Shown here: positions 1-49,162 of the stretch, in pieces
Layout: the number at the start of each line of letters is the position of its first letter
How positions within the stretch are numbered: the first letter of the stretch is position 1
From: an uncultured Erysipelotrichaceae bacterium
Lineage (GTDB): Bacteria > Bacillota_I > Bacilli_A > RF39 > UBA660
NCBI GenBank assembly: GCA_902783895.1
Contig: CACZST010000009.1
Location: 1 to 49,162, forward strand
Direction: 5' to 3'
Length of the DNA: 49,162 nt
The notes under the pieces: model-generated
Database searches by the model: none
The model's input: the letters and a program-made list of their open reading frames with translations, nothing else
What the model was told of the DNA's origin: nothing
Position numbers and translations under genes: made by a program

Positions 1-65
1 GTAGGACTCGAACCTACGACCCAGCGGTTAACAGCCGCTTGCTCTACCAACTGAGCTAATCAAGC
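1..65 (-). tRNA. tRNA-Asn(GUU), 3' end cut off by window edge
   Basis: Reverse complement GCTTGATTAGCTCAGTTGGTAGAGCAAGCGGCT-GTT-AACCGCTGGGTCGTAGGTTCGAGTCCTAC: D arm, anticodon GTT, TTCGA T-loop. Confidence 0.95.
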
Positions 66-75
66 ATAAATTAAA

Positions 76-325
76 CAAAAAGCAGTTATAACATCCTTAA
101 GGACGAATAACTGCAATTCGCGGTACCACCTTATTTATCACAAATGTGATCACTCTATAGTTTCCATCTTTGAAACGTATAATATGGTAACGGATTACAG
201 CCGACATAATCTACTATTAATTTCGATTAGTAACTCTGTGGTGTTATTCATATAAGGCTTACTTGCTAGCTTTCACCATCCTAGCTCTCTAATAAGCAGT
301 TTCTTATATTACTTCTCCACTTCTT
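76..325 (-). promoter_or_regulatory. T-box riboswitch, Asn (AAC) specifier, with antiterminator and intrinsic terminator
   Basis: Stem I with AGTA, AGAGAG and GGTGAAAG motifs; specifier loop GAATAACA (AAC at 245-243) closed by GTGG/CCAC; AAGG-TGGTACC-GCGAAT...ATTCGT-CCTT antiterminator (T-box 119-132); terminator GCAGTTAT...ATAACTGC-TTTTT. Confidence 0.93.
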
Positions 326-357
326 CGTATTTATATAAAAATATTTATTAACAAAAT

Positions 358-433
358 TGGTGACCTGTACGGGATTTGAACCCATGAATCCATGCGTGAA
401 AGGCATGTGTGTTAACCGCTTCACCAACAGGCC
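358..433 (-). tRNA. tRNA-Glu(UUC)
   Basis: GGCCTGTTGGTGAAGCGG...CCT-TTC-ACG...GGTTCAAATCCCGTACAGGTCACCA, encoded CCA. Confidence 0.96.
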
Positions 434-442
434 AAAATATAA

Positions 443-519
<77 letters not shown>

Positions 520-540
520 ATTATCTCACTTGACTTAATA

Positions 541-569
541 AGTATAACCTATTTTTTTTAATTTGACAA
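541..569 (-). promoter_or_regulatory. sigmaA-type promoter of the tRNA operon
   Basis: TTGTCA-17 bp-TATACT just upstream of tRNA-Ile. Confidence 0.7.
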
Positions 570-628
570 GATATTTTTCAAATTTTTTTCACATTTTTTA
601 AAACTTATTAATTTCAAGTGAATTTTTT

Positions 629-1345
629 CTATTTTTTAATATATTTTGACATTGACCTTATGTTTCTTAAACTATCAGCATCTTTATAAGCTTTATCAAT
701 GCTATTCCATAATCTAAATATAATTGATTTATTATCTAAATAACTAGTAATACCTGGTATAATACTTTCAAATTCCGAAACAACCTTTTCAATATGATCC
801 CTAGCTGGTGATGCAAAAACTTGACCTCTCGCATAATTTTGTGCCCAATCTTTCTTAAATGCACCTTCCAAATGACGATTTCTTTCTAAAAAATAAACAT
901 CATCACAATCAGCTAAAGTTTGTAAAACTACTTGATCAATTTTATCTTGCATATAACATCCATATTCATAAAATGTCTCTTCACTACCATATTTTTCATC
1001 TTCATATCTTACATACTGATTATATTCATCAGAAATTAATCCGCATTCAACACCACTATCAGATATGGTCAAATCAATTTGTTTCTCCTCTTCAGTAAAA
1101 TTTAAATCAAGAAAACCATTATCACCACTAACAGCTAAATTATAATTTTCCTTAATTAAATTAAAACTACTTATTTTCCCATCTTCTAAAGAAAAAGAAA
1201 ATACTCCATCACCAATACCAAATATAACTCTACCATTTCTAACTACCGAATTATAAAATTTCATATCACTATCAATTAGTATTAACCCTTTTTTATTTCT
1301 AGCCAATTGATAGCCCATCATTTTAAGTATATCTTCTAATTTCAT
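629..1345 (-). CDS. hypothetical protein
   Basis: 238-aa ORF with AGGTG RBS; no recognisable motif. Confidence 0.7.
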   Translation of the reverse strand: MKLEDILKMMGYQLARNKKGLILIDSDMKFYNSVVRNGRVIFGIGDGVFSFSLEDGKISSFNLIKENYNLAVSGDNGFLDLNFTEEEKQIDLTISDSGVECGLISDEYNQYVRYEDEKYGSEETFYEYGCYMQDKIDQVVLQTLADCDDVYFLERNRHLEGAFKKDWAQNYARGQVFASPARDHIEKVVSEFESIIPGITSYLDNKSIIFRLWNSIDKAYKDADSLRNIRSMSKYIKK

Positions 1346-1390
1346 ATAAAATCACCTGTGCAATATATTATAAAGAAAATTTTAGTAAAG

Positions 1391-1963
1391 TCAATCAAAT
1401 TTACTTAATTTTCCATGCTGAACCAAATATGCCTTTTCAGATATTCTAACTAAAGGTAAATCTGCTTTTGAATCAGAATAAAACCTTTCAATCTTATAAT
1501 TAGAAATAACCTTATTAAGCCTTTTAATTTTTTCCTCACCTTTACAATTAATACCTTTAATTTTACCAGTATTTTTATCAGCTAATGTTCCAATTAAAGT
1601 TACGTTATCAAATTTACTAGAAAAAGGTTTAATTATAAATTCAGGAGAAGCTGAAATAATAAAAGTTTGCCTTTTCTCTTTCATATTATCTAGAAAATAC
1701 TTACAAATCTTATGTTCATTTTCCTTCCAAAAGCCATCTAAGTAATCATCTATATTATTTATATATTTAACAAACCCTAAAAATCTTCCTTTAAATTCTG
1801 TTAAATTAATCACATGACCTACCATCAAAATACCATTACCTAAAATATTAAAACAAAACGGAATTATTCTTTTATTCCTTTTTAAACAGTAAAAAAAGAA
1901 ATCTACAGTACTATCTCCATCATATATAGTTCCATCAAAATCATATACATCTATTTTTTTCAT
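1391..1963 (-). CDS. HAD-superfamily subfamily IB hydrolase (phosphoserine-phosphatase-like)
   Basis: DFDGT motif I, ISAS motif II, G-x-x-K, YSDS..D; start moved to the ATG after the GGGGTGG RBS. Confidence 0.85.
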   Translation of the reverse strand: MKKIDVYDFDGTIYDGDSTVDFFFYCLKRNKRIIPFCFNILGNGILMVGHVINLTEFKGRFLGFVKYINNIDDYLDGFWKENEHKICKYFLDNMKEKRQTFIISASPEFIIKPFSSKFDNVTLIGTLADKNTGKIKGINCKGEEKIKRLNKVISNYKIERFYSDSKADLPLVRISEKAYLVQHGKLSKFD

Positions 1964-2079
1964 TACACCACCCCATATTTTACTTAACATACATATTATA
2001 ACAGATATCTTAATTTTTTAATAAATAAACTCTTCCTTTTTTGTAAATTTCGTGTTATAATTTACAAGTAATCACATTT

Positions 2080-2155
2080 GGACTGTTAGCTCAGTTGGTA
2101 GAGCAACTGACTCTTAATCAGTGGGTCTGGGGTTCGAGCCCCCAACAGTCCACCA
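2080..2155 (+). tRNA. tRNA-Lys(CUU)
   Basis: GGACTGTTAGCTCAGTTGG...GACT-CTT-AATC...GGTTCGAGCCCCCAACAGTCCACCA; extended -10 TGtTATAAT upstream. Confidence 0.96.
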
Positions 2156-2182
2156 TCTTAGTAAATTAAAAGATAGTTAAAA

Positions 2183-2542
2183 CTATCTTTTTTCGTATTC
2201 TTTTTTAATATAAGTCATTAAAACATTTACAATATAAGAAACTTGATCATCGGTAAGTTCAGTATTTTTCTTAATACCATGCCATTTTTCTAAACAACCG
2301 CGGCAGCAACATCCAGTCGCATGTTGAGCCACAAACACAGGATGTCCCCTCCAAGGTGTTTGCCTTCCATCATTTAATATAACTGAAGGTTTTAATCTTT
2401 TATTTATAAAATCATATGCATGACTTTCAATCTTATCAAGACCTTTATCACTAATGTACATTCTATCCTTATTAGATAAATGAAATTTACTTCTAAATTT
2501 AGAATAAGAAAGCCTTTTAAATAAATCATCTATTTTATCCAT
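2183..2542 (-). CDS. DUF4186 family protein
   Basis: FRSKFHL, NDGRQTP, GHPVFVAQHATGCCCRGCLEKWH motifs; start likely MDKIDD. Confidence 0.85.
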   Translation of the reverse strand: MDKIDDLFKRLSYSKFRSKFHLSNKDRMYISDKGLDKIESHAYDFINKRLKPSVILNDGRQTPWRGHPVFVAQHATGCCCRGCLEKWHGIKKNTELTDDQVSYIVNVLMTYIKKEYEKR

Positions 2543-2566
2543 AATAAACCATCCTTTAATCACTAA

Positions 2567-2593
2567 AATATACGCCCATAAAGGCGTATATTT
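2567..2593 (-). terminator. intrinsic terminator
   Basis: AAATATACGCC-cataaa-GGCGTATATTT inverted repeat. Confidence 0.7.
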
Positions 2594-3803
2594 AAACTGC
2601 TAATTGAATCTTTTTTTCATTTCCAGATATTTCTTTAATAAAGTTACTATTTTTAATTGAAACTTCGTCATGATCTTTTAATGGATCAACCAAAATATAT
2701 GAACTTTTATCATCAATTTCTTTCATTTCTCTTGGAATTGCCATATAAACCACATCATAATCACAGTTTAAATCAAATTCCTTAGTAACATCATCAACTA
2801 TTTTTTTACTTGAAGTATTCATAGATATTAATGGACAATATCCTAAATTTTTAAATTCTAAATAAGCTTTATTAAACATTTCAATAAACTTAATAATCTT
2901 AGTTTTATCTTCAGCATTATCTTTTAAATAGTCATCATTTATTTGATATATAACAATATCAGTTATATAATTTTTAACCTTTTCTAAAGCTTCATAAATT
3001 TTTTTTATTTCACTACTAAAAAGTTCATCAGTAGTAGCACTGCCATAAATAAATGAAGCTACATTAAAGTTTTCCTTCTTTAAACTAATAATATTTTCTT
3101 CAAAAACTTCTCTATTTTTCCTATGTTTAATATCTAAGCAAGAAGCAAATACTAAATCAACATTATCATCTCTAAACTTACTTAAATCACTTGAAGTAAG
3201 TTTATCACCATCCGCAACCTTACGAATAATTAAATTATTACCTTCATAAGTATCTAACACTTCAGGCTCTAAAGCCTCTTTTGAAACTTCTTGTTTTTCT
3301 TCTTCTAAAACTTCTTTTTCATTACTAATTAAAACACTACTTTTACTAAAATCAACACCATACCCCGTTTTTTTCATTAATTCAAATTTCATACTAGCAT
3401 TTACAATATTACTTAAAGAAGAAACATAACCAACATTAGAATTTCCAAAAAAAGGAATATCAAAAGTGTTTGTTCCAACTTTAAATGAACTTCCAGAAAT
3501 CGGGATTGCGATACCATTATAATAATATTTATTAACTTCATCTTCTAAATATTGAATGGCGCGATTAAAAACTTTAATCCATGCGTTTGCAAAACCTGGG
3601 TCAGTCGATTTTGGCACGTAAATAATATAATCATCAGATCTTCTTAATGATTCACGAAGAGTCTTAACCACAACTTTTCTATCATCAACTTGTGTAATAA
3701 ACTTATTAAACCCATTTGGTCTTTTTAACTCTCCTAAAAGCCATTTAACATGTTCATCTGTTAAGGTATCGATATAATTTTCTTGCATTTTCCCATCAGG
3801 CAT
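2592..3803 (-). CDS. hypothetical protein with a C-terminal degenerate GH25-like barrel
   Basis: 403-aa ORF; C-terminal half follows GH25 muramidase spacing (F..N....., V.S.IY..A, GY.P.I..N) but lacks DxE. Confidence 0.6.
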   Translation of the reverse strand: MPDGKMQENYIDTLTDEHVKWLLGELKRPNGFNKFITQVDDRKVVVKTLRESLRRSDDYIIYVPKSTDPGFANAWIKVFNRAIQYLEDEVNKYYYNGIAIPISGSSFKVGTNTFDIPFFGNSNVGYVSSLSNIVNASMKFELMKKTGYGVDFSKSSVLISNEKEVLEEEKQEVSKEALEPEVLDTYEGNNLIIRKVADGDKLTSSDLSKFRDDNVDLVFASCLDIKHRKNREVFEENIISLKKENFNVASFIYGSATTDELFSSEIKKIYEALEKVKNYITDIVIYQINDDYLKDNAEDKTKIIKFIEMFNKAYLEFKNLGYCPLISMNTSSKKIVDDVTKEFDLNCDYDVVYMAIPREMKEIDDKSSYILVDPLKDHDEVSIKNSNFIKEISGNEKKIQLAV

Positions 3804-3904
3804 ACAATCACCTACTATCTATTAAAACAATTATACATCCTTTATAAACAAAATGTCAACATTTGTAAACAAAAAATAAAGCAAAATAGCCTTATTTTTA
3901 TACA

Positions 3905-6196
3905 TTATTTTATTTTCTTAGAAACCTTCTCAAAAAGATTTGTAAAAATATTAAAGAAAGTAAATGAAACAAATAGTAAAATTCCAAGAATAATTAATAA
4001 AGTAGGCGTCAAGTAAACTATAGAAAATACCTTTCTAAATAGTATTAAAGCAAGTACAAATATTGTAATTAATGATCCAAATAATACTCTTCTAAGTAAA
4101 TTAAAAGGAACACATATTTTATATAAAAGCATAAATCCAGTAAATCCAGTTAAAATAACACATAATGTCGATACCTCATCAGAAGTTATCTTAATAAATG
4201 AAGGTAAAAATGTCACTATAAGTATATTAAGAACAATCGTTAATGCAGTTGGAATAGATCTCCTAAGTACATTAATAATTATTCGTCCATTTATCCGTTC
4301 ATTATTCGGTTCAAGTGACAATATAAATCCAGGAATACCTATTGTAACCGCACTAGTTAATGTAAGCTGAATTGGTATAAAAGGATAAGTTTTACCAATA
4401 AATACAAATATTATTGCTAAAAGTGTTGCATAAGCTGTTTTACATAAGAATAAAGATGAAGACCTTTGGATATTATTAATACTTCTTCTACCTTCAGAAA
4501 CCACTTTAGGTAAAGATGCAAAATCAGAATCAAGTAAAACAAGCTGAGATACATTTCTAGCTGCATCTGTTCCACTATTCATCGCAATACTACAGTCAGC
4601 TTCTTTTAAAGCTAAAACATCATTAACTCCATCACCAGTCATCGCAACTATATGACCTTCTGCTTGAAGTCCCATCACAAGTTCTTTTTTTTGATCAGGT
4701 TTTACTCTACCAAAAACATTATATTCACTTGCAACCTCGCTAGGAAGTTTATCGGTATGACTCATATCAATATACTTAATATTATCAAGACCAACTTTTG
4801 CAGCTATTCCAGCCACTGTCCTAGGATTATCACCAGATATTATTTTAATATCAACACCTTGAGATTTAAAATACTCAAGAGTTGCCTTCGCATCTGGTCT
4901 AATTTCATCATTAATAACAATTAAAGCCATTGGTGTAAGTTCATTTGGAATTCTTTCATTTAATTTTTCTTTAGATTTAGCAAGTATTACTACCCTACAT
5001 TCCTTAGAATATAAATTTAAAATATCATCAATACTAGAAGTATCCTTTAAAACAATCTCAGGTGCCCCAATTATATAACTTACATCATTAAAAGAAAGAC
5101 CAGACCACTTATTAATTGATGAAAATGGTACCATTTCTATAACTTTATTTGAATCTTTTACTGAAAATTTATCAGCAATCGCAATCATCGTCTCATTGTC
5201 TTTATCCATATGATAGCTAACAGTTCCAAGTGCTTTCATTATTTCATCTTTAGTAGATTTTAAAGGAACAACCTTTGAAACACTCATTTTACCTGTAGTT
5301 AAAGTTCCAGTTTTATCCAAACAAATAGTATCGACCCTAGCCAAAGTTTCAATACAATATAACTCCTGAACTAAAACCTTGTATTTAGCAAGTCTAATAA
5401 CACTAATTGCTAAAACCGTACTTGTAAGTAAAACAAGTCCCTCTGGAATCATACCAACTAATCCCGCAACCGCCTTTAAAGCTGCTTGACCAATCGAACT
5501 AGCATCTTTAAGCTGACTTAAAAATAATAAAATACCTATTGGAACAATTATGATTGAAATAAATTTTAAAACCTTATTTATAAAATTCATTATTTCAGAA
5601 TTAACTTTTTTCAAATATTTAGCCTCAGATGATATTTTAGCTGTATAATTATCCTCTCCAACATGAATAACCTTACAAATAGCCCTACCACTTACAATAA
5701 AACTACCAGATAAAAGCATATCACCCTTCTTTTTTAAAATCGGTTCAGACTCACCAGTAATTAATGATTCATTTACTAAAACATCACCAGATATTACTTT
5801 ACTATCAACAACTATTTGATTACCTGGTTTAAACTTAATCACATCACCTAAAACAATATCGTGAATCCCAATTTCTTTATCTTTACCATCTCTTAAAACA
5901 ACAGCCTTTGTTTCATTTAATAAAGAAAGTTTATCAACAATTCTCTTACTTCTTATTTCTTGAATTGTACTAATCAAAGTATTACAAAAAGCAACCCCTA
6001 AAAAAAGCAAATTTTTATATGAATGAACAAATATAACAACAAGTCCTAAACCTAAATTCAAAAAATTAAATATAGTAAAAAGATTAGTCATTATAATTTG
6101 ACCAACTGTTTTTGTTTTTACTTCTGCCTTATAATTAACAAACCCCTTTTCTCTAAGTTCCTTTACTTCTTTACTTGATAAACCTTGTATATTCAT
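3905..6196 (-). CDS. cation-translocating P-type ATPase (CtpE-like)
   Basis: TGES, PEGL, DKTGTLT, TGDGVND motifs; multiple TM segments. Confidence 0.93.
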   Translation of the reverse strand: MNIQGLSSKEVKELREKGFVNYKAEVKTKTVGQIIMTNLFTIFNFLNLGLGLVVIFVHSYKNLLFLGVAFCNTLISTIQEIRSKRIVDKLSLLNETKAVVLRDGKDKEIGIHDIVLGDVIKFKPGNQIVVDSKVISGDVLVNESLITGESEPILKKKGDMLLSGSFIVSGRAICKVIHVGEDNYTAKISSEAKYLKKVNSEIMNFINKVLKFISIIIVPIGILLFLSQLKDASSIGQAALKAVAGLVGMIPEGLVLLTSTVLAISVIRLAKYKVLVQELYCIETLARVDTICLDKTGTLTTGKMSVSKVVPLKSTKDEIMKALGTVSYHMDKDNETMIAIADKFSVKDSNKVIEMVPFSSINKWSGLSFNDVSYIIGAPEIVLKDTSSIDDILNLYSKECRVVILAKSKEKLNERIPNELTPMALIVINDEIRPDAKATLEYFKSQGVDIKIISGDNPRTVAGIAAKVGLDNIKYIDMSHTDKLPSEVASEYNVFGRVKPDQKKELVMGLQAEGHIVAMTGDGVNDVLALKEADCSIAMNSGTDAARNVSQLVLLDSDFASLPKVVSEGRRSINNIQRSSSLFLCKTAYATLLAIIFVFIGKTYPFIPIQLTLTSAVTIGIPGFILSLEPNNERINGRIIINVLRRSIPTALTIVLNILIVTFLPSFIKITSDEVSTLCVILTGFTGFMLLYKICVPFNLLRRVLFGSLITIFVLALILFRKVFSIVYLTPTLLIILGILLFVSFTFFNIFTNLFEKVSKKIK

Positions 6197-6339
6197 TATT
6201 CATTACCTCAAAATAATTTTACCACAAATAAAACATAAATAAAATAACATTATTGTAAGGTTTCATCAAACAAACACATTTATTAAAAAAATTAATAAAA
6301 TCAAGTAAATATATGATAAAATAAATAAAAGGTGATAAC

Positions 6340-6924
6340 ATGAAATTTTATTTAGAAACCCCTACTTTAAAAAGAAAAGAAGATGCCTTAAACTATTTAA
6401 AAGAACATCAAGAATATGATTCTGACATTAATGGAACCGGTGGGATGGACGAATGTTTAGATGAACTTACCTATGAAAACTGGCTTGAAATTCAAGATAA
6501 AATGACAAATGAAAAATATGCTGAAAGTATAAATAGATGTCCTGGTAAAACATATTTTTTAATAAGAAAAGAAGATAATAAAATAATCGGTATGATTAAT
6601 ATTAGATATAATTTAACTGAAGCAATGTTACATTTTGGAGGTCATATCGGTTATGGTATAAGACCTGCTGAAAGAAGAAAAGGATATAATAAAATTAATT
6701 TATACTTAGGATTAATAAAAGCCAAAGAAGAATTTAATTTAGATAAAGTAATGTTAGACTGCAGTGTAGATAACATAGGAAGTAATAAAACAATTAAAGC
6801 ATTAGGCGGAATATTAGAAAGATGCGAAATAGATCCAGATGATAATACATTAACTAATGTATATTGGATAAATACAGAAAGTTCAATTAAAAAGTATAAT
6901 CACATATACTCAAAACACATATAA
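6340..6924 (+). CDS. GNAT family N-acetyltransferase
   Basis: GGHIGYGIRP.ERRKGY and N.GS...I..LGG motifs. Confidence 0.9.
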   Translation: MKFYLETPTLKRKEDALNYLKEHQEYDSDINGTGGMDECLDELTYENWLEIQDKMTNEKYAESINRCPGKTYFLIRKEDNKIIGMINIRYNLTEAMLHFGGHIGYGIRPAERRKGYNKINLYLGLIKAKEEFNLDKVMLDCSVDNIGSNKTIKALGGILERCEIDPDDNTLTNVYWINTESSIKKYNHIYSKHI

Positions 6925-6943
6925 AAAAACAAATACATCATCA

Positions 6944-7528
6944 TCAAATATTTGTTTTTTTGTTTATATAACCACTTTTTATAATATCGTATTTACTATT
7001 TTCTAAATACTTCCTATCTTTATTTTTAAATTCTAATGTCTTTTCCATTTCAGCGCAGCTCATACAAAAATTATCTTCATAAATACTTTCATGTTTATTA
7101 TAAAACTCCTTTTCATACATCTCTTCATTATTCAAATAATCTAATATTTTAGGAAATTTTTCAATATTCAAATAACTCCTTGGAGCCGAAAACATATAAT
7201 CTATTTCCTTTAATTTTTTAATCGAAATTGGCTTTTTATAGAGCTGTAAACTTTCTATCGGAATCACATAAAGTTCACCATTTTCAATATTTTCATTAAT
7301 TCTCTTATAAATATCTGTATCCTTTTCATATTTTAAAATTTCTTCTAAAACAAAAAGCGGTTTTCCAAGTTCCATTACCCCTACCACTTCCTGAACCGGA
7401 TAACTTAAGTATAAATATGCAGTTACTGGTTCCTTACAAAAACGTTTTTGATATTCATATTTTTTTATATCATATAAAATTGGTCTAAAAAATTCTGGCC
7501 TAAAACTTAAAAATATTTTTCTTTTCAT
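6944..7528 (-). CDS. ASCH/PUA-like domain protein
   Basis: IFLSFRPEF...I...KKYEY.KRF...YLYLSYPV..VVG, and PISIKKL...F.APRSY. Confidence 0.7.
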   Translation of the reverse strand: MKRKIFLSFRPEFFRPILYDIKKYEYQKRFCKEPVTAYLYLSYPVQEVVGVMELGKPLFVLEEILKYEKDTDIYKRINENIENGELYVIPIESLQLYKKPISIKKLKEIDYMFSAPRSYLNIEKFPKILDYLNNEEMYEKEFYNKHESIYEDNFCMSCAEMEKTLEFKNKDRKYLENSKYDIIKSGYINKKTNI

Positions 7529-7681
7529 AGCAACTCCTTTATAATAATTAATTTAAATCCTATCATACATTTGTTTAATTTACAAGACAACAACTAAATA
7601 TTAACAAATAATTTATTTTAATTTTACCAAATAAAATTTAATATATGCTATAATAAATATATAATAAACGGAGTTGATACT

Positions 7682-8712
7682 ATGAAAAAGATTTATATTT
7701 TATTACCATTAATGTTATTGACTATTATGCCTATAAATGTCAGCGCAAGTAGTGGAATGCTTAAAAAAGGTTCTATTAAAACTTGTCCTGATGGCATAAC
7801 CTACGGTATGCATAGTAACCATTGGCATAAAGCTGTTACTAATGGGGACAATTATTACTCAAGTGGGGATGCTATTGCTTATGACCCATGCCCTTCCTCA
7901 AATGAAAATAAAGGTACTGCAGGACAAACGTCTGGAAATACAAATAATTCAAGTTCTAACGCAAATAACAACTATAATTCTAATACACCTAGTTATTCAA
8001 ATAATAATTCAAAAAACAATTCAAGTAATAATTCGAACAATAATCATCAAACTGAAAAAAGCATTTTAGCTAAAACAATAAACAATAATAAAAGTAATGA
8101 TAACTCATTAAAAAAAGTAACTATAGATGGAATTAATATAAAAATGTCTGAAAATATGTCTTATGAAACAACTAAAAAAAATATAGACATTAATATAACA
8201 CCAAACTCAGAAAAAGCAACAGTTTCATTTAATCCTATAGAATTAAAAACAGGAGAAAATATAATAGACATCAATGTAACTGCAGAAAATGGTGATACTA
8301 AAAAATATACATTAACAAAATAAAAGGAAAAGGAAATGCAAAAATTACCGAATTTATATTAGATAATAATAAAGTTGACTTTGAAGACAATAAAGCAACA
8401 ATCCAAAAAGATCCAGATAAAACAGTATTAAATTTTTACTATAAACTAAATAATCCAAAAGCAAAATTGGTTATCTATCACAACAACAAAGAAACTAACA
8501 TCTTAGAAAATGTAAAAGAAAATGATATAATTAAACTATTAGTAATTGATGAAAATGATAACGAAAATACCTATGAAATAAAAATAGAAAATGAATCATT
8601 CCTTGCCACATTAATTGCATATTATATATTAATTGTTCCAATAACCAGTGCAATAATATTATTTATAATTTATCATAAAAAAAGAAAAATAGACAAAGTA
8701 AAAACATCATAA
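7682..8712 (+). pseudogene. frameshifted membrane-anchored surface protein (signal peptide, Cys/His N-domain, Asn/Ser linker, cadherin-like beta-sandwich x2, C-terminal TM)
   Basis: ORF 7682-8323 stops at ACAAAATAA; the -1 frame is open from ~8320 (IKGKGNAKITEFILD...) into ORF 8467-8712, which ends in TM+KKRK; VTAENGDTKKYTL is cadherin-like. Confidence 0.75.
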
Positions 8713-8733
8713 ATTTTTTTTAATAAATAAAGC

Positions 8734-8780
8734 AAAAAAAGATAGTATTATTTACAGCCTAAATCAACACTATCTTTTTT
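8734..8780. terminator. long bidirectional terminator hairpin
   Basis: AAAAAAAGATAGT...ACTATCTTTTTTT. Confidence 0.7.
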
Positions 8781-8892
8781 ATTATATACAAATCCATCTT
8801 AACGATAATAATGTCTATTACTATTCTATTACTATAAAATTTAAAACAGTTTAAAATTATAAAAATTTTATTCTTTATCTTTTAATATATTA

Positions 8893-8916
8893 AAAAAACG
8901 TTGAAATTCAACGTTT
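8893..8916 (-). terminator. terminator after tRNA-Gly
   Basis: AAACGTTGAA-a-TTCAACGTTT with T-run on the minus strand. Confidence 0.7.
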
Positions 8917-8926
8917 GATTACATAA

Positions 8927-9001
8927 TGGAGCAAATGACCGGAATCGAACCGGCATCTTAGCCTTGGCAAGGCCATATACTAACCGTTGTACTACATCTG
9001 C
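8927..9001 (-). tRNA. tRNA-Gly(GCC)
   Basis: GCAGATGTAGTACAACGG...CCTT-GCC-AAGG...GGTTCGATTCCGGTCATTTGCTCCA. Confidence 0.96.
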
Positions 9002-9107
9002 ACGACTACTTAATTATATAATATTTTACTCAAAATGTAAATAATTATACTAAAATAATTGAAAAAAAATCAATTTACGCTATAATACATAACCAGGAGA
9101 TGAAAAC

Positions 9108-10094
9108 ATGTCTAAAAATGAATTATTAAAAAAATTTGGTTTCACCAAAAGCCAAATAAACACTATTACAAATAGCTACATCATCAAAACAATAAATAGC
9201 AAGTTACTTGAAACAAAACTTAATGAAAATATTTCATACTTAAATAAAGTATATAGTCCAAAAGAAGTTAATAAAATTATCACAAATAATCCCGGAATAT
9301 TAATAATGACTATAGAAAGTATGATTATTAAAAAAGATAACTTTATAAATAACGGATATAAAAATGAAGAAGTTAAAGAAATGATTAAAAAATATCCAAG
9401 ACTATTCACATTAAGCACAGAAAAAATTCAAAATATAATAATACTATTTAAAAGTTTAAACATGGAAGAAAGCCAAATAATAAATATAACAGTCAAATGT
9501 CCTCAAATATTTGGTTATAGTTTAGAAAATATAATATATAAAATTAATTATTTTAAAAATAAAGGTTTTTCTAAAAATCAAATAACAAAAATGATAAACT
9601 TATGTCCACAAATACTTAGTCTTTCTAAAAATAATTTAAACAGTTCATTTAATTATCTTAAAAGTAAAAATTATAGTGAAAATGATATAATTACTCTACT
9701 TTCTAAATGCCCAAACGTACTTACTAAAACAATAAAAAAATTAGAATCTATAAGAAATTTATTTCTAGACTTAAATTATACAGAAGGAGAAATTAATAAA
9801 TTAACTATAAAATGTCCTGCTTTATACCTATACGGTAAAGAAAATTTAAAAGAAAAAATATCAGTATTTATAGAAAATGATTTACTATATCAAATAAAAG
9901 ATAATCCTAATGTATTAAGGCAAAGTGCTCACCTAACATACTCTAGATTAAAGTTTTTTAAATCTTTAAAAAATTTTAAACTAAGCAAAAAAACACATAA
10001 ATATATATTTTTAGATAAAACAAATTTCAAAAAACATTTTAAAGTTGAAAATGAAAAAATATTAAAAAAATACCCATACAAAAAACGGAACTAA
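9108..10094 (+). CDS. mTERF-like tandem helical repeat protein
   Basis: Six ~35-aa repeats of xxIxxxIxxxPxILxxSxxxLxxxxxxFxxxGYS plus a terminal PNVLRQS...SRLKFF unit; very basic; TATAAT and AGGAG upstream. Confidence 0.75.
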   Translation: MSKNELLKKFGFTKSQINTITNSYIIKTINSKLLETKLNENISYLNKVYSPKEVNKIITNNPGILIMTIESMIIKKDNFINNGYKNEEVKEMIKKYPRLFTLSTEKIQNIIILFKSLNMEESQIINITVKCPQIFGYSLENIIYKINYFKNKGFSKNQITKMINLCPQILSLSKNNLNSSFNYLKSKNYSENDIITLLSKCPNVLTKTIKKLESIRNLFLDLNYTEGEINKLTIKCPALYLYGKENLKEKISVFIENDLLYQIKDNPNVLRQSAHLTYSRLKFFKSLKNFKLSKKTHKYIFLDKTNFKKHFKVENEKILKKYPYKKRN

Positions 10095-10108
10095 GTCCGC
10101 TTTTTTTA

Positions 10109-10492
10109 CTATTTAATTTCAATAACAGTATTTGATTTTTTAGTTTTTTCTTCAGGTAAAGTTACCTTTAAAACTCCATGTTTAAATTCAGCTTTAATTT
10201 TAGATTCATCAATATCACCTACATAAAAGCTTCTTGTTGAAGTTCCGTAAAATCTTTCATGACGAATATAATTCTTTTTACTTTTATCTTTACTATCTTC
10301 TAATGTAGCAGTTAAAGTTAAGTAACCATTATCATATTCTACTTTAACATTATCTTTATCTAAACCAGGCATATCAGCCTCAACTATATAATTTCCATCT
10401 TTCTCGTATACATCACATTTTAAGTCTGTATCTGAATTCATAAAATTATCAAACACATTATCCAAATCAAATCTTTTTGGTAACATTCTCAT
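10109..10492 (-). CDS. Hsp20/alpha-crystallin small heat shock protein
   Basis: DVYE...ADMPG...ER.YG...RSF...A.FKHGVL.VTLP. Confidence 0.93.
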   Translation of the reverse strand: MRMLPKRFDLDNVFDNFMNSDTDLKCDVYEKDGNYIVEADMPGLDKDNVKVEYDNGYLTLTATLEDSKDKSKKNYIRHERFYGTSTRSFYVGDIDESKIKAEFKHGVLKVTLPEEKTKKSNTVIEIK

Positions 10493-10582
10493 ATTTAATT
10501 CCTTCTTTCTACAGCTTAATCATAACACTAACATCAGTAATAATCAATGAATATCACAAAGGTTTCATAATAAAAAGCGAGA

Positions 10583-12223
10583 TTATTTAATAACCTCATT
10601 TATTCTATTTATAACCCTATCTTTTCCAAATAATCTCATAATTTCATATAAATCTGGAGTATTACATTTACTTGTTAAACTAACTCTAATAACCGTACTA
10701 AAATCAGCTATACTTCCTTTATATTTATCTGGATTTACCTTATATTCTTTCATATCACCAGCATAATTTAAACTAACGGCTGCCTCTTTCATATGATCAA
10801 ACCAACTATTTTTATCATCATCAGGATTATAATATTTTAAATATGTATTAAGAACTTCTTTTATATCATCCTTAGAATTAATTTTTTGCCATTCATAATT
10901 TACTGGTTTATAAAGTTCATCGTACATATACCATACTTGACTTTTAATCTCACTAAAATTTGCAATATCTTTTCTAGGCTTCTTTTGCTCTCTTTCAATA
11001 TTAAATATACTTACCGAATAATCCTTATACTTTTCTAAAAGTAAGGCAAAATCTTTATCATATTCTAAAGCATGATTTAGTGCCATATCATAAACTTCAA
11101 TAGCCTTTAACTTACTTATATAGTTTTTAGATATACTAATAAGTTTTTCATGATCAAATAAAGTCCCACCAATTGGCATCTTTTTAAAATCTAACTTAAA
11201 CTCATCAGGATTAGCATCCTTATTTTGAAGCATCCACATTTCAAAATTACTATTGGCAATCGTTTCTAAAAATAACATAAGCGCTCCATAAGGAATTCCC
11301 TTCTCATGATAATAACTAATTGCTGCTTCAGGATCTTTTCTCTTACTAAGTTTTCTCTTTTTACCGTCCTCTTCAATACAAATTGGAGATATATGGGCAT
11401 ACTTAGGAGTCTCAAAACCAAGCATTTCAAAAAGTTGAACATGAACTGGTATACTAGAAAGCCACTCATCACCTCTAATAACATGAGTAGTTCCCATTAA
11501 ATGATCATCAACCGCATGCGCTAAATGATATGTTGGAAGATCATCAGATTTCAAAATAACAATATCTTGATCATTTTCTGGAAATTCCATTTTACCTTTT
11601 ATCTCATCTTTAAATTTAAAGTGATGATTAAAATTACCCTTAGATTTTAACCTAATAATATACTTTTCACCATTATTAATTTTACTGATTACCTCATCCA
11701 TAGAAAGTCTTCTACATCTAGCCCAAATACCATAATAACCTAATCTTTCCTTATTTAAAGCTTGTCTGTCATGATCATGTTTTAACTCTTCCTCAGTGCA
11801 GAAACATGGATAAGCCTTATCTTCTATAATTAATTTCTTAATAAAAGCTTTATAAATATCTCCTCTTTTACTTTGCATATAAGGTCCATAATTTCCTTTA
11901 TCACCATCTAAAGTAACACCTTCATCAAAATTAATATTAAATTTAGCTAAATCTTCTATTATTCTTTCTACACCATTTTCAATTGTTCTTTTTTGATCAG
12001 TATCCTCTATTCTAAGAAAACATACACCATTAGTTTGCTTGCTCATCTTTCTAGAAATAAAAGATGTATATAATGCTCCTAAATGAACATATCCAGTTGG
12101 ACTAGGTGCATACCTAGAAACTATAGCTCCTTCTGGTAAATCCCTTTTTGGATACTTATCTTCATAATATTTATAATCGTGTTCATTTTTTACTAGTAAA
12201 TCTGCATATTCTTCTCTTGTCAT
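10583..12223 (-). CDS. gltX: glutamate--tRNA ligase
   Basis: RYAPSPTGYVHLG, RIEDTD, THVIRGDEW, KLSKR. Confidence 0.95.
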   Translation of the reverse strand: MTREEYADLLVKNEHDYKYYEDKYPKRDLPEGAIVSRYAPSPTGYVHLGALYTSFISRKMSKQTNGVCFLRIEDTDQKRTIENGVERIIEDLAKFNINFDEGVTLDGDKGNYGPYMQSKRGDIYKAFIKKLIIEDKAYPCFCTEEELKHDHDRQALNKERLGYYGIWARCRRLSMDEVISKINNGEKYIIRLKSKGNFNHHFKFKDEIKGKMEFPENDQDIVILKSDDLPTYHLAHAVDDHLMGTTHVIRGDEWLSSIPVHVQLFEMLGFETPKYAHISPICIEEDGKKRKLSKRKDPEAAISYYHEKGIPYGALMLFLETIANSNFEMWMLQNKDANPDEFKLDFKKMPIGGTLFDHEKLISISKNYISKLKAIEVYDMALNHALEYDKDFALLLEKYKDYSVSIFNIEREQKKPRKDIANFSEIKSQVWYMYDELYKPVNYEWQKINSKDDIKEVLNTYLKYYNPDDDKNSWFDHMKEAAVSLNYAGDMKEYKVNPDKYKGSIADFSTVIRVSLTSKCNTPDLYEIMRLFGKDRVINRINEVIK

Positions 12224-12307
12224 GAATATCCCTCTTTCCTTTAATATTATCTAATATTTAAATACAAAAATCAATAAAGATAAGAAAAAAACAAAGAAAA
12301 CTTTGTT

Positions 12308-14365
12308 TTATTCATTATTATTGGTAGTAGAGTCACCATCGCCACCACCGTTTGGTTGGCTACCATTATCATTATGGTCATTATCGCCTTCAGAACCACC
12401 AGCTCCACTTCCACTAGGTTGACCACCACCTTGGCTTCCGCTACCACTAGTATTAGAATTTGAATTACCAGATGAAGGTGTCTTATTTGAAGACGAATTA
12501 CCATTTACTTTATTAGAATTTGTATCAGTCTTCTTATTACTTGCAGCCGCACCTCCAGTTGTAAGAACTATTGATTTAGCATCTTCAACATTAGCACCAG
12601 CCGGAACACTCTGTTTAACAACTGTTCCTTCACCACCAGATACTGAAACTGAAATACCATATTGTGATGCCACAGATCTAGCATAACTTGTAGATTTACC
12701 TACAAAATTAGGAACCTGAACCAAACTCTTTTTACCAGTTACATTTTGACCAATTACCTCTTCTTCATAAGGTTTATTAATATCAAAACTAAATGATTTT
12801 TCTACTTTAACTTTCTTTTTACCTAAATTCTCTTTCATGGCATCAGAAACTGCTTTAACACTATTATCATATAAAACATAATTATAAAGTGATAAATTAG
12901 TTCCACCATAGTCAACAATTCTTGCATCATAACCATTTAAATGAAGTCTTTGCATTCCTAAAGCATCTGTAATACTTCCGCCACCTGCTTTATTCATCGC
13001 ATCTTTAAATACATTATAAAGTGATAGAATTTGATCAGTACTCATATTAGTTGTCATATTATTACTAATAGTATCTAAAAGTTTATTAACTGTATCCAAA
13101 CTATTAATATTCTTTACCTTTTCAAGTAATGCTGTAACAATTTCTTGTTGATGTTCACCTCTTACAAAATCACTACTTGTATAATTGGTATATTTTTTAG
13201 GACACATACCAGGATTAGCATGTCTATTACGAGCATAAGCCAAAGCTTGCTCTCCATTTAAAGTTTGCTTACCTTCTTCAATATAAACAGTATTGTTACC
13301 CCACCTTCTATTACTATCTTGTTCACATAATGCATAAGGAACATCAATATCAACACCACCTAAATTATCAACAAGGGAAACAACACCCTTAAAGTTTATT
13401 TTCACATAATAATCAATGTCAACATCTAGGAAATTAGAAATTGTATCCATCATACAATTTTCACCTTTCCAAGCCGCATGAGTAATTTTATTTTTTCTAT
13501 TACCTGAAAAACATGCAATAGGAACATACGAATCACGAGGAATACTTAAAATTGTTGTACTTAAAGTTTTAGGATTAAATGTAAGAAGCATTAATGAATC
13601 ACCATTAAATGAACTATTTTTTATTCCCTCAGCTTCACTATCAACACCCATTAATAAAATTGTAAATGGTTCTGTTATCTTCTTTGAAGTATTAGAACTA
13701 CTCTTTTCCTTAACCTTCTTAGTTTGTGTAAATAATATTTTAGTTTTATCTTTAATATCTTCATAACCTTCCATACTACCAAACATTACAGAATAATTTG
13801 TTGGAAGGAAAACATAATCGATTTTACCATCATATAAATCATCAATCATTGAAATATAACTATCATATTTTTCTGTTTCATTTTTTAATTTTTTTTCTTT
13901 AATTACTTCATTTGGAATAGTATAACCTTCAATACTAGTCTTATCATCTAGAATACCTATTTTAGAAGATCCAATATCATCAATATCTGAAGATTTATTA
14001 TCCTTAAGAGTAACTAAACTTGAAGAATATGTTTTATATCCATCAGTATCACTAATCGCAGTTATTGTTCCATATATTTTATTAACATATGTTGCAACAA
14101 AGAAACTAGCTCCACCAATCAAAAGCATTAAAATAATGATAACAATATTTTTTGCTTTCTTATTTTTATTTAAATATCTCTTTCCTAAAATAAATAAAAG
14201 TAAACAAATTAAAACTAAAACAATACTTAAAACAAGTCTCCAAAAATTTTCAATATTATTTAAAAGTGATACAGTGTATACCAAATACCCTGCCCCACAA
14301 ATCATCAAAATTTCACTAATTAAAGTTACAAAAGATAAAATTTTATTTCTCTTTGACTTCTTCAT
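12308..14365 (-). CDS. LCP (LytR-CpsA-Psr) family protein with 3 N-terminal TMs, PASTA domain and Gly/Ser/Asn tail
   Basis: LLMGVD, DSLML, SIPRD, GEQALAYARNR, R..HQQ; VPNFVGKS...VVKQS PASTA. Confidence 0.92.
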   Translation of the reverse strand: MKKSKRNKILSFVTLISEILMICGAGYLVYTVSLLNNIENFWRLVLSIVLVLICLLLFILGKRYLNKNKKAKNIVIIILMLLIGGASFFVATYVNKIYGTITAISDTDGYKTYSSSLVTLKDNKSSDIDDIGSSKIGILDDKTSIEGYTIPNEVIKEKKLKNETEKYDSYISMIDDLYDGKIDYVFLPTNYSVMFGSMEGYEDIKDKTKILFTQTKKVKEKSSSNTSKKITEPFTILLMGVDSEAEGIKNSSFNGDSLMLLTFNPKTLSTTILSIPRDSYVPIACFSGNRKNKITHAAWKGENCMMDTISNFLDVDIDYYVKINFKGVVSLVDNLGGVDIDVPYALCEQDSNRRWGNNTVYIEEGKQTLNGEQALAYARNRHANPGMCPKKYTNYTSSDFVRGEHQQEIVTALLEKVKNINSLDTVNKLLDTISNNMTTNMSTDQILSLYNVFKDAMNKAGGGSITDALGMQRLHLNGYDARIVDYGGTNLSLYNYVLYDNSVKAVSDAMKENLGKKKVKVEKSFSFDINKPYEEEVIGQNVTGKKSLVQVPNFVGKSTSYARSVASQYGISVSVSGGEGTVVKQSVPAGANVEDAKSIVLTTGGAAASNKKTDTNSNKVNGNSSSNKTPSSGNSNSNTSGSGSQGGGQPSGSGAGGSEGDNDHNDNGSQPNGGGDGDSTTNNNE

Positions 14366-14390
14366 AATACGGCCTCCATACCTTCTATAA

Positions 14391-14419
14391 GTATACCGAA
14401 TATTTCAAATAAGGGCAAG
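14391..14419 (-). promoter_or_regulatory. sigmaA-type promoter for the LCP gene
   Basis: TTGCCC-17 bp-TATACT. Confidence 0.55.
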
Positions 14420-14483
14420 GTGTATCACTAAAAAATATATTAAAAAGGTAATTTCTTACCTTATATTTACAATATCAAATTCT

Positions 14484-15140
14484 TTACTTTTTAAGCAACA
14501 TCTTAACAATTTTATAAGAATCCGAAATATCTTTATAATGTGAAATTTCATCTGAATATATAGTCTTAATTGAAACCTCAGAGATAGGTATATCTTTAAG
14601 TACTAAAGTTTTTAAAACATTCATTTCATATTCAAAACCATCGCCTGAAATATTAGTTAGTTCTTTTAAAAGCTTTTTGGGAAAACATCTAAGCCCAGTT
14701 TGCGTATCACTAATATTAACTTTACACTTCAAATTAAAAAGATAGTTAATAAACTTATTCGAAAGTCTTCTTTTTAAAGGAACCTTCTTATCAAATGTCC
14801 TGCATCCTAATACAACATTATTATCTTCTAAAAATTTATCCACAACCTTTTTAATATCAGAAATATCTTGCTGAAGATCATCATCAATCGTAATAACCCC
14901 TAAAATATCTAAAGAAGAAAGATAATCAAATCCTGTCTTTAAAGCTCTACCCTTACCTTGATTTTTATCATGCTTAATTATCTTATAATCCTTTAAATTC
15001 TTAAAAATAGCCTTATCCTCACTACCATCATCCACAATCAAAACATTATTAAAACCTGCATCCTTTAAATTATCCAAAACCTTATAAAATTTAAGTGATG
15101 GATCATAAGTTGGAACTAAAACATAAATCTTATCATACAT
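14484..15140 (-). CDS. glycosyltransferase family 2 (DPM-synthase-like)
   Basis: VDDGS, N.GKG.ALKTG, DDDLQ, DTQTGLR, FEYEMN. Confidence 0.9.
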   Translation of the reverse strand: MYDKIYVLVPTYDPSLKFYKVLDNLKDAGFNNVLIVDDGSEDKAIFKNLKDYKIIKHDKNQGKGRALKTGFDYLSSLDILGVITIDDDLQQDISDIKKVVDKFLEDNNVVLGCRTFDKKVPLKRRLSNKFINYLFNLKCKVNISDTQTGLRCFPKKLLKELTNISGDGFEYEMNVLKTLVLKDIPISEVSIKTIYSDEISHYKDISDSYKIVKMLLKK

Positions 15141-15233
15141 AAATGTCCTCTTTTCTAATACATCTATTACTTAAATAATAGCATATATTAGAAAAAATAA
15201 AAAGAAAACTATTAAACTTTATACAGTAAAAGA

Positions 15234-15552
15234 TTAAATAATTTTCTTATTTTCCCATATTAATGTTTTTTTAGCTTTTTCTAAATATTCAGTTAAAGAT
15301 AAATATCGATTTTTATATACAAAACTTTGTGGAGGCATAAATTTATACTTCTCCTTTAACTCCTTAAGTGAAATAGGATATTCAAGTTTATATACCCTAC
15401 TTATTAAGTTTGCATTCAGGCTTAGTAGCATAAACATATAACTTCTTAAAATCTTGCTTTGGAATATAATTTCTAAACTCATGATTTTTAAAACCTTCTT
15501 CAATTTTTAAAGCAGCTTTATAATTAATACTAACATAAATTCCATTTTCCAT
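15234..15552 (-). pseudogene. ASCH-domain pseudogene (internal deletion/frameshift)
   Basis: ATG 15552 reads MENGIYVSINYKAALKIEEGFKNHEFRNYIPKQDFKKLYVYATKPECKLNK* ; ASCH C-terminus (YPISLKELKEKYKFMPPQSFVY) lies in another frame. Confidence 0.7.
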
Positions 15553-15656
15553 ATTTACCTCAATTCATCAAAATATTTTTAATTAATTTTCTTAAAAATA
15601 ATTTATAAAAATAAATAATAAAAAAGCCCTTTAAAAAGGCTTCTTAATTACATAAT

Positions 15657-15730
15657 TGGAGGGCCCGACCGGATTTGAACCAGCGCTCAGGGAGTTGCAG
15701 TCCCATGCCTTACCACTTGGCTACGGACCC
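15657..15730 (-). tRNA. tRNA-Cys(GCA)
   Basis: GGGTCCGTAGCCAAGTGGTAAGGC...GACT-GCA-ACTC...GGTTCAAATCCGGTCGGGCCCTCCA. Confidence 0.96.
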
Positions 15731-15745
15731 ATCAAGTGCATTTTC

Positions 15746-15774
15746 ATTTTATTATATTTTATGCACTTTGTCAA
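15746..15774 (-). promoter_or_regulatory. sigmaA promoter for tRNA-Cys
   Basis: TTGACA-17 bp-TAAAAT. Confidence 0.7.
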
Positions 15775-15785
15775 TTATTTAATTA

Positions 15786-18158
15786 TTATTTTCTTAAATC
15801 TATATGTAATTTGTTTTTACACTCATCAACAATCTTATCAACTATACCATTAACTTCATCATCACTAAGGGTTCTATCATTACTCATAAATGTTAATGAA
15901 TATGCGATAGATTTTTCATTATCTTGAATACCTTCACCTTCATATAAATCAAATACTTCAATAGATGTAAGTAATCTTCCACCTACTTTTTTAATAACTT
16001 CTTCAATTTCTAAAGATGATAATTTTTTATCACAAACAAACGCTAAATCTTTTGTAATACTTGGATATTTAGAAAGTTCTTTAAACTTAATATTTTTAAC
16101 TTTTTCATCTAAAATCATATCAACATCAAGCTCAAATACATATACAGGTTTTTTGGATATATTAGGATGAACTTCACCAAAGAAACCAACAACATCTCTA
16201 CCTATTAATATTTCAGCACATCTCCCAGGATGCATATCTTTAAGTTTAGCTTTTCTATAAGAAATTCTTCTGCCAAAACCTAAGAATCCAAGTAAATTAT
16301 TAATTATTCCTTTTACAGTATAAAAATCAACATTTACCTTAATTCCTTGCCATAAATTACTTAGATATTCACCATACATTAAACCAGCAACCCTAGTTTT
16401 TTCAGTAAAATTATCTTCTTTAAAATATACCTCACCAGTTTCAAATATATTAATATTCTTAACATTATGAGCTAAATTATATTCAAATACTTCAAGAAGT
16501 GATGGAAGTAAAGTTGTTCTTAAAACTTTTCTATCTTCACTCATTGGATTTAATAAATAAACTTTATTATTATCATTATTAAATAATTCACTTTGCCTGT
16601 CAGATATCAATGAATAAGTAATAACTTGATTTAAACCAAGAGCAGTTAATTCATTTCTTAAAATTTTAACCATTTCTTGTTTTTTACCACGAGAGCCACG
16701 CTTTATTTTAGCTGAAGGTAATGTAGCAACTATTTTATCATAACCATAAATTCTTCCAACTTCTTCAATAATATCCTCTCTAATATTAACATCTAGTCTT
16801 CTAGTTGGAACTAAAACAGTAAACAAACCATCATTATAACTTACCTTAAACTTCAATCTCTCAAGTGTATCAATAACATCAGAAACACTTAAATTCATTC
16901 CTAAAACACTATTTATTTTATCTAAAGTTACTTTTATTTCCTTATCTTCTTTGCTTGTTGTATCAAAAGTTAAAACATCACTTAAAACACTTCCGCCTGC
17001 ATATTTATTAAGCAAATAAGCCGCTCTTTTTAATGATTCAAATATTCTATTAGGATCAATTCCTTTTTCAAATCTACTAGAAGCTTCACTTCTTAAAATT
17101 TTCTTTGATGTAATTCTTACACTAGCCGCATCAAATATTGCACATTCCACAAATATATTTTTAGTATCCTTAGTAACTTCAGTATCTAAGCCACCCATAA
17201 CACCCGCTAAAGCGACAGGACCTAAATCATTAGCAATAACAATATCAGTTTCTTCTAAAGTTCTCTTTTCACCATCTAAAGTAACTATCTCTTCACCATC
17301 TAAAGCTTGTCTTACAATAACTTTATTTCCAAGCTTATCAGCATCAAAGAAATGAAGTGGAGTTCCATATTCAAGCATAACATAATTACTAATATCTACC
17401 ACATTATTAATTGGTCTAATTCCACTAGCAATTAATCTATTTCTAATAAACTCTGGACTTTCTTTAATACTAACATTTTTAATTAATTTACCTAAATAGG
17501 CAAAACATTTATCAGTTTGAATATCAAGAATATAATTATCATTAATACTTTCAGTAATTTCATTTACCTCATTTGAAGGATATTTAACTTCCTTATCATA
17601 TGCAGCCCCTACTTCATATGCGATACCAAGCATACTAAGCATATCAGCTCTATTACTTGTAAAATCAAAATCTATAACCTCATCATCTAAACCTAAATAC
17701 TTTAAAGGATCACCTCCAACAGGTGCATCAGATGGAAGTTCATAAATACCCTCGATATCTTCTTTTCTTAAAAATTTATGAGCAATACCAAGTTCAGATA
17801 AAGCGCAGCACATACCATTTGATTCATACCCAGCAAGTTTTGCTTTTTTAATTACACCACCAGGTAAATTAGCACCTACCTTAGCAACAATAACCTTTAA
17901 ACCTTGACGCATATTAGGCGCACCACAAACTATTTGTACCTTCTCATCACCTAAATCAACTTCACAAATATGTAACTTATCAGATTCAGGATGCATTTCA
18001 CATTTTAAAACCTCACCGATTACTAAACCAGTAGCTGGAATTAACTTATCTACACTATCATATTCATTACCAACTGATACTAACTTATCAGCAAGTTCTC
18101 TCGTAGAAATACCATCAATATCAACATAATCATTTAAAAACTTTCTACTTACCTTCAC
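15786..18158 (-). CDS. pheT: phenylalanine--tRNA ligase beta subunit
   Basis: IVCGAPN, ESNGMCC, NR.D.LS, GIRPINNVVDISNY, FDX-ACB C-terminus. Confidence 0.97.
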   Translation of the reverse strand: MKVSRKFLNDYVDIDGISTRELADKLVSVGNEYDSVDKLIPATGLVIGEVLKCEMHPESDKLHICEVDLGDEKVQIVCGAPNMRQGLKVIVAKVGANLPGGVIKKAKLAGYESNGMCCALSELGIAHKFLRKEDIEGIYELPSDAPVGGDPLKYLGLDDEVIDFDFTSNRADMLSMLGIAYEVGAAYDKEVKYPSNEVNEITESINDNYILDIQTDKCFAYLGKLIKNVSIKESPEFIRNRLIASGIRPINNVVDISNYVMLEYGTPLHFFDADKLGNKVIVRQALDGEEIVTLDGEKRTLEETDIVIANDLGPVALAGVMGGLDTEVTKDTKNIFVECAIFDAASVRITSKKILRSEASSRFEKGIDPNRIFESLKRAAYLLNKYAGGSVLSDVLTFDTTSKEDKEIKVTLDKINSVLGMNLSVSDVIDTLERLKFKVSYNDGLFTVLVPTRRLDVNIREDIIEEVGRIYGYDKIVATLPSAKIKRGSRGKKQEMVKILRNELTALGLNQVITYSLISDRQSELFNNDNNKVYLLNPMSEDRKVLRTTLLPSLLEVFEYNLAHNVKNINIFETGEVYFKEDNFTEKTRVAGLMYGEYLSNLWQGIKVNVDFYTVKGIINNLLGFLGFGRRISYRKAKLKDMHPGRCAEILIGRDVVGFFGEVHPNISKKPVYVFELDVDMILDEKVKNIKFKELSKYPSITKDLAFVCDKKLSSLEIEEVIKKVGGRLLTSIEVFDLYEGEGIQDNEKSIAYSLTFMSNDRTLSDDEVNGIVDKIVDECKNKLHIDLRK

Positions 18159-19207
18159 TTTAAAACCTCACCTTCTACACGATTAAATTCCTCTAAAAAT
18201 CTAAGATCATTTGTATAGAAACTTCTAATATCACTAATACCATATTTAAGCATAGCAATTCTCTCAGCTCCTACACCAAAAGCAAAACCAGTATATTTAT
18301 CAGGATCATACCCGCATCCTCTTAAAACATTAGGATGAACCATACCAGCGCCTAAAATTTCAACCCATCCAGTATTCTTACAAATATTGCATCCTTTTCC
18401 ATTACATTTACTACAAGAAACATCAATTTCTAAACTAGGCTCAGTAAATGGGAAATAATTAGGTCTAAGTCTTATTTCTCTATCATCACCAAACATCCTC
18501 TTAACAAAAACTTCAAGTACTCCTTTTAAATTAGCAAGTGATATATCATATCCAACCATTAACCCTTCAATTTGAGTAAATTGATGAGAATGAGTTGCAT
18601 CATCATCATCTCTTCTATAAGTTTTACCAGGACAAATAACTCTTATTTCAGTTTTTTCTTCATTCGCATCCATTGTTCTAGCTTGAACTGGACTAGTTTG
18701 TGTTCTCATTAACCTTTCACTAGTTATATAAAAACTATCTTGATTATCCCTAGCCGGATGATTTTTTGGTAAATTTAATTTTTCAAAGTTATATAACTCT
18801 TCCTCAATCTCTGGACCTGATGCCACATCAAACCCCATTGAAATAAATAACTCCTCTACCTCATCAATAACCTTTGTTAAAGGATGAAAGCCACCTTTAT
18901 TTACCTTTAATCCAGGTAATGTAATATCTAAAGTTTCCTTTTCTAATTTTTCATTTAATTCCTTTTCTTTAGCCTTTAAAATAGCTTCTTCTAAAGCATC
19001 ATTAATTGAAACTTTAGCATCATTAAGTGCCTTACCAAACTCTTTCTTTTCCTCATTTGAAAGTGTAGACATATTTTTAGTAAATAAACTTACCTTACCT
19101 TTTTTACCTAAATATTCTAATCGAAGTTCGCTTAAATCTTTTAAAGATGAAGCCTTATCTATTTTTGAAATTGCCTCTTCTTTTATTTTTAAAAGTTCAT
19201 CATTCAT
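18155..19207 (-). CDS. pheS: phenylalanine--tRNA ligase alpha subunit
   Basis: HPARDNQD, RTQTSPVQ, FPFTEPS, GAGMVHP, GFAFG.G.ER; true start is ATG 19207 after AAGGAGG. Confidence 0.97.
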   Translation of the reverse strand: MNDELLKIKEEAISKIDKASSLKDLSELRLEYLGKKGKVSLFTKNMSTLSNEEKKEFGKALNDAKVSINDALEEAILKAKEKELNEKLEKETLDITLPGLKVNKGGFHPLTKVIDEVEELFISMGFDVASGPEIEEELYNFEKLNLPKNHPARDNQDSFYITSERLMRTQTSPVQARTMDANEEKTEIRVICPGKTYRRDDDDATHSHQFTQIEGLMVGYDISLANLKGVLEVFVKRMFGDDREIRLRPNYFPFTEPSLEIDVSCSKCNGKGCNICKNTGWVEILGAGMVHPNVLRGCGYDPDKYTGFAFGVGAERIAMLKYGISDIRSFYTNDLRFLEEFNRVEGEVLK

Positions 19208-19222
19208 AAAAATCCTCCTTAA

Positions 19223-19432
19223 CAAAAAAACACATCCTGTATAAGGACGTGTTTTACGTGGTACCACCTTAATTTATAAGTTTAAAACTTAATCTCAAAT
19301 AACTATAACGCGCATACCGACATATCTTTTCAATATATAGCTCCAAAGGCGAATTCATAAAACATTATTACTGATTTTCACCAGCCATCAGCTCTCTTAA
19401 AATAATAATTTTATTACTACTCCTTCATCAAA
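19223..19432 (-). promoter_or_regulatory. Phe T-box riboswitch
   Basis: AGTA, AGAGAG, GGTGAAA motifs; specifier GAA-TTC-G (Phe); AAGGTGGTACCACG; terminator ACACGTCC...GGATGTGT-TTTTTT. Confidence 0.95.
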
Positions 19433-19493
19433 GCTTTTCCAAACTTCAAAAGTATTATAACATATATTTAAAATAAATCAAAACATTTTTACA

Positions 19494-21056
19494 TTAATTT
19501 TTTCCTTTAGAAATAAAGTCACTATACCCATCTTCATATCTTTGAATCATATGGTCTTTAAAAACAAAAACTTTATTTGTTACCTTCGAAAGTAAATATT
19601 TATCATGACTTGCCATTATAATTGCACCTGGATATTTTAATAAAGCTTTTTCTAATTCAATTTTATTTGGCAAATCCAAATGATTTGTTGGCTCATCTAA
19701 TATAAGCAAATTATAGTCATTAATAATAATTTGCGTAAGTTTTAATCTCATTTGCTCTCCTAAGCTTAAAGTTTTAATTTTATGATTAAAAAGATTTCTA
19801 TCAAATCCCATATTTACTAAATTACTATAAAAGAATTGTTTCTTCTCATTATCATAATCACTCGCCATTTGAAATATTGTTTTTTCACCATCTAAATCAA
19901 AGACATCTTGACTCATATAAGCTATTTTTAAAGATAGACTTTTCCATATCTCACCACTATCAAGGCAAAGTTTATCCATTAATAGTTTAATAAATGTAGT
20001 TTTACCACATCCATTAGGGCCAATTAACCCTATTTTATCATTTCTATTCACATATAAATTAGCTTTTGAAAAAACTAAATTATCTTCAAATGATTTTGAC
20101 AAATCAAAAGTTTTTATCAATACATCACTTGAATTTGATTCTCCCATAAAATTAAATTTTACATCTTTGTCCTCTTTTGGCCTTTCAATATAATCTTCTC
20201 TCACTTGATTAAGACGAGTCTTCTTACTCTCAGCACTTCTTGAAGCTTTGGCAGCTTTTCTTTGAGCATTTGTCTTAACACCCTTCATCTTAGAATCAGA
20301 CCTGCTTTTAAATTGCCTTCCAGCCTGTCTCTCACCTTTTTCTGACCAATTTTTAAGTTGCGAAATCTCAGAAGTGATTTTTTTATCTCTTTTTTGCTGA
20401 AGTTCATATCTACTTTTCAAAAGTTCAAACTCTTTTTTCTTTTCATGCTCATAATCATCATAATTACCATAAAATAATTTTATTTTACCATCCTTAACCT
20501 CTATTATTTTATTAACTGTATGATTAAGAAAATATCTATCATGTGAAACAATTAAAGCTGTACCATTATAACCATTAATAAGATTTATTAACCATTCAAC
20601 AGAATCTATATCAACATGATTAGTAGGTTCATCCAATATCAAAGTATTAGGATTGCTAGATAAAACACAAGCAATAGCTAACTTTGTCTTCTCACCACCA
20701 CTTAGATTAGCAAGTCTTGAATCAGAAAATTCAAGAGTCTTATCCATATTAAACTCACCCATCACCTTAAAAAAATTAGAAACATTTTCCCTATCTAAAC
20801 TCATATCTATGAAATCATCTGCTTTATAATCTGTAACTTGTCTTAAATAACCAAGTGATGCATTATTTGATATCCAAACTTTTCCTGAATCAGCCGCTTC
20901 AAGTCCCATTATTATCTTAACTAATGTACTTTTACCGCTTCCATTTAATCCAATAATACCAACTTTATCGCCTTCATTAATATCAAGAGAAACTTTATCT
21001 AAAATTAATTTATCACCATAAATTTTTGTGATATTTTCAAGTTTAATAATCGACAT
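19494..21056 (-). CDS. ABC-F ATPase, antibiotic-resistance (VmlR/CplR-like) ribosomal protection type
   Basis: Two ABC domains (GLNGSGKST, LSGGE, DEPTNH; GPNGCGKTT, LSLGE), no TM; extended linker LKNWSEKG...K..A.K. Confidence 0.85.
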   Translation of the reverse strand: MSIIKLENITKIYGDKLILDKVSLDINEGDKVGIIGLNGSGKSTLVKIIMGLEAADSGKVWISNNASLGYLRQVTDYKADDFIDMSLDRENVSNFFKVMGEFNMDKTLEFSDSRLANLSGGEKTKLAIACVLSSNPNTLILDEPTNHVDIDSVEWLINLINGYNGTALIVSHDRYFLNHTVNKIIEVKDGKIKLFYGNYDDYEHEKKKEFELLKSRYELQQKRDKKITSEISQLKNWSEKGERQAGRQFKSRSDSKMKGVKTNAQRKAAKASRSAESKKTRLNQVREDYIERPKEDKDVKFNFMGESNSSDVLIKTFDLSKSFEDNLVFSKANLYVNRNDKIGLIGPNGCGKTTFIKLLMDKLCLDSGEIWKSLSLKIAYMSQDVFDLDGEKTIFQMASDYDNEKKQFFYSNLVNMGFDRNLFNHKIKTLSLGEQMRLKLTQIIINDYNLLILDEPTNHLDLPNKIELEKALLKYPGAIIMASHDKYLLSKVTNKVFVFKDHMIQRYEDGYSDFISKGKN

Positions 21057-21075
21057 AAAAACACCTCCTATTTTA

Positions 21076-21102
21076 TTATTGCAAAATAGTTAATATTCTC
21101 AT
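21076..21102 (-). CDS. putative leader peptide MRILTILQ of the ABC-F gene
   Basis: AGGATGTG then ATG AGA ATA TTA ACT ATT TTG CAA TAA; overlaps a hairpin arm that pairs into the ABC-F RBS. Confidence 0.55.
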   Translation of the reverse strand: MRILTILQ

Positions 21103-21183
21103 TTCGATCACATCCTAACTAAAATTATTTTATAACTTATAATTATATTTAGTCAATAATATAAAATAAAAAAGATAGATAAA

Positions 21184-21441
21184 CTATCTTGTATAAACAT
21201 TTTGATTTATATCCATTGAAACTTCTTTATTAATAATAGCATTTAAAACTTCAGGATTATCAACTTTATTAACATAAGTGCAAGTTTCAAATATTCTACT
21301 ATCTTTAAATACGTACTCTTGATGATTTTCTAACACCGGATAAACAATCATAGCACGTGCCTGCAAACTAAACAAATTTGATTTACCATTGTTCAATTTA
21401 TCATCTATATTACCATTCATCTCTCTCATCAAATCTTCCAT
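21184..21441 (-). CDS. hypothetical protein
   Basis: 85-aa ORF, GGAGG RBS in the end of the upstream gene, 1-nt gap. Confidence 0.7.
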   Translation of the reverse strand: MEDLMREMNGNIDDKLNNGKSNLFSLQARAMIVYPVLENHQEYVFKDSRIFETCTYVNKVDNPEVLNAIINKEVSMDINQNVYTR

Positions 21442-21442
21442 A

Positions 21443-21976
21443 TTACTTACCCTCCGCTTGCTTCATAGCATCAACAACACTTTTTGAATCATTAGCAAAA
21501 TATGCATTATATAAAATATCATTACCAATAACTTTACTAATTAAATTAGTCATAATAACCTCATCAATATAAAAGCTATCTTCTATATCACCAACTAAAT
21601 AATTAGTAAGTATTTCTGTATATCCTTCATTTAAGGCAAACAGTGTATTATCAGAATTATTAAATCCATAATAATTATCCTTTGCGGTTATAACACCGAG
21701 TAAACTATGCATCAGCCAATGCTTAGTGTCAGAATTTTCTAATCTTCCAAGATTAATTGAAATCGCATTATTAAATGGATTATACTGACAAGGAAGTTTT
21801 ACTAAATACATACTTTCCCTTTGTATCTTTAAAGTTTTAAGTTTAGATATAAAATTACTTAAATTAACATCAGGAAAAACCTTAGTAAAAATGGTTGTAA
21901 GTTCTAATATATTTTCCTTAACTTCTTCTGTTATATTTGGGTTACTATCCAAAGCAGCCTTTACTTCGTTATTCAT
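21443..21976 (-). CDS. hypothetical protein with degenerate zincin-like motif
   Basis: LMHSLLG...ALNEGYTE resembles HExxH...NEGxxE without the Glu and second His. Confidence 0.65.
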   Translation of the reverse strand: MNNEVKAALDSNPNITEEVKENILELTTIFTKVFPDVNLSNFISKLKTLKIQRESMYLVKLPCQYNPFNNAISINLGRLENSDTKHWLMHSLLGVITAKDNYYGFNNSDNTLFALNEGYTEILTNYLVGDIEDSFYIDEVIMTNLISKVIGNDILYNAYFANDSKSVVDAMKQAEGK

Positions 21977-22175
21977 AACTCAATCACCTAATTTGATTCT
22001 ATCATATTTCGTAAATTTTGTATATCTTTTTTTGACTATTTTTTTACACAAACTGTACATAATTTGCCATTTTACACTAAAGTGACACACAAAAATACCT
22101 TATTTTTCCACATTTTAATATACTTTTCCACATTTATCATACATTTAAACTAAATTTACAAACTTACAACTTTAA

Positions 22176-22204
22176 TTGCTTAATCCCTTATTTTGTTATA
22201 TAAT
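22176..22204 (+). promoter_or_regulatory. sigmaA promoter of the D-Asp operon
   Basis: TTGCTT-17 bp-TATAAT. Confidence 0.6.
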
Positions 22205-22223
22205 TAAAATCAAGGTGATATAT

Positions 22224-23453
22224 ATGAAAAAATTTAAACCAATTATTTTAGGAACTGACGCCAACGCTTATGGTCTAGCAAGATCATTTTATGACAAATA
22301 TAAAGTTAAATCATTAGCAATTGGAACATTTCCCCTAAGAGAAACAAAAAATAGTAAAATTGTTGATACTAAAATTATCCCTAATCTAAAAGATAATAAA
22401 GTTTTTATTGAAAAAATGGTTGAAATTGGAAAAGAATATAAAAAAAATTATGATGTTTTGATATTATTATCATGCGCTGAATGGTATACAAACTTAATCG
22501 TTGACCACAAAGAAGAATTAGAAAAATATTATGCGCTTCCATTTATGGAAAAAGGTATAAAAGATAAACTTGAGGATAAAGAAAGTTTCTATGAAATATG
22601 TGAAAAGTATAATTTAGATTATCCAAACACATATATTGTTACAAAAGAAAATAGACATAATTTAAATCCGGGCTTTAATTTCCCAATGGCTGTTAAACCA
22701 TCAAACAGTACATTATATTCAAATGTTGAATTTAAAGGAAAAGAAAAAAGTTATAAAGTAAACAGTATAGAAGAGCTTCAAAAAGTTGTTAATGATATAT
22801 TTGATTCAGGTTATGAAGGCCATATAATTGTCCAAGACTTCATTCCTGGTGGCGATGATACTATGTATGTTTTAAACTGTTACTCAAATAAAAAAGGTCA
22901 AGTTAAAATGATGTGTTTTGGAAGATGTATATTAGAAGAACATACCCCATATGGAATTGGAAATTACCGTGCAATCATATCTGAAGGAAATAAAGAAATA
23001 TATGAAAAAATTAAAGATTTTTTAGAAAAAATAAATTATGTTGGTTTTTCTAACTTTGATTTAAAATATGACTATCGTGACCAAAAATATAAATTATTTG
23101 AAATAAACATTAGACAAGGAAGAAGTAGTTATTTTACTACTTCAGCAGGCATGAATATGTCTAAATACCTAGTTGATGATTATGTTTTAAATAAAGATGT
23201 GAAAGCAGAATATAATTATAATAAATTCTTATGGCTCCACACTCCAAAAAGAGTATTAAAAAAATATGTTTATAATAAAGAAACTTTAAATGAAGCCTTA
23301 AAATTAATTAAAGAAAAAAAATATGCTTATACATTAAAAAATAAAAAAGACTTTTCTTTAAGTAGATTCTTTTGGATAAATAGAATTTATAATAAAGACT
23401 TCAAATCATTTAAAATGTATCCACCTGAGAAAGGAAAAAATTATGAAAAATAG
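22224..23453 (+). CDS. D-aspartate ligase (ATP-grasp, Aslfm-like)
   Basis: PIILG.D.NAY..ARSF, KESFYEIC, VQDFIPGGD, LEEHTP..IGNY, GFSNFD.KYD.RD, FEIN.RQGRSS; start at MKKF. Confidence 0.9.
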   Translation: MKKFKPIILGTDANAYGLARSFYDKYKVKSLAIGTFPLRETKNSKIVDTKIIPNLKDNKVFIEKMVEIGKEYKKNYDVLILLSCAEWYTNLIVDHKEELEKYYALPFMEKGIKDKLEDKESFYEICEKYNLDYPNTYIVTKENRHNLNPGFNFPMAVKPSNSTLYSNVEFKGKEKSYKVNSIEELQKVVNDIFDSGYEGHIIVQDFIPGGDDTMYVLNCYSNKKGQVKMMCFGRCILEEHTPYGIGNYRAIISEGNKEIYEKIKDFLEKINYVGFSNFDLKYDYRDQKYKLFEINIRQGRSSYFTTSAGMNMSKYLVDDYVLNKDVKAEYNYNKFLWLHTPKRVLKKYVYNKETLNEALKLIKEKKYAYTLKNKKDFSLSRFFWINRIYNKDFKSFKMYPPEKGKNYEK

Positions 23454-24129
23454 TTTAGGTATTTTAGGAGGTCTAGGACCCTATGCTTCCGCATACTTTT
23501 ATACTTTAATAACACAAAAAACAAAAGCAGAAAAAGATCAAGACCATTTAAATATTATATTACTATCACACGCATCAACTCCAGATAGAACAAATTATAT
23601 TTTAGATAATAGTAATGAAAATCCTTTTAATAGTCTATTAGAAGATTGTAAAACCTTAGAAAAATTAGGCTGTAAAATGATAACTATCCCATGTAATACG
23701 GCTAGTTACTTTCATGATGAACTTCAAAAACATATAAACATTCCAATAAGTAACCTAGTAAAAACTACTACAGATTATATTAAATACAAAAACTACAAAT
23801 CTGCAGTTATTATGGGAACTGAAGGAACAATAAAAGCTGGTCTTTATCAAAAAAGATTAGAAAAAGAAAACATTAAATGCATTTTCCCTAATCAAGAAAA
23901 TATCACCAAAATAATTTATAACTACATAAAAAAAGGGATTCCTGTTCCTGAAGATTTATGGAATGACACTGTAAAAAACTTAAATGCTGATTGTTTCATT
24001 TTAGGATGTACAGAACTTTCTATCTTAAAAGGAAATAATGAAACAATTAAACTAAATGATAAATTCATCGATCCTTTAGAAATTGAAGCAAAAAAAATAC
24101 TAAATATATATCAAAAAGAAAGGCTGTGA
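23443..24129 (+). CDS. racD: aspartate racemase
   Basis: GILGGLGP, PDRT, IPCNTA, ILGCTEL. Confidence 0.88.
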   Translation: MKNSLGILGGLGPYASAYFYTLITQKTKAEKDQDHLNIILLSHASTPDRTNYILDNSNENPFNSLLEDCKTLEKLGCKMITIPCNTASYFHDELQKHINIPISNLVKTTTDYIKYKNYKSAVIMGTEGTIKAGLYQKRLEKENIKCIFPNQENITKIIYNYIKKGIPVPEDLWNDTVKNLNADCFILGCTELSILKGNNETIKLNDKFIDPLEIEAKKILNIYQKERL

Positions 24130-24133
24130 TTGT

Positions 24134-25987
24134 ATGTGCGGATTTTGCGGATTTATAAATAAAGAGAAAAAAAACAAAAAAGAACCTATAATTAAAAAAA
24201 TGGCTGATGCCATCGCCCACCGTGGACCTGATGATGAAGAATACTATGTTGATGATGATATTGCTTTAGGTTTTAGAAGATTAAGCATCATTGACTTAAA
24301 ATCTGGTCGTCAGCCAATGACAAACGAAGATGGTAACCTAGTTATTTGTTTTAACGGAGAAATATATAATTTTAAAGATATAAAACCTGATTTAATCAAA
24401 AAAGGGCATATCTTTAAAACTAAAGCTGATACTGAAGTTATTCTTCACGGATATGAAGAATATGGAGAAAAAATATTAGATAAATTAAGAGGTATGTTTG
24501 CCTTTGTAATTTGGGATAAAAAAAATAAAAAACTATTTGCCGCTCGTGACCACTTTGGTCAAAAACCATTTTATTATGCCAATATGAATGACACCTTTAT
24601 GTTTGGATCTGAAATTAAAAGTTTCCTTAAAAATCCAGATTTCATTAAAAAAGTTAATAAAGATGCTTTAAAACCATACTTAACCTTCCAAACATCAGTC
24701 TTAGAAGAAACTTTCTTTAAAGGTGTAATGAAATTATTACCAGGTCACTTTTTAACTTATGATTTAGAAACAAAAGAAATTAAAACTAAAAAGTATTATC
24801 AAATTGAATTTAAACCTAAAAAACAAGATTTTGATAAACTTGTAAATAAAATTGATGAAACAATAACTAAATCAATAGATTACCACACAATAAGTGATGT
24901 TTCTGTTGGATCTTATTTATCAGGAGGAATTGATTCATCATATGTTGTAAGTTACCTAAAACCTAATGAAACCTTCTCTGTTGGTTTTGATTATAAAAAC
25001 TTTAATGAAGTTCCAATGGCTAAAGACTTATCAGATTTACTTAAAATAACTAATAAAAATGAATTAATAAATTCTGACCACTTCTTTGAAAGTATAGACA
25101 AAGTTCAGTATTATGCCGATGAACCAACTGCCAATCTTTCCGCAGTTCCCCTTTTCTTCCTATCAAAACTTGCTAGTAAAGATGTTAAAGTAGTTTTATC
25201 TGGTGAAGGTGCTGATGAATTATTTGGTGGTTATACAGCTTATGATGACGACAAAAAACTAAAAGCTTACCGTAAATTACCATATTTCTTAAGACACATG
25301 GTAAAAGTAGCAATATCTCCCCTACCAAGTTTCCATGGTAAAAACTTTTTAACCAAAGGTGGTTCTAAATTAGAAGATTACTATGTCGGACAAGCTTTTA
25401 TATTTAATAATCATGAAGCAAATAGTATCCTAACAGATAAATACAAAAGTGATGTAAGATATCAAGATATAACTAAACCATATTTTGATGAAGTAAAAGA
25501 TGAAGATGACCTAACTAAAATGCAGTACCTAGACATGCATTTCTGGCTTCCAAATGATATATTATTAAAAGCTGATAAAATGAGTATGGCTAACTCTCTA
25601 GAACTTAGAGTACCAATATTAGATAAAGAAGTATTTAAACTTGCAAGCTCTATACCAACAGAATATAAACTATCACATGATACTACTAAATATATTTTAA
25701 GAAAGTCAGCTTCAAAAAGAATACCAGAAGCATGGTATAAAAGAAGAAAAAAAGGATTCCCTGTACCAATTATTAAATGGTTTAGAGAAGAAAAATATTA
25801 TAATATGGCTAAAGAATTATTCGAAGAAGATTTCACTAAAGAATTCTTCGACCAAAAGAAACTACTTAAAATGTTAGATGAACATTATACAGAAAAAAGA
25901 AATAATTGCCGTAAATTATGGACAGTTTATGTATTTTTGGTTTGGTATAAAACATTCTTTATAGATTATGACAAAAGTATGAATTAA
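24134..25987 (+). CDS. asnB: asparagine synthase (glutamine-hydrolysing), likely D-Asp amidotransferase
   Basis: MCG N-terminus, HRGPD, RLSIID, FNGEIYN, LSGGIDSS, LSGEGADELFGGY. Confidence 0.93.
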   Translation: MCGFCGFINKEKKNKKEPIIKKMADAIAHRGPDDEEYYVDDDIALGFRRLSIIDLKSGRQPMTNEDGNLVICFNGEIYNFKDIKPDLIKKGHIFKTKADTEVILHGYEEYGEKILDKLRGMFAFVIWDKKNKKLFAARDHFGQKPFYYANMNDTFMFGSEIKSFLKNPDFIKKVNKDALKPYLTFQTSVLEETFFKGVMKLLPGHFLTYDLETKEIKTKKYYQIEFKPKKQDFDKLVNKIDETITKSIDYHTISDVSVGSYLSGGIDSSYVVSYLKPNETFSVGFDYKNFNEVPMAKDLSDLLKITNKNELINSDHFFESIDKVQYYADEPTANLSAVPLFFLSKLASKDVKVVLSGEGADELFGGYTAYDDDKKLKAYRKLPYFLRHMVKVAISPLPSFHGKNFLTKGGSKLEDYYVGQAFIFNNHEANSILTDKYKSDVRYQDITKPYFDEVKDEDDLTKMQYLDMHFWLPNDILLKADKMSMANSLELRVPILDKEVFKLASSIPTEYKLSHDTTKYILRKSASKRIPEAWYKRRKKGFPVPIIKWFREEKYYNMAKELFEEDFTKEFFDQKKLLKMLDEHYTEKRNNCRKLWTVYVFLVWYKTFFIDYDKSMN

Positions 25988-26000
25988 ATCATACTTTTTT
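25973..26000. terminator. bidirectional terminator
   Basis: AAAAGTATGA-attaaa-TCATACTTTT between convergent genes. Confidence 0.75.
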
Positions 26001-26033
26001 ATATATCAAAAACTTTAGGAATTTACCTAAAGC

Positions 26034-28310
26034 TTATACAGTCTGACCAATATCTTTTATTTTAATATTTTTCTTATTATCAATTAGTGCCTCAATAATC
26101 AAAGTTTCCACCTCATCTTTAATAATTTTATCAACTTTTCTAGCACCATAAACTTTATAATTAATCATCGAAGCTAACTTAGAAACTAATTCTTTATCAT
26201 ATTCTATTTTAATCTTATCTTTATATTTTTCTTTAAGAACTTTTAATTTATCAAAAATAATATTAGAAATATCTTCTAGAGAAAGTTCATTAAACATAAT
26301 TACCTTATCAACACGGTTCATAAAAGGAATAGAAAAATTATCATTAAGTTTACTTTCTTTATTATCTTTATTAAAACCAACACTTATCCTATCAAAACCA
26401 CTATTTGAAGTCATAATAATAATAACATTGTCAAACCTTACTATATTACCCCTGCAGTCCTTCATCATACCTTCATCTAAAGCCCCTAAAAATAAATTAA
26501 TGACATCCTTATGAGCCTTCTCTATTTCATCTAAAATTAATACTGAAAAAGGTTTGTTTCGCACTTCTTCAAGTAAATTATTCGTATCTTCAAATCCAAC
26601 GTAACCCGCAGGCGCTCCTATAATTTTACTAATACTATGTGCCTCTTTATATTCACTCATATCAACTTTAATAACATTACCAATACTTTCACCTAAAACC
26701 TTGGCTAAAGCTGTTTTTCCTACCCCTGAAGGCCCACAAAATAACATTGAATAACATTTATCATTAAAACCTAATTTTATTTTTTTAACTATATTACTGC
26801 ATGCTTTAACCGCTTTTTCTTGACCATAAATTGTCTTCTTAAATAAATTATCTACATTTTTTAATATTTTCTTTTTTTCTTTTATTAATTCATAAACTGG
26901 AATTCCTGTTTTCTCGCTTACCGTTAAAGCAACATCATTTTTAGTTACTTTCTTTAAATTTTTCTTATATAAAGAAAGTTCAAGATTATTTATTTTATCC
27001 ATTAAATCAGCTTCCTTACATCTATAATTACTAGCAAGTTCAAAATCATTATCTAATATAGCCTTTTTCTTAAGACTAATTATTTTTTTTATATCCTGAT
27101 TATATTTTCTATATTCCTTTAAATTTTTACCTTCTTTTAAACTAACCTTCGCACAAACCTCATCTAATATATCAATAGATTTATCTGGCTGTCTTCGGTC
27201 GTACATATACTTTTCTGATAAATCAATTATTAAATCAATAGTCTCATCATCGATTAAAACCTTATGATAATCCTTATATATTTCCTTTAAATTCATTAAA
27301 ATATCTTTTACTATCTTTTTACTAGGAGCTTCAATCAAAACATTTTGAAACCTTCTAGAAAGAGCCTTATCCTTCTCTAATGATTTCTTATACTCCTCTG
27401 TTGTAGTTGCTCCTATACAGCGAATTTTACCTCTAGCTAAAGCAGGTTTAAATATATTTGAAGCATCAATTGCCCCTTCAGCTCCTCCTGCACCAACTAA
27501 CGTATGAATCTCATCAATAAATAATATAATATCAGGATTTTCCTCAATTTCCTTTAAAATTTGATTAATCCTCTCCTCAAACTCTCCACGATATTTCGTA
27601 CCAGCAACAGCTGAAGCCATATCTAAACTAATAATCCTTTTACCATTTAAACTTAAAGGAACATTTCCACTTACAATCATATTAGCAAGTTCCTCAACAA
27701 TAGCCGTCTTACCAACACCAGCCGGACCAATTAATAATGGATTATTCTTACACCTTCTAGAAAGTATTTCTAAAACCCTTTTTATCTCCTCATCTCTTCC
27801 TGTGACAGGATCTAAAAGTCCATCCAAAGCCTTTTTATTTAAATCTGTGCCAAGTTCATCAATTAATAATTTCTTTCCTTTTTTTACCTTAAAATTATCA
27901 TTAAAATCAGCATATATTTCATCAATATCAATACCCATTCCAATTAATAACCTAATCGCAACTCCTTCACCTTCCTCAAGTAAACTAACAAACAAATGCA
28001 TTGTAGTAACTACCCCACCATTATTTTCCCTCGCATCATTTGTCGCATTTTCAATTATCCTTTTTAAAAGTGGTGTATATAAAAACCATTCACTAGATTT
28101 AGAACCTTTTCCAATCACTTTAATTATTTCATTTCTAAAATTATCATAATCTAAATCATAGTCTCTAAGTTTATCACTTATCTCACTATTTATTTTTAAA
28201 ATAGAAAGTAATAAATGTTCAGACGAAACATATGGATGATTTAAATTAAACATTTCCTTTTTTGCTAAAACTAATACCTTTCTTGCTTCTTCTTCAAAAT
28301 TACCAAACAT
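26034..28310 (-). CDS. clpC: ATP-dependent Clp protease ATP-binding subunit
   Basis: Clp N domain, [29 protein letters not shown]-like segment, [16 protein letters not shown]. Confidence 0.9.
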
Positions 28311-28395
28311 AAGATTCTCCTTTCAATATATCCTATGTAGATAATGGAGGTTTTTTCTAAATTTTAAACAACAAAATAAAACAAAAAGATAAATG

Positions 28396-30117
28396 TTAAC
28401 CATTTATCTTTCTATATAATTTTACCTTATTAATTATTTTAATTAACTTTTCAAAATCATAAATATATAATTTTTCAATAGTTGGACTTTCATCATACCT
28501 TCTTAAATTAATTCTTTTCAAATTGTATTTTTTAACTGTATCAAGTGTCCTTTGAATATTAATAATATCTAAATCTGTAATCGAATAAGGTTTCACCTTA
28601 AATGCAGAAACACCAATAACCTCAGTTGGTTTAATTACCTTAGTTGGACGAACCCTGTTTTTCTTCTTAGAAATCTTATTATTTTTCTTACTCTTATAAT
28701 GTAAAATAGTTTTTTCATCCTTTTTAGTCTTATTTAATAAATCCTTATTAACCTCTGGATTAACAGCTGAATAGTCAGATGTAGTATTATCCTTTTTATC
28801 TTTAGCCTTATAAACAGATTTATTTGAATCATAAGTAGGTTTAAAAGATAAAACAGGATTTTCTTTAGACTTATAAATATTATTATCTAAATTATCAGAA
28901 TGTTTTTTATCAGAAATAATATCTTCATTTTTTTCTTCCACCTTAGAAATAAATTTTGATTTATAATTATCATCTCTTTGTTTTTTCTTAAGACCTTCCA
29001 AATTTACTGAAACAACCAAATCATCATCATTCATTTTTTTATCTTCAGTTTTTTCATTATCATAATCAAATTCCTTCTTATCATCAAAATCTGGTATATA
29101 AGTTTTTAAAGTATATTTTGAAATTGAATGATCTTCAGATTTTATTTCTTCTAATGTATCATTTGAAGAAGTTACATCTTCTAATTTTGGTAATTTAAGT
29201 TCTGAAGAAAGCGCTGTTGTAACTTCAGTATCAGCTTTTACATCCTCAGAAATAATTGGTTTAAAATCAGTAATTGACTTAACATCAGCACTAGCTACTT
29301 CTTTATCTTCTTTAACTGAAGTATCAATTGGTTTAAAATCGGTAATTGATTTTACCTCTAAATTAGGTTTAGAAACATCATTTATAGAAGGTTCACTAGC
29401 AGCTTTAACACTTACATTTTCAATCTTATCAATATCAAATTTAAATGGTTTTAATTTTGTCTTCTTTGACTTCTTCGAAGTAGGAACATTTAAATAACCT
29501 ACCTTATTATTATCAATTTTAACCTTTTTAATTCGAGAAAGTATTGATTTACCTTTTTCCTGACCATCAAGCATAGACGTCACTCTATCTATACCATTAA
29601 TAATTAAAAGCGAAACTATTTGAAGAGCAAAACTTCCCATTAAAAGTTGCATCAAAGTAAGTAAATCATTATTTGAATAAAGCGCATTATCCGCATATAT
29701 ATCAATATTATTTGCCTTAACTGTTGTTAGTATTAAAACAAAAAGCATTTGAACAATCGCAAAAAAAGTAATATTAATTATCCTATTAACAAGTTTTACA
29801 TTTTTAAGCAAAAAAGAAACAAGTGCGATTACTGAACATAAAACAACAACTACAAATAAAGTAATAAAATTAGGAAAATAAAGTGTCATAAATAAACCAT
29901 CCATCATATTATCAAATAGTTCAAAAATAACATCATTAAAAGTAAATAATATAAATAATATAACAGCTAAATAAACAAATACAAATATTTTTTTACCATG
30001 CTTCTTCCTTAAAAAAAGAATAATAAGTGGGATTAAAAGTAAAATTAAAAAGAAAGGATGATTAGTTATATTACTAAATAAAACTTGCAGTTTCTCAAAA
30101 AATGATAACTGTTTCAT
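28396..30117 (-). CDS. hypothetical membrane protein, ~5 N-terminal TMs and a long charged low-complexity tail
   Basis: Hydrophobic first ~175 aa, then K/D/S-rich region. Confidence 0.75.
   Translation of the reverse strand: MKQLSFFEKLQVLFSNITNHPFFLILLLIPLIILFLRKKHGKKIFVFVYLAVILFILFTFNDVIFELFDNMMDGLFMTLYFPNFITLFVVVVLCSVIALVSFLLKNVKLVNRIINITFFAIVQMLFVLILTTVKANNIDIYADNALYSNNDLLTLMQLLMGSFALQIVSLLIINGIDRVTSMLDGQEKGKSILSRIKKVKIDNNKVGYLNVPTSKKSKKTKLKPFKFDIDKIENVSVKAASEPSINDVSKPNLEVKSITDFKPIDTSVKEDKEVASADVKSITDFKPIISEDVKADTEVTTALSSELKLPKLEDVTSSNDTLEEIKSEDHSISKYTLKTYIPDFDDKKEFDYDNEKTEDKKMNDDDLVVSVNLEGLKKKQRDDNYKSKFISKVEEKNEDIISDKKHSDNLDNNIYKSKENPVLSFKPTYDSNKSVYKAKDKKDNTTSDYSAVNPEVNKDLLNKTKKDEKTILHYKSKKNNKISKKKNRVRPTKVIKPTEVIGVSAFKVKPYSITDLDIINIQRTLDTVKKYNLKRINLRRYDESPTIEKLYIYDFEKLIKIINKVKLYRKING
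29254..29355 (-). repeat. intragenic direct repeat encoding VKSITDFKPI twice (72-nt period)
   Basis: aattggtttaaaatc[a/g]gtaattga[c/t]tt at 29254 and 29326. Confidence 0.85.
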
Positions 30118-30132
30118 ATAATTCTCACTCCT

Positions 30133-31773
30133 TTACTTTTTTCTAAATTTACTCATAAAATTTTCAACTGTATTTTTCCCTAATATTTCATGAATAGTTT
30201 TTGACTTATAGGCCACATAGAAATAAATTACTATACCTATTATACCATAAACCATTAAGTATAAAATAGAAACAAATCTTGATACAGAATATTTAGGAAT
30301 AAATAAATTAAGAATTGATAATGAAATAACCATTATACTTGTACAAAGAATTGTTTTTATAAACGTTCTTGCCGCCATAAAATAACTTATACCAGTTTCT
30401 TTTTTTATCCTCATCATTAAATAAATTGAAGCTGTAATATCAATTATCATATTAAGTGAAATTGTCGCATAATAAGCATCAATACCAATAAAGTTAAATA
30501 AATACATCATTGGTACATTCAAAACAATCTTAAACACCAAAGAAAGACCTAAAGCCGTAATTGAAGCTTTTGTATTATTCATAGTCTGATTAGCATTAAC
30601 CATAACTGAACAAATTGAAAGTGGTATTTGTGATAAGATAAGCAAACTAAATATTGAACTATTAAGCTCATCATAACCATAAAATACTGTCCATACAGCC
30701 CCTGACATAAATGAAAGACCAACGGATAGTGGAATTACAACAAGGAAAAGTGATTGTAATGCCTGATTAATTTTCCCATTAACCTCTTTTAAATTACGAA
30801 TCGCATAAGCAGAAGCAATTGTTGGTATTAAACTTGTAATAATTCCCGTTGAAATTGACATAACAATCATATTAAGTTTAGAGCCCCAAGTTTCAATCAC
30901 ACTAACTACATTTTCACTAATACTAGTAGTATAACCTAAACCAACTAAACCTTTAACAACCGTAAATACATCAACCAAAACATAAATTGATTGTAGTAAT
31001 GATATGACTACAAATGGTAAAGCATAAAATACTATTTTCTTAATTAGTACCTTATTAGTAATCTTTGTTTCTGCAGGAGTAATCTTCGCATCTCTATGAA
31101 GACCCTTACTATTTTTAATCTTAATAAACACATAAAAATACGCAAATAAAGCACCAACTGTCGCCCCAAATACCGCTACACCAACTGCCGTATTTAAAGA
31201 CAAATGGAAAACCTTTAAAGTTAAAAAACTTCCAACTAAAATTACTAATACTCTAAATACCTGCTCTAAAATATCAGCCACAGAAGAGACAGTCATTATT
31301 TTATGACCCTGTAAATAACCCTTAGACACACTTAAAAAAGGAACAACTAATATTGCTGTTGATATGATTCTAATAACCATAGTAACATCACCAACAGTAT
31401 TACCACCCTTTACTCCACCAATAATCATATATGCAATTTGTGGAGCAAATATAAATAAAACAAAAAATGAAATTAAACATAAAATAGATATTATTCTAAG
31501 ACCAACCTTAAAAGTTCTCTCTTTAGTATTATAATACTTCATCTCATTATATTCACTAATTACTTTACTCATTGCAACCGGAATACCAGAAGTAGCTAAA
31601 TTTAAAAACACATTATAAATAGAATAAGCATAACTATAAAGTGCTCCACCTTGCGTTCCAATAATTGCATAAAATGGAATAACATAAACAAGCCCTATCA
31701 CCTTACAAATAACAATTCCTATCGTTGAAATAGCCGCACCAGCTAAAAAGCCTGTCTTTTTCATACCTCTCAC
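30133..31773 (-). CDS. MOP-family flippase (MurJ/YtgP-like polysaccharide biosynthesis protein)
   Basis: K.IGLVYVIPF, Y.YAY..Y..FL..ATSGIP.A.SK, KGYLQG, EQ.FRV; many TMs. Confidence 0.88.
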   Translation of the reverse strand: MRGMKKTGFLAGAAISTIGIVICKVIGLVYVIPFYAIIGTQGGALYSYAYSIYNVFLNLATSGIPVAMSKVISEYNEMKYYNTKERTFKVGLRIISILCLISFFVLFIFAPQIAYMIIGGVKGGNTVGDVTMVIRIISTAILVVPFLSVSKGYLQGHKIMTVSSVADILEQVFRVLVILVGSFLTLKVFHLSLNTAVGVAVFGATVGALFAYFYVFIKIKNSKGLHRDAKITPAETKITNKVLIKKIVFYALPFVVISLLQSIYVLVDVFTVVKGLVGLGYTTSISENVVSVIETWGSKLNMIVMSISTGIITSLIPTIASAYAIRNLKEVNGKINQALQSLFLVVIPLSVGLSFMSGAVWTVFYGYDELNSSIFSLLILSQIPLSICSVMVNANQTMNNTKASITALGLSLVFKIVLNVPMMYLFNFIGIDAYYATISLNMIIDITASIYLMMRIKKETGISYFMAARTFIKTILCTSIMVISLSILNLFIPKYSVSRFVSILYLMVYGIIGIVIYFYVAYKSKTIHEILGKNTVENFMSKFRKK

Positions 31774-31944
31774 CTACCGATAAACCATAAGCGCTGAAAA
31801 ACAATAAACTTGTTCTTCTGAAAATACTGATATAGCTGTTGAAAATTTAATATCAATAATTTCTGGTTCATTTTCTAAAATAAATTTGTTAATTACATCT
31901 TCTAAATCTTTTTCGTGACTTTCATCAAAAACTTTTACTTTCAT
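31774..31944 (-). CDS. cse60: sporulation protein Cse60 family (not in the ORF track)
   Basis: MKVKVFDESHEKDLEDVINKFILENEPEIIDIKFSTAISVFSEEQVYCFSALMVYR*, with AAAGGTGG RBS. Confidence 0.85.
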   Translation of the reverse strand: MKVKVFDESHEKDLEDVINKFILENEPEIIDIKFSTAISVFSEEQVYCFSALMVYR

Positions 31945-32017
31945 TATACCACCTTTTATAATTATAACAAAAGTAAAACACCTAATATGTCAAAAAAAAG
32001 AATTTTCAAAATTCTTT

Positions 32018-33235
32018 TTAACGACCTGAGAAATAATTCCATTCACCTGGTGAAGGTACAATTATTTTAGGATTAATTCTTCCACTATTTGTAGTTGTAT
32101 AACCTCTAAATAAATTTAAATGTACATGACCACCAGATGCACAAGGATCTTTATAACCCCTGCCGCCCATTTTACCAATTTGCGTATTTGCTGTAACATC
32201 CTGTCCAACTGATACATTAACACTAACTAAATGCCAATATGAAGTTGTATACTGAACGCCACCAATATTATGTAAAATATAAACCCTATTATTACCACAA
32301 GTACCTGCATTACCATAATCAATATTTATTACCCTTCCATCTGCAACTGAATAAACAGGGTCAACACTACCACTAGACCAATCCATTCCTGTATGGAACT
32401 CTCCAGTCCTTTGACCATAATCACTAGTCATATAACCTCTAGCAATCGGATAGTAAACACCATTAGAACTTGGTCTTACAGGCGCTCCAGAACCACTGTT
32501 ATTAGGTCTACCTGGTGAAGTTGGTTTTACTTGACTTGCAATACGATTTTTACAAGCTGTCAAAGTATCACTACCACGACATCCTAATTTTTTCATGTTA
32601 TTAATTGTATTCATTTCAGTTCTATATTCTTCATCTTTTGTAAGCATACCTTCTTGTATAGTTTCAATTTGTTTATTAAGTTTAGCCTCTAATAAAGAAA
32701 GCTCACTTTGTTTATTATGAAGTAAATTTTGCTGATCATTTAATTCCTTTTGCTTATCATCAAGCTTCTTAACATCATCTTCATATTCCTTTACAAGTTG
32801 TTCATTATAATCTCCAAGTTGTTCAGCAACAGAAACTCTATAAATAAAATCAGTAAAATCTTTAGCACCAAAAACATATTCTAAATAATTATTACTACCT
32901 TCAGAAACCTGAACAAAACTCATAATTTCCTTCATTTGTTTATTTTTCTTATCAATATCTTTTTTAATACCATCTATTTGATTACCAATATCTTTAACTT
33001 GCTTTTCAATATTAGAAATCTCATTTTCTACTTGCTTCTTTTGAGCAGTTGCCTCATTTCGCTCATTTTCGGTTAATTGTTTTTCATTTTTTGCTTTTTC
33101 ATAAGCTTCCCTATTAGCCTTCACCTGGGCATAAAGTTCATCCAAAGTTTGTTCTTTTGCATAACCAGTATGTAAAAACATACTAGAAATTAAAACTAAA
33201 GTAATAAATAATACAAATTTTTTCAACATAACCAC
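32018..33235 (-). CDS. secreted coiled-coil + M23 peptidase (CwlO/EnvC-like peptidoglycan hydrolase)
   Basis: Signal peptide, coiled coil, YLEYVFGAKDFTDFI.RV, HTGMD, YWHL, HVH. Confidence 0.9.
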   Translation of the reverse strand: MVMLKKFVLFITLVLISSMFLHTGYAKEQTLDELYAQVKANREAYEKAKNEKQLTENERNEATAQKKQVENEISNIEKQVKDIGNQIDGIKKDIDKKNKQMKEIMSFVQVSEGSNNYLEYVFGAKDFTDFIYRVSVAEQLGDYNEQLVKEYEDDVKKLDDKQKELNDQQNLLHNKQSELSLLEAKLNKQIETIQEGMLTKDEEYRTEMNTINNMKKLGCRGSDTLTACKNRIASQVKPTSPGRPNNSGSGAPVRPSSNGVYYPIARGYMTSDYGQRTGEFHTGMDWSSGSVDPVYSVADGRVINIDYGNAGTCGNNRVYILHNIGGVQYTTSYWHLVSVNVSVGQDVTANTQIGKMGGRGYKDPCASGGHVHLNLFRGYTTTNSGRINPKIIVPSPGEWNYFSGR

Positions 33236-33238
33236 CTC

Positions 33239-33877
33239 TTAATTCTTTAAAGCTTTAACTGCATCTTTATAATTAGGCATATAATATTTCACTGTTTCCC
33301 AAAACTCTTTTGAATGATCAAAATGCACCAAATGGGAAAGTTCATGAATAATTACATAATCTATTTCACGTAAACTATATTCAATAAGTTTACTATTTAA
33401 AGTTACAGAAGTATCACGCTTATTACAAACACCCCATCTAGTTTTCATTTTCCTTATTTTAAGTTTAGGAAAAGGAATATCTTCATTAAATAAATCATAA
33501 TTATAATGAAGCCTTTCTTCAAATACTTCAAGCATTTGTTTTTTAAGCCATTTATCTAATTGCTTCTTATCTTTAGAATATATTTTAAAACCATCGACCT
33601 CTACCTTATCAAAGTCTACAAATATTATATCATATTTCTCTCCTAAATAATAGAAGTCTTCATTCTTCAAAGCTCTTACCTTTACTTTTTCAATCACATT
33701 TCTTAAATAATCTGTTTCATCATTTAAAATTCTTTTTATATATCCTTTAGTAGCTAAATAATTTGTCGTTATTAATATTGTTAAATCATCTTGAACTTTT
33801 ATATAAGTATTTTTATTATTTTTTTTCAAAACCTTAACAAGATAAGGTTGACCATCTATTTTATATTCAAATTCCAT
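33239..33877 (-). CDS. YgjP/DUF45 family metallopeptidase-like protein
   Basis: MKTRWGVC, IDYVIIHELSHL.H.DHS..FW. Confidence 0.9.
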   Translation of the reverse strand: MEFEYKIDGQPYLVKVLKKNNKNTYIKVQDDLTILITTNYLATKGYIKRILNDETDYLRNVIEKVKVRALKNEDFYYLGEKYDIIFVDFDKVEVDGFKIYSKDKKQLDKWLKKQMLEVFEERLHYNYDLFNEDIPFPKLKIRKMKTRWGVCNKRDTSVTLNSKLIEYSLREIDYVIIHELSHLVHFDHSKEFWETVKYYMPNYKDAVKALKN

Positions 33878-33917
33878 ACTACCACCTACAACATTTTACC
33901 ATAAAAAAAGAAAATTA

Positions 33918-34313
33918 CTAAGCATTTTCTTTAAGCTCTGATGTACAGTAAGGACATCTTGTAGCTTTTATATCAATTTCCTTTTGACAATAAGGACATT
34001 TCTTCTCTGAAGGTGCTTCCTCTTTTTTCCCAATACTAGTAATTTTATTAATAACCTTAAGTAAACAAAATAAAACAAATGCCATTATTAAGAAATTAAT
34101 AAGTGCAGATATAAATGATGAAATAAATCCAGCTATATCTGGCCAATTATAACGTGCCCCACCAGTTATAAAATTTAAAATTGGGTTAATAAAATTATTA
34201 GTTAAAGAATTTACAATTCCAGTAAATGCAGTACCAATAATAACACCAACAGCCATATCCATCATATTACCTTTTAAAGCAAATGTTTTAAACTCATCTA
34301 AAAACTTTTTCAT
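33918..34313 (-). CDS. mscL: large-conductance mechanosensitive channel with C-terminal Zn ribbon
   Basis: EFK.FALKGNMMDMAVGVIIG.AF; CPYC...CPYCTS; start MKKFL after GAGG. Confidence 0.92.
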   Translation of the reverse strand: MKKFLDEFKTFALKGNMMDMAVGVIIGTAFTGIVNSLTNNFINPILNFITGGARYNWPDIAGFISSFISALINFLIMAFVLFCLLKVINKITSIGKKEEAPSEKKCPYCQKEIDIKATRCPYCTSELKENA

Positions 34314-34384
34314 AAACCTACCTCTTTTCAAAATATTAAAAAATATCTTCAATTTCGAAGATATTTTTATTCACTAAGTGGAAA

Positions 34385-35998
34385 TTATAGTAATGTTAGT
34401 ATTCCACAAACAAGCAATACTAATAAGAATGAGATTAATGCAAATTTCCAAATATATTTAATCCAATCTTTATAAGAAACATCAAATAAACTTAGACCAG
34501 CAATTAGCATTGCACTTGTAGGGAATATCATCATACCAATACCATAAACTGCTTGAACTAATAATCCAGCAACTGGAAGTGAAGTAACATCAAATCCAGA
34601 AAGATATCCTGTCATATCAGTAAGTAAATAATATAAATCGTTAAAGAAGAAACTTCCGATTAAACCAGCAATACCAGTTAAAATTACATTAAATCCGTCT
34701 GATAGACCAAATAATCCAGAATTGATTGTATCAACAATAGTACCACTTCCACTTGATAAAGCAGAATATAAGATTGTTAAAACTATACTTGCAAGTGTTA
34801 CATAGATAGCTGTTGGAATCCATGCCTTAACACCAGCAATAAAACTTTCAACGAAATCATTTAAACTTAATTTATAAAGCCATGCGATAATTCCAGCTCC
34901 AACAAATACTAAAGCAATAAAGTCAACATTACTCCAGTATCCAAATTGACTAGAACCAGCAAATAAATTTTTAAAGATTTCAAAATCACCGATTTTAATC
35001 TTCATGACACTGTCATAGAAATTATTAAATACATCGATACCGAATGCATAATACCAGTTATACATTCCTAAAATCGCAAATATTAACACAAGTGCTAAAA
35101 TAACAACAAGTGGTACAATACTTACCTTTTTATCAGAAACCTTTTTAACATCATGAGCAATAGCTAAACCTTTAGTATTTGATTTACTACTTGGTTTTCT
35201 ACCTCTAGTTGATGTCTTTTTAGTTGTTGTTTTCTTAGTAGTTGTTTTTGCAGTAGCTTTTGTAGTAGTTTTTTTAGCAGTAGTTTTTTTACTATCTGCT
35301 GTTTTCTTAGTTTCTGAAACTTTAGTAGCTTTAGGAACTTTTACTTCTACTATATCTTCTTCTACAACTAATTTAGCAGCTGTTTTTCTTTCTTTTCTCT
35401 TACTTGTAAATAAAACAATTAAAATTAAAGCAACTGTTAATATAACAAGTAAAATTATTTTAGCAAGAATCTCACTGTTCATATCTAAACCTAAAATGTT
35501 TTTAGTATAACCAGAAATGTAGAATCCATATGTTGATCCAACAGAACCAACTAACAATGCACCTACTGTTGATGCTAAAACAGTAACCTTATCATAACCA
35601 AATTTAAATAGTACAGCTGCGAATAATGGTACTAAAATAAATAATGGAATAATTAAACCAGTAAGTGATGATAAAACTGTAAATAATATAACAGTTAAAA
35701 TTAAGAATCCTTTTTCTTTTCCACTAAAACTTTTAGCCATCTTATCAGTTAATCTTGATAAAGCACCAGTTTTTTCCATAACACCGTATAGACCACCAAT
35801 AACTGCAAATGCTACACCATATAATGCAAATGATAAAATCGCATTAATTGGAGATGTAAATAAACTAACAAGTCCAATTGGTGCAATACCATTTGTAGTT
35901 AAAGTATTTCCAGTATAAGTTCCAACTGGAATAATCCAACTAAGTACTACGTAAATTAAAAATGATATTCCCAATACCTTAAGTAAATTTCTTTTCAC
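34385..35998 (-). CDS. YfcC/DcuC-like membrane transporter with a Lys/Thr-rich loop
   Basis: VLSWIIP.G.Y, IGGLYGVM.KTGA, GYD, PTS..LI.GL....VSY..W.KYIWK. Confidence 0.75.
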   Translation of the reverse strand: MKRNLLKVLGISFLIYVVLSWIIPVGTYTGNTLTTNGIAPIGLVSLFTSPINAILSFALYGVAFAVIGGLYGVMEKTGALSRLTDKMAKSFSGKEKGFLILTVILFTVLSSLTGLIIPLFILVPLFAAVLFKFGYDKVTVLASTVGALLVGSVGSTYGFYISGYTKNILGLDMNSEILAKIILLVILTVALILIVLFTSKRKERKTAAKLVVEEDIVEVKVPKATKVSETKKTADSKKTTAKKTTTKATAKTTTKKTTTKKTSTRGRKPSSKSNTKGLAIAHDVKKVSDKKVSIVPLVVILALVLIFAILGMYNWYYAFGIDVFNNFYDSVMKIKIGDFEIFKNLFAGSSQFGYWSNVDFIALVFVGAGIIAWLYKLSLNDFVESFIAGVKAWIPTAIYVTLASIVLTILYSALSSGSGTIVDTINSGLFGLSDGFNVILTGIAGLIGSFFFNDLYYLLTDMTGYLSGFDVTSLPVAGLLVQAVYGIGMMIFPTSAMLIAGLSLFDVSYKDWIKYIWKFALISFLLVLLVCGILTLL

Positions 35999-36131
35999 TT
36001 TCTCATACCTCCCAAGGTCATTATATCAAAAATGCCTTATAATATAAAGCATTTTTAATAAAAATAAACCATTTTTCATTATTTTTTCACATTTCTTATT
36101 TTTTCTGTTATAATATATCCGGTGATTTTTT

Positions 36132-37070
36132 ATGATATTTCCCTACACAAATTCAAACAAAAGATATCATACTTTAGATTATTTTTTCAAAAATAAATTT
36201 AAATCAAAAGTATGTAAAATAAGCCTAAATGGTGGATTTACATGTCCTAATATTGATGGAACAAAATCAACAGCTGGATGCATATATTGCTCAAAATCTG
36301 GTTCTGGTGAATATGGTGGCGATCCAAAACAAGACCTAATAAACCAGTTTAACACAATAAAAAAAGTAATGGATAGAAAGTGGCCAAACAGTAAATATAT
36401 TGGTTACTTTCAAGCACGAACAAACACCTATGCTCCAGTTGAAGTATTAAAAGAAAAATATGAAACAATTTTAAAATTAGATAATGTCGTTGGTCTAGCA
36501 ATTGCCACAAGACCCGACTGTATAACTGATGAATGTTTAGATTATTTAAAAGAGTTAAACGAAAGAACCTTTTTAACCGTTGAATTAGGCCTTCAATCAA
36601 TCCATGAAAAAACATCTAATTTAATTAATAGATGTCATGATTTAAAATGCTTTGATGATATGGTTAAAAAATTAAAGGAAAGAAATATTTTTACTGTTGT
36701 TCATATCATTAATGGACTTCCATATGAAACAAAAGAAATGATGATTGAAACTGTTAAACATGTAAATAGTTTAAATGTTGATGGTATAAAAATACATATG
36801 CTTTCTGTCTTAAAAGATACTCCACTAGAAAAACTATATAAAATTAAACCTTTTCATTTACTTACCAAAGAAGAATATATCGATATTGTCTGCAGTCAAT
36901 TAGAATATTTAAATCCCAAAATTGTTATTCAAAGACTTACTGGCGACCCAATGGAGGAAGATTTAATCGGACCACTTTGGCTTCCTAAAAAAATTAACGT
37001 TTTAAATGACATAGATAAAGAAATGGTTAAAAGAAATATTTATCAAGGTGACAAAATAAGTACGAATTAA
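36132..37070 (+). CDS. TIGR01212 family radical SAM protein (YhcC/YtqA-like)
   Basis: GFTCPNIDG....GCIYC, YFQA.TNTYA, TRPDC, ELGLQS, RLTGD. Confidence 0.93.
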   Translation: MIFPYTNSNKRYHTLDYFFKNKFKSKVCKISLNGGFTCPNIDGTKSTAGCIYCSKSGSGEYGGDPKQDLINQFNTIKKVMDRKWPNSKYIGYFQARTNTYAPVEVLKEKYETILKLDNVVGLAIATRPDCITDECLDYLKELNERTFLTVELGLQSIHEKTSNLINRCHDLKCFDDMVKKLKERNIFTVVHIINGLPYETKEMMIETVKHVNSLNVDGIKIHMLSVLKDTPLEKLYKIKPFHLLTKEEYIDIVCSQLEYLNPKIVIQRLTGDPMEEDLIGPLWLPKKINVLNDIDKEMVKRNIYQGDKISTN

Positions 37071-37084
37071 ATTCGTACTTATTT
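37056..37084. terminator. bidirectional terminator
   Basis: AATAAGTACGAATT-a-AATTCGTACTTATT between convergent genes. Confidence 0.75.
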
Positions 37085-38860
37085 TCTATCTATAAACCAA
37101 TTTTCTGAAATATCACAGCTATCACTTGAAGGTGCTGGCGAAGGCTTATCCATTCTTATCAAAACTGGAACCTTAAAAGCTGTTCCAAAAGCCATACAAT
37201 TACCTGGAAGTAAAACCCTAAGCCTTTTTACAATTTCATTAGTAATATTTGGAACCATGTCCCTAATATATTGAATATCCCTTGGGTGAAGCATTTTATA
37301 TATCAAAAAATTATTACACTGTGAAATAGAAGTTTCAGATAAATCAGAAGGTCTTTGAGAAATAAGGCCAAGTAAAACACCATATTTCCTTCCCTCTTTT
37401 GTTATACGATCAAAAATATTATAACCAAGTAAATTAACATCATTATCATTTTGAACATACCTGTGAGCTTCCTCTAAAATTATATGGAAGGGAAGTGATG
37501 CTCTTCTATCTAAGTTCTTCGCATATTCAAACAATAATCTAGAATAAATTTTTGTAATTGTTTTCGCAAATCTATCATCAACATAATTAATATTAAAATT
37601 AATTATCTGAGCCTTTCTACCATTAGGTGCTGTAAGCAAATCTTTAATATAATCATCCTTAGATACATATTCATCACATTCAAAATATTTTGCATAATCC
37701 CCATTTAAAAGTGAATGAAGTCTAACCCTTAATATATTATTATCATCATAAATTTTTTCACTAGTTAAAGACCCCTCACTTATAAGCGCAAAATCTAAAG
37801 CTATTTTTAAATCCTCAAGGCCATATTTAAATGAACCATCAGGCATCAAAAGTTCAACATTATCATCCTTAAACGTCTGCATAAAATTAGTAAGCAATTC
37901 CATTTCTCTTATTTTACCCGATGCATCAATTAATAAACATTGTTTAAGTGGTCTAGAATAACCTGGCTGATAAATAACAGTATCTAAATTTAAATCCTTA
38001 GTATGATAAGTTGATAAAATAGAGAAAATCTGATCCCTTATCTGTGAAGAATTATTTCCAGAAGATAAAATCTCTAATATTGCTCTTGCAATAATATCAT
38101 TTTTTTGTTTAATAACCTCATCATCTTCTCTGCAAAAAAGACCAACCAACTTCAAAGCTTTTTCAATTATTGGAATTTGATTAGCTGATGTCGCATTAAG
38201 TAAAAGTGCAATATCATCAACCGATAAAAGCCATAAAGGTATTTTTAATATTTCCGTATCCGAAAATTTTGTATTAGTTGTATATGCCTTAAAACTAATC
38301 TCAGGAACCTTTTTATTAATTGATTCAAATGCCTTATGATATTCACCATAAGCATCAAAAATAAATATTGATGCTCTATATGCAACCGTATTTTGTTTTT
38401 CAAAAATACTTTGAATAAGTTTAGCAACTCCCCATGATTTACCAGAACCAGTTGAACCAAATATCGCAAAATGATTAGCAAAAAAAGAATTAATATCAAA
38501 TCCAATTTTAACACCTGGATAAATAGGACTATCCCCAATAAATAAATTCTTTTTCTCCTCATAATTATCAACACTTATAATCATAGGTATTTTTTCTTTA
38601 GATATAATTTTTACTGTTGCAGCAAAAGAAGGCTTTCTCATAACCCCAAATACAAATTTATTATCAATAATTTGACCAATTAAATTCACATAAGCAATCC
38701 CATTTTTTATATCTATAATCTCACCAACAAAAATCTCATCAGCATCTTCCATTACCACATGTAAATTTACCAAATTTTGAAATTTATTAAGTTCAATATT
38801 TAATTTAACTAGTATAGTATCTTCTTCAATTCCAACTATTGCCCCTAGCATATTCATCAC
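37079..38860 (-). CDS. HerA/FtsK-family ATPase (DUF87)
   Basis: HFAIFGSTGSGKS, FDAYGEY, LEEAHRY, KEGRKYG, SQRPS. Confidence 0.9.
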   Translation of the reverse strand: MMNMLGAIVGIEEDTILVKLNIELNKFQNLVNLHVVMEDADEIFVGEIIDIKNGIAYVNLIGQIIDNKFVFGVMRKPSFAATVKIISKEKIPMIISVDNYEEKKNLFIGDSPIYPGVKIGFDINSFFANHFAIFGSTGSGKSWGVAKLIQSIFEKQNTVAYRASIFIFDAYGEYHKAFESINKKVPEISFKAYTTNTKFSDTEILKIPLWLLSVDDIALLLNATSANQIPIIEKALKLVGLFCREDDEVIKQKNDIIARAILEILSSGNNSSQIRDQIFSILSTYHTKDLNLDTVIYQPGYSRPLKQCLLIDASGKIREMELLTNFMQTFKDDNVELLMPDGSFKYGLEDLKIALDFALISEGSLTSEKIYDDNNILRVRLHSLLNGDYAKYFECDEYVSKDDYIKDLLTAPNGRKAQIINFNINYVDDRFAKTITKIYSRLLFEYAKNLDRRASLPFHIILEEAHRYVQNDNDVNLLGYNIFDRITKEGRKYGVLLGLISQRPSDLSETSISQCNNFLIYKMLHPRDIQYIRDMVPNITNEIVKRLRVLLPGNCMAFGTAFKVPVLIRMDKPSPAPSSDSCDISENWFIDRK

Positions 38861-38971
38861 CTATTATAATAATATCACAAATAAAATAATAAACAAAGTT
38901 TAAAATAAAAAGATTATTAAAACCTAATAAGATTAAATAATCTTTTTTAAATATATTATCTAAGATTTATA

Positions 38972-40114
38972 TTATTTTACCTTTTTTCCTGTAATTCTTT
39001 TCATTATCAAAGCTGACCCAATTACACAAGCGAGTCCTAAACCTGCAATTATTATTGAACCAAAAGCTGATGTGGATGGTACCTCTACTACCTGTCCGTT
39101 ATCTACTTTTATTTCATCTTTATTTCCTTCATCTTTTGGTTCTTCTTTTATTTCTTCCATATATTTTGAAATTGTATATGGATTAGTCTGACTTCCTTCT
39201 CCGCTTAATGTAGTTTTAGCTAATAGGAAGAATGCAGGACGGGCGGCGAGTCTGTCCATCGCCCTGTAGTTGCCTGATAACGCACTATAACTGTCAGAGA
39301 CATTGAACAAGCCGCCCGCATATTGATCAGAACCAGGTGAAAGCATCCACGGATAATTATTTGAATATAAATAATTATGTGTACTACTATTAGTATAACA
39401 CACTGAATTATTGCCAACATAATCCCATAAATAATCTTTTACACTCATACACGCAACATTTGAGGATGATTTTACATAATCAGTCGCATTCATTAAGGCT
39501 ACTTTACCCTTCCACTTATATGCACTTTCTTCTTTTATACTTTCTGATAAATTTGTTTGATTATCTGCAGTTGGTCCAACATTCCACAATTTTTCTACTA
39601 TCAAACTTTTTACATCATCATTTAAATTATTATAAAAATCATTATTTAAATATGTATTTAAACTTGCCTCTTTATCTGGTAAATTTTTAAGTGTCCCATT
39701 TACTTCCCGTGGCATTTGGGTTACTTTGTTACCATTTGTATCTAAAGTAGTTGTATTACTTCCCCATGATTTACAACCATATTGGCTTGTGCAAAAATCA
39801 TCACTATTTGTTGAATATCTAGCATTTTCCTCATCCCATGCCATATATCCGATACTTTCCTGTTTAATAACCTTTATTGTTCCATCTTTTTCTAACGATA
39901 TTATTCTATATAGATCATCACCTAATTTAATATAGTTATTTGGATTACCTCCTTTATAAATATATCTTCCTGCTATAGTGGTGTCTTTATAAAGTCCATC
40001 ACCCTCAGTCACAACATTTTTCTTTAGTATATCTGCGGTTTTCTCTATTGCTTTTACTGGATAAAAAGATATACTTAAAAGAAATATTGTTAGCGTTAAA
40101 AATAATTTTTTCAT
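38972..40114 (-). CDS. membrane-anchored surface protein with a DUF6273/CLec-like domain
   Basis: Signal peptide; YIYKGGNPNNYI..G..LYRII; WMLSP...F.V......A....ARPAFFL...GEGSQTNPY; VPSTS + TM + basic tail. Confidence 0.7.
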   Translation of the reverse strand: MKKLFLTLTIFLLSISFYPVKAIEKTADILKKNVVTEGDGLYKDTTIAGRYIYKGGNPNNYIKLGDDLYRIISLEKDGTIKVIKQESIGYMAWDEENARYSTNSDDFCTSQYGCKSWGSNTTTLDTNGNKVTQMPREVNGTLKNLPDKEASLNTYLNNDFYNNLNDDVKSLIVEKLWNVGPTADNQTNLSESIKEESAYKWKGKVALMNATDYVKSSSNVACMSVKDYLWDYVGNNSVCYTNSSTHNYLYSNNYPWMLSPGSDQYAGGLFNVSDSYSALSGNYRAMDRLAARPAFFLLAKTTLSGEGSQTNPYTISKYMEEIKEEPKDEGNKDEIKVDNGQVVEVPSTSAFGSIIIAGLGLACVIGSALIMKRITGKKVK

Positions 40115-40188
40115 ATATTTAATCCTCCCTATCTTACAATACCAGTTTATCAAAAAAAGTAATATTTTTGGTAAATAATTAACTTGTT

Positions 40189-41154
40189 TTAGATAATTGA
40201 TATTCTAACTTCAAAGGAAACATCTTTTAAAAGTCCTAATTTAATATGACCAGATTTCATAAATTTAATAAACCCTAAGCCTTTTATCACTAAATCATAT
40301 CCACTTTTAATATCAATATCATAATAAACAAAATCTTCTTTTACTTTATCTTTATAAAATCTTTCAAGTTTTAAATCATTTGACATATAAAGGGTAATAT
40401 TATTATCATCTAAAGTTAAAGAGGCAAAATCATCAATAAATAATGTCTGAAAATGTTTTATCTGATATGTAATTGGTCTTATTGTTTTTCTAGGTAAAAT
40501 CCTTTTTAATTGTTCAAAATTAGCTTTTAAATAAATACTACCTTCATCTAAAATTCCTGGTGTATCAATAAGTGTTAGATCATCATTTACTTTAATTGGA
40601 TTCATACAAAGTGTTGTCGAAGGTAAATTACTTGTTGTAATATCTTCAGGCATACCACCATAATTTTTTAAAAACTTATTTATTAAAGTTGATTTACCAG
40701 CATTTGTAAATCCAACCACATATACATTATCACTTTTTTTATTTTTTAAAATCATATCATAAAGTTCATCTAAATGATAATTATTCTTACCGGAAACAAA
40801 TATTTTACCTACTACATTTAATTTTATTTTTTTAAGGAAATATTCATCATCAATACTTTTAGGTAATATATCTTTTTTTGTAATAACAAGTATTATTGGA
40901 TTTTTTATTTCAATATCATTTAAATTATACAAATTCAAAAAATCAGTAACTAATAATACTAAATCACCTGTTTTATTTATCTTTTCTATATTTTTTAAAT
41001 ACTCCAAGTTATCCTTAGAAGAGAAAGAATAATTGTTATAATGCTTTATCTGAAAACATCTTTCACAAAACTTATTATTTAAATCTTTAGTATAACCTTC
41101 CTTTTTACTATCTTCATTTTGCATTATCACCCCGCAACCTAAACATCTAATCAT
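40189..41154 (-). CDS. yqeH: ribosome biogenesis GTPase YqeH
   Basis: CLGCG...CERC Zn finger, TKKD, GFTNAGKST, DTPG; start MIRC. Confidence 0.9.
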   Translation of the reverse strand: MIRCLGCGVIMQNEDSKKEGYTKDLNNKFCERCFQIKHYNNYSFSSKDNLEYLKNIEKINKTGDLVLLVTDFLNLYNLNDIEIKNPIILVITKKDILPKSIDDEYFLKKIKLNVVGKIFVSGKNNYHLDELYDMILKNKKSDNVYVVGFTNAGKSTLINKFLKNYGGMPEDITTSNLPSTTLCMNPIKVNDDLTLIDTPGILDEGSIYLKANFEQLKRILPRKTIRPITYQIKHFQTLFIDDFASLTLDDNNITLYMSNDLKLERFYKDKVKEDFVYYDIDIKSGYDLVIKGLGFIKFMKSGHIKLGLLKDVSFEVRISII

Positions 41155-41668
41155 AATATTTCTCCTCATTAAATAAATCATGGTCACGTAATTTTTTCTT
41201 TATTTTCTTCTCGAAATGCCTATTTAATCTTGTTAAAATAAAATCTTTAGAAGATACAGGATTAACTAAAATAGTTGTTATCCCAACCCTATTTCCAACT
41301 CTAATATCTGTCATTATTTGGTCTCCAATTATCGCTAAATCAGATGCTAAATAATTATTTTGATTCATAAATTTAATCAATTTTTTTACTCTAGGTTTCA
41401 TCGCATTACTTACGCCATCAACCTTCAAATAATTTTTAAATCCTCTTAGTCTAAACATTGGACTATTTGTATAAATTACAACTCTAAAACCTTTTTGCTT
41501 TAAAGAAATAAATAAATCTTTAGCTTTTTGAGGTGCTTCAGTTTCATTTGATGGAACTATAGTATTATCTAAGTCAAATAAAAGACACTTAATACCGCTA
41601 TTAAGTAATTTAGTATAATCAATCGTATAAATACTCTTTTGATAAATATCTGGAATAAATTCTTCCAT
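41147..41668 (-). CDS. yqeG: YqeG family HAD IIIA phosphatase
   Basis: DLDNTI, KP, IGDQIMTD; adjacent to yqeH. Confidence 0.9.
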   Translation of the reverse strand: MEEFIPDIYQKSIYTIDYTKLLNSGIKCLLFDLDNTIVPSNETEAPQKAKDLFISLKQKGFRVVIYTNSPMFRLRGFKNYLKVDGVSNAMKPRVKKLIKFMNQNNYLASDLAIIGDQIMTDIRVGNRVGITTILVNPVSSKDFILTRLNRHFEKKIKKKLRDHDLFNEEKYYD

Positions 41669-41757
41669 TTAAATCGCTCCTTTCCAAAGCTTATAAAACT
41701 AATATAATAATAGCACAATTTATATATGCAAACAAGTAAGCAAAAGAAAAATAAGTA

Positions 41758-43257
41758 TCAACTTACTTTCTTAAAATCATAAAATAAATATTTTTCTGGA
41801 AGATTTAAAAATTCACTGCCTTTACTAAAGTTATGATCCTGACCACGAGCAACCTCAACCTTTATCCTTTTAAATGTTTGAATTAAAGGTATATAAGAAG
41901 CAGATGGGTCTTTACTACCATAAACAAATGTAAGATCACCATGATATTCCTTAATTCCTTCCTTTGTTTTATGTAAATTAATCATTAAAGGGCAATTTAT
42001 TAAAAGCATTCTTTTAATCTGTTCATTTTTATATTCAGTTTGAATACCTAAAATTGCTCCATTAGAATGTCCCATAAAATATATCTCTGAATTTTCATTA
42101 ATATAATTACTAAGCACATTAAAATCATTTTCTAAAGTTTTCACAGCCTCATTATTAGCCGAAACAATCACCGTAAGGCCATATTTATAATTAATGGTTT
42201 TCGCTATCTTAATATATTTGTTTTGAAATCCATAAATTGAACCATTAGCCCCAGTTTTAATAAAAAATATTTTCTCATTTCCTTTTATAATTCCAAATTT
42301 ATCTCCAATTTCCTCATCAAACTTTAATATGTTAAGTCTAATTTCCTCATCAAACTTTTCAGATAAATCTAGAATATAATCTTTATTTTGAAGCTTATTT
42401 AAAAGATCTTCATTAATTCCATAATAAAGACCCGCAAGTGATCCTGTAATCGCTCCTATAGTATCAGTATCACCACCTAAATTAATTGAACCAACAATAG
42501 CTTTCATAAATGAATTAGTATTTAAAAAAGTCCATATTACTGCCTCAAGTGTATCAACAACATATCCAGTTGATTTTATATAATCTAAATCAAGTTTATA
42601 AAAATCAGTTGATAAAAATCTTTTATAGCATCTTCTCGCATCTTCACTAAATTTATAATAATTAAGTTCCCTAACCTTTTCCAAAGCCTCAAACTTATCA
42701 AATCCAGAAAGTAAAAAATGAACATATTTAACATATATAAAACATCCCATAATACTAAACTCATGTGCATGTGTAAGTGATGATGCTTTTTTAACAATAT
42801 CTAAAACCTGTTCATCATCAGTAAGTTCATAAAAAGTATATAAAGCAATTGGTAGCATTCTCATAAGTGAACCATTACCATTATTATTAACCCCACTAAG
42901 ACCACATTTAGTTGGTCTTTCATGATTATTATAATAGTTCATTAGAGCTTGTTTAGTAGTAATGCCAATATCAAAAACTTCCCCTGTCGCCGTATATTCA
43001 CTACTATTTACAAAATCACAAAATCTCTTAATCATATCCTCATAATCAATCCCATGAACATTTATAATTGAATCCATAGTTGCTAAAGTTAAAGCAGTAT
43101 CATCTGACCATGTACCTTCCGGAACATCATATGTACCATATCCTTTCATTGAAACAACTGGATTATTTATAAGATCTTTCCTTAAAGTAAATTCAATTGG
43201 AACACCCATCGCATCACCAATCGCAAAACCTAATATACTATTTACTACCTTTGACAT
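41758..43257 (-). CDS. ADP-ribosylglycohydrolase fused to a C-terminal alpha/beta hydrolase
   Basis: GDAMG, WSDDT, GNGSLMR, THAH, GGDTDT; C-terminal GHSNG, GSKD, DHNF. Confidence 0.88.
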   Translation of the reverse strand: MSKVVNSILGFAIGDAMGVPIEFTLRKDLINNPVVSMKGYGTYDVPEGTWSDDTALTLATMDSIINVHGIDYEDMIKRFCDFVNSSEYTATGEVFDIGITTKQALMNYYNNHERPTKCGLSGVNNNGNGSLMRMLPIALYTFYELTDDEQVLDIVKKASSLTHAHEFSIMGCFIYVKYVHFLLSGFDKFEALEKVRELNYYKFSEDARRCYKRFLSTDFYKLDLDYIKSTGYVVDTLEAVIWTFLNTNSFMKAIVGSINLGGDTDTIGAITGSLAGLYYGINEDLLNKLQNKDYILDLSEKFDEEIRLNILKFDEEIGDKFGIIKGNEKIFFIKTGANGSIYGFQNKYIKIAKTINYKYGLTVIVSANNEAVKTLENDFNVLSNYINENSEIYFMGHSNGAILGIQTEYKNEQIKRMLLINCPLMINLHKTKEGIKEYHGDLTFVYGSKDPSASYIPLIQTFKRIKVEVARGQDHNFSKGSEFLNLPEKYLFYDFKKVS

Positions 43258-43329
43258 TATATCTACCTTCTAACTACACTCTATCATTATAACATATCAA
43301 TTATGAAATTCTTATTAAAAATTATAGTA

Positions 43330-43869
43330 TTACTCAAAACTTATATCTATACTAATTAAATTTCGAAAAAATCTTTTAAATTCTCTTTTCTTAATTTCAC
43401 ATCTCTTACCCTTTTCATATACAGTATGAGATTTAACACATGAATCAACCTCATAATAATCAAATCTACAGTATATACAGTTATTCATATAATCTAAAAA
43501 AAACTTATGAGAAGAAGCATCCTCAAACTCAAGTAAATCCGATTTAACAATAACTTGATTATTAAAGTTATTAATTAAAACACCTTTCCTATAATTAGTT
43601 ACTTTAACAATCTCATCAATCTCAAAACTACTATAAAAATCATCAGGATTAAATTCATACAAAATTTCTTGAGTAGTTTTATCATCAGCGAAAACTTCAT
43701 TATAGCTTTCTAATGTATACTCCTGTCCCATTGATAAATTAAGCATCAAAATTATTTCATTATTATCTTCAATAGTAATAAAATTGCATCTTTTATCTTC
43801 ATCTTGAATATAAGCATCTCTAGAGACAATAATTCCAGTAATATTATTTAAAACAAGTTTTTCCATCAA
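43330..43869 (-). CDS. hypothetical protein
   Basis: 179-aa acidic ORF with AGGTG RBS. Confidence 0.65.
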   Translation of the reverse strand: MMEKLVLNNITGIIVSRDAYIQDEDKRCNFITIEDNNEIILMLNLSMGQEYTLESYNEVFADDKTTQEILYEFNPDDFYSSFEIDEIVKVTNYRKGVLINNFNNQVIVKSDLLEFEDASSHKFFLDYMNNCIYCRFDYYEVDSCVKSHTVYEKGKRCEIKKREFKRFFRNLISIDISFE

Positions 43870-43936
43870 AAATCACCTAAAACAAATTATACTATAAAAC
43901 ACAAATAAAAAAAATACCGATAAATTAATATCAGTA

Positions 43937-45091
43937 TTACAAACTTATATTACCGGTAATCATATCTTTCATATTTCTGCCTAAAAGCTCTAAATAATTT
44001 GCTTTTTTTACATCTTTAGAAACCGTAAGTTTAACTTCTTTTAAAACTTTACCATCTTTCTTTACCTTTAAAATGCCCACATCATCACCCTTTTTAATAG
44101 GTGCATTTATTAAATCAACTTTTTTATCATAAGTTGCTTTTATATTTTTTTCACCTTTTTTCCTAAGAATACTCACCTCTTCTTTTGGAATAACATTTAC
44201 ATATTCATCCTTACCATTATATACTTTATATTTTCCAAGAGAAAATTTATCATCAACTAATTTTTCTATTTTATACTGCGCAAAAGCATAATCAAGCATT
44301 TCACTTACTTCTTTATTTCTATCTTTACTAGTCGCTTCACCCATTGCCACCGCAATAACGCGCATACCATCTTTCTTAGCCGTAGCTGTTAAACAATATC
44401 CCGCACCTTCAGTAAATCCAGTCTTTAAACCATCAACCCCATCATAAAATCTAACCAATTTATTAGTATTTACAAGCCATATTTTCTTATCAGTACCTTC
44501 TCTTAAATAATCTTCATATACAGAAGTAAATTCAAATATTTTCTCATGTTTTACTAATTCCTTAGCAATTAAAGACATATCACGTGCACTTGAATAATGA
44601 TTCGCTGTATCAAGACCATGAGGATTTTTAAAATTAGTATTTTTAAGACCCAATTCCTTTGCTCTTTCATTCATTTTACTAACAAAAGCGTCTAAAGTTC
44701 CTGAAACAGATTCACTCAAAGCGACAACCGCATCATTTCCTGACGCAATTGCTACACCTTTAAATAAATCCTTAACCTTCATTTTCTCACCTGTTTCAAG
44801 TAAAATCTGACTTCCACCCATTTTTGATGCATTTTCACTTACTGTAATTTCCTGATTCCACTTTAAACTCCCATTTTCAATTGCCTCTAATATTAAAAGC
44901 ATACTCATCATTTTTGTCATCGAAGCTGGCACTAATTTCTCATCTGCATTTTTCTCAAATAAAATTTGACCAGTACTTGCCTCAATTAATATAGCTGACT
45001 TCGCTCCCTCAGCTAATTTTATATCAGTAGCCGATACCATATCTAAATTTATGAAAAGGCATAAAAATATAAATAGTATATTTTTTTTCAT
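43937..45091 (-). CDS. dacF: D-alanyl-D-alanine carboxypeptidase, S11 family (DacF-like)
   Basis: PASMTK, SGN, KTG motifs; MGGSQI.LE.GE.M, WLVNTNKLVRFY. Confidence 0.85.
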   Translation of the reverse strand: MKKNILFIFLCLFINLDMVSATDIKLAEGAKSAILIEASTGQILFEKNADEKLVPASMTKMMSMLLILEAIENGSLKWNQEITVSENASKMGGSQILLETGEKMKVKDLFKGVAIASGNDAVVALSESVSGTLDAFVSKMNERAKELGLKNTNFKNPHGLDTANHYSSARDMSLIAKELVKHEKIFEFTSVYEDYLREGTDKKIWLVNTNKLVRFYDGVDGLKTGFTEGAGYCLTATAKKDGMRVIAVAMGEATSKDRNKEVSEMLDYAFAQYKIEKLVDDKFSLGKYKVYNGKDEYVNVIPKEEVSILRKKGEKNIKATYDKKVDLINAPIKKGDDVGILKVKKDGKVLKEVKLTVSKDVKKANYLELLGRNMKDMITGNISL

Positions 45092-45157
45092 TTTAACCAC
45101 CTATTAAAAAATATGTCAAAATATATATTAATATAACAAAAAATGGAAATACTAACA

Positions 45158-46261
45158 TCACCTTGAATGTTTATTTCCATTAATCATTTTAACCTTACCA
45201 CGTCTTTTTTTCTTAACATTAAAATCATAATCAAGTTCATTTTCAATATTATTAACTTGTCCCATTAAATTCATAAAATCTAAACCTTTTTCTTTTCCAA
45301 AATTTTTAACAGTTTGATACTTTAAAACTTGAACATTTTCCATATTTTCCATAAGTAAATTATCAGTCAAAGCCTCAGTCTTTTTCTTACTAAATAAAGT
45401 TAGAAAATTTAACCTTTTAGGTCTAAAAACATCATCAGTAAGCCTTGCATTTGCCATATTAATTCTATTATTAAGTCTTATTTGTTTAAAAGCTTTACCA
45501 ATATAACCAATAGATAAAATACCAAGTGCGGGTATTAAAAGATTATCCATAAGAATTGAAGAAATCATTTTAGGATCTTTTTTATTTTTAAAAATTATAT
45601 TTTTTGAAACAACTTCATCATCAACTAACTGTGATACTTCCATTGCCTCACGCATATCAATTTTTGATTTTTTTTCATTTATAACCATATCATCAATTAA
45701 TTTAGATTTATTATTTAAATTATAATCATTTGATATACCTTTTTTGAATGCAGCTTCTTTACTTTTTAAATTATTATCTTCATTAACCTTTTCTTTATTT
45801 AAATCCCTTTTTTTACTATCTATAACTTTATCTTTATCTTCATTTATTATTTTATTTATATTATCTAAAGCTTCCTTTTCTTTAGAAGCAATTTCATTTA
45901 GTTTAACTGTTTCATCTTTTAACTTTAAAGAAGCATCTTTAGTCATAATAGTCTTTGTTTTATTATAAGAATCTTTCCTATCTAATTTAGGCTTATCATT
46001 CTTATCAAAAAGTGCCCATAAAATAAACATTGGAACTGCTATAAATATATTTTTATCAAAAGATTGCTTAACTTGAGGTTCTGAAACATTTTTGAAATTA
46101 GACTCATCCGGAAGAACACCACTAAAAGTATATCTAGAAATCTTATAATTATTTCCATCATCAAATGAATAAAAAACAATATTTTCAAATCTTTTTTTCT
46201 TATAAAATCTACCAAACAATTTAAACCATATTTTTTTTAAAAAATTAATTATCCTTTTCAT
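45158..46261 (-). CDS. hypothetical basic protein, possibly membrane-associated
   Basis: 367-aa ORF with two short hydrophobic stretches; AAAGGAG RBS. Confidence 0.65.
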   Translation of the reverse strand: MKRIINFLKKIWFKLFGRFYKKKRFENIVFYSFDDGNNYKISRYTFSGVLPDESNFKNVSEPQVKQSFDKNIFIAVPMFILWALFDKNDKPKLDRKDSYNKTKTIMTKDASLKLKDETVKLNEIASKEKEALDNINKIINEDKDKVIDSKKRDLNKEKVNEDNNLKSKEAAFKKGISNDYNLNNKSKLIDDMVINEKKSKIDMREAMEVSQLVDDEVVSKNIIFKNKKDPKMISSILMDNLLIPALGILSIGYIGKAFKQIRLNNRINMANARLTDDVFRPKRLNFLTLFSKKKTEALTDNLLMENMENVQVLKYQTVKNFGKEKGLDFMNLMGQVNNIENELDYDFNVKKKRRGKVKMINGNKHSR

Positions 46262-46327
46262 TGGCCACTCCTTTTACAAAAAAATATTATACCACTTGCT
46301 AAAATAAAACCGAAATTAAATTCGGCT

Positions 46328-46702
46328 TTAACAACTTTTTTTATTAAATTCATATGTATAAGTATTTTTAGTATTTGAATCATCCTTATACGTAATCCTT
46401 ACAAAACCACAAATCTTTTTATTATTACTTGGATCATTTAATTCACTACTATCGATATAACCATCAGAATCTAAAGTACTTAAATCAACATCAATATAAT
46501 CACCATTTGAAGTTGGCATTTTATCCGCATTTAAAGTTCCCCATTTATTAGCCGCATCTTCAAATGTTTTTGTTTGAGTTGAAGAAAGTGATTTCTTAGA
46601 TTTATTCATTGTTCCAGTAACAGACGATGTAACTATTAAAGCAATAACTCCTAAAATAACAATTACCGCTAAAAGTTCAATTAATGTAAATCCTTTTTTC
46701 AT
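46328..46702 (-). CDS. type IV prepilin (ComGC-like)
   Basis: MKKG|FTLIELLAVIVIL class III signal; two C-terminal Cys. Confidence 0.9.
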   Translation of the reverse strand: MKKGFTLIELLAVIVILGVIALIVTSSVTGTMNKSKKSLSSTQTKTFEDAANKWGTLNADKMPTSNGDYIDVDLSTLDSDGYIDSSELNDPSNNKKICGFVRITYKDDSNTKNTYTYEFNKKSC

Positions 46703-46703
46703 A

Positions 46704-47063
46704 TTAGCAGCTCCCTTTATATTCATATTCAAGTTGATTATTATCATAAGTTATACAAATTTTAGTATCCTTTGAAATAATCCCACCAGTAGTTAAATCT
46801 TTAATATCCTTATTATCTAAATAACCAGACTTTTGTAAAGTATCAATTGTCACATAATTTAATGAAGGATTACTACCATTTATCGTAACATTACGCATCC
46901 CCCATTGCCTGGCTGCATTTATAATTTCATCTTGTTGCTCACTATTAAGCTTATCCTTTGACCTTGATAAAATACCCGTAACATTAGTAGTTACAATCAC
47001 TAAAACTACACCTAATATAATAATAACCGCCATAAGTTCAATTAATGTAAATCCCTTTTTCAT
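46704..47063 (-). CDS. type IV prepilin (ComGC-like)
   Basis: MKKG|FTLIELMAVIIIL; L...GYL; two C-terminal Cys. Confidence 0.9.
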   Translation of the reverse strand: MKKGFTLIELMAVIIILGVVLVIVTTNVTGILSRSKDKLNSEQQDEIINAARQWGMRNVTINGSNPSLNYVTIDTLQKSGYLDNKDIKDLTTGGIISKDTKICITYDNNQLEYEYKGSC

Positions 47064-47125
47064 TATTATCACCCTATAATTAATAATATCACATCAATAA
47101 TTTTAAGTAAATAAAAACATAAAAT

Positions 47126-47365
47126 CTATAAAGATTCTATGTTCACCCTTGTTTTCTTACCTTGATCATTATTACTTGCTGCCTGAATAAGTGTTCTTAT
47201 AGCCTTAGCATTTAATCCGCCACGGCCAATAACCGCACCCATATCAGACTCACTAATTGAAACATCAATTGTAATAATATCATTTTCCAAAACATTTACC
47301 GTTACCAAATCTGGTTTTTTAGCTAAACTTTTAACTAAATATTCTGTTAATTTCTTATAATCCAT
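47126..47365 (-). CDS. khpA: KH domain RNA-binding protein
   Basis: DMGAVIGRGG.NAKAIRT; follows rpsP. Confidence 0.9.
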   Translation of the reverse strand: MDYKKLTEYLVKSLAKKPDLVTVNVLENDIITIDVSISESDMGAVIGRGGLNAKAIRTLIQAASNNDQGKKTRVNIESL

Positions 47366-47367
47366 AA

Positions 47368-47649
47368 TTATTTACTTTCTTTTTTCATTTTTAATTCATG
47401 GAATTTTTTATTGATTCCAGCTTTACTTAATAAACTCTTAACTGTATCAGTTGGTTGAGCTCCATTAGAAAGCCATTTTAAAGCTACTTCTTCATTAATT
47501 TTAAATTCTGCAGGATCAGCAACTGGGTTGTATGTACCTACAAGTTCGATATATTTACCATCTCTTTTTGTTCTAGAATCAGCCGCAACTATTCTGTAAA
47601 AAGGACTTCTTTTTTTACCCATACGAAGTAATCTTAATTTAACTGCCAT
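47368..47649 (-). CDS. rpsP: 30S ribosomal protein S16
   Basis: MAVKLRL.RMG....[21 protein letters not shown]. Confidence 0.98.
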
Positions 47650-47687
47650 AATATCCCTCCATTTCGTAATTAAATTCTACCATAAAG

Positions 47688-48410
47688 CTATTTATCTGTC
47701 AACCTTTTTTTGTTAACATCATTAATATAATCATTTATATCAATCATATAACCACTTGGAACATAAACCTCTGGAATAAATAAACTCCTTCCAGCATCTT
47801 TACCATTTCCTTTTATAACCTCACAATTTTTTATCTTCGTATTAAAAACCTTATTATTAATCCAATAATAAAGCCATCTGTTCACACTTCCATGACCAAA
47901 AACTAAAATATTATCATATAAATCCTCGTCGCCCATCTTTTTAAGCATTAAGCCTACCTTTTGAACCCTTTGACCAACATCATGTTCACTTTCGCCCTCA
48001 ATATAAGGCAAATCCCAAGAGCCAATTTTTTTAAGTAAATAAAATAACCTAGCTTTTGGACAAACCTCTAAAACCTCTTCCTTAGTCCTTGCATAATGAA
48101 TTCCAGAATCAATTTCATGAAGATCATCCATAATCCTAATTTCAACATTATTACTTACATAATTTAAAGAAAGCCTACTCAAAGCAATGTCCATAGTTTC
48201 AATACATCTTTTATAAGGAGACACTAATATTAAAGTTTTACCAGCAAGAAAATTCAAATAATCTCCAAGTTCCTTAGCTTGCCTTCTTCCAAAAGTTTTC
48301 TCTAAAGGCATTTCACTATCAACAGCAATCTTTCTCAAATCCCTTTGACCATTATAATTAGCATTATTAGCTGGTGTAAAACCATGTCTTATCAAATATA
48401 TATTACTCAT
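47688..48410 (-). CDS. histidine phosphatase (phosphoglycerate mutase family)
   Basis: LIRHG, SPYKRC.ET, GES, GHG. Confidence 0.88.
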   Translation of the reverse strand: MSNIYLIRHGFTPANNANYNGQRDLRKIAVDSEMPLEKTFGRRQAKELGDYLNFLAGKTLILVSPYKRCIETMDIALSRLSLNYVSNNVEIRIMDDLHEIDSGIHYARTKEEVLEVCPKARLFYLLKKIGSWDLPYIEGESEHDVGQRVQKVGLMLKKMGDEDLYDNILVFGHGSVNRWLYYWINNKVFNTKIKNCEVIKGNGKDAGRSLFIPEVYVPSGYMIDINDYINDVNKKRLTDK

Positions 48411-48463
48411 AAAATCATCTCTTTATAATTATAACATAAATTAAAAAACGTTCAACCGAACGT

Positions 48464-49000
48464 CTATTTTAAATAATCTTCATCAACACTTTCATCAATT
48501 TCTTTCATAGTATCAGAAGAAACCTCATCATCTATTATATCCCAAGGTTCCTCATCATCTTCAATTGCGATTTTCACCTTTGTTTCACCAACAATTTCAA
48601 CACCAAGTTCCTTTTCAATATTAAATGATACCTTTTTATCTTCTAAAATATTAACACCAAAACATGCGGGTTGTTTTAAAGACCTTACAATAATATCTGT
48701 ATCACCAGATAAATCAGCATTATCTCTTATTCGAACATTGAATAAATCGTTATATTCAATTGTTTTATTAATAACAGCCGTTTTACTATCATTATCATAA
48801 GAATACCAAATATTTATATCAAAAGAACCATCCACACCAATTTTATCTCCTGATTTAAAACCCTTAAAATTGTGATTTATGACCCAGCACCCAAGTATTG
48901 TAGTTGGATCAAACTCAGCTTCTAAAGTATACTTATCCTTAAAATGTTTCTTCCCTTTTCCAATTATCGCTTTTGTTACTATTTCTTTATAAGATGCCAC
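48464..49000 (-). CDS. cotE: outer spore coat protein CotE
   Basis: YKEIVTKAIIGKG, ILGCWVINH, DINIWYSY, EIVGETK, acidic tail; GTG start after GAGGGG. Confidence 0.9.
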   Translation of the reverse strand: MASYKEIVTKAIIGKGKKHFKDKYTLEAEFDPTTILGCWVINHNFKGFKSGDKIGVDGSFDINIWYSYDNDSKTAVINKTIEYNDLFNVRIRDNADLSGDTDIIVRSLKQPACFGVNILEDKKVSFNIEKELGVEIVGETKVKIAIEDDEEPWDIIDDEVSSDTMKEIDESVDEDYLK

Positions 49001-49018
49001 TATATCACCCCTCACTTT

Positions 49019-49046
49019 AAGATATGCATTTACTTTTAAAAAGTAC
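49019..49046 (-). promoter_or_regulatory. possible mother-cell (sigmaK/sigmaE-type) promoter for cotE
   Basis: AC-16 bp-CATATCTT matches the AC-N16-CATANNNT pattern. Confidence 0.4.
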
Positions 49047-49050
49047 ACAA

Positions 49051-49070
49051 AAAAAGTGGTTAAACCACTT
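49051..49070 (-). terminator. intrinsic terminator
   Basis: AAAGTGG-ttaaa-CCACTTT with T-run on the minus strand. Confidence 0.75.
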
Positions 49071-49095
49071 TAATTATGTCAGGGGCATGTTTTAT

Positions 49096-49162
49096 TTATT
49101 TTATATTTTGTATCTCTTCTATAGAAAGTCCAGTTGCCTTTGAAATAGTTTCTAAATCAATA
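49096..49162 (-). CDS. 3' end of a probable Rpn/PD-(D/E)XK nuclease-family gene (partial)
   Basis: IDLETISKATGLSIEEIQNIK* is the characteristic Rpn-family C-terminal HTH tail. Confidence 0.6.
   Translation of the reverse strand, partial: IDLETISKATGLSIEEIQNIK

Follow-up and report, generated by a model that had tools for sequence, protein, structure and literature searches.

An mTERF-family helical-repeat protein encoded in the small genome of a gut Bacilli bacterium

Eukaryotic mTERF proteins, a family of repeat proteins known from mitochondria and chloroplasts, bind RNA as often as DNA, and several of them, including MTERF3, MTERF4 and the mitoribosomal protein mS93, are associated with the ribosome. 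Plant mTERF9 is an RNA-binding factor with a role in ribosome assembly or RNA maturation. TALE-like proteins are built differently, from two-helix units of 33-35 residues that carry a hypervariable di-residue.

In prokaryotes, the closest described proteins are pTERF1 and pTERF2, which are mTERF-like and bind double-stranded DNA in a sequence-specific manner (Hu et al., Nucleic Acids Res 2024;52:10464; PMC11417379). In that report, pTERF1 binds ACTNNNAGTC with a Kd of 1.87 nM and pTERF2 recognizes a different motif, the affinities being nanomolar (PMC11417379). A literature search on pTERF and on bacterial or prokaryotic mTERFs returned just this paper. Literature on plants and mitochondria still takes bacterial genomes to lack mTERF genes, as a plant paper from 2026 reports (PMC12977773).

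The locus described here lies in a contig from an uncultured gut bacterium; the whole stretch of 49,162 nucleotides that was analysed is referred to as the window. An earlier note, made from the sequence alone, had read one of its open reading frames as a bacterial mTERF-like protein.

Repeat organization and family membership

The mTERF-family ORF (9108..10094, plus strand, stop codon included) is an uninterrupted reading frame of 328 codons for amino acids, and both peptides quoted in the earlier note are present in its translation. Six regular units of 35 residues (residues 34-243; 9207..9836, plus strand) hold a Pro at constant register, and the invariant Pro that had been noticed in the tandem units recurs with exact spacing at residues 62, 97, 132, 167, 202 and 237. 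These are followed by a seventh, shorter unit (residues 244-273), in which Pro 267 falls within the segment PNVLRQS, and by a C-terminal cap and tail (residues 274-328; seventh unit and tail together 9837..10091, plus strand). The count of six put forward in the note holds for the regular units but not as a total, since the predicted structure contains about eight three-helix units plus the C-terminal cap. The 35-residue periodicity is far beyond chance: when the protein is compared with itself, 49 of 208 residue pairs are identical at offset 35, a value reached in none of 5000 composition-preserving shuffles (mean 18.3, sd 4.0), and the other offsets, 28-34 and 36-42, give 9-21 identical pairs. 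Tandem Repeats Finder reported no DNA-level repeat matching the protein units, which points to units that are old and diverged.

The product is rich in Lys (16.2%), Asn (12.2%) and Ile (12.2%), with a pI of 9.78 and a net charge of +31 (58 Lys and Arg vs 27 Asp and Glu). Neither a transmembrane segment nor a hydrophobic signal core is present, the highest 19-residue Kyte-Doolittle mean being 1.08, in agreement with the initial description of a Lys-rich protein lacking both. All the cysteines of the protein (131, 166, 201 and 236) stand just before the conserved Pro of four consecutive units, in the contexts KCP, LCP, KCP and KCP (codons 9498-9500, 9603-9605, 9708-9710 and 9813-9815); positional orthologues retain one of the four only.

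On the combined evidence of profile, comparison with the sequences of solved structures and predicted fold, the window protein is a true member of the mTERF family. The Pfam mTERF profile (PF02536) matches with an E-value of 1.6e-32 and 113.1 bits against a cut-off of 23.1, and the alignment extends over nearly the whole protein, from residue 5 to 297 on profile positions 2-301 of 314. Among NCBIfam models, none matching the mTERF family was found. A phmmer comparison with PDB chains retrieves MTERF3 (1e-13), Tetrahymena mS93 (2.7e-9) and MTERF1 (1e-8), and also MTERF4. When the window protein is combined with 15 same-genus relatives that are 24-36% identical to it, the resulting 16-sequence profile finds MTERF3 at 6e-23 and MTERF1 at 2e-22 among PDB sequences. 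On MTERF1 this profile covers chain residues 40-339 of 343 and reaches profile position 346 of 361; the C-terminal "FL....F...F" tail also aligns with the C-terminus of the human protein. Five residues, Q272, R280, F307, F311 and Y322, are invariant in the 16 same-genus sequences.

The AlphaFold2 model derived from the 16-sequence alignment (pLDDT 94, pTM 0.85) predicts a regular helix-helix-short-helix pattern, with approximately eight units and a cap stacked into a superhelical solenoid. Foldseek comparison of this model with the PDB gives 17 matches at E-values of 0.001 or less, all with the mTERF fold (MTERF1, MTERF3, MTERF4 and mS93), and the best of them is DNA-bound MTERF1 (E 3e-9, TM 0.72-0.76). 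TALE and BurrH proteins trail, with E-values of at least 3e-3 and TMq values of at most 0.47. The two comparisons that the earlier note had proposed, with the Pfam profile and by AlphaFold and Foldseek, thus bear out its assignment, and the better fit to another solenoid that it had named as counter-evidence is not seen, since mTERF-fold matches lead and TALE/BurrH matches are weaker.

At the level of the single unit, the protein shows the mTERF motif as it is defined in PMC11417379, with about 30-35 residues, a conserved Pro and hydrophobic residues at regular spacing: the Pro is found in six units, and the consensus derived from same-genus relatives reads L..KF..L..LGYS..EI..MT...P.LF.YS. 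Classical mTERFs are nuclear-encoded and targeted to organelles, whereas this gene is located on a bacterial chromosome and the profile match of its product begins at residue 5. Organellar targeting reflects where the family was first found and is not a definition of homology.

Locus, distribution and rate of evolution

A gene for tRNA-Gly(GCC) (8927..9001, minus strand) lies 106 bp upstream of the mTERF ORF and diverges from it, as originally noted. On the other side, the gene for the small heat-shock protein Hsp20 (10109..10492, minus strand; PF00011 at E 3.5e-19) is convergent, and beyond it lies a 546-aa ORF (10583..12223, minus strand) identified as glutamyl-tRNA synthetase (gltX) from reading the sequence alone. 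Upstream of the tRNA, a 213-aa ORF (7682-8323) shows a signal-like N-terminus, a long Asn/Ser-rich low-complexity stretch and a weak Cadherin-like match only (E 0.007); the next ORF, of 81 aa (8467-8712), has a hydrophobic C-terminal segment, and neither of the two is assigned to a family.

The mTERF ORF is preceded by a promoter-like site, TTGAAA-16-TATAAT (9059..9086, plus strand), which matches the consensus at 11 of 12 positions. This is a consensus match only and weak evidence alone, because 20 such sites are seen in the region vs 15.3 expected. A ribosome-binding site, AGGAG (9095..9099, plus strand), can be read directly off the sequence 8 nt before the ATG. Folding reveals a short hairpin (10080..10106) that is bordered by runs of A and of T and whose loop contains the stop codon of the mTERF ORF (-6.0 kcal/mol on the plus strand, z -2.7; -10.4 on the minus strand, z -3.65); it is a possible two-way terminator common to the mTERF gene and the convergent hsp20. 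A terminator scan found nothing after the mTERF ORF. The gene had been credited with its own promoter, ribosome-binding site and terminator; the first two stand, as a promoter-like site and an AGGAG, but the terminator is reduced to a weak hairpin that is shared with hsp20 and was missed by the scan. In a single metatranscriptome run only short dissimilar pieces fall over the mTERF ORF, and hsp20 is represented by one perfect 148-nt piece, which speaks neither for nor against expression.

The host genome (1.04 Mb in 51 contigs, estimated to be 78% complete) contains a single PF02536 match. The GC3 of the gene, 13.1%, lies within the 11-21% range of the 31 other ORFs examined, which upholds the view that its AT-rich composition is native to the host. 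Two loci from the same genus, L048 and L049, share the arrangement of the window, with gltX, hsp20, a convergent mTERF gene and a divergent tRNA-Gly(GCC). Taking together GC3, promoter-like site, ribosome-binding site and conserved position in three genomes, the gene is native and bacterial; the reading of the ORF as an mTERF-like protein in a bacterium is sustained by profile, predicted fold, native GC3 and bacterial locus alike. The gene is also stable within the species: near-identical DNA occurs in public runs of 12 studies, and a contig of 2420 nt from a mouse-gut run spans 8925..10500 with 9 differences.

In most of the other species in the genus the gene sits elsewhere, between a small membrane protein and nusB-xseA-xseB, and encodes a protein of 355-366 aa (416 aa in L052). 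This placement is found at 16 of 16 loci, plus L052, and the identity of the nusB neighbour is confirmed by PF01029 at 2.2e-34. The same site is empty in the window's own genome, where the membrane-protein gene is directly followed by nusB. Further positions are occupied by the copies at L050 (between recO and a class II tRNA synthetase), L056 (adjoining recO) and L051 (after rpoC and smc, ahead of an ABC-F gene). A single locus is present in 14 of the 15 positive genomes of the genus, and G012 has two. In five genomes of the genus that lack the gene, hsp20 was located, but the gene order around it is not conserved, so that no scar of an insertion or deletion can be read.

The mTERF gene is an accessory gene with a patchy distribution within one family of gut Bacilli with genomes of approximately 1 Mb. 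Of the 36 further genomes of the genus that were surveyed, 15 contain a PF02536 match; across the survey as a whole, a match occurs in only 7 of the 39 genomes with a completeness of at least 90%. An even sample of the class yields matches above the cut-off in 6 of 49 same-family genomes and in none of 349 genomes from 29 other families, where five genomes outside the family give sub-threshold matches of 16-19.5 bits. A phylum sample yields 2 of 16 genomes of the family and none of 382 genomes of other families, and no match is found in the 14 control genomes.

An exhaustive profile search of 1.84 billion protein representatives retrieved 4835 proteins with E-values of 0.001 or less, 2216 at 1e-10 or less and 365 at 1e-30 or less. 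Among the best 150 matches, 136 show a bacterial-type build (AT-rich amino-acid make-up, no N-terminal extension, at most 520 aa) and 13 a eukaryote-like make-up, three being named plants; these labels are assigned from composition, not taxonomy. The 136 bacterial-type relatives have a median pI of 9.0. In the ESM Atlas, where the window protein is present, several Bacillota clusters of 51-198 members are automatically named "mTERF domain-containing"; the exact protein is absent from a collection of 15 billion proteins. A word-indexed protein search returned plant mTERFs as 10 of 10 hits (22-30% identity), and its profile version 4 hits, although this search says little on bacterial relatives because it is swamped by low-complexity words. 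A scan of a genome collection with the window protein alone gave no relative, whereas a closer alignment of 10 sequences did find relatives.

Genome G577 (1.2 Mb) contains 31 PF02536-matching stretches on at least 6 contigs (C22, C26, C1, C8, C14 and C132), and nine consecutive mTERF ORFs of 208-368 aa occupy one 13-kb contig (L046, 1-9234). Although it is labelled Muribaculaceae, its nearest genomes include G380 (the same as G613), from the window's own Bacilli family, so that the label looks wrong. In four other genera of the family, a long mTERF protein of 310-438 aa is directly followed by an mTERF-like protein of 127-139 aa with a pI of 4.1-4.4 (L055 6304-7903, L056 5854-7254, L057 5976-7671 and L058 6343-7630); two of these four small acidic partners were run against Pfam, and both match PF02536. 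Two mTERF matches from other genera of the family (G198:C8:17261-17794 and G212:C5:32757-33251) each contain a single in-frame TGA, which could mean that the gene is broken, that two genes adjoin or that the stop is recoded.

The gene evolves three- to four-fold faster than its neighbours, is much less constrained than they are and is still under purifying selection. Between the window and L048 the mTERF proteins are 36% identical, compared with 84% for gltX, 64% for hsp20 and 67% for a LytR-type protein; the gltX of the window is 83-84% identical to the L048 and L049 copies. Overall, dN/dS is 0.13-0.40 for mTERF genes vs about 0.02-0.13 for nusB, xseA, gltX and hsp20, and at the nusB-linked loci it is 0.16-0.40 for mTERF and 0.04-0.13 for nusB and xseA. 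The mTERF genes of L048 (7064-8086) and L049 (7054-8100) differ with a dN of 0.12 and a dS of 0.93 (dN/dS 0.13), the latter being four to six times above the dS of three flanking genes (0.16-0.21). This discrepancy suggests that the mTERF allele was replaced by recombination.

The relation to eukaryotic mTERFs was addressed with a quick maximum-likelihood tree of 91 rows, which comprise 19 bacterial-locus sequences, 38 bacterial-type representatives (a random draw from those of 290-450 aa), 31 plant or eukaryote-like domain pieces and 3 sequences of uncertain origin. All 31 eukaryote-like pieces fall on one side of a branch with an SH-aLRT of 99, and the bacterial rows are not nested within angiosperm MTERF5-like proteins. 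The window protein forms a clade with L048, L049 and P0015, which is near-identical to L049 (support 98). Since the tree is unrooted and includes no animal or protist mTERF, the donor of the family is not inferable from it, and it neither supports nor excludes either direction of transfer.

Proposed function and alternative readings

The function that we favour, held with slightly more than even confidence and by analogy with characterized relatives, is that of a sequence-specific DNA binder, with RNA as the less likely ligand, acting as a regulator or roadblock. Family, fold, charge, native setting, patchy distribution, changing position and fast evolution under purifying selection are results of the analysis, and from them and from the relatives we infer nucleic-acid binding, the preference for DNA over RNA and the action as roadblock or regulator. 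The product is, on this reading, a cytoplasmic, strongly basic and all-helical mTERF solenoid of a gut Bacilli bacterium that has a genome of about 1 Mb and lacks Rho. Its concave, positively charged face would wrap double-stranded DNA, as proposed by analogy with human MTERF1 and with pTERF1 and pTERF2, the only bacterial relatives whose binding has been tested, and the side chains on either side of each unit's conserved Pro would read a specific site. Once bound, the protein may act as a transcription regulator or as a roadblock (terminator). Its gene is an accessory and rapidly diverging one and not that of a core housekeeping factor.

Two base-flipping residues of MTERF1 can be located by comparing its wild-type and mutant chains: R162 is at Pro-2 of its unit and F243 is at Pro+1 of its own. 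At Pro-2 the window protein carries N, K, K, L, K, K and D, and at Pro+1 G, R, Q, Q, N, A and N, so that 10 of the 14 residues are K, R, Q or N. These side chains, mostly basic or amide, appear suited to contacts with an AT-rich duplex, and with the net charge of +31 they give an indirect indication of nucleic-acid binding. Among 13 nusB-linked orthologues no sharp hypervariable "code" position is found, the variability being spread over exposed unit positions. A Rho RNA-binding domain is detected in none of 37 genomes of the genus, gene-positive and gene-negative alike, in 2 of 24 genomes from other genera of the class and in 9 of 14 control genomes; as Rho is missing both with and without the mTERF gene, the two are not linked.

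Fold similarity does not separate RNA-binding from DNA-binding mTERFs, and the alternative that survives best, though unlikely, is that the protein binds RNA and serves in ribosome assembly or in the maturation of RNA, in the manner of MTERF3, MTERF4-NSUN4, mTERF9 and mS93. MTERF3 is the best PDB sequence match (1e-13, or 6e-23 by profile), with mS93 and MTERF4 also matching, the gene is located directly upstream of nusB in most species of the genus, and elsewhere the gene is found next to a class II tRNA synthetase, an ABC-F protein or rpoC. However, housekeeping genes are most neighbours anyway in genomes of 1 Mb. Furthermore, a core ribosome factor fits poorly with a gene whose distribution stays patchy when only genomes of at least 90% completeness are considered, that leaves the nusB site empty in the window's own genome and that diverges far faster than nusB, xseA and gltX.

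As in many alpha-solenoids, the protein might instead be a scaffold or adaptor for other proteins, with no nucleic-acid ligand. The long mTERF proteins of other genera (three of four basic; L057 with a pI of 5.3) adjoin an acidic mTERF-like partner of about 130 aa, which implies that mTERF units can pair with proteins in these bacteria. No such acidic partner is seen in the window genome, whose assembly, estimated to be 78% complete, has one PF02536 match, and both the net charge of +31 and the closest structures, which are nucleic-acid binders, make this role improbable for the window protein.

More doubtful still is a role in defence or as part of a mobile element, with the gene moving from site to site. 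Such a gene would account for the different sites in related genomes, for the replacement of alleles suggested by the L048-L049 comparison (dS 0.93 vs 0.16-0.21 in the flanks) and for the tandem arrays in one genome of the family; against it, no match is found in 50,697 phage records, in 72,556 plasmid records or in viral contigs, PADLOC gives no match for the 3 of 3 proteins tried, and no integrase, transposase or nuclease gene adjoins the copies whose neighbours were annotated. Mis-binned plant or protist DNA, or a very recent functionless transfer, has in its favour the exclusive plant hits of the word-indexed search (10 of 10, 22-30% identity), and is hardly credible for a gene flanked by a tRNA and hsp20/gltX inside a bacterial contig of 49 kb, with native GC3, a bacterial promoter-like site and ribosome-binding site, positional orthologues at a dN/dS of 0.13, and plant and eukaryote-like rows set apart from bacterial-type rows (SH-aLRT 99).

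Comparison with known systems

The implication in the earlier note that a bacterial mTERF would be new does not hold: pTERF1 and pTERF2 were published in 2024 as prokaryotic mTERF-like proteins (PMC11417379), and Bacillota clusters already bear the automatic name "mTERF domain-containing". The 2024 paper established prokaryotic mTERF-like proteins, so the window gene is a further example and not the first; individually, it adds one member to a group that has been described before. Together with its relatives it shows that one family of gut Bacilli with small genomes possesses mTERF proteins of fully canonical type, which diverge quickly, shift chromosomal position and in places form arrays. 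This offers a tractable bacterial setting in which to ask what an mTERF solenoid recognizes and whether the family is older or younger than organelles.

A wider reading, combining lineage and function, goes beyond the DNA-binding role favoured above and is speculative, with the odds clearly against it. Under it, the canonical-motif bacterial mTERFs would be an old sister group of the organellar mTERFs, with no recent import from plants, and would at the same time serve in Rho-less, reduced gut Bacilli as rapidly re-targeted, sequence-specific DNA roadblocks. The residues near each conserved Pro would give every allele or paralogue a site of its own, and a single genome of 1.2 Mb contains as many as 31 matching stretches. 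If true, these proteins would offer a clue to the origin of the organellar family and would amount to a compact, naturally occurring set of programmable DNA-binding tools.

Returning to the window protein as a probable DNA-binding mTERF, the described systems resemble it to different degrees. TALE and BurrH proteins are likewise bacterial superhelical repeat proteins that track the DNA groove, but their repeat is of another type: the window protein has predicted three-helix units, matches them weakly in structure and lacks a single hypervariable "code" position. Among the named hits of the word-indexed search, plant chloroplast MTERF5-like proteins are the best (22-30% identity, with 54-69% of the query covered); unlike the window protein they carry N-terminal extensions (275-511 aa overall), and they occupy a separate, well-supported side of the tree. 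MTERF3, MTERF4-NSUN4 and Tetrahymena mS93 belong to the same Pfam family, with MTERF3 as the best PDB sequence match, but they are conserved core factors acting on rRNA and in ribosome assembly, whereas the window gene is patchy and fast-evolving. Human MTERF1, a mitochondrial transcription termination factor (PDB 3mva, 3n6s), shares the predicted fold (TM 0.72-0.76), an aligned C-terminal tail and a basic concave face. By contrast, identity is only about 18-20%, the units of MTERF1 are irregular and contain insertions, the window protein has no aromatic residue where the aromatic base-flipping residues F243 and Y288 of MTERF1 align, and MTERF1 is nuclear-encoded with a presequence.

As published, pTERF1 and pTERF2 come, like the window protein, from Bacillota genomes of animal-gut metagenomes (PMC11417379), and they too consist of tandem three-helix mTERF-like units (3-11 per protein) with no organellar targeting; the window protein is likewise a prokaryotic protein of tandem mTERF-like units. 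The same published description presents pTERF1 as devoid of the conserved Pro and the hydrophobic heptads and as 9-18% identical to eukaryotic mTERFs (PMC11417379). Measured against that description, the window protein differs in having the Pro in every regular unit and a Pfam mTERF match at 1.6e-32. Given that pTERF1, so described, lacks the Pro/heptad signature, the pTERF precedent may belong to a different bacterial branch. The window gene, judged by its sequence, is an unusually canonical example of a bacterial mTERF, in which the classical Pro and hydrophobic signature has been kept.

Follow-up and report, generated by a model that had tools for sequence, protein, structure and literature searches.

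A GC-rich, adenine-poor patch in a predicted anchored surface protein is very probably a remote DGR target

The GC-rich, adenine-poor patch at positions 39231-39352 of the window, by which we mean the whole 49,162-nucleotide stretch of DNA that was analyzed, is very probably a variable region (VR) of the diversity-generating retroelement (DGR) type, written by a DGR for which it is a remote target. Support comes from the composition of the patch, the pattern of variation across its gene family, homology to verified VRs in relatives, and DGR machinery in the same genome. In the mechanism that we propose, mutagenic retrohoming, a reverse transcriptase (RT) would copy the RNA of a non-coding template (TR) and insert random bases opposite template adenines, and the mutagenized cDNA would replace the VR at the end of a DUF6273 domain; the window gene would belong to a lineage-specific target family that a DGR serves remotely. 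Retrohoming of this type would account for the abrupt GC-rich, A-poor patch and its excess of NNC codons, as well as for the lack of Lys and Glu within it and for paralogues that combine a fixed adenine-free scaffold with varying codons. An earlier note on this DNA had proposed a trans-targeted DGR VR that diversifies an anchored adhesin. The kind of element stands, given its place at the end of DUF6273, its verified homologues and the machinery in the genome, but ongoing diversification does not follow. If a DGR did write the patch, we lean toward this copy being dormant or orphaned, which is likelier than an active state, and regard it as still rewritable only tentatively; current activity is unproven.

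The source genome (G000; 1.03 Mb in 51 contigs, 27.2% GC, rated 78% complete) carries the window as contig C9. A base count gives 65 G+C among the 122 positions of the patch (53.3%), exactly as first counted by hand, and its edges are indeed abrupt, with GC fractions of 0.24-0.36 in 120-nucleotide windows on either side. On the minus strand the patch encodes ...PWMLSPGSDQYAGGLFNVSDSYSALSGNYRAMDRLAARPAFFL..., and the translation agrees with the extent given earlier, from PWMLSP to ARPAFFL. In the 36-codon stretch that begins with SP and ends with RPA (39340..39233), the reported abundance of C-ending codons is plain: NNC codons make up 12 of 36 there and 19 of 358 in the remainder of the gene (Fisher p 2e-6). 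Codons with G or C at the third position (GC3) number 18 of 36 versus 64 of 358 (p 4e-5), and Lys plus Glu account for 0 of 36 residues versus 56 of 358. Under local synonymous usage the residues of the patch would call for 6.0 GC3 codons rather than the 18 seen, and the composition is therefore not a consequence of amino-acid content.

Such composition is rare in this genome: only 125 of 102,925 sampled 120-nucleotide windows reach at least 50% GC (0.12%). When the 28 regions with GC of at least 0.48 were sorted by underlying sequence, nine proved to be patches of the window kind (the window itself, seven paralogues, and a verified VR on contig C51) and one a non-coding stretch on C18. The other 18 comprise five over tRNAs, two contig ends without a long ORF, and 11 within long ORFs, several of the last being Gly/Ala/Pro-rich or repetitive. 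With GC of 0.53 and A of 0.19, against 0.30 and 0.42 in the remaining gene, the patch falls inside the range of 13 verified VRs (GC 0.51-0.62, A 0.12-0.19), at its low-GC, high-A edge. Five TRs have GC of 0.46-0.48 and A of 0.24-0.33. These templates, at 24-33% A, are rich in Asn codons, which fits the earlier statement that AAC-rich templates yield NNC codons.

The host gene is listed as an ORF of 393 amino acids from a TTG start (38972..40153, minus strand), but its true start is likely the ATG at 40114 (MKKLFLTL...), because this N-terminus is common to the paralogues (MKKLF/MKKLI). Reading of the sequence suggests a probable signal peptide, MKKLFLTLTIFLLSISFYPVKAI, at 40046..40114 on the minus strand. 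A DUF6273 match follows at 39224..39673 on the same strand (amino acids 161-310, profile positions 34-170 of 172, E 4.7e-7), and the patch occupies its C-terminal end. Parts of two published accounts describe DUF6273 as a DGR-target domain with the VR at its C terminus (PMC11792537, PMC10743442), and the putative VR of the window gene thus lies at the expected end of a DGR-targeted domain type. The VR-type core (39233..39340, minus strand) consists of 36 codons, from TCA CCT (S-P) to CGT CCT GCA (R-P-A), and combines high GC with low A and with hypervariability between paralogues. In relatives G014 and G082, TR-VR homology has the same limits on the 5' and 3' sides. At its GC-rich 3' boundary, GCCGCCCGTCCTGCA (39233..39247, minus strand), lies the point at which verified TR-VR homology ends in those relatives, with GGCGTTCGTCCTG in G014 and GGCGTCGCCCCAG in G082, and we take this boundary as a putative homing signal. 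Between 38000 and 41000 there is no Rfam match, and 3' of the patch there is no GC-rich hairpin, just two short AT-rich inverted repeats.

Downstream of the VR-type core, as the earlier note had indicated, the translation contains further sequence and a membrane anchor. A conserved module, FFLLAKTTLSGEGSQTNPYTISKY (also written TTLSGEGSQTNPY), and then an acidic, Lys-rich linker occupy 39065..39232 on the minus strand and are kept across paralogues and sister families. They are followed at 39002..39064 (minus strand) by a C-terminal hydrophobic anchor, FGSIIIAGLGLACVIGSALIM, and the basic tail KRITGKKVK, read from the translation and kept in the paralogues. On the best explanation, this is an exported protein that stays attached to the membrane through its predicted C-terminal anchor, with an ectodomain of about amino acids 37-340.

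The gene belongs to a large family. A tblastn search of G000 found 15 further near-full-length copies at 58-74% identity (about 16 in all). It also found several fragments located where contigs end, and about ten relatives that are more distant; 22 matches to the window protein reach E<=1e-60. Across the genus, 64 further genomes contain no homologue above 57% identity, which makes the family expansion lineage-specific. Many copies sit at contig ends. The paralogues are alike in both flanks and hypervariable in sequence and length between W-x-x-S-P and G-V-R-P-A-x-Y-L. The proposed check of paralogues for the same anomaly found it repeated in many of them, with patch GC3 of 0.52-0.71 versus 0.13-0.17 in the remaining gene, while others have intermediate (0.32-0.40) or background (0.19) values; the most GC-rich patches are those on C2, C3, C15 and C35. 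Nine GC-rich patches of the family range from 39 to 45 codons between W and the final L, and 36 of the 128 columns in their alignment are near-invariant; differing in length and having so few near-invariant columns in common, they cannot all be current products of one template. The copies on C15 and C18, considered as a single locus split by VR heterogeneity, are 93.7% identical and hence distinct paralogues.

This alignment carries an adenine footprint. Among the 36 near-invariant columns, 12 are T, 11 G, 12 C and one A (1/36), compared with near-invariant A in 26 of 66 columns in the 120 nucleotides upstream and 35 of 68 in the 120 downstream (61/134 together; Fisher p 3e-7). The nine patches were chosen for GC-richness, which itself lowers A, and tested against the A content of the patch itself the depletion has p = 0.01. 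Omitted from the nine were the lower-GC copies on C4, C16, C38, C39 and C36, the four copies on C34, the second copies on C14 and C35, and the fragment on C18. The fixed codons GCG, GTG TTC, GTC, TTG and GGC GTC CGT CCT GCG are free of adenine, and the codons between them vary, a pattern that adenine-specific mutagenesis would predict. With paralogues standing in for a template, the variation thus appears adenine-specific. The window copy departs from the family scaffold at 3 of the 36 near-invariant columns; six other members depart at 1-4 of 36, and for two none is recorded. We had considered the window copy a scaffold outlier undergoing GC-to-AT decay and dropped this idea, as its 3/36 departures resemble those of its paralogues.

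RVT_1 matches occur in 38 of 61 relative genomes, including 27 of 36 of the same genus. Among loci L009-L038, 26 RT frames are listed; 15 have an IGxxxSQ-type motif, in almost every case together with YMDD or something close to it. Within ±1.5 kb of these 15 RTs we found three clear TR-VR pairs, with mismatches concentrated at template A: 14 of 15 at L033 (genome G014), 12 of 14 at L030 and 18 of 20 at L034. The G014 target ends in ...WWWTISP...GGVRPAFYLKSNITLSGAGTSSDPY, and its TR-VR homology runs from the S-P codons to the boundary given above, the same limits as those of the window patch. Genome G009, a single contig of 1.52 Mb, has two complete cassettes, each arranged as target, TR, bAvd, RT. 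The TR of the second matches six further, remote paralogue VRs across the chromosome, with 12/21, 14/27, 16/26, 17/31, 18/32 and 8/11 mismatches at template A.

For the window family, the decisive case of trans targeting is G082. There the TR, on contig C35 of that genome, adjoins a MutS-domain-I (MutS-I) accessory gene and an IGNLTSQ/YMDD RT. Four VRs, each on a different contig away from C35, match this TR, and of their 80 mismatches to it 70 fall at its adenines. The genes that carry three of these VRs share 42-52% identity with the window protein across alignments of 293-365 residues (E 3e-77 to 6e-91), whereas the gene with the fourth is a fragment at the end of a contig. The scaffold of the G082 template, SP-5x-A-2x-EF-x-V-3x-G-x-L-4x-A-4x-GVAPA, equals the consensus scaffold of the G000 family. 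By alignment, the window gene is homologous to targets with a verified TR-VR relation (G082, G014), with its putative VR at the same position. Sister-family genes in G028 and G083 have a GC3-rich, A-poor patch like that of the window.

Template-like arrays were seen in two relatives. In G063 and G009, about seven tandem template-like units of ~155 nucleotides lie between the target gene and avd, and different units match different genes. One non-coding unit of the G063 array is 100% identical to an expressed VR over 106 nucleotides. When the G063 array was compared with the ten sister-family genes of its own genome, its only matches were the cis VR and a single remote gene belonging to the long-target type.

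G000 itself contains a verified TR-VR pair and parts of DGR RTs. Contig C51 (2,215 bp), reached via the G082 template, has a surface-protein gene ending in a VR at 952-1065 and a non-coding, Asn-codon-rich TR at 1254-1370. The two differ by 24 mismatches, 20 of which fall at TR adenines, and the TR exceeds the VR by one codon. In a genome-wide scan of G000 for A-biased repeats this pair was the sole convincing one, and by its mismatch pattern it shows DGR action in this genome. The C51 TR, tried as a family template, fits its own cis VR only. Contigs C41 (3-191) and C44 (3-200) begin with sequence for the final ~65 residues of a DGR-type RT, as found by tblastn with the RTs of relatives; the best match is the G082 RT (58-59% identity, E 1e-15). 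The two tails are 97% identical over 196 nucleotides, and the contigs diverge completely past the stop codon, so G000 has at least two RT loci. The RT bodies, including the diagnostic IGxxxSQ/YMDD region, and all upstream DNA are absent from the assembly.

In the 78%-complete assembly we found no full DGR RT, bAvd or MSL gene. The single RVT_1 match, on C20, is an AbiP2-type defense RT (PADLOC E 1.3e-155) and not a DGR RT. For Avd, neither PF05635 nor PF22296 (the Avd family of the relatives) has a match in G000; the single MutS_I match is an 864-amino-acid frame, and tblastn of the relatives' accessory proteins against G000 gave no match. The smallest contigs are about 2.1 kb, and a repeat-flanked cassette of ~1.7 kb would probably drop out in assembly or binning. 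We infer that the template for the window family lies, or lay, in the unassembled cassette or cassettes upstream of the C41 and C44 RT tails.

A template for the patch was sought widely. Blastn and scaffold searches found none in the G000 assembly, nor did an ungapped scan of it for 'VR base or A' at >=85% with ten family VRs, and among 64 congeners there was none at E<=1e-3; the near-copy that the earlier note had hoped BLAST would reveal thus did not appear. At 78% completeness, and with the sequence ahead of both RT tails missing, the assembly may lack a template that the genome has. The absence of a second copy and of an RT from the window, noted at the outset, stands, as tblastn gives no second family copy on C9 and the sole RVT_1 match lies on C20. 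Two candidate sites for a template were rejected: beside contig-edge family genes the downstream DNA is AT-rich or cut off, and after the C18 gene there are SecDF- and RelA-sized ORFs instead.

The window allele recurs with 0 differences on contigs of runs X1 and X2 (39192-39512) and X3 (39252-39556), which come from three studies; one run may be the assembly source, contigs hide minor variants, and the flanking single-copy contigs of X1, X2 and X3 also show 0 differences. Hypervariability of the VR among strains was not seen in these contigs. The earlier note had named two outcomes as counting against its reading. One, lack of any template or DGR RT in the genome or its relatives, does not hold; the other, a patch invariant among strains, holds as far as contigs can show. 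Allele stability lowers the case for activity now and leaves the DGR-written origin standing. The X1 contig has a depth of 9.4 over the patch versus 18.5 for the flanking single-copy contig, depths of different contigs being poorly comparable. A drop in summed contig depth in the bin 39240-39303 across all four runs was discarded as evidence, since contig depth cannot rank parts of a gene, and so were contigs that 'skip' the patch (e.g. X5, 39225 to 39347), whose joints, at 80% likeness, most likely come from paralogues. A scan of public metagenomes for other alleles or a family cassette returned 15 loci, all at most 38% identical to the window protein; the species is without representation in that collection, or was left out of it. 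The runs with a G000-type genome are labelled as bovine, gut and terrestrial metagenomes.

The genomic neighborhood of the target gene differs among congeners. In the window the order is a yqeG-like phosphatase, a GTPase, the target, a HerA-type ATPase and a radical SAM gene. Between yqeH and the radical SAM gene, G009 has a family-like gene, a 681-amino-acid ORF that begins with a small-GTPase motif and that we take to be feoB, and the full DGR cassette 1. The same slot in G012 contains an IS200-type transposase gene and a 229-amino-acid frame with a DGR RT motif, and in G000 the ATPase abuts the radical SAM gene with no DGR element. This slot therefore holds DGR elements in congeners and none in G000.

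Two readings accept that a DGR wrote the patch and differ over its present state. That it is an orphan or relic, its template lost or changed and its sequence frozen and evolving as ordinary coding DNA, is the reading we somewhat favor. It is in line with the invariant allele of the three studies and the lack of a template, with the spread of patch GC3 over the family (0.59-0.71, 0.32-0.40 and 0.19), as expected from decay at different ages, and with the yqeH-to-radical-SAM slot, where the cassette of G009 and the RT-motif frame of G012 have no counterpart in G000. Targets left behind by lost DGRs are also described for Treponema denticola in sections of PMC4891356. It has to accommodate the verified TR-VR pair of G000 and its RT tails, of which there are at least two and by which the machinery is not lost overall from this genome, and a patch whose composition is still in the range of verified VRs. 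The same composition, lacking clear decay relative to verified VRs, is what would be expected of an active remote target, its template residing in the unassembled C41/C44 cassette and rewriting being rare or conditional, so that one allele dominates. We consider this possible, though doubtful. The best match of the RT tails is the RT of G082, which serves the sister family, the scaffold departures (3/36) are within the 1-4 of the paralogues, and the lower depth of X1 over the patch (9.4 versus 18.5) is a weak hint, contig depths being poorly comparable. Against these stand the single allele with 0 differences in three runs of three studies, a template found nowhere in the assembly or 64 congeners, and patch lengths that differ, so that most copies share no single live template.

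Explanations without a DGR fare worse. A hotspot of cassette exchange or GC-biased gene conversion among paralogues, without reverse transcription, would suit a large family with flanks well conserved on both sides of the patch and many copies at contig ends, and the G063 array unit identical to an expressed VR over 106 nucleotides fits copying between cassettes. Yet conversion homogenizes, and nowhere do the genes diverge more than in their patches; it also leaves unexplained both the near-invariant columns that avoid adenine and the adenine-specific TR-VR mismatches of the sister family, and we hold it to be very unlikely. We give still less credence to the patch as a by-product of protein constraint (a Gly/Ala/Pro/Arg-rich segment), of a horizontally acquired segment or of an embedded RNA element. 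The conserved W, P, G, R and A do need G+C-rich codons, but constraint predicts 6.0 GC3 codons where 18 are seen, the region 38000-41000 has no Rfam match, no GC-rich hairpin was found, and the patch recurs at the equivalent position in paralogues and sister families.

The founding example of a DGR is the mtd-avd-TR-brt system of Bordetella phage BPP-1. Like it, the proposed window system would combine adenine-specific mutagenic retrohoming, a VR at the C-terminal end of a ligand-binding domain, and a GC-rich 3' boundary; unlike the window family, BPP-1 has a single cis target in a phage, and Mtd did not turn up among the fold matches. The BPP-1 system is named in portions of PMC3521204 and PMC4159848. 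DUF6273 DGR targets are reported in passages on the Faecalibacterium prophages Lelie, CP11, Roos and Pioen (PMC11792537) and on 'tentaclins' (PMC10743442), where they are, as far as those passages go, phage proteins adjoining their own RT and TR. In contrast, the window target is cellular and predicted to be membrane-anchored, belongs to a multi-copy chromosomal family, and for at least 9.8 kb around it the contig contains neither a template nor an RT. Another parallel, from sections of PMC4891356 and PMC5758913, is the DGR of Treponema denticola. Its TvpA-type targets are remote, and isolates that lack both RT and TR still have orphan targets; as proposed here, a non-phage DGR acts on several dispersed paralogous surface-protein genes. 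According to parts of PMC5758913, Treponema has seven non-adjacent targets, and ten DGRs have 29 targets more than 100 kb away. The same source, in part, describes MSL-containing DGRs, including the Legionella DGR, as 'Architecture D' of Wu et al. 2018. The G082 cassette is similar in running from a TR through a small MutS-domain-I protein to an RT, with targets on other contigs. MSL-containing DGRs also carry avd, by an excerpt of that account (PMC5758913), whereas none occurs in the examined part of the G082 cassette; G000 differs further in that its assembly has just the last ~65 RT residues and lacks MSL, Avd and a family template. DUF6273 targets, remote targets, MutS-like accessory genes and orphan targets are thus each already in print.

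RT-centered metagenome surveys of DGRs cannot see remote targets, by the statement of one of them in an excerpt of PMC8144416. In the present case, composition alone correctly flagged a remote DGR target where RT bodies and templates fell in assembly gaps. For annotation, such patches are to be read as DGR-type variable tips even with no RT in view, and activity is not to be assumed. It is improbable, though conceivable by analogy with G063 and G009, that the family patches (at least eight copies) are acceptors of an unassembled multi-template cassette of the kind seen there; if so, adenine mutagenesis would be coupled to a store of cassettes, and a dozen or more of the surface receptors of one small genome would be under programmed variation. 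With about 16 genes of ~1.15 kb each, a single family of DGR-type anchored surface proteins takes up roughly 2% of this ~1-Mb genome, a share that suggests heavy investment in variable ligand binding.

A complete pair of template repeat (TR) and variable region (VR) is present in the same assembly, outside the window, on a 2.2-kb contig (C51:1-2215). The target ORF (C51:1-1089) is incomplete at its 5' end, where the contig begins, and contains the VR at 952-1065; the TR, one codon longer than the VR, occupies 1254-1370. After the TR comes an 83-aa ORF (1476-1724) for which no match was found among the accessory proteins of the relatives, and a (CA)n run is located close to the end of the contig.

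A reverse transcriptase (RT) gene in this assembly (C20:3-1337, locus L009), truncated at its 5' end by the contig boundary, encodes an AbiP2-type defence enzyme (PADLOC, E = 1.3e-155) and has no bearing on the question of a diversity-generating retroelement (DGR). In the congener G012, a 229-aa frame with the DGR RT motif comes immediately downstream of a transposase gene of the IS200 type (Y1_Tnp, E = 7e-37; together L066:6252-7505), next to the radical-SAM gene. The 229-aa frame covers positions 116-205 only of the RVT_1 profile, and looks like an RT gene truncated at the transposase gene.

As for the patch itself, the GC-rich VR-type stretch at 39231-39352, contig depths were compared in two metagenome runs. 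The contig with the patch allele (39192-39512) has a depth of 9.4 in run X1, versus 18.5 for a flanking single-copy contig (40129-40500), and the corresponding depths in run X2 are 9.8 and 6, contig depths being too poorly comparable to show whether another patch allele is present in part of the X1 population.

Other GC-rich stretches occur in this genome. A non-coding stretch of ~110 nt and about 50% GC (C18:285-395) begins directly past the stop codon of a paralogue of the patch gene and includes a perfect hairpin, GTCCCTGCCTTAT...ATAAGGCAGGGAC; contig C15 ends with the same 13 bases that open this stretch. Within the window, a second GC-rich stretch (12321-12460) lies inside a 698-aa minus-strand ORF; it codes for a Ser/Gly/Asn-rich low-complexity segment and is no VR-type patch.

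The DGR cassettes of two congeners, G063 (contig C7; L106:1400-2560, minus strand) and G009 (L050:2670-3825), each carry a tandem template-like array between the target gene and the accessory gene bAvd. Both arrays consist of about seven units of ~155 nt, which start with TGTCGCCGT and end with GGCGTCCGCC, each followed by a conserved spacer of ~45 nt. In the G063 array, adenine occupies only one of 30 invariant columns, and the unit closest to avd is rich in Asn codons. Between unit 6 and a remote VR that it matches there are 16 mismatches, 10 of them at adenine; unit 2, which is not A-rich, is 100% identical to the cis VR across 106 nt. A full-text literature search for multiple or tandem templates returned only a passage in PMC4891356, which remarks on several TRs per individual.
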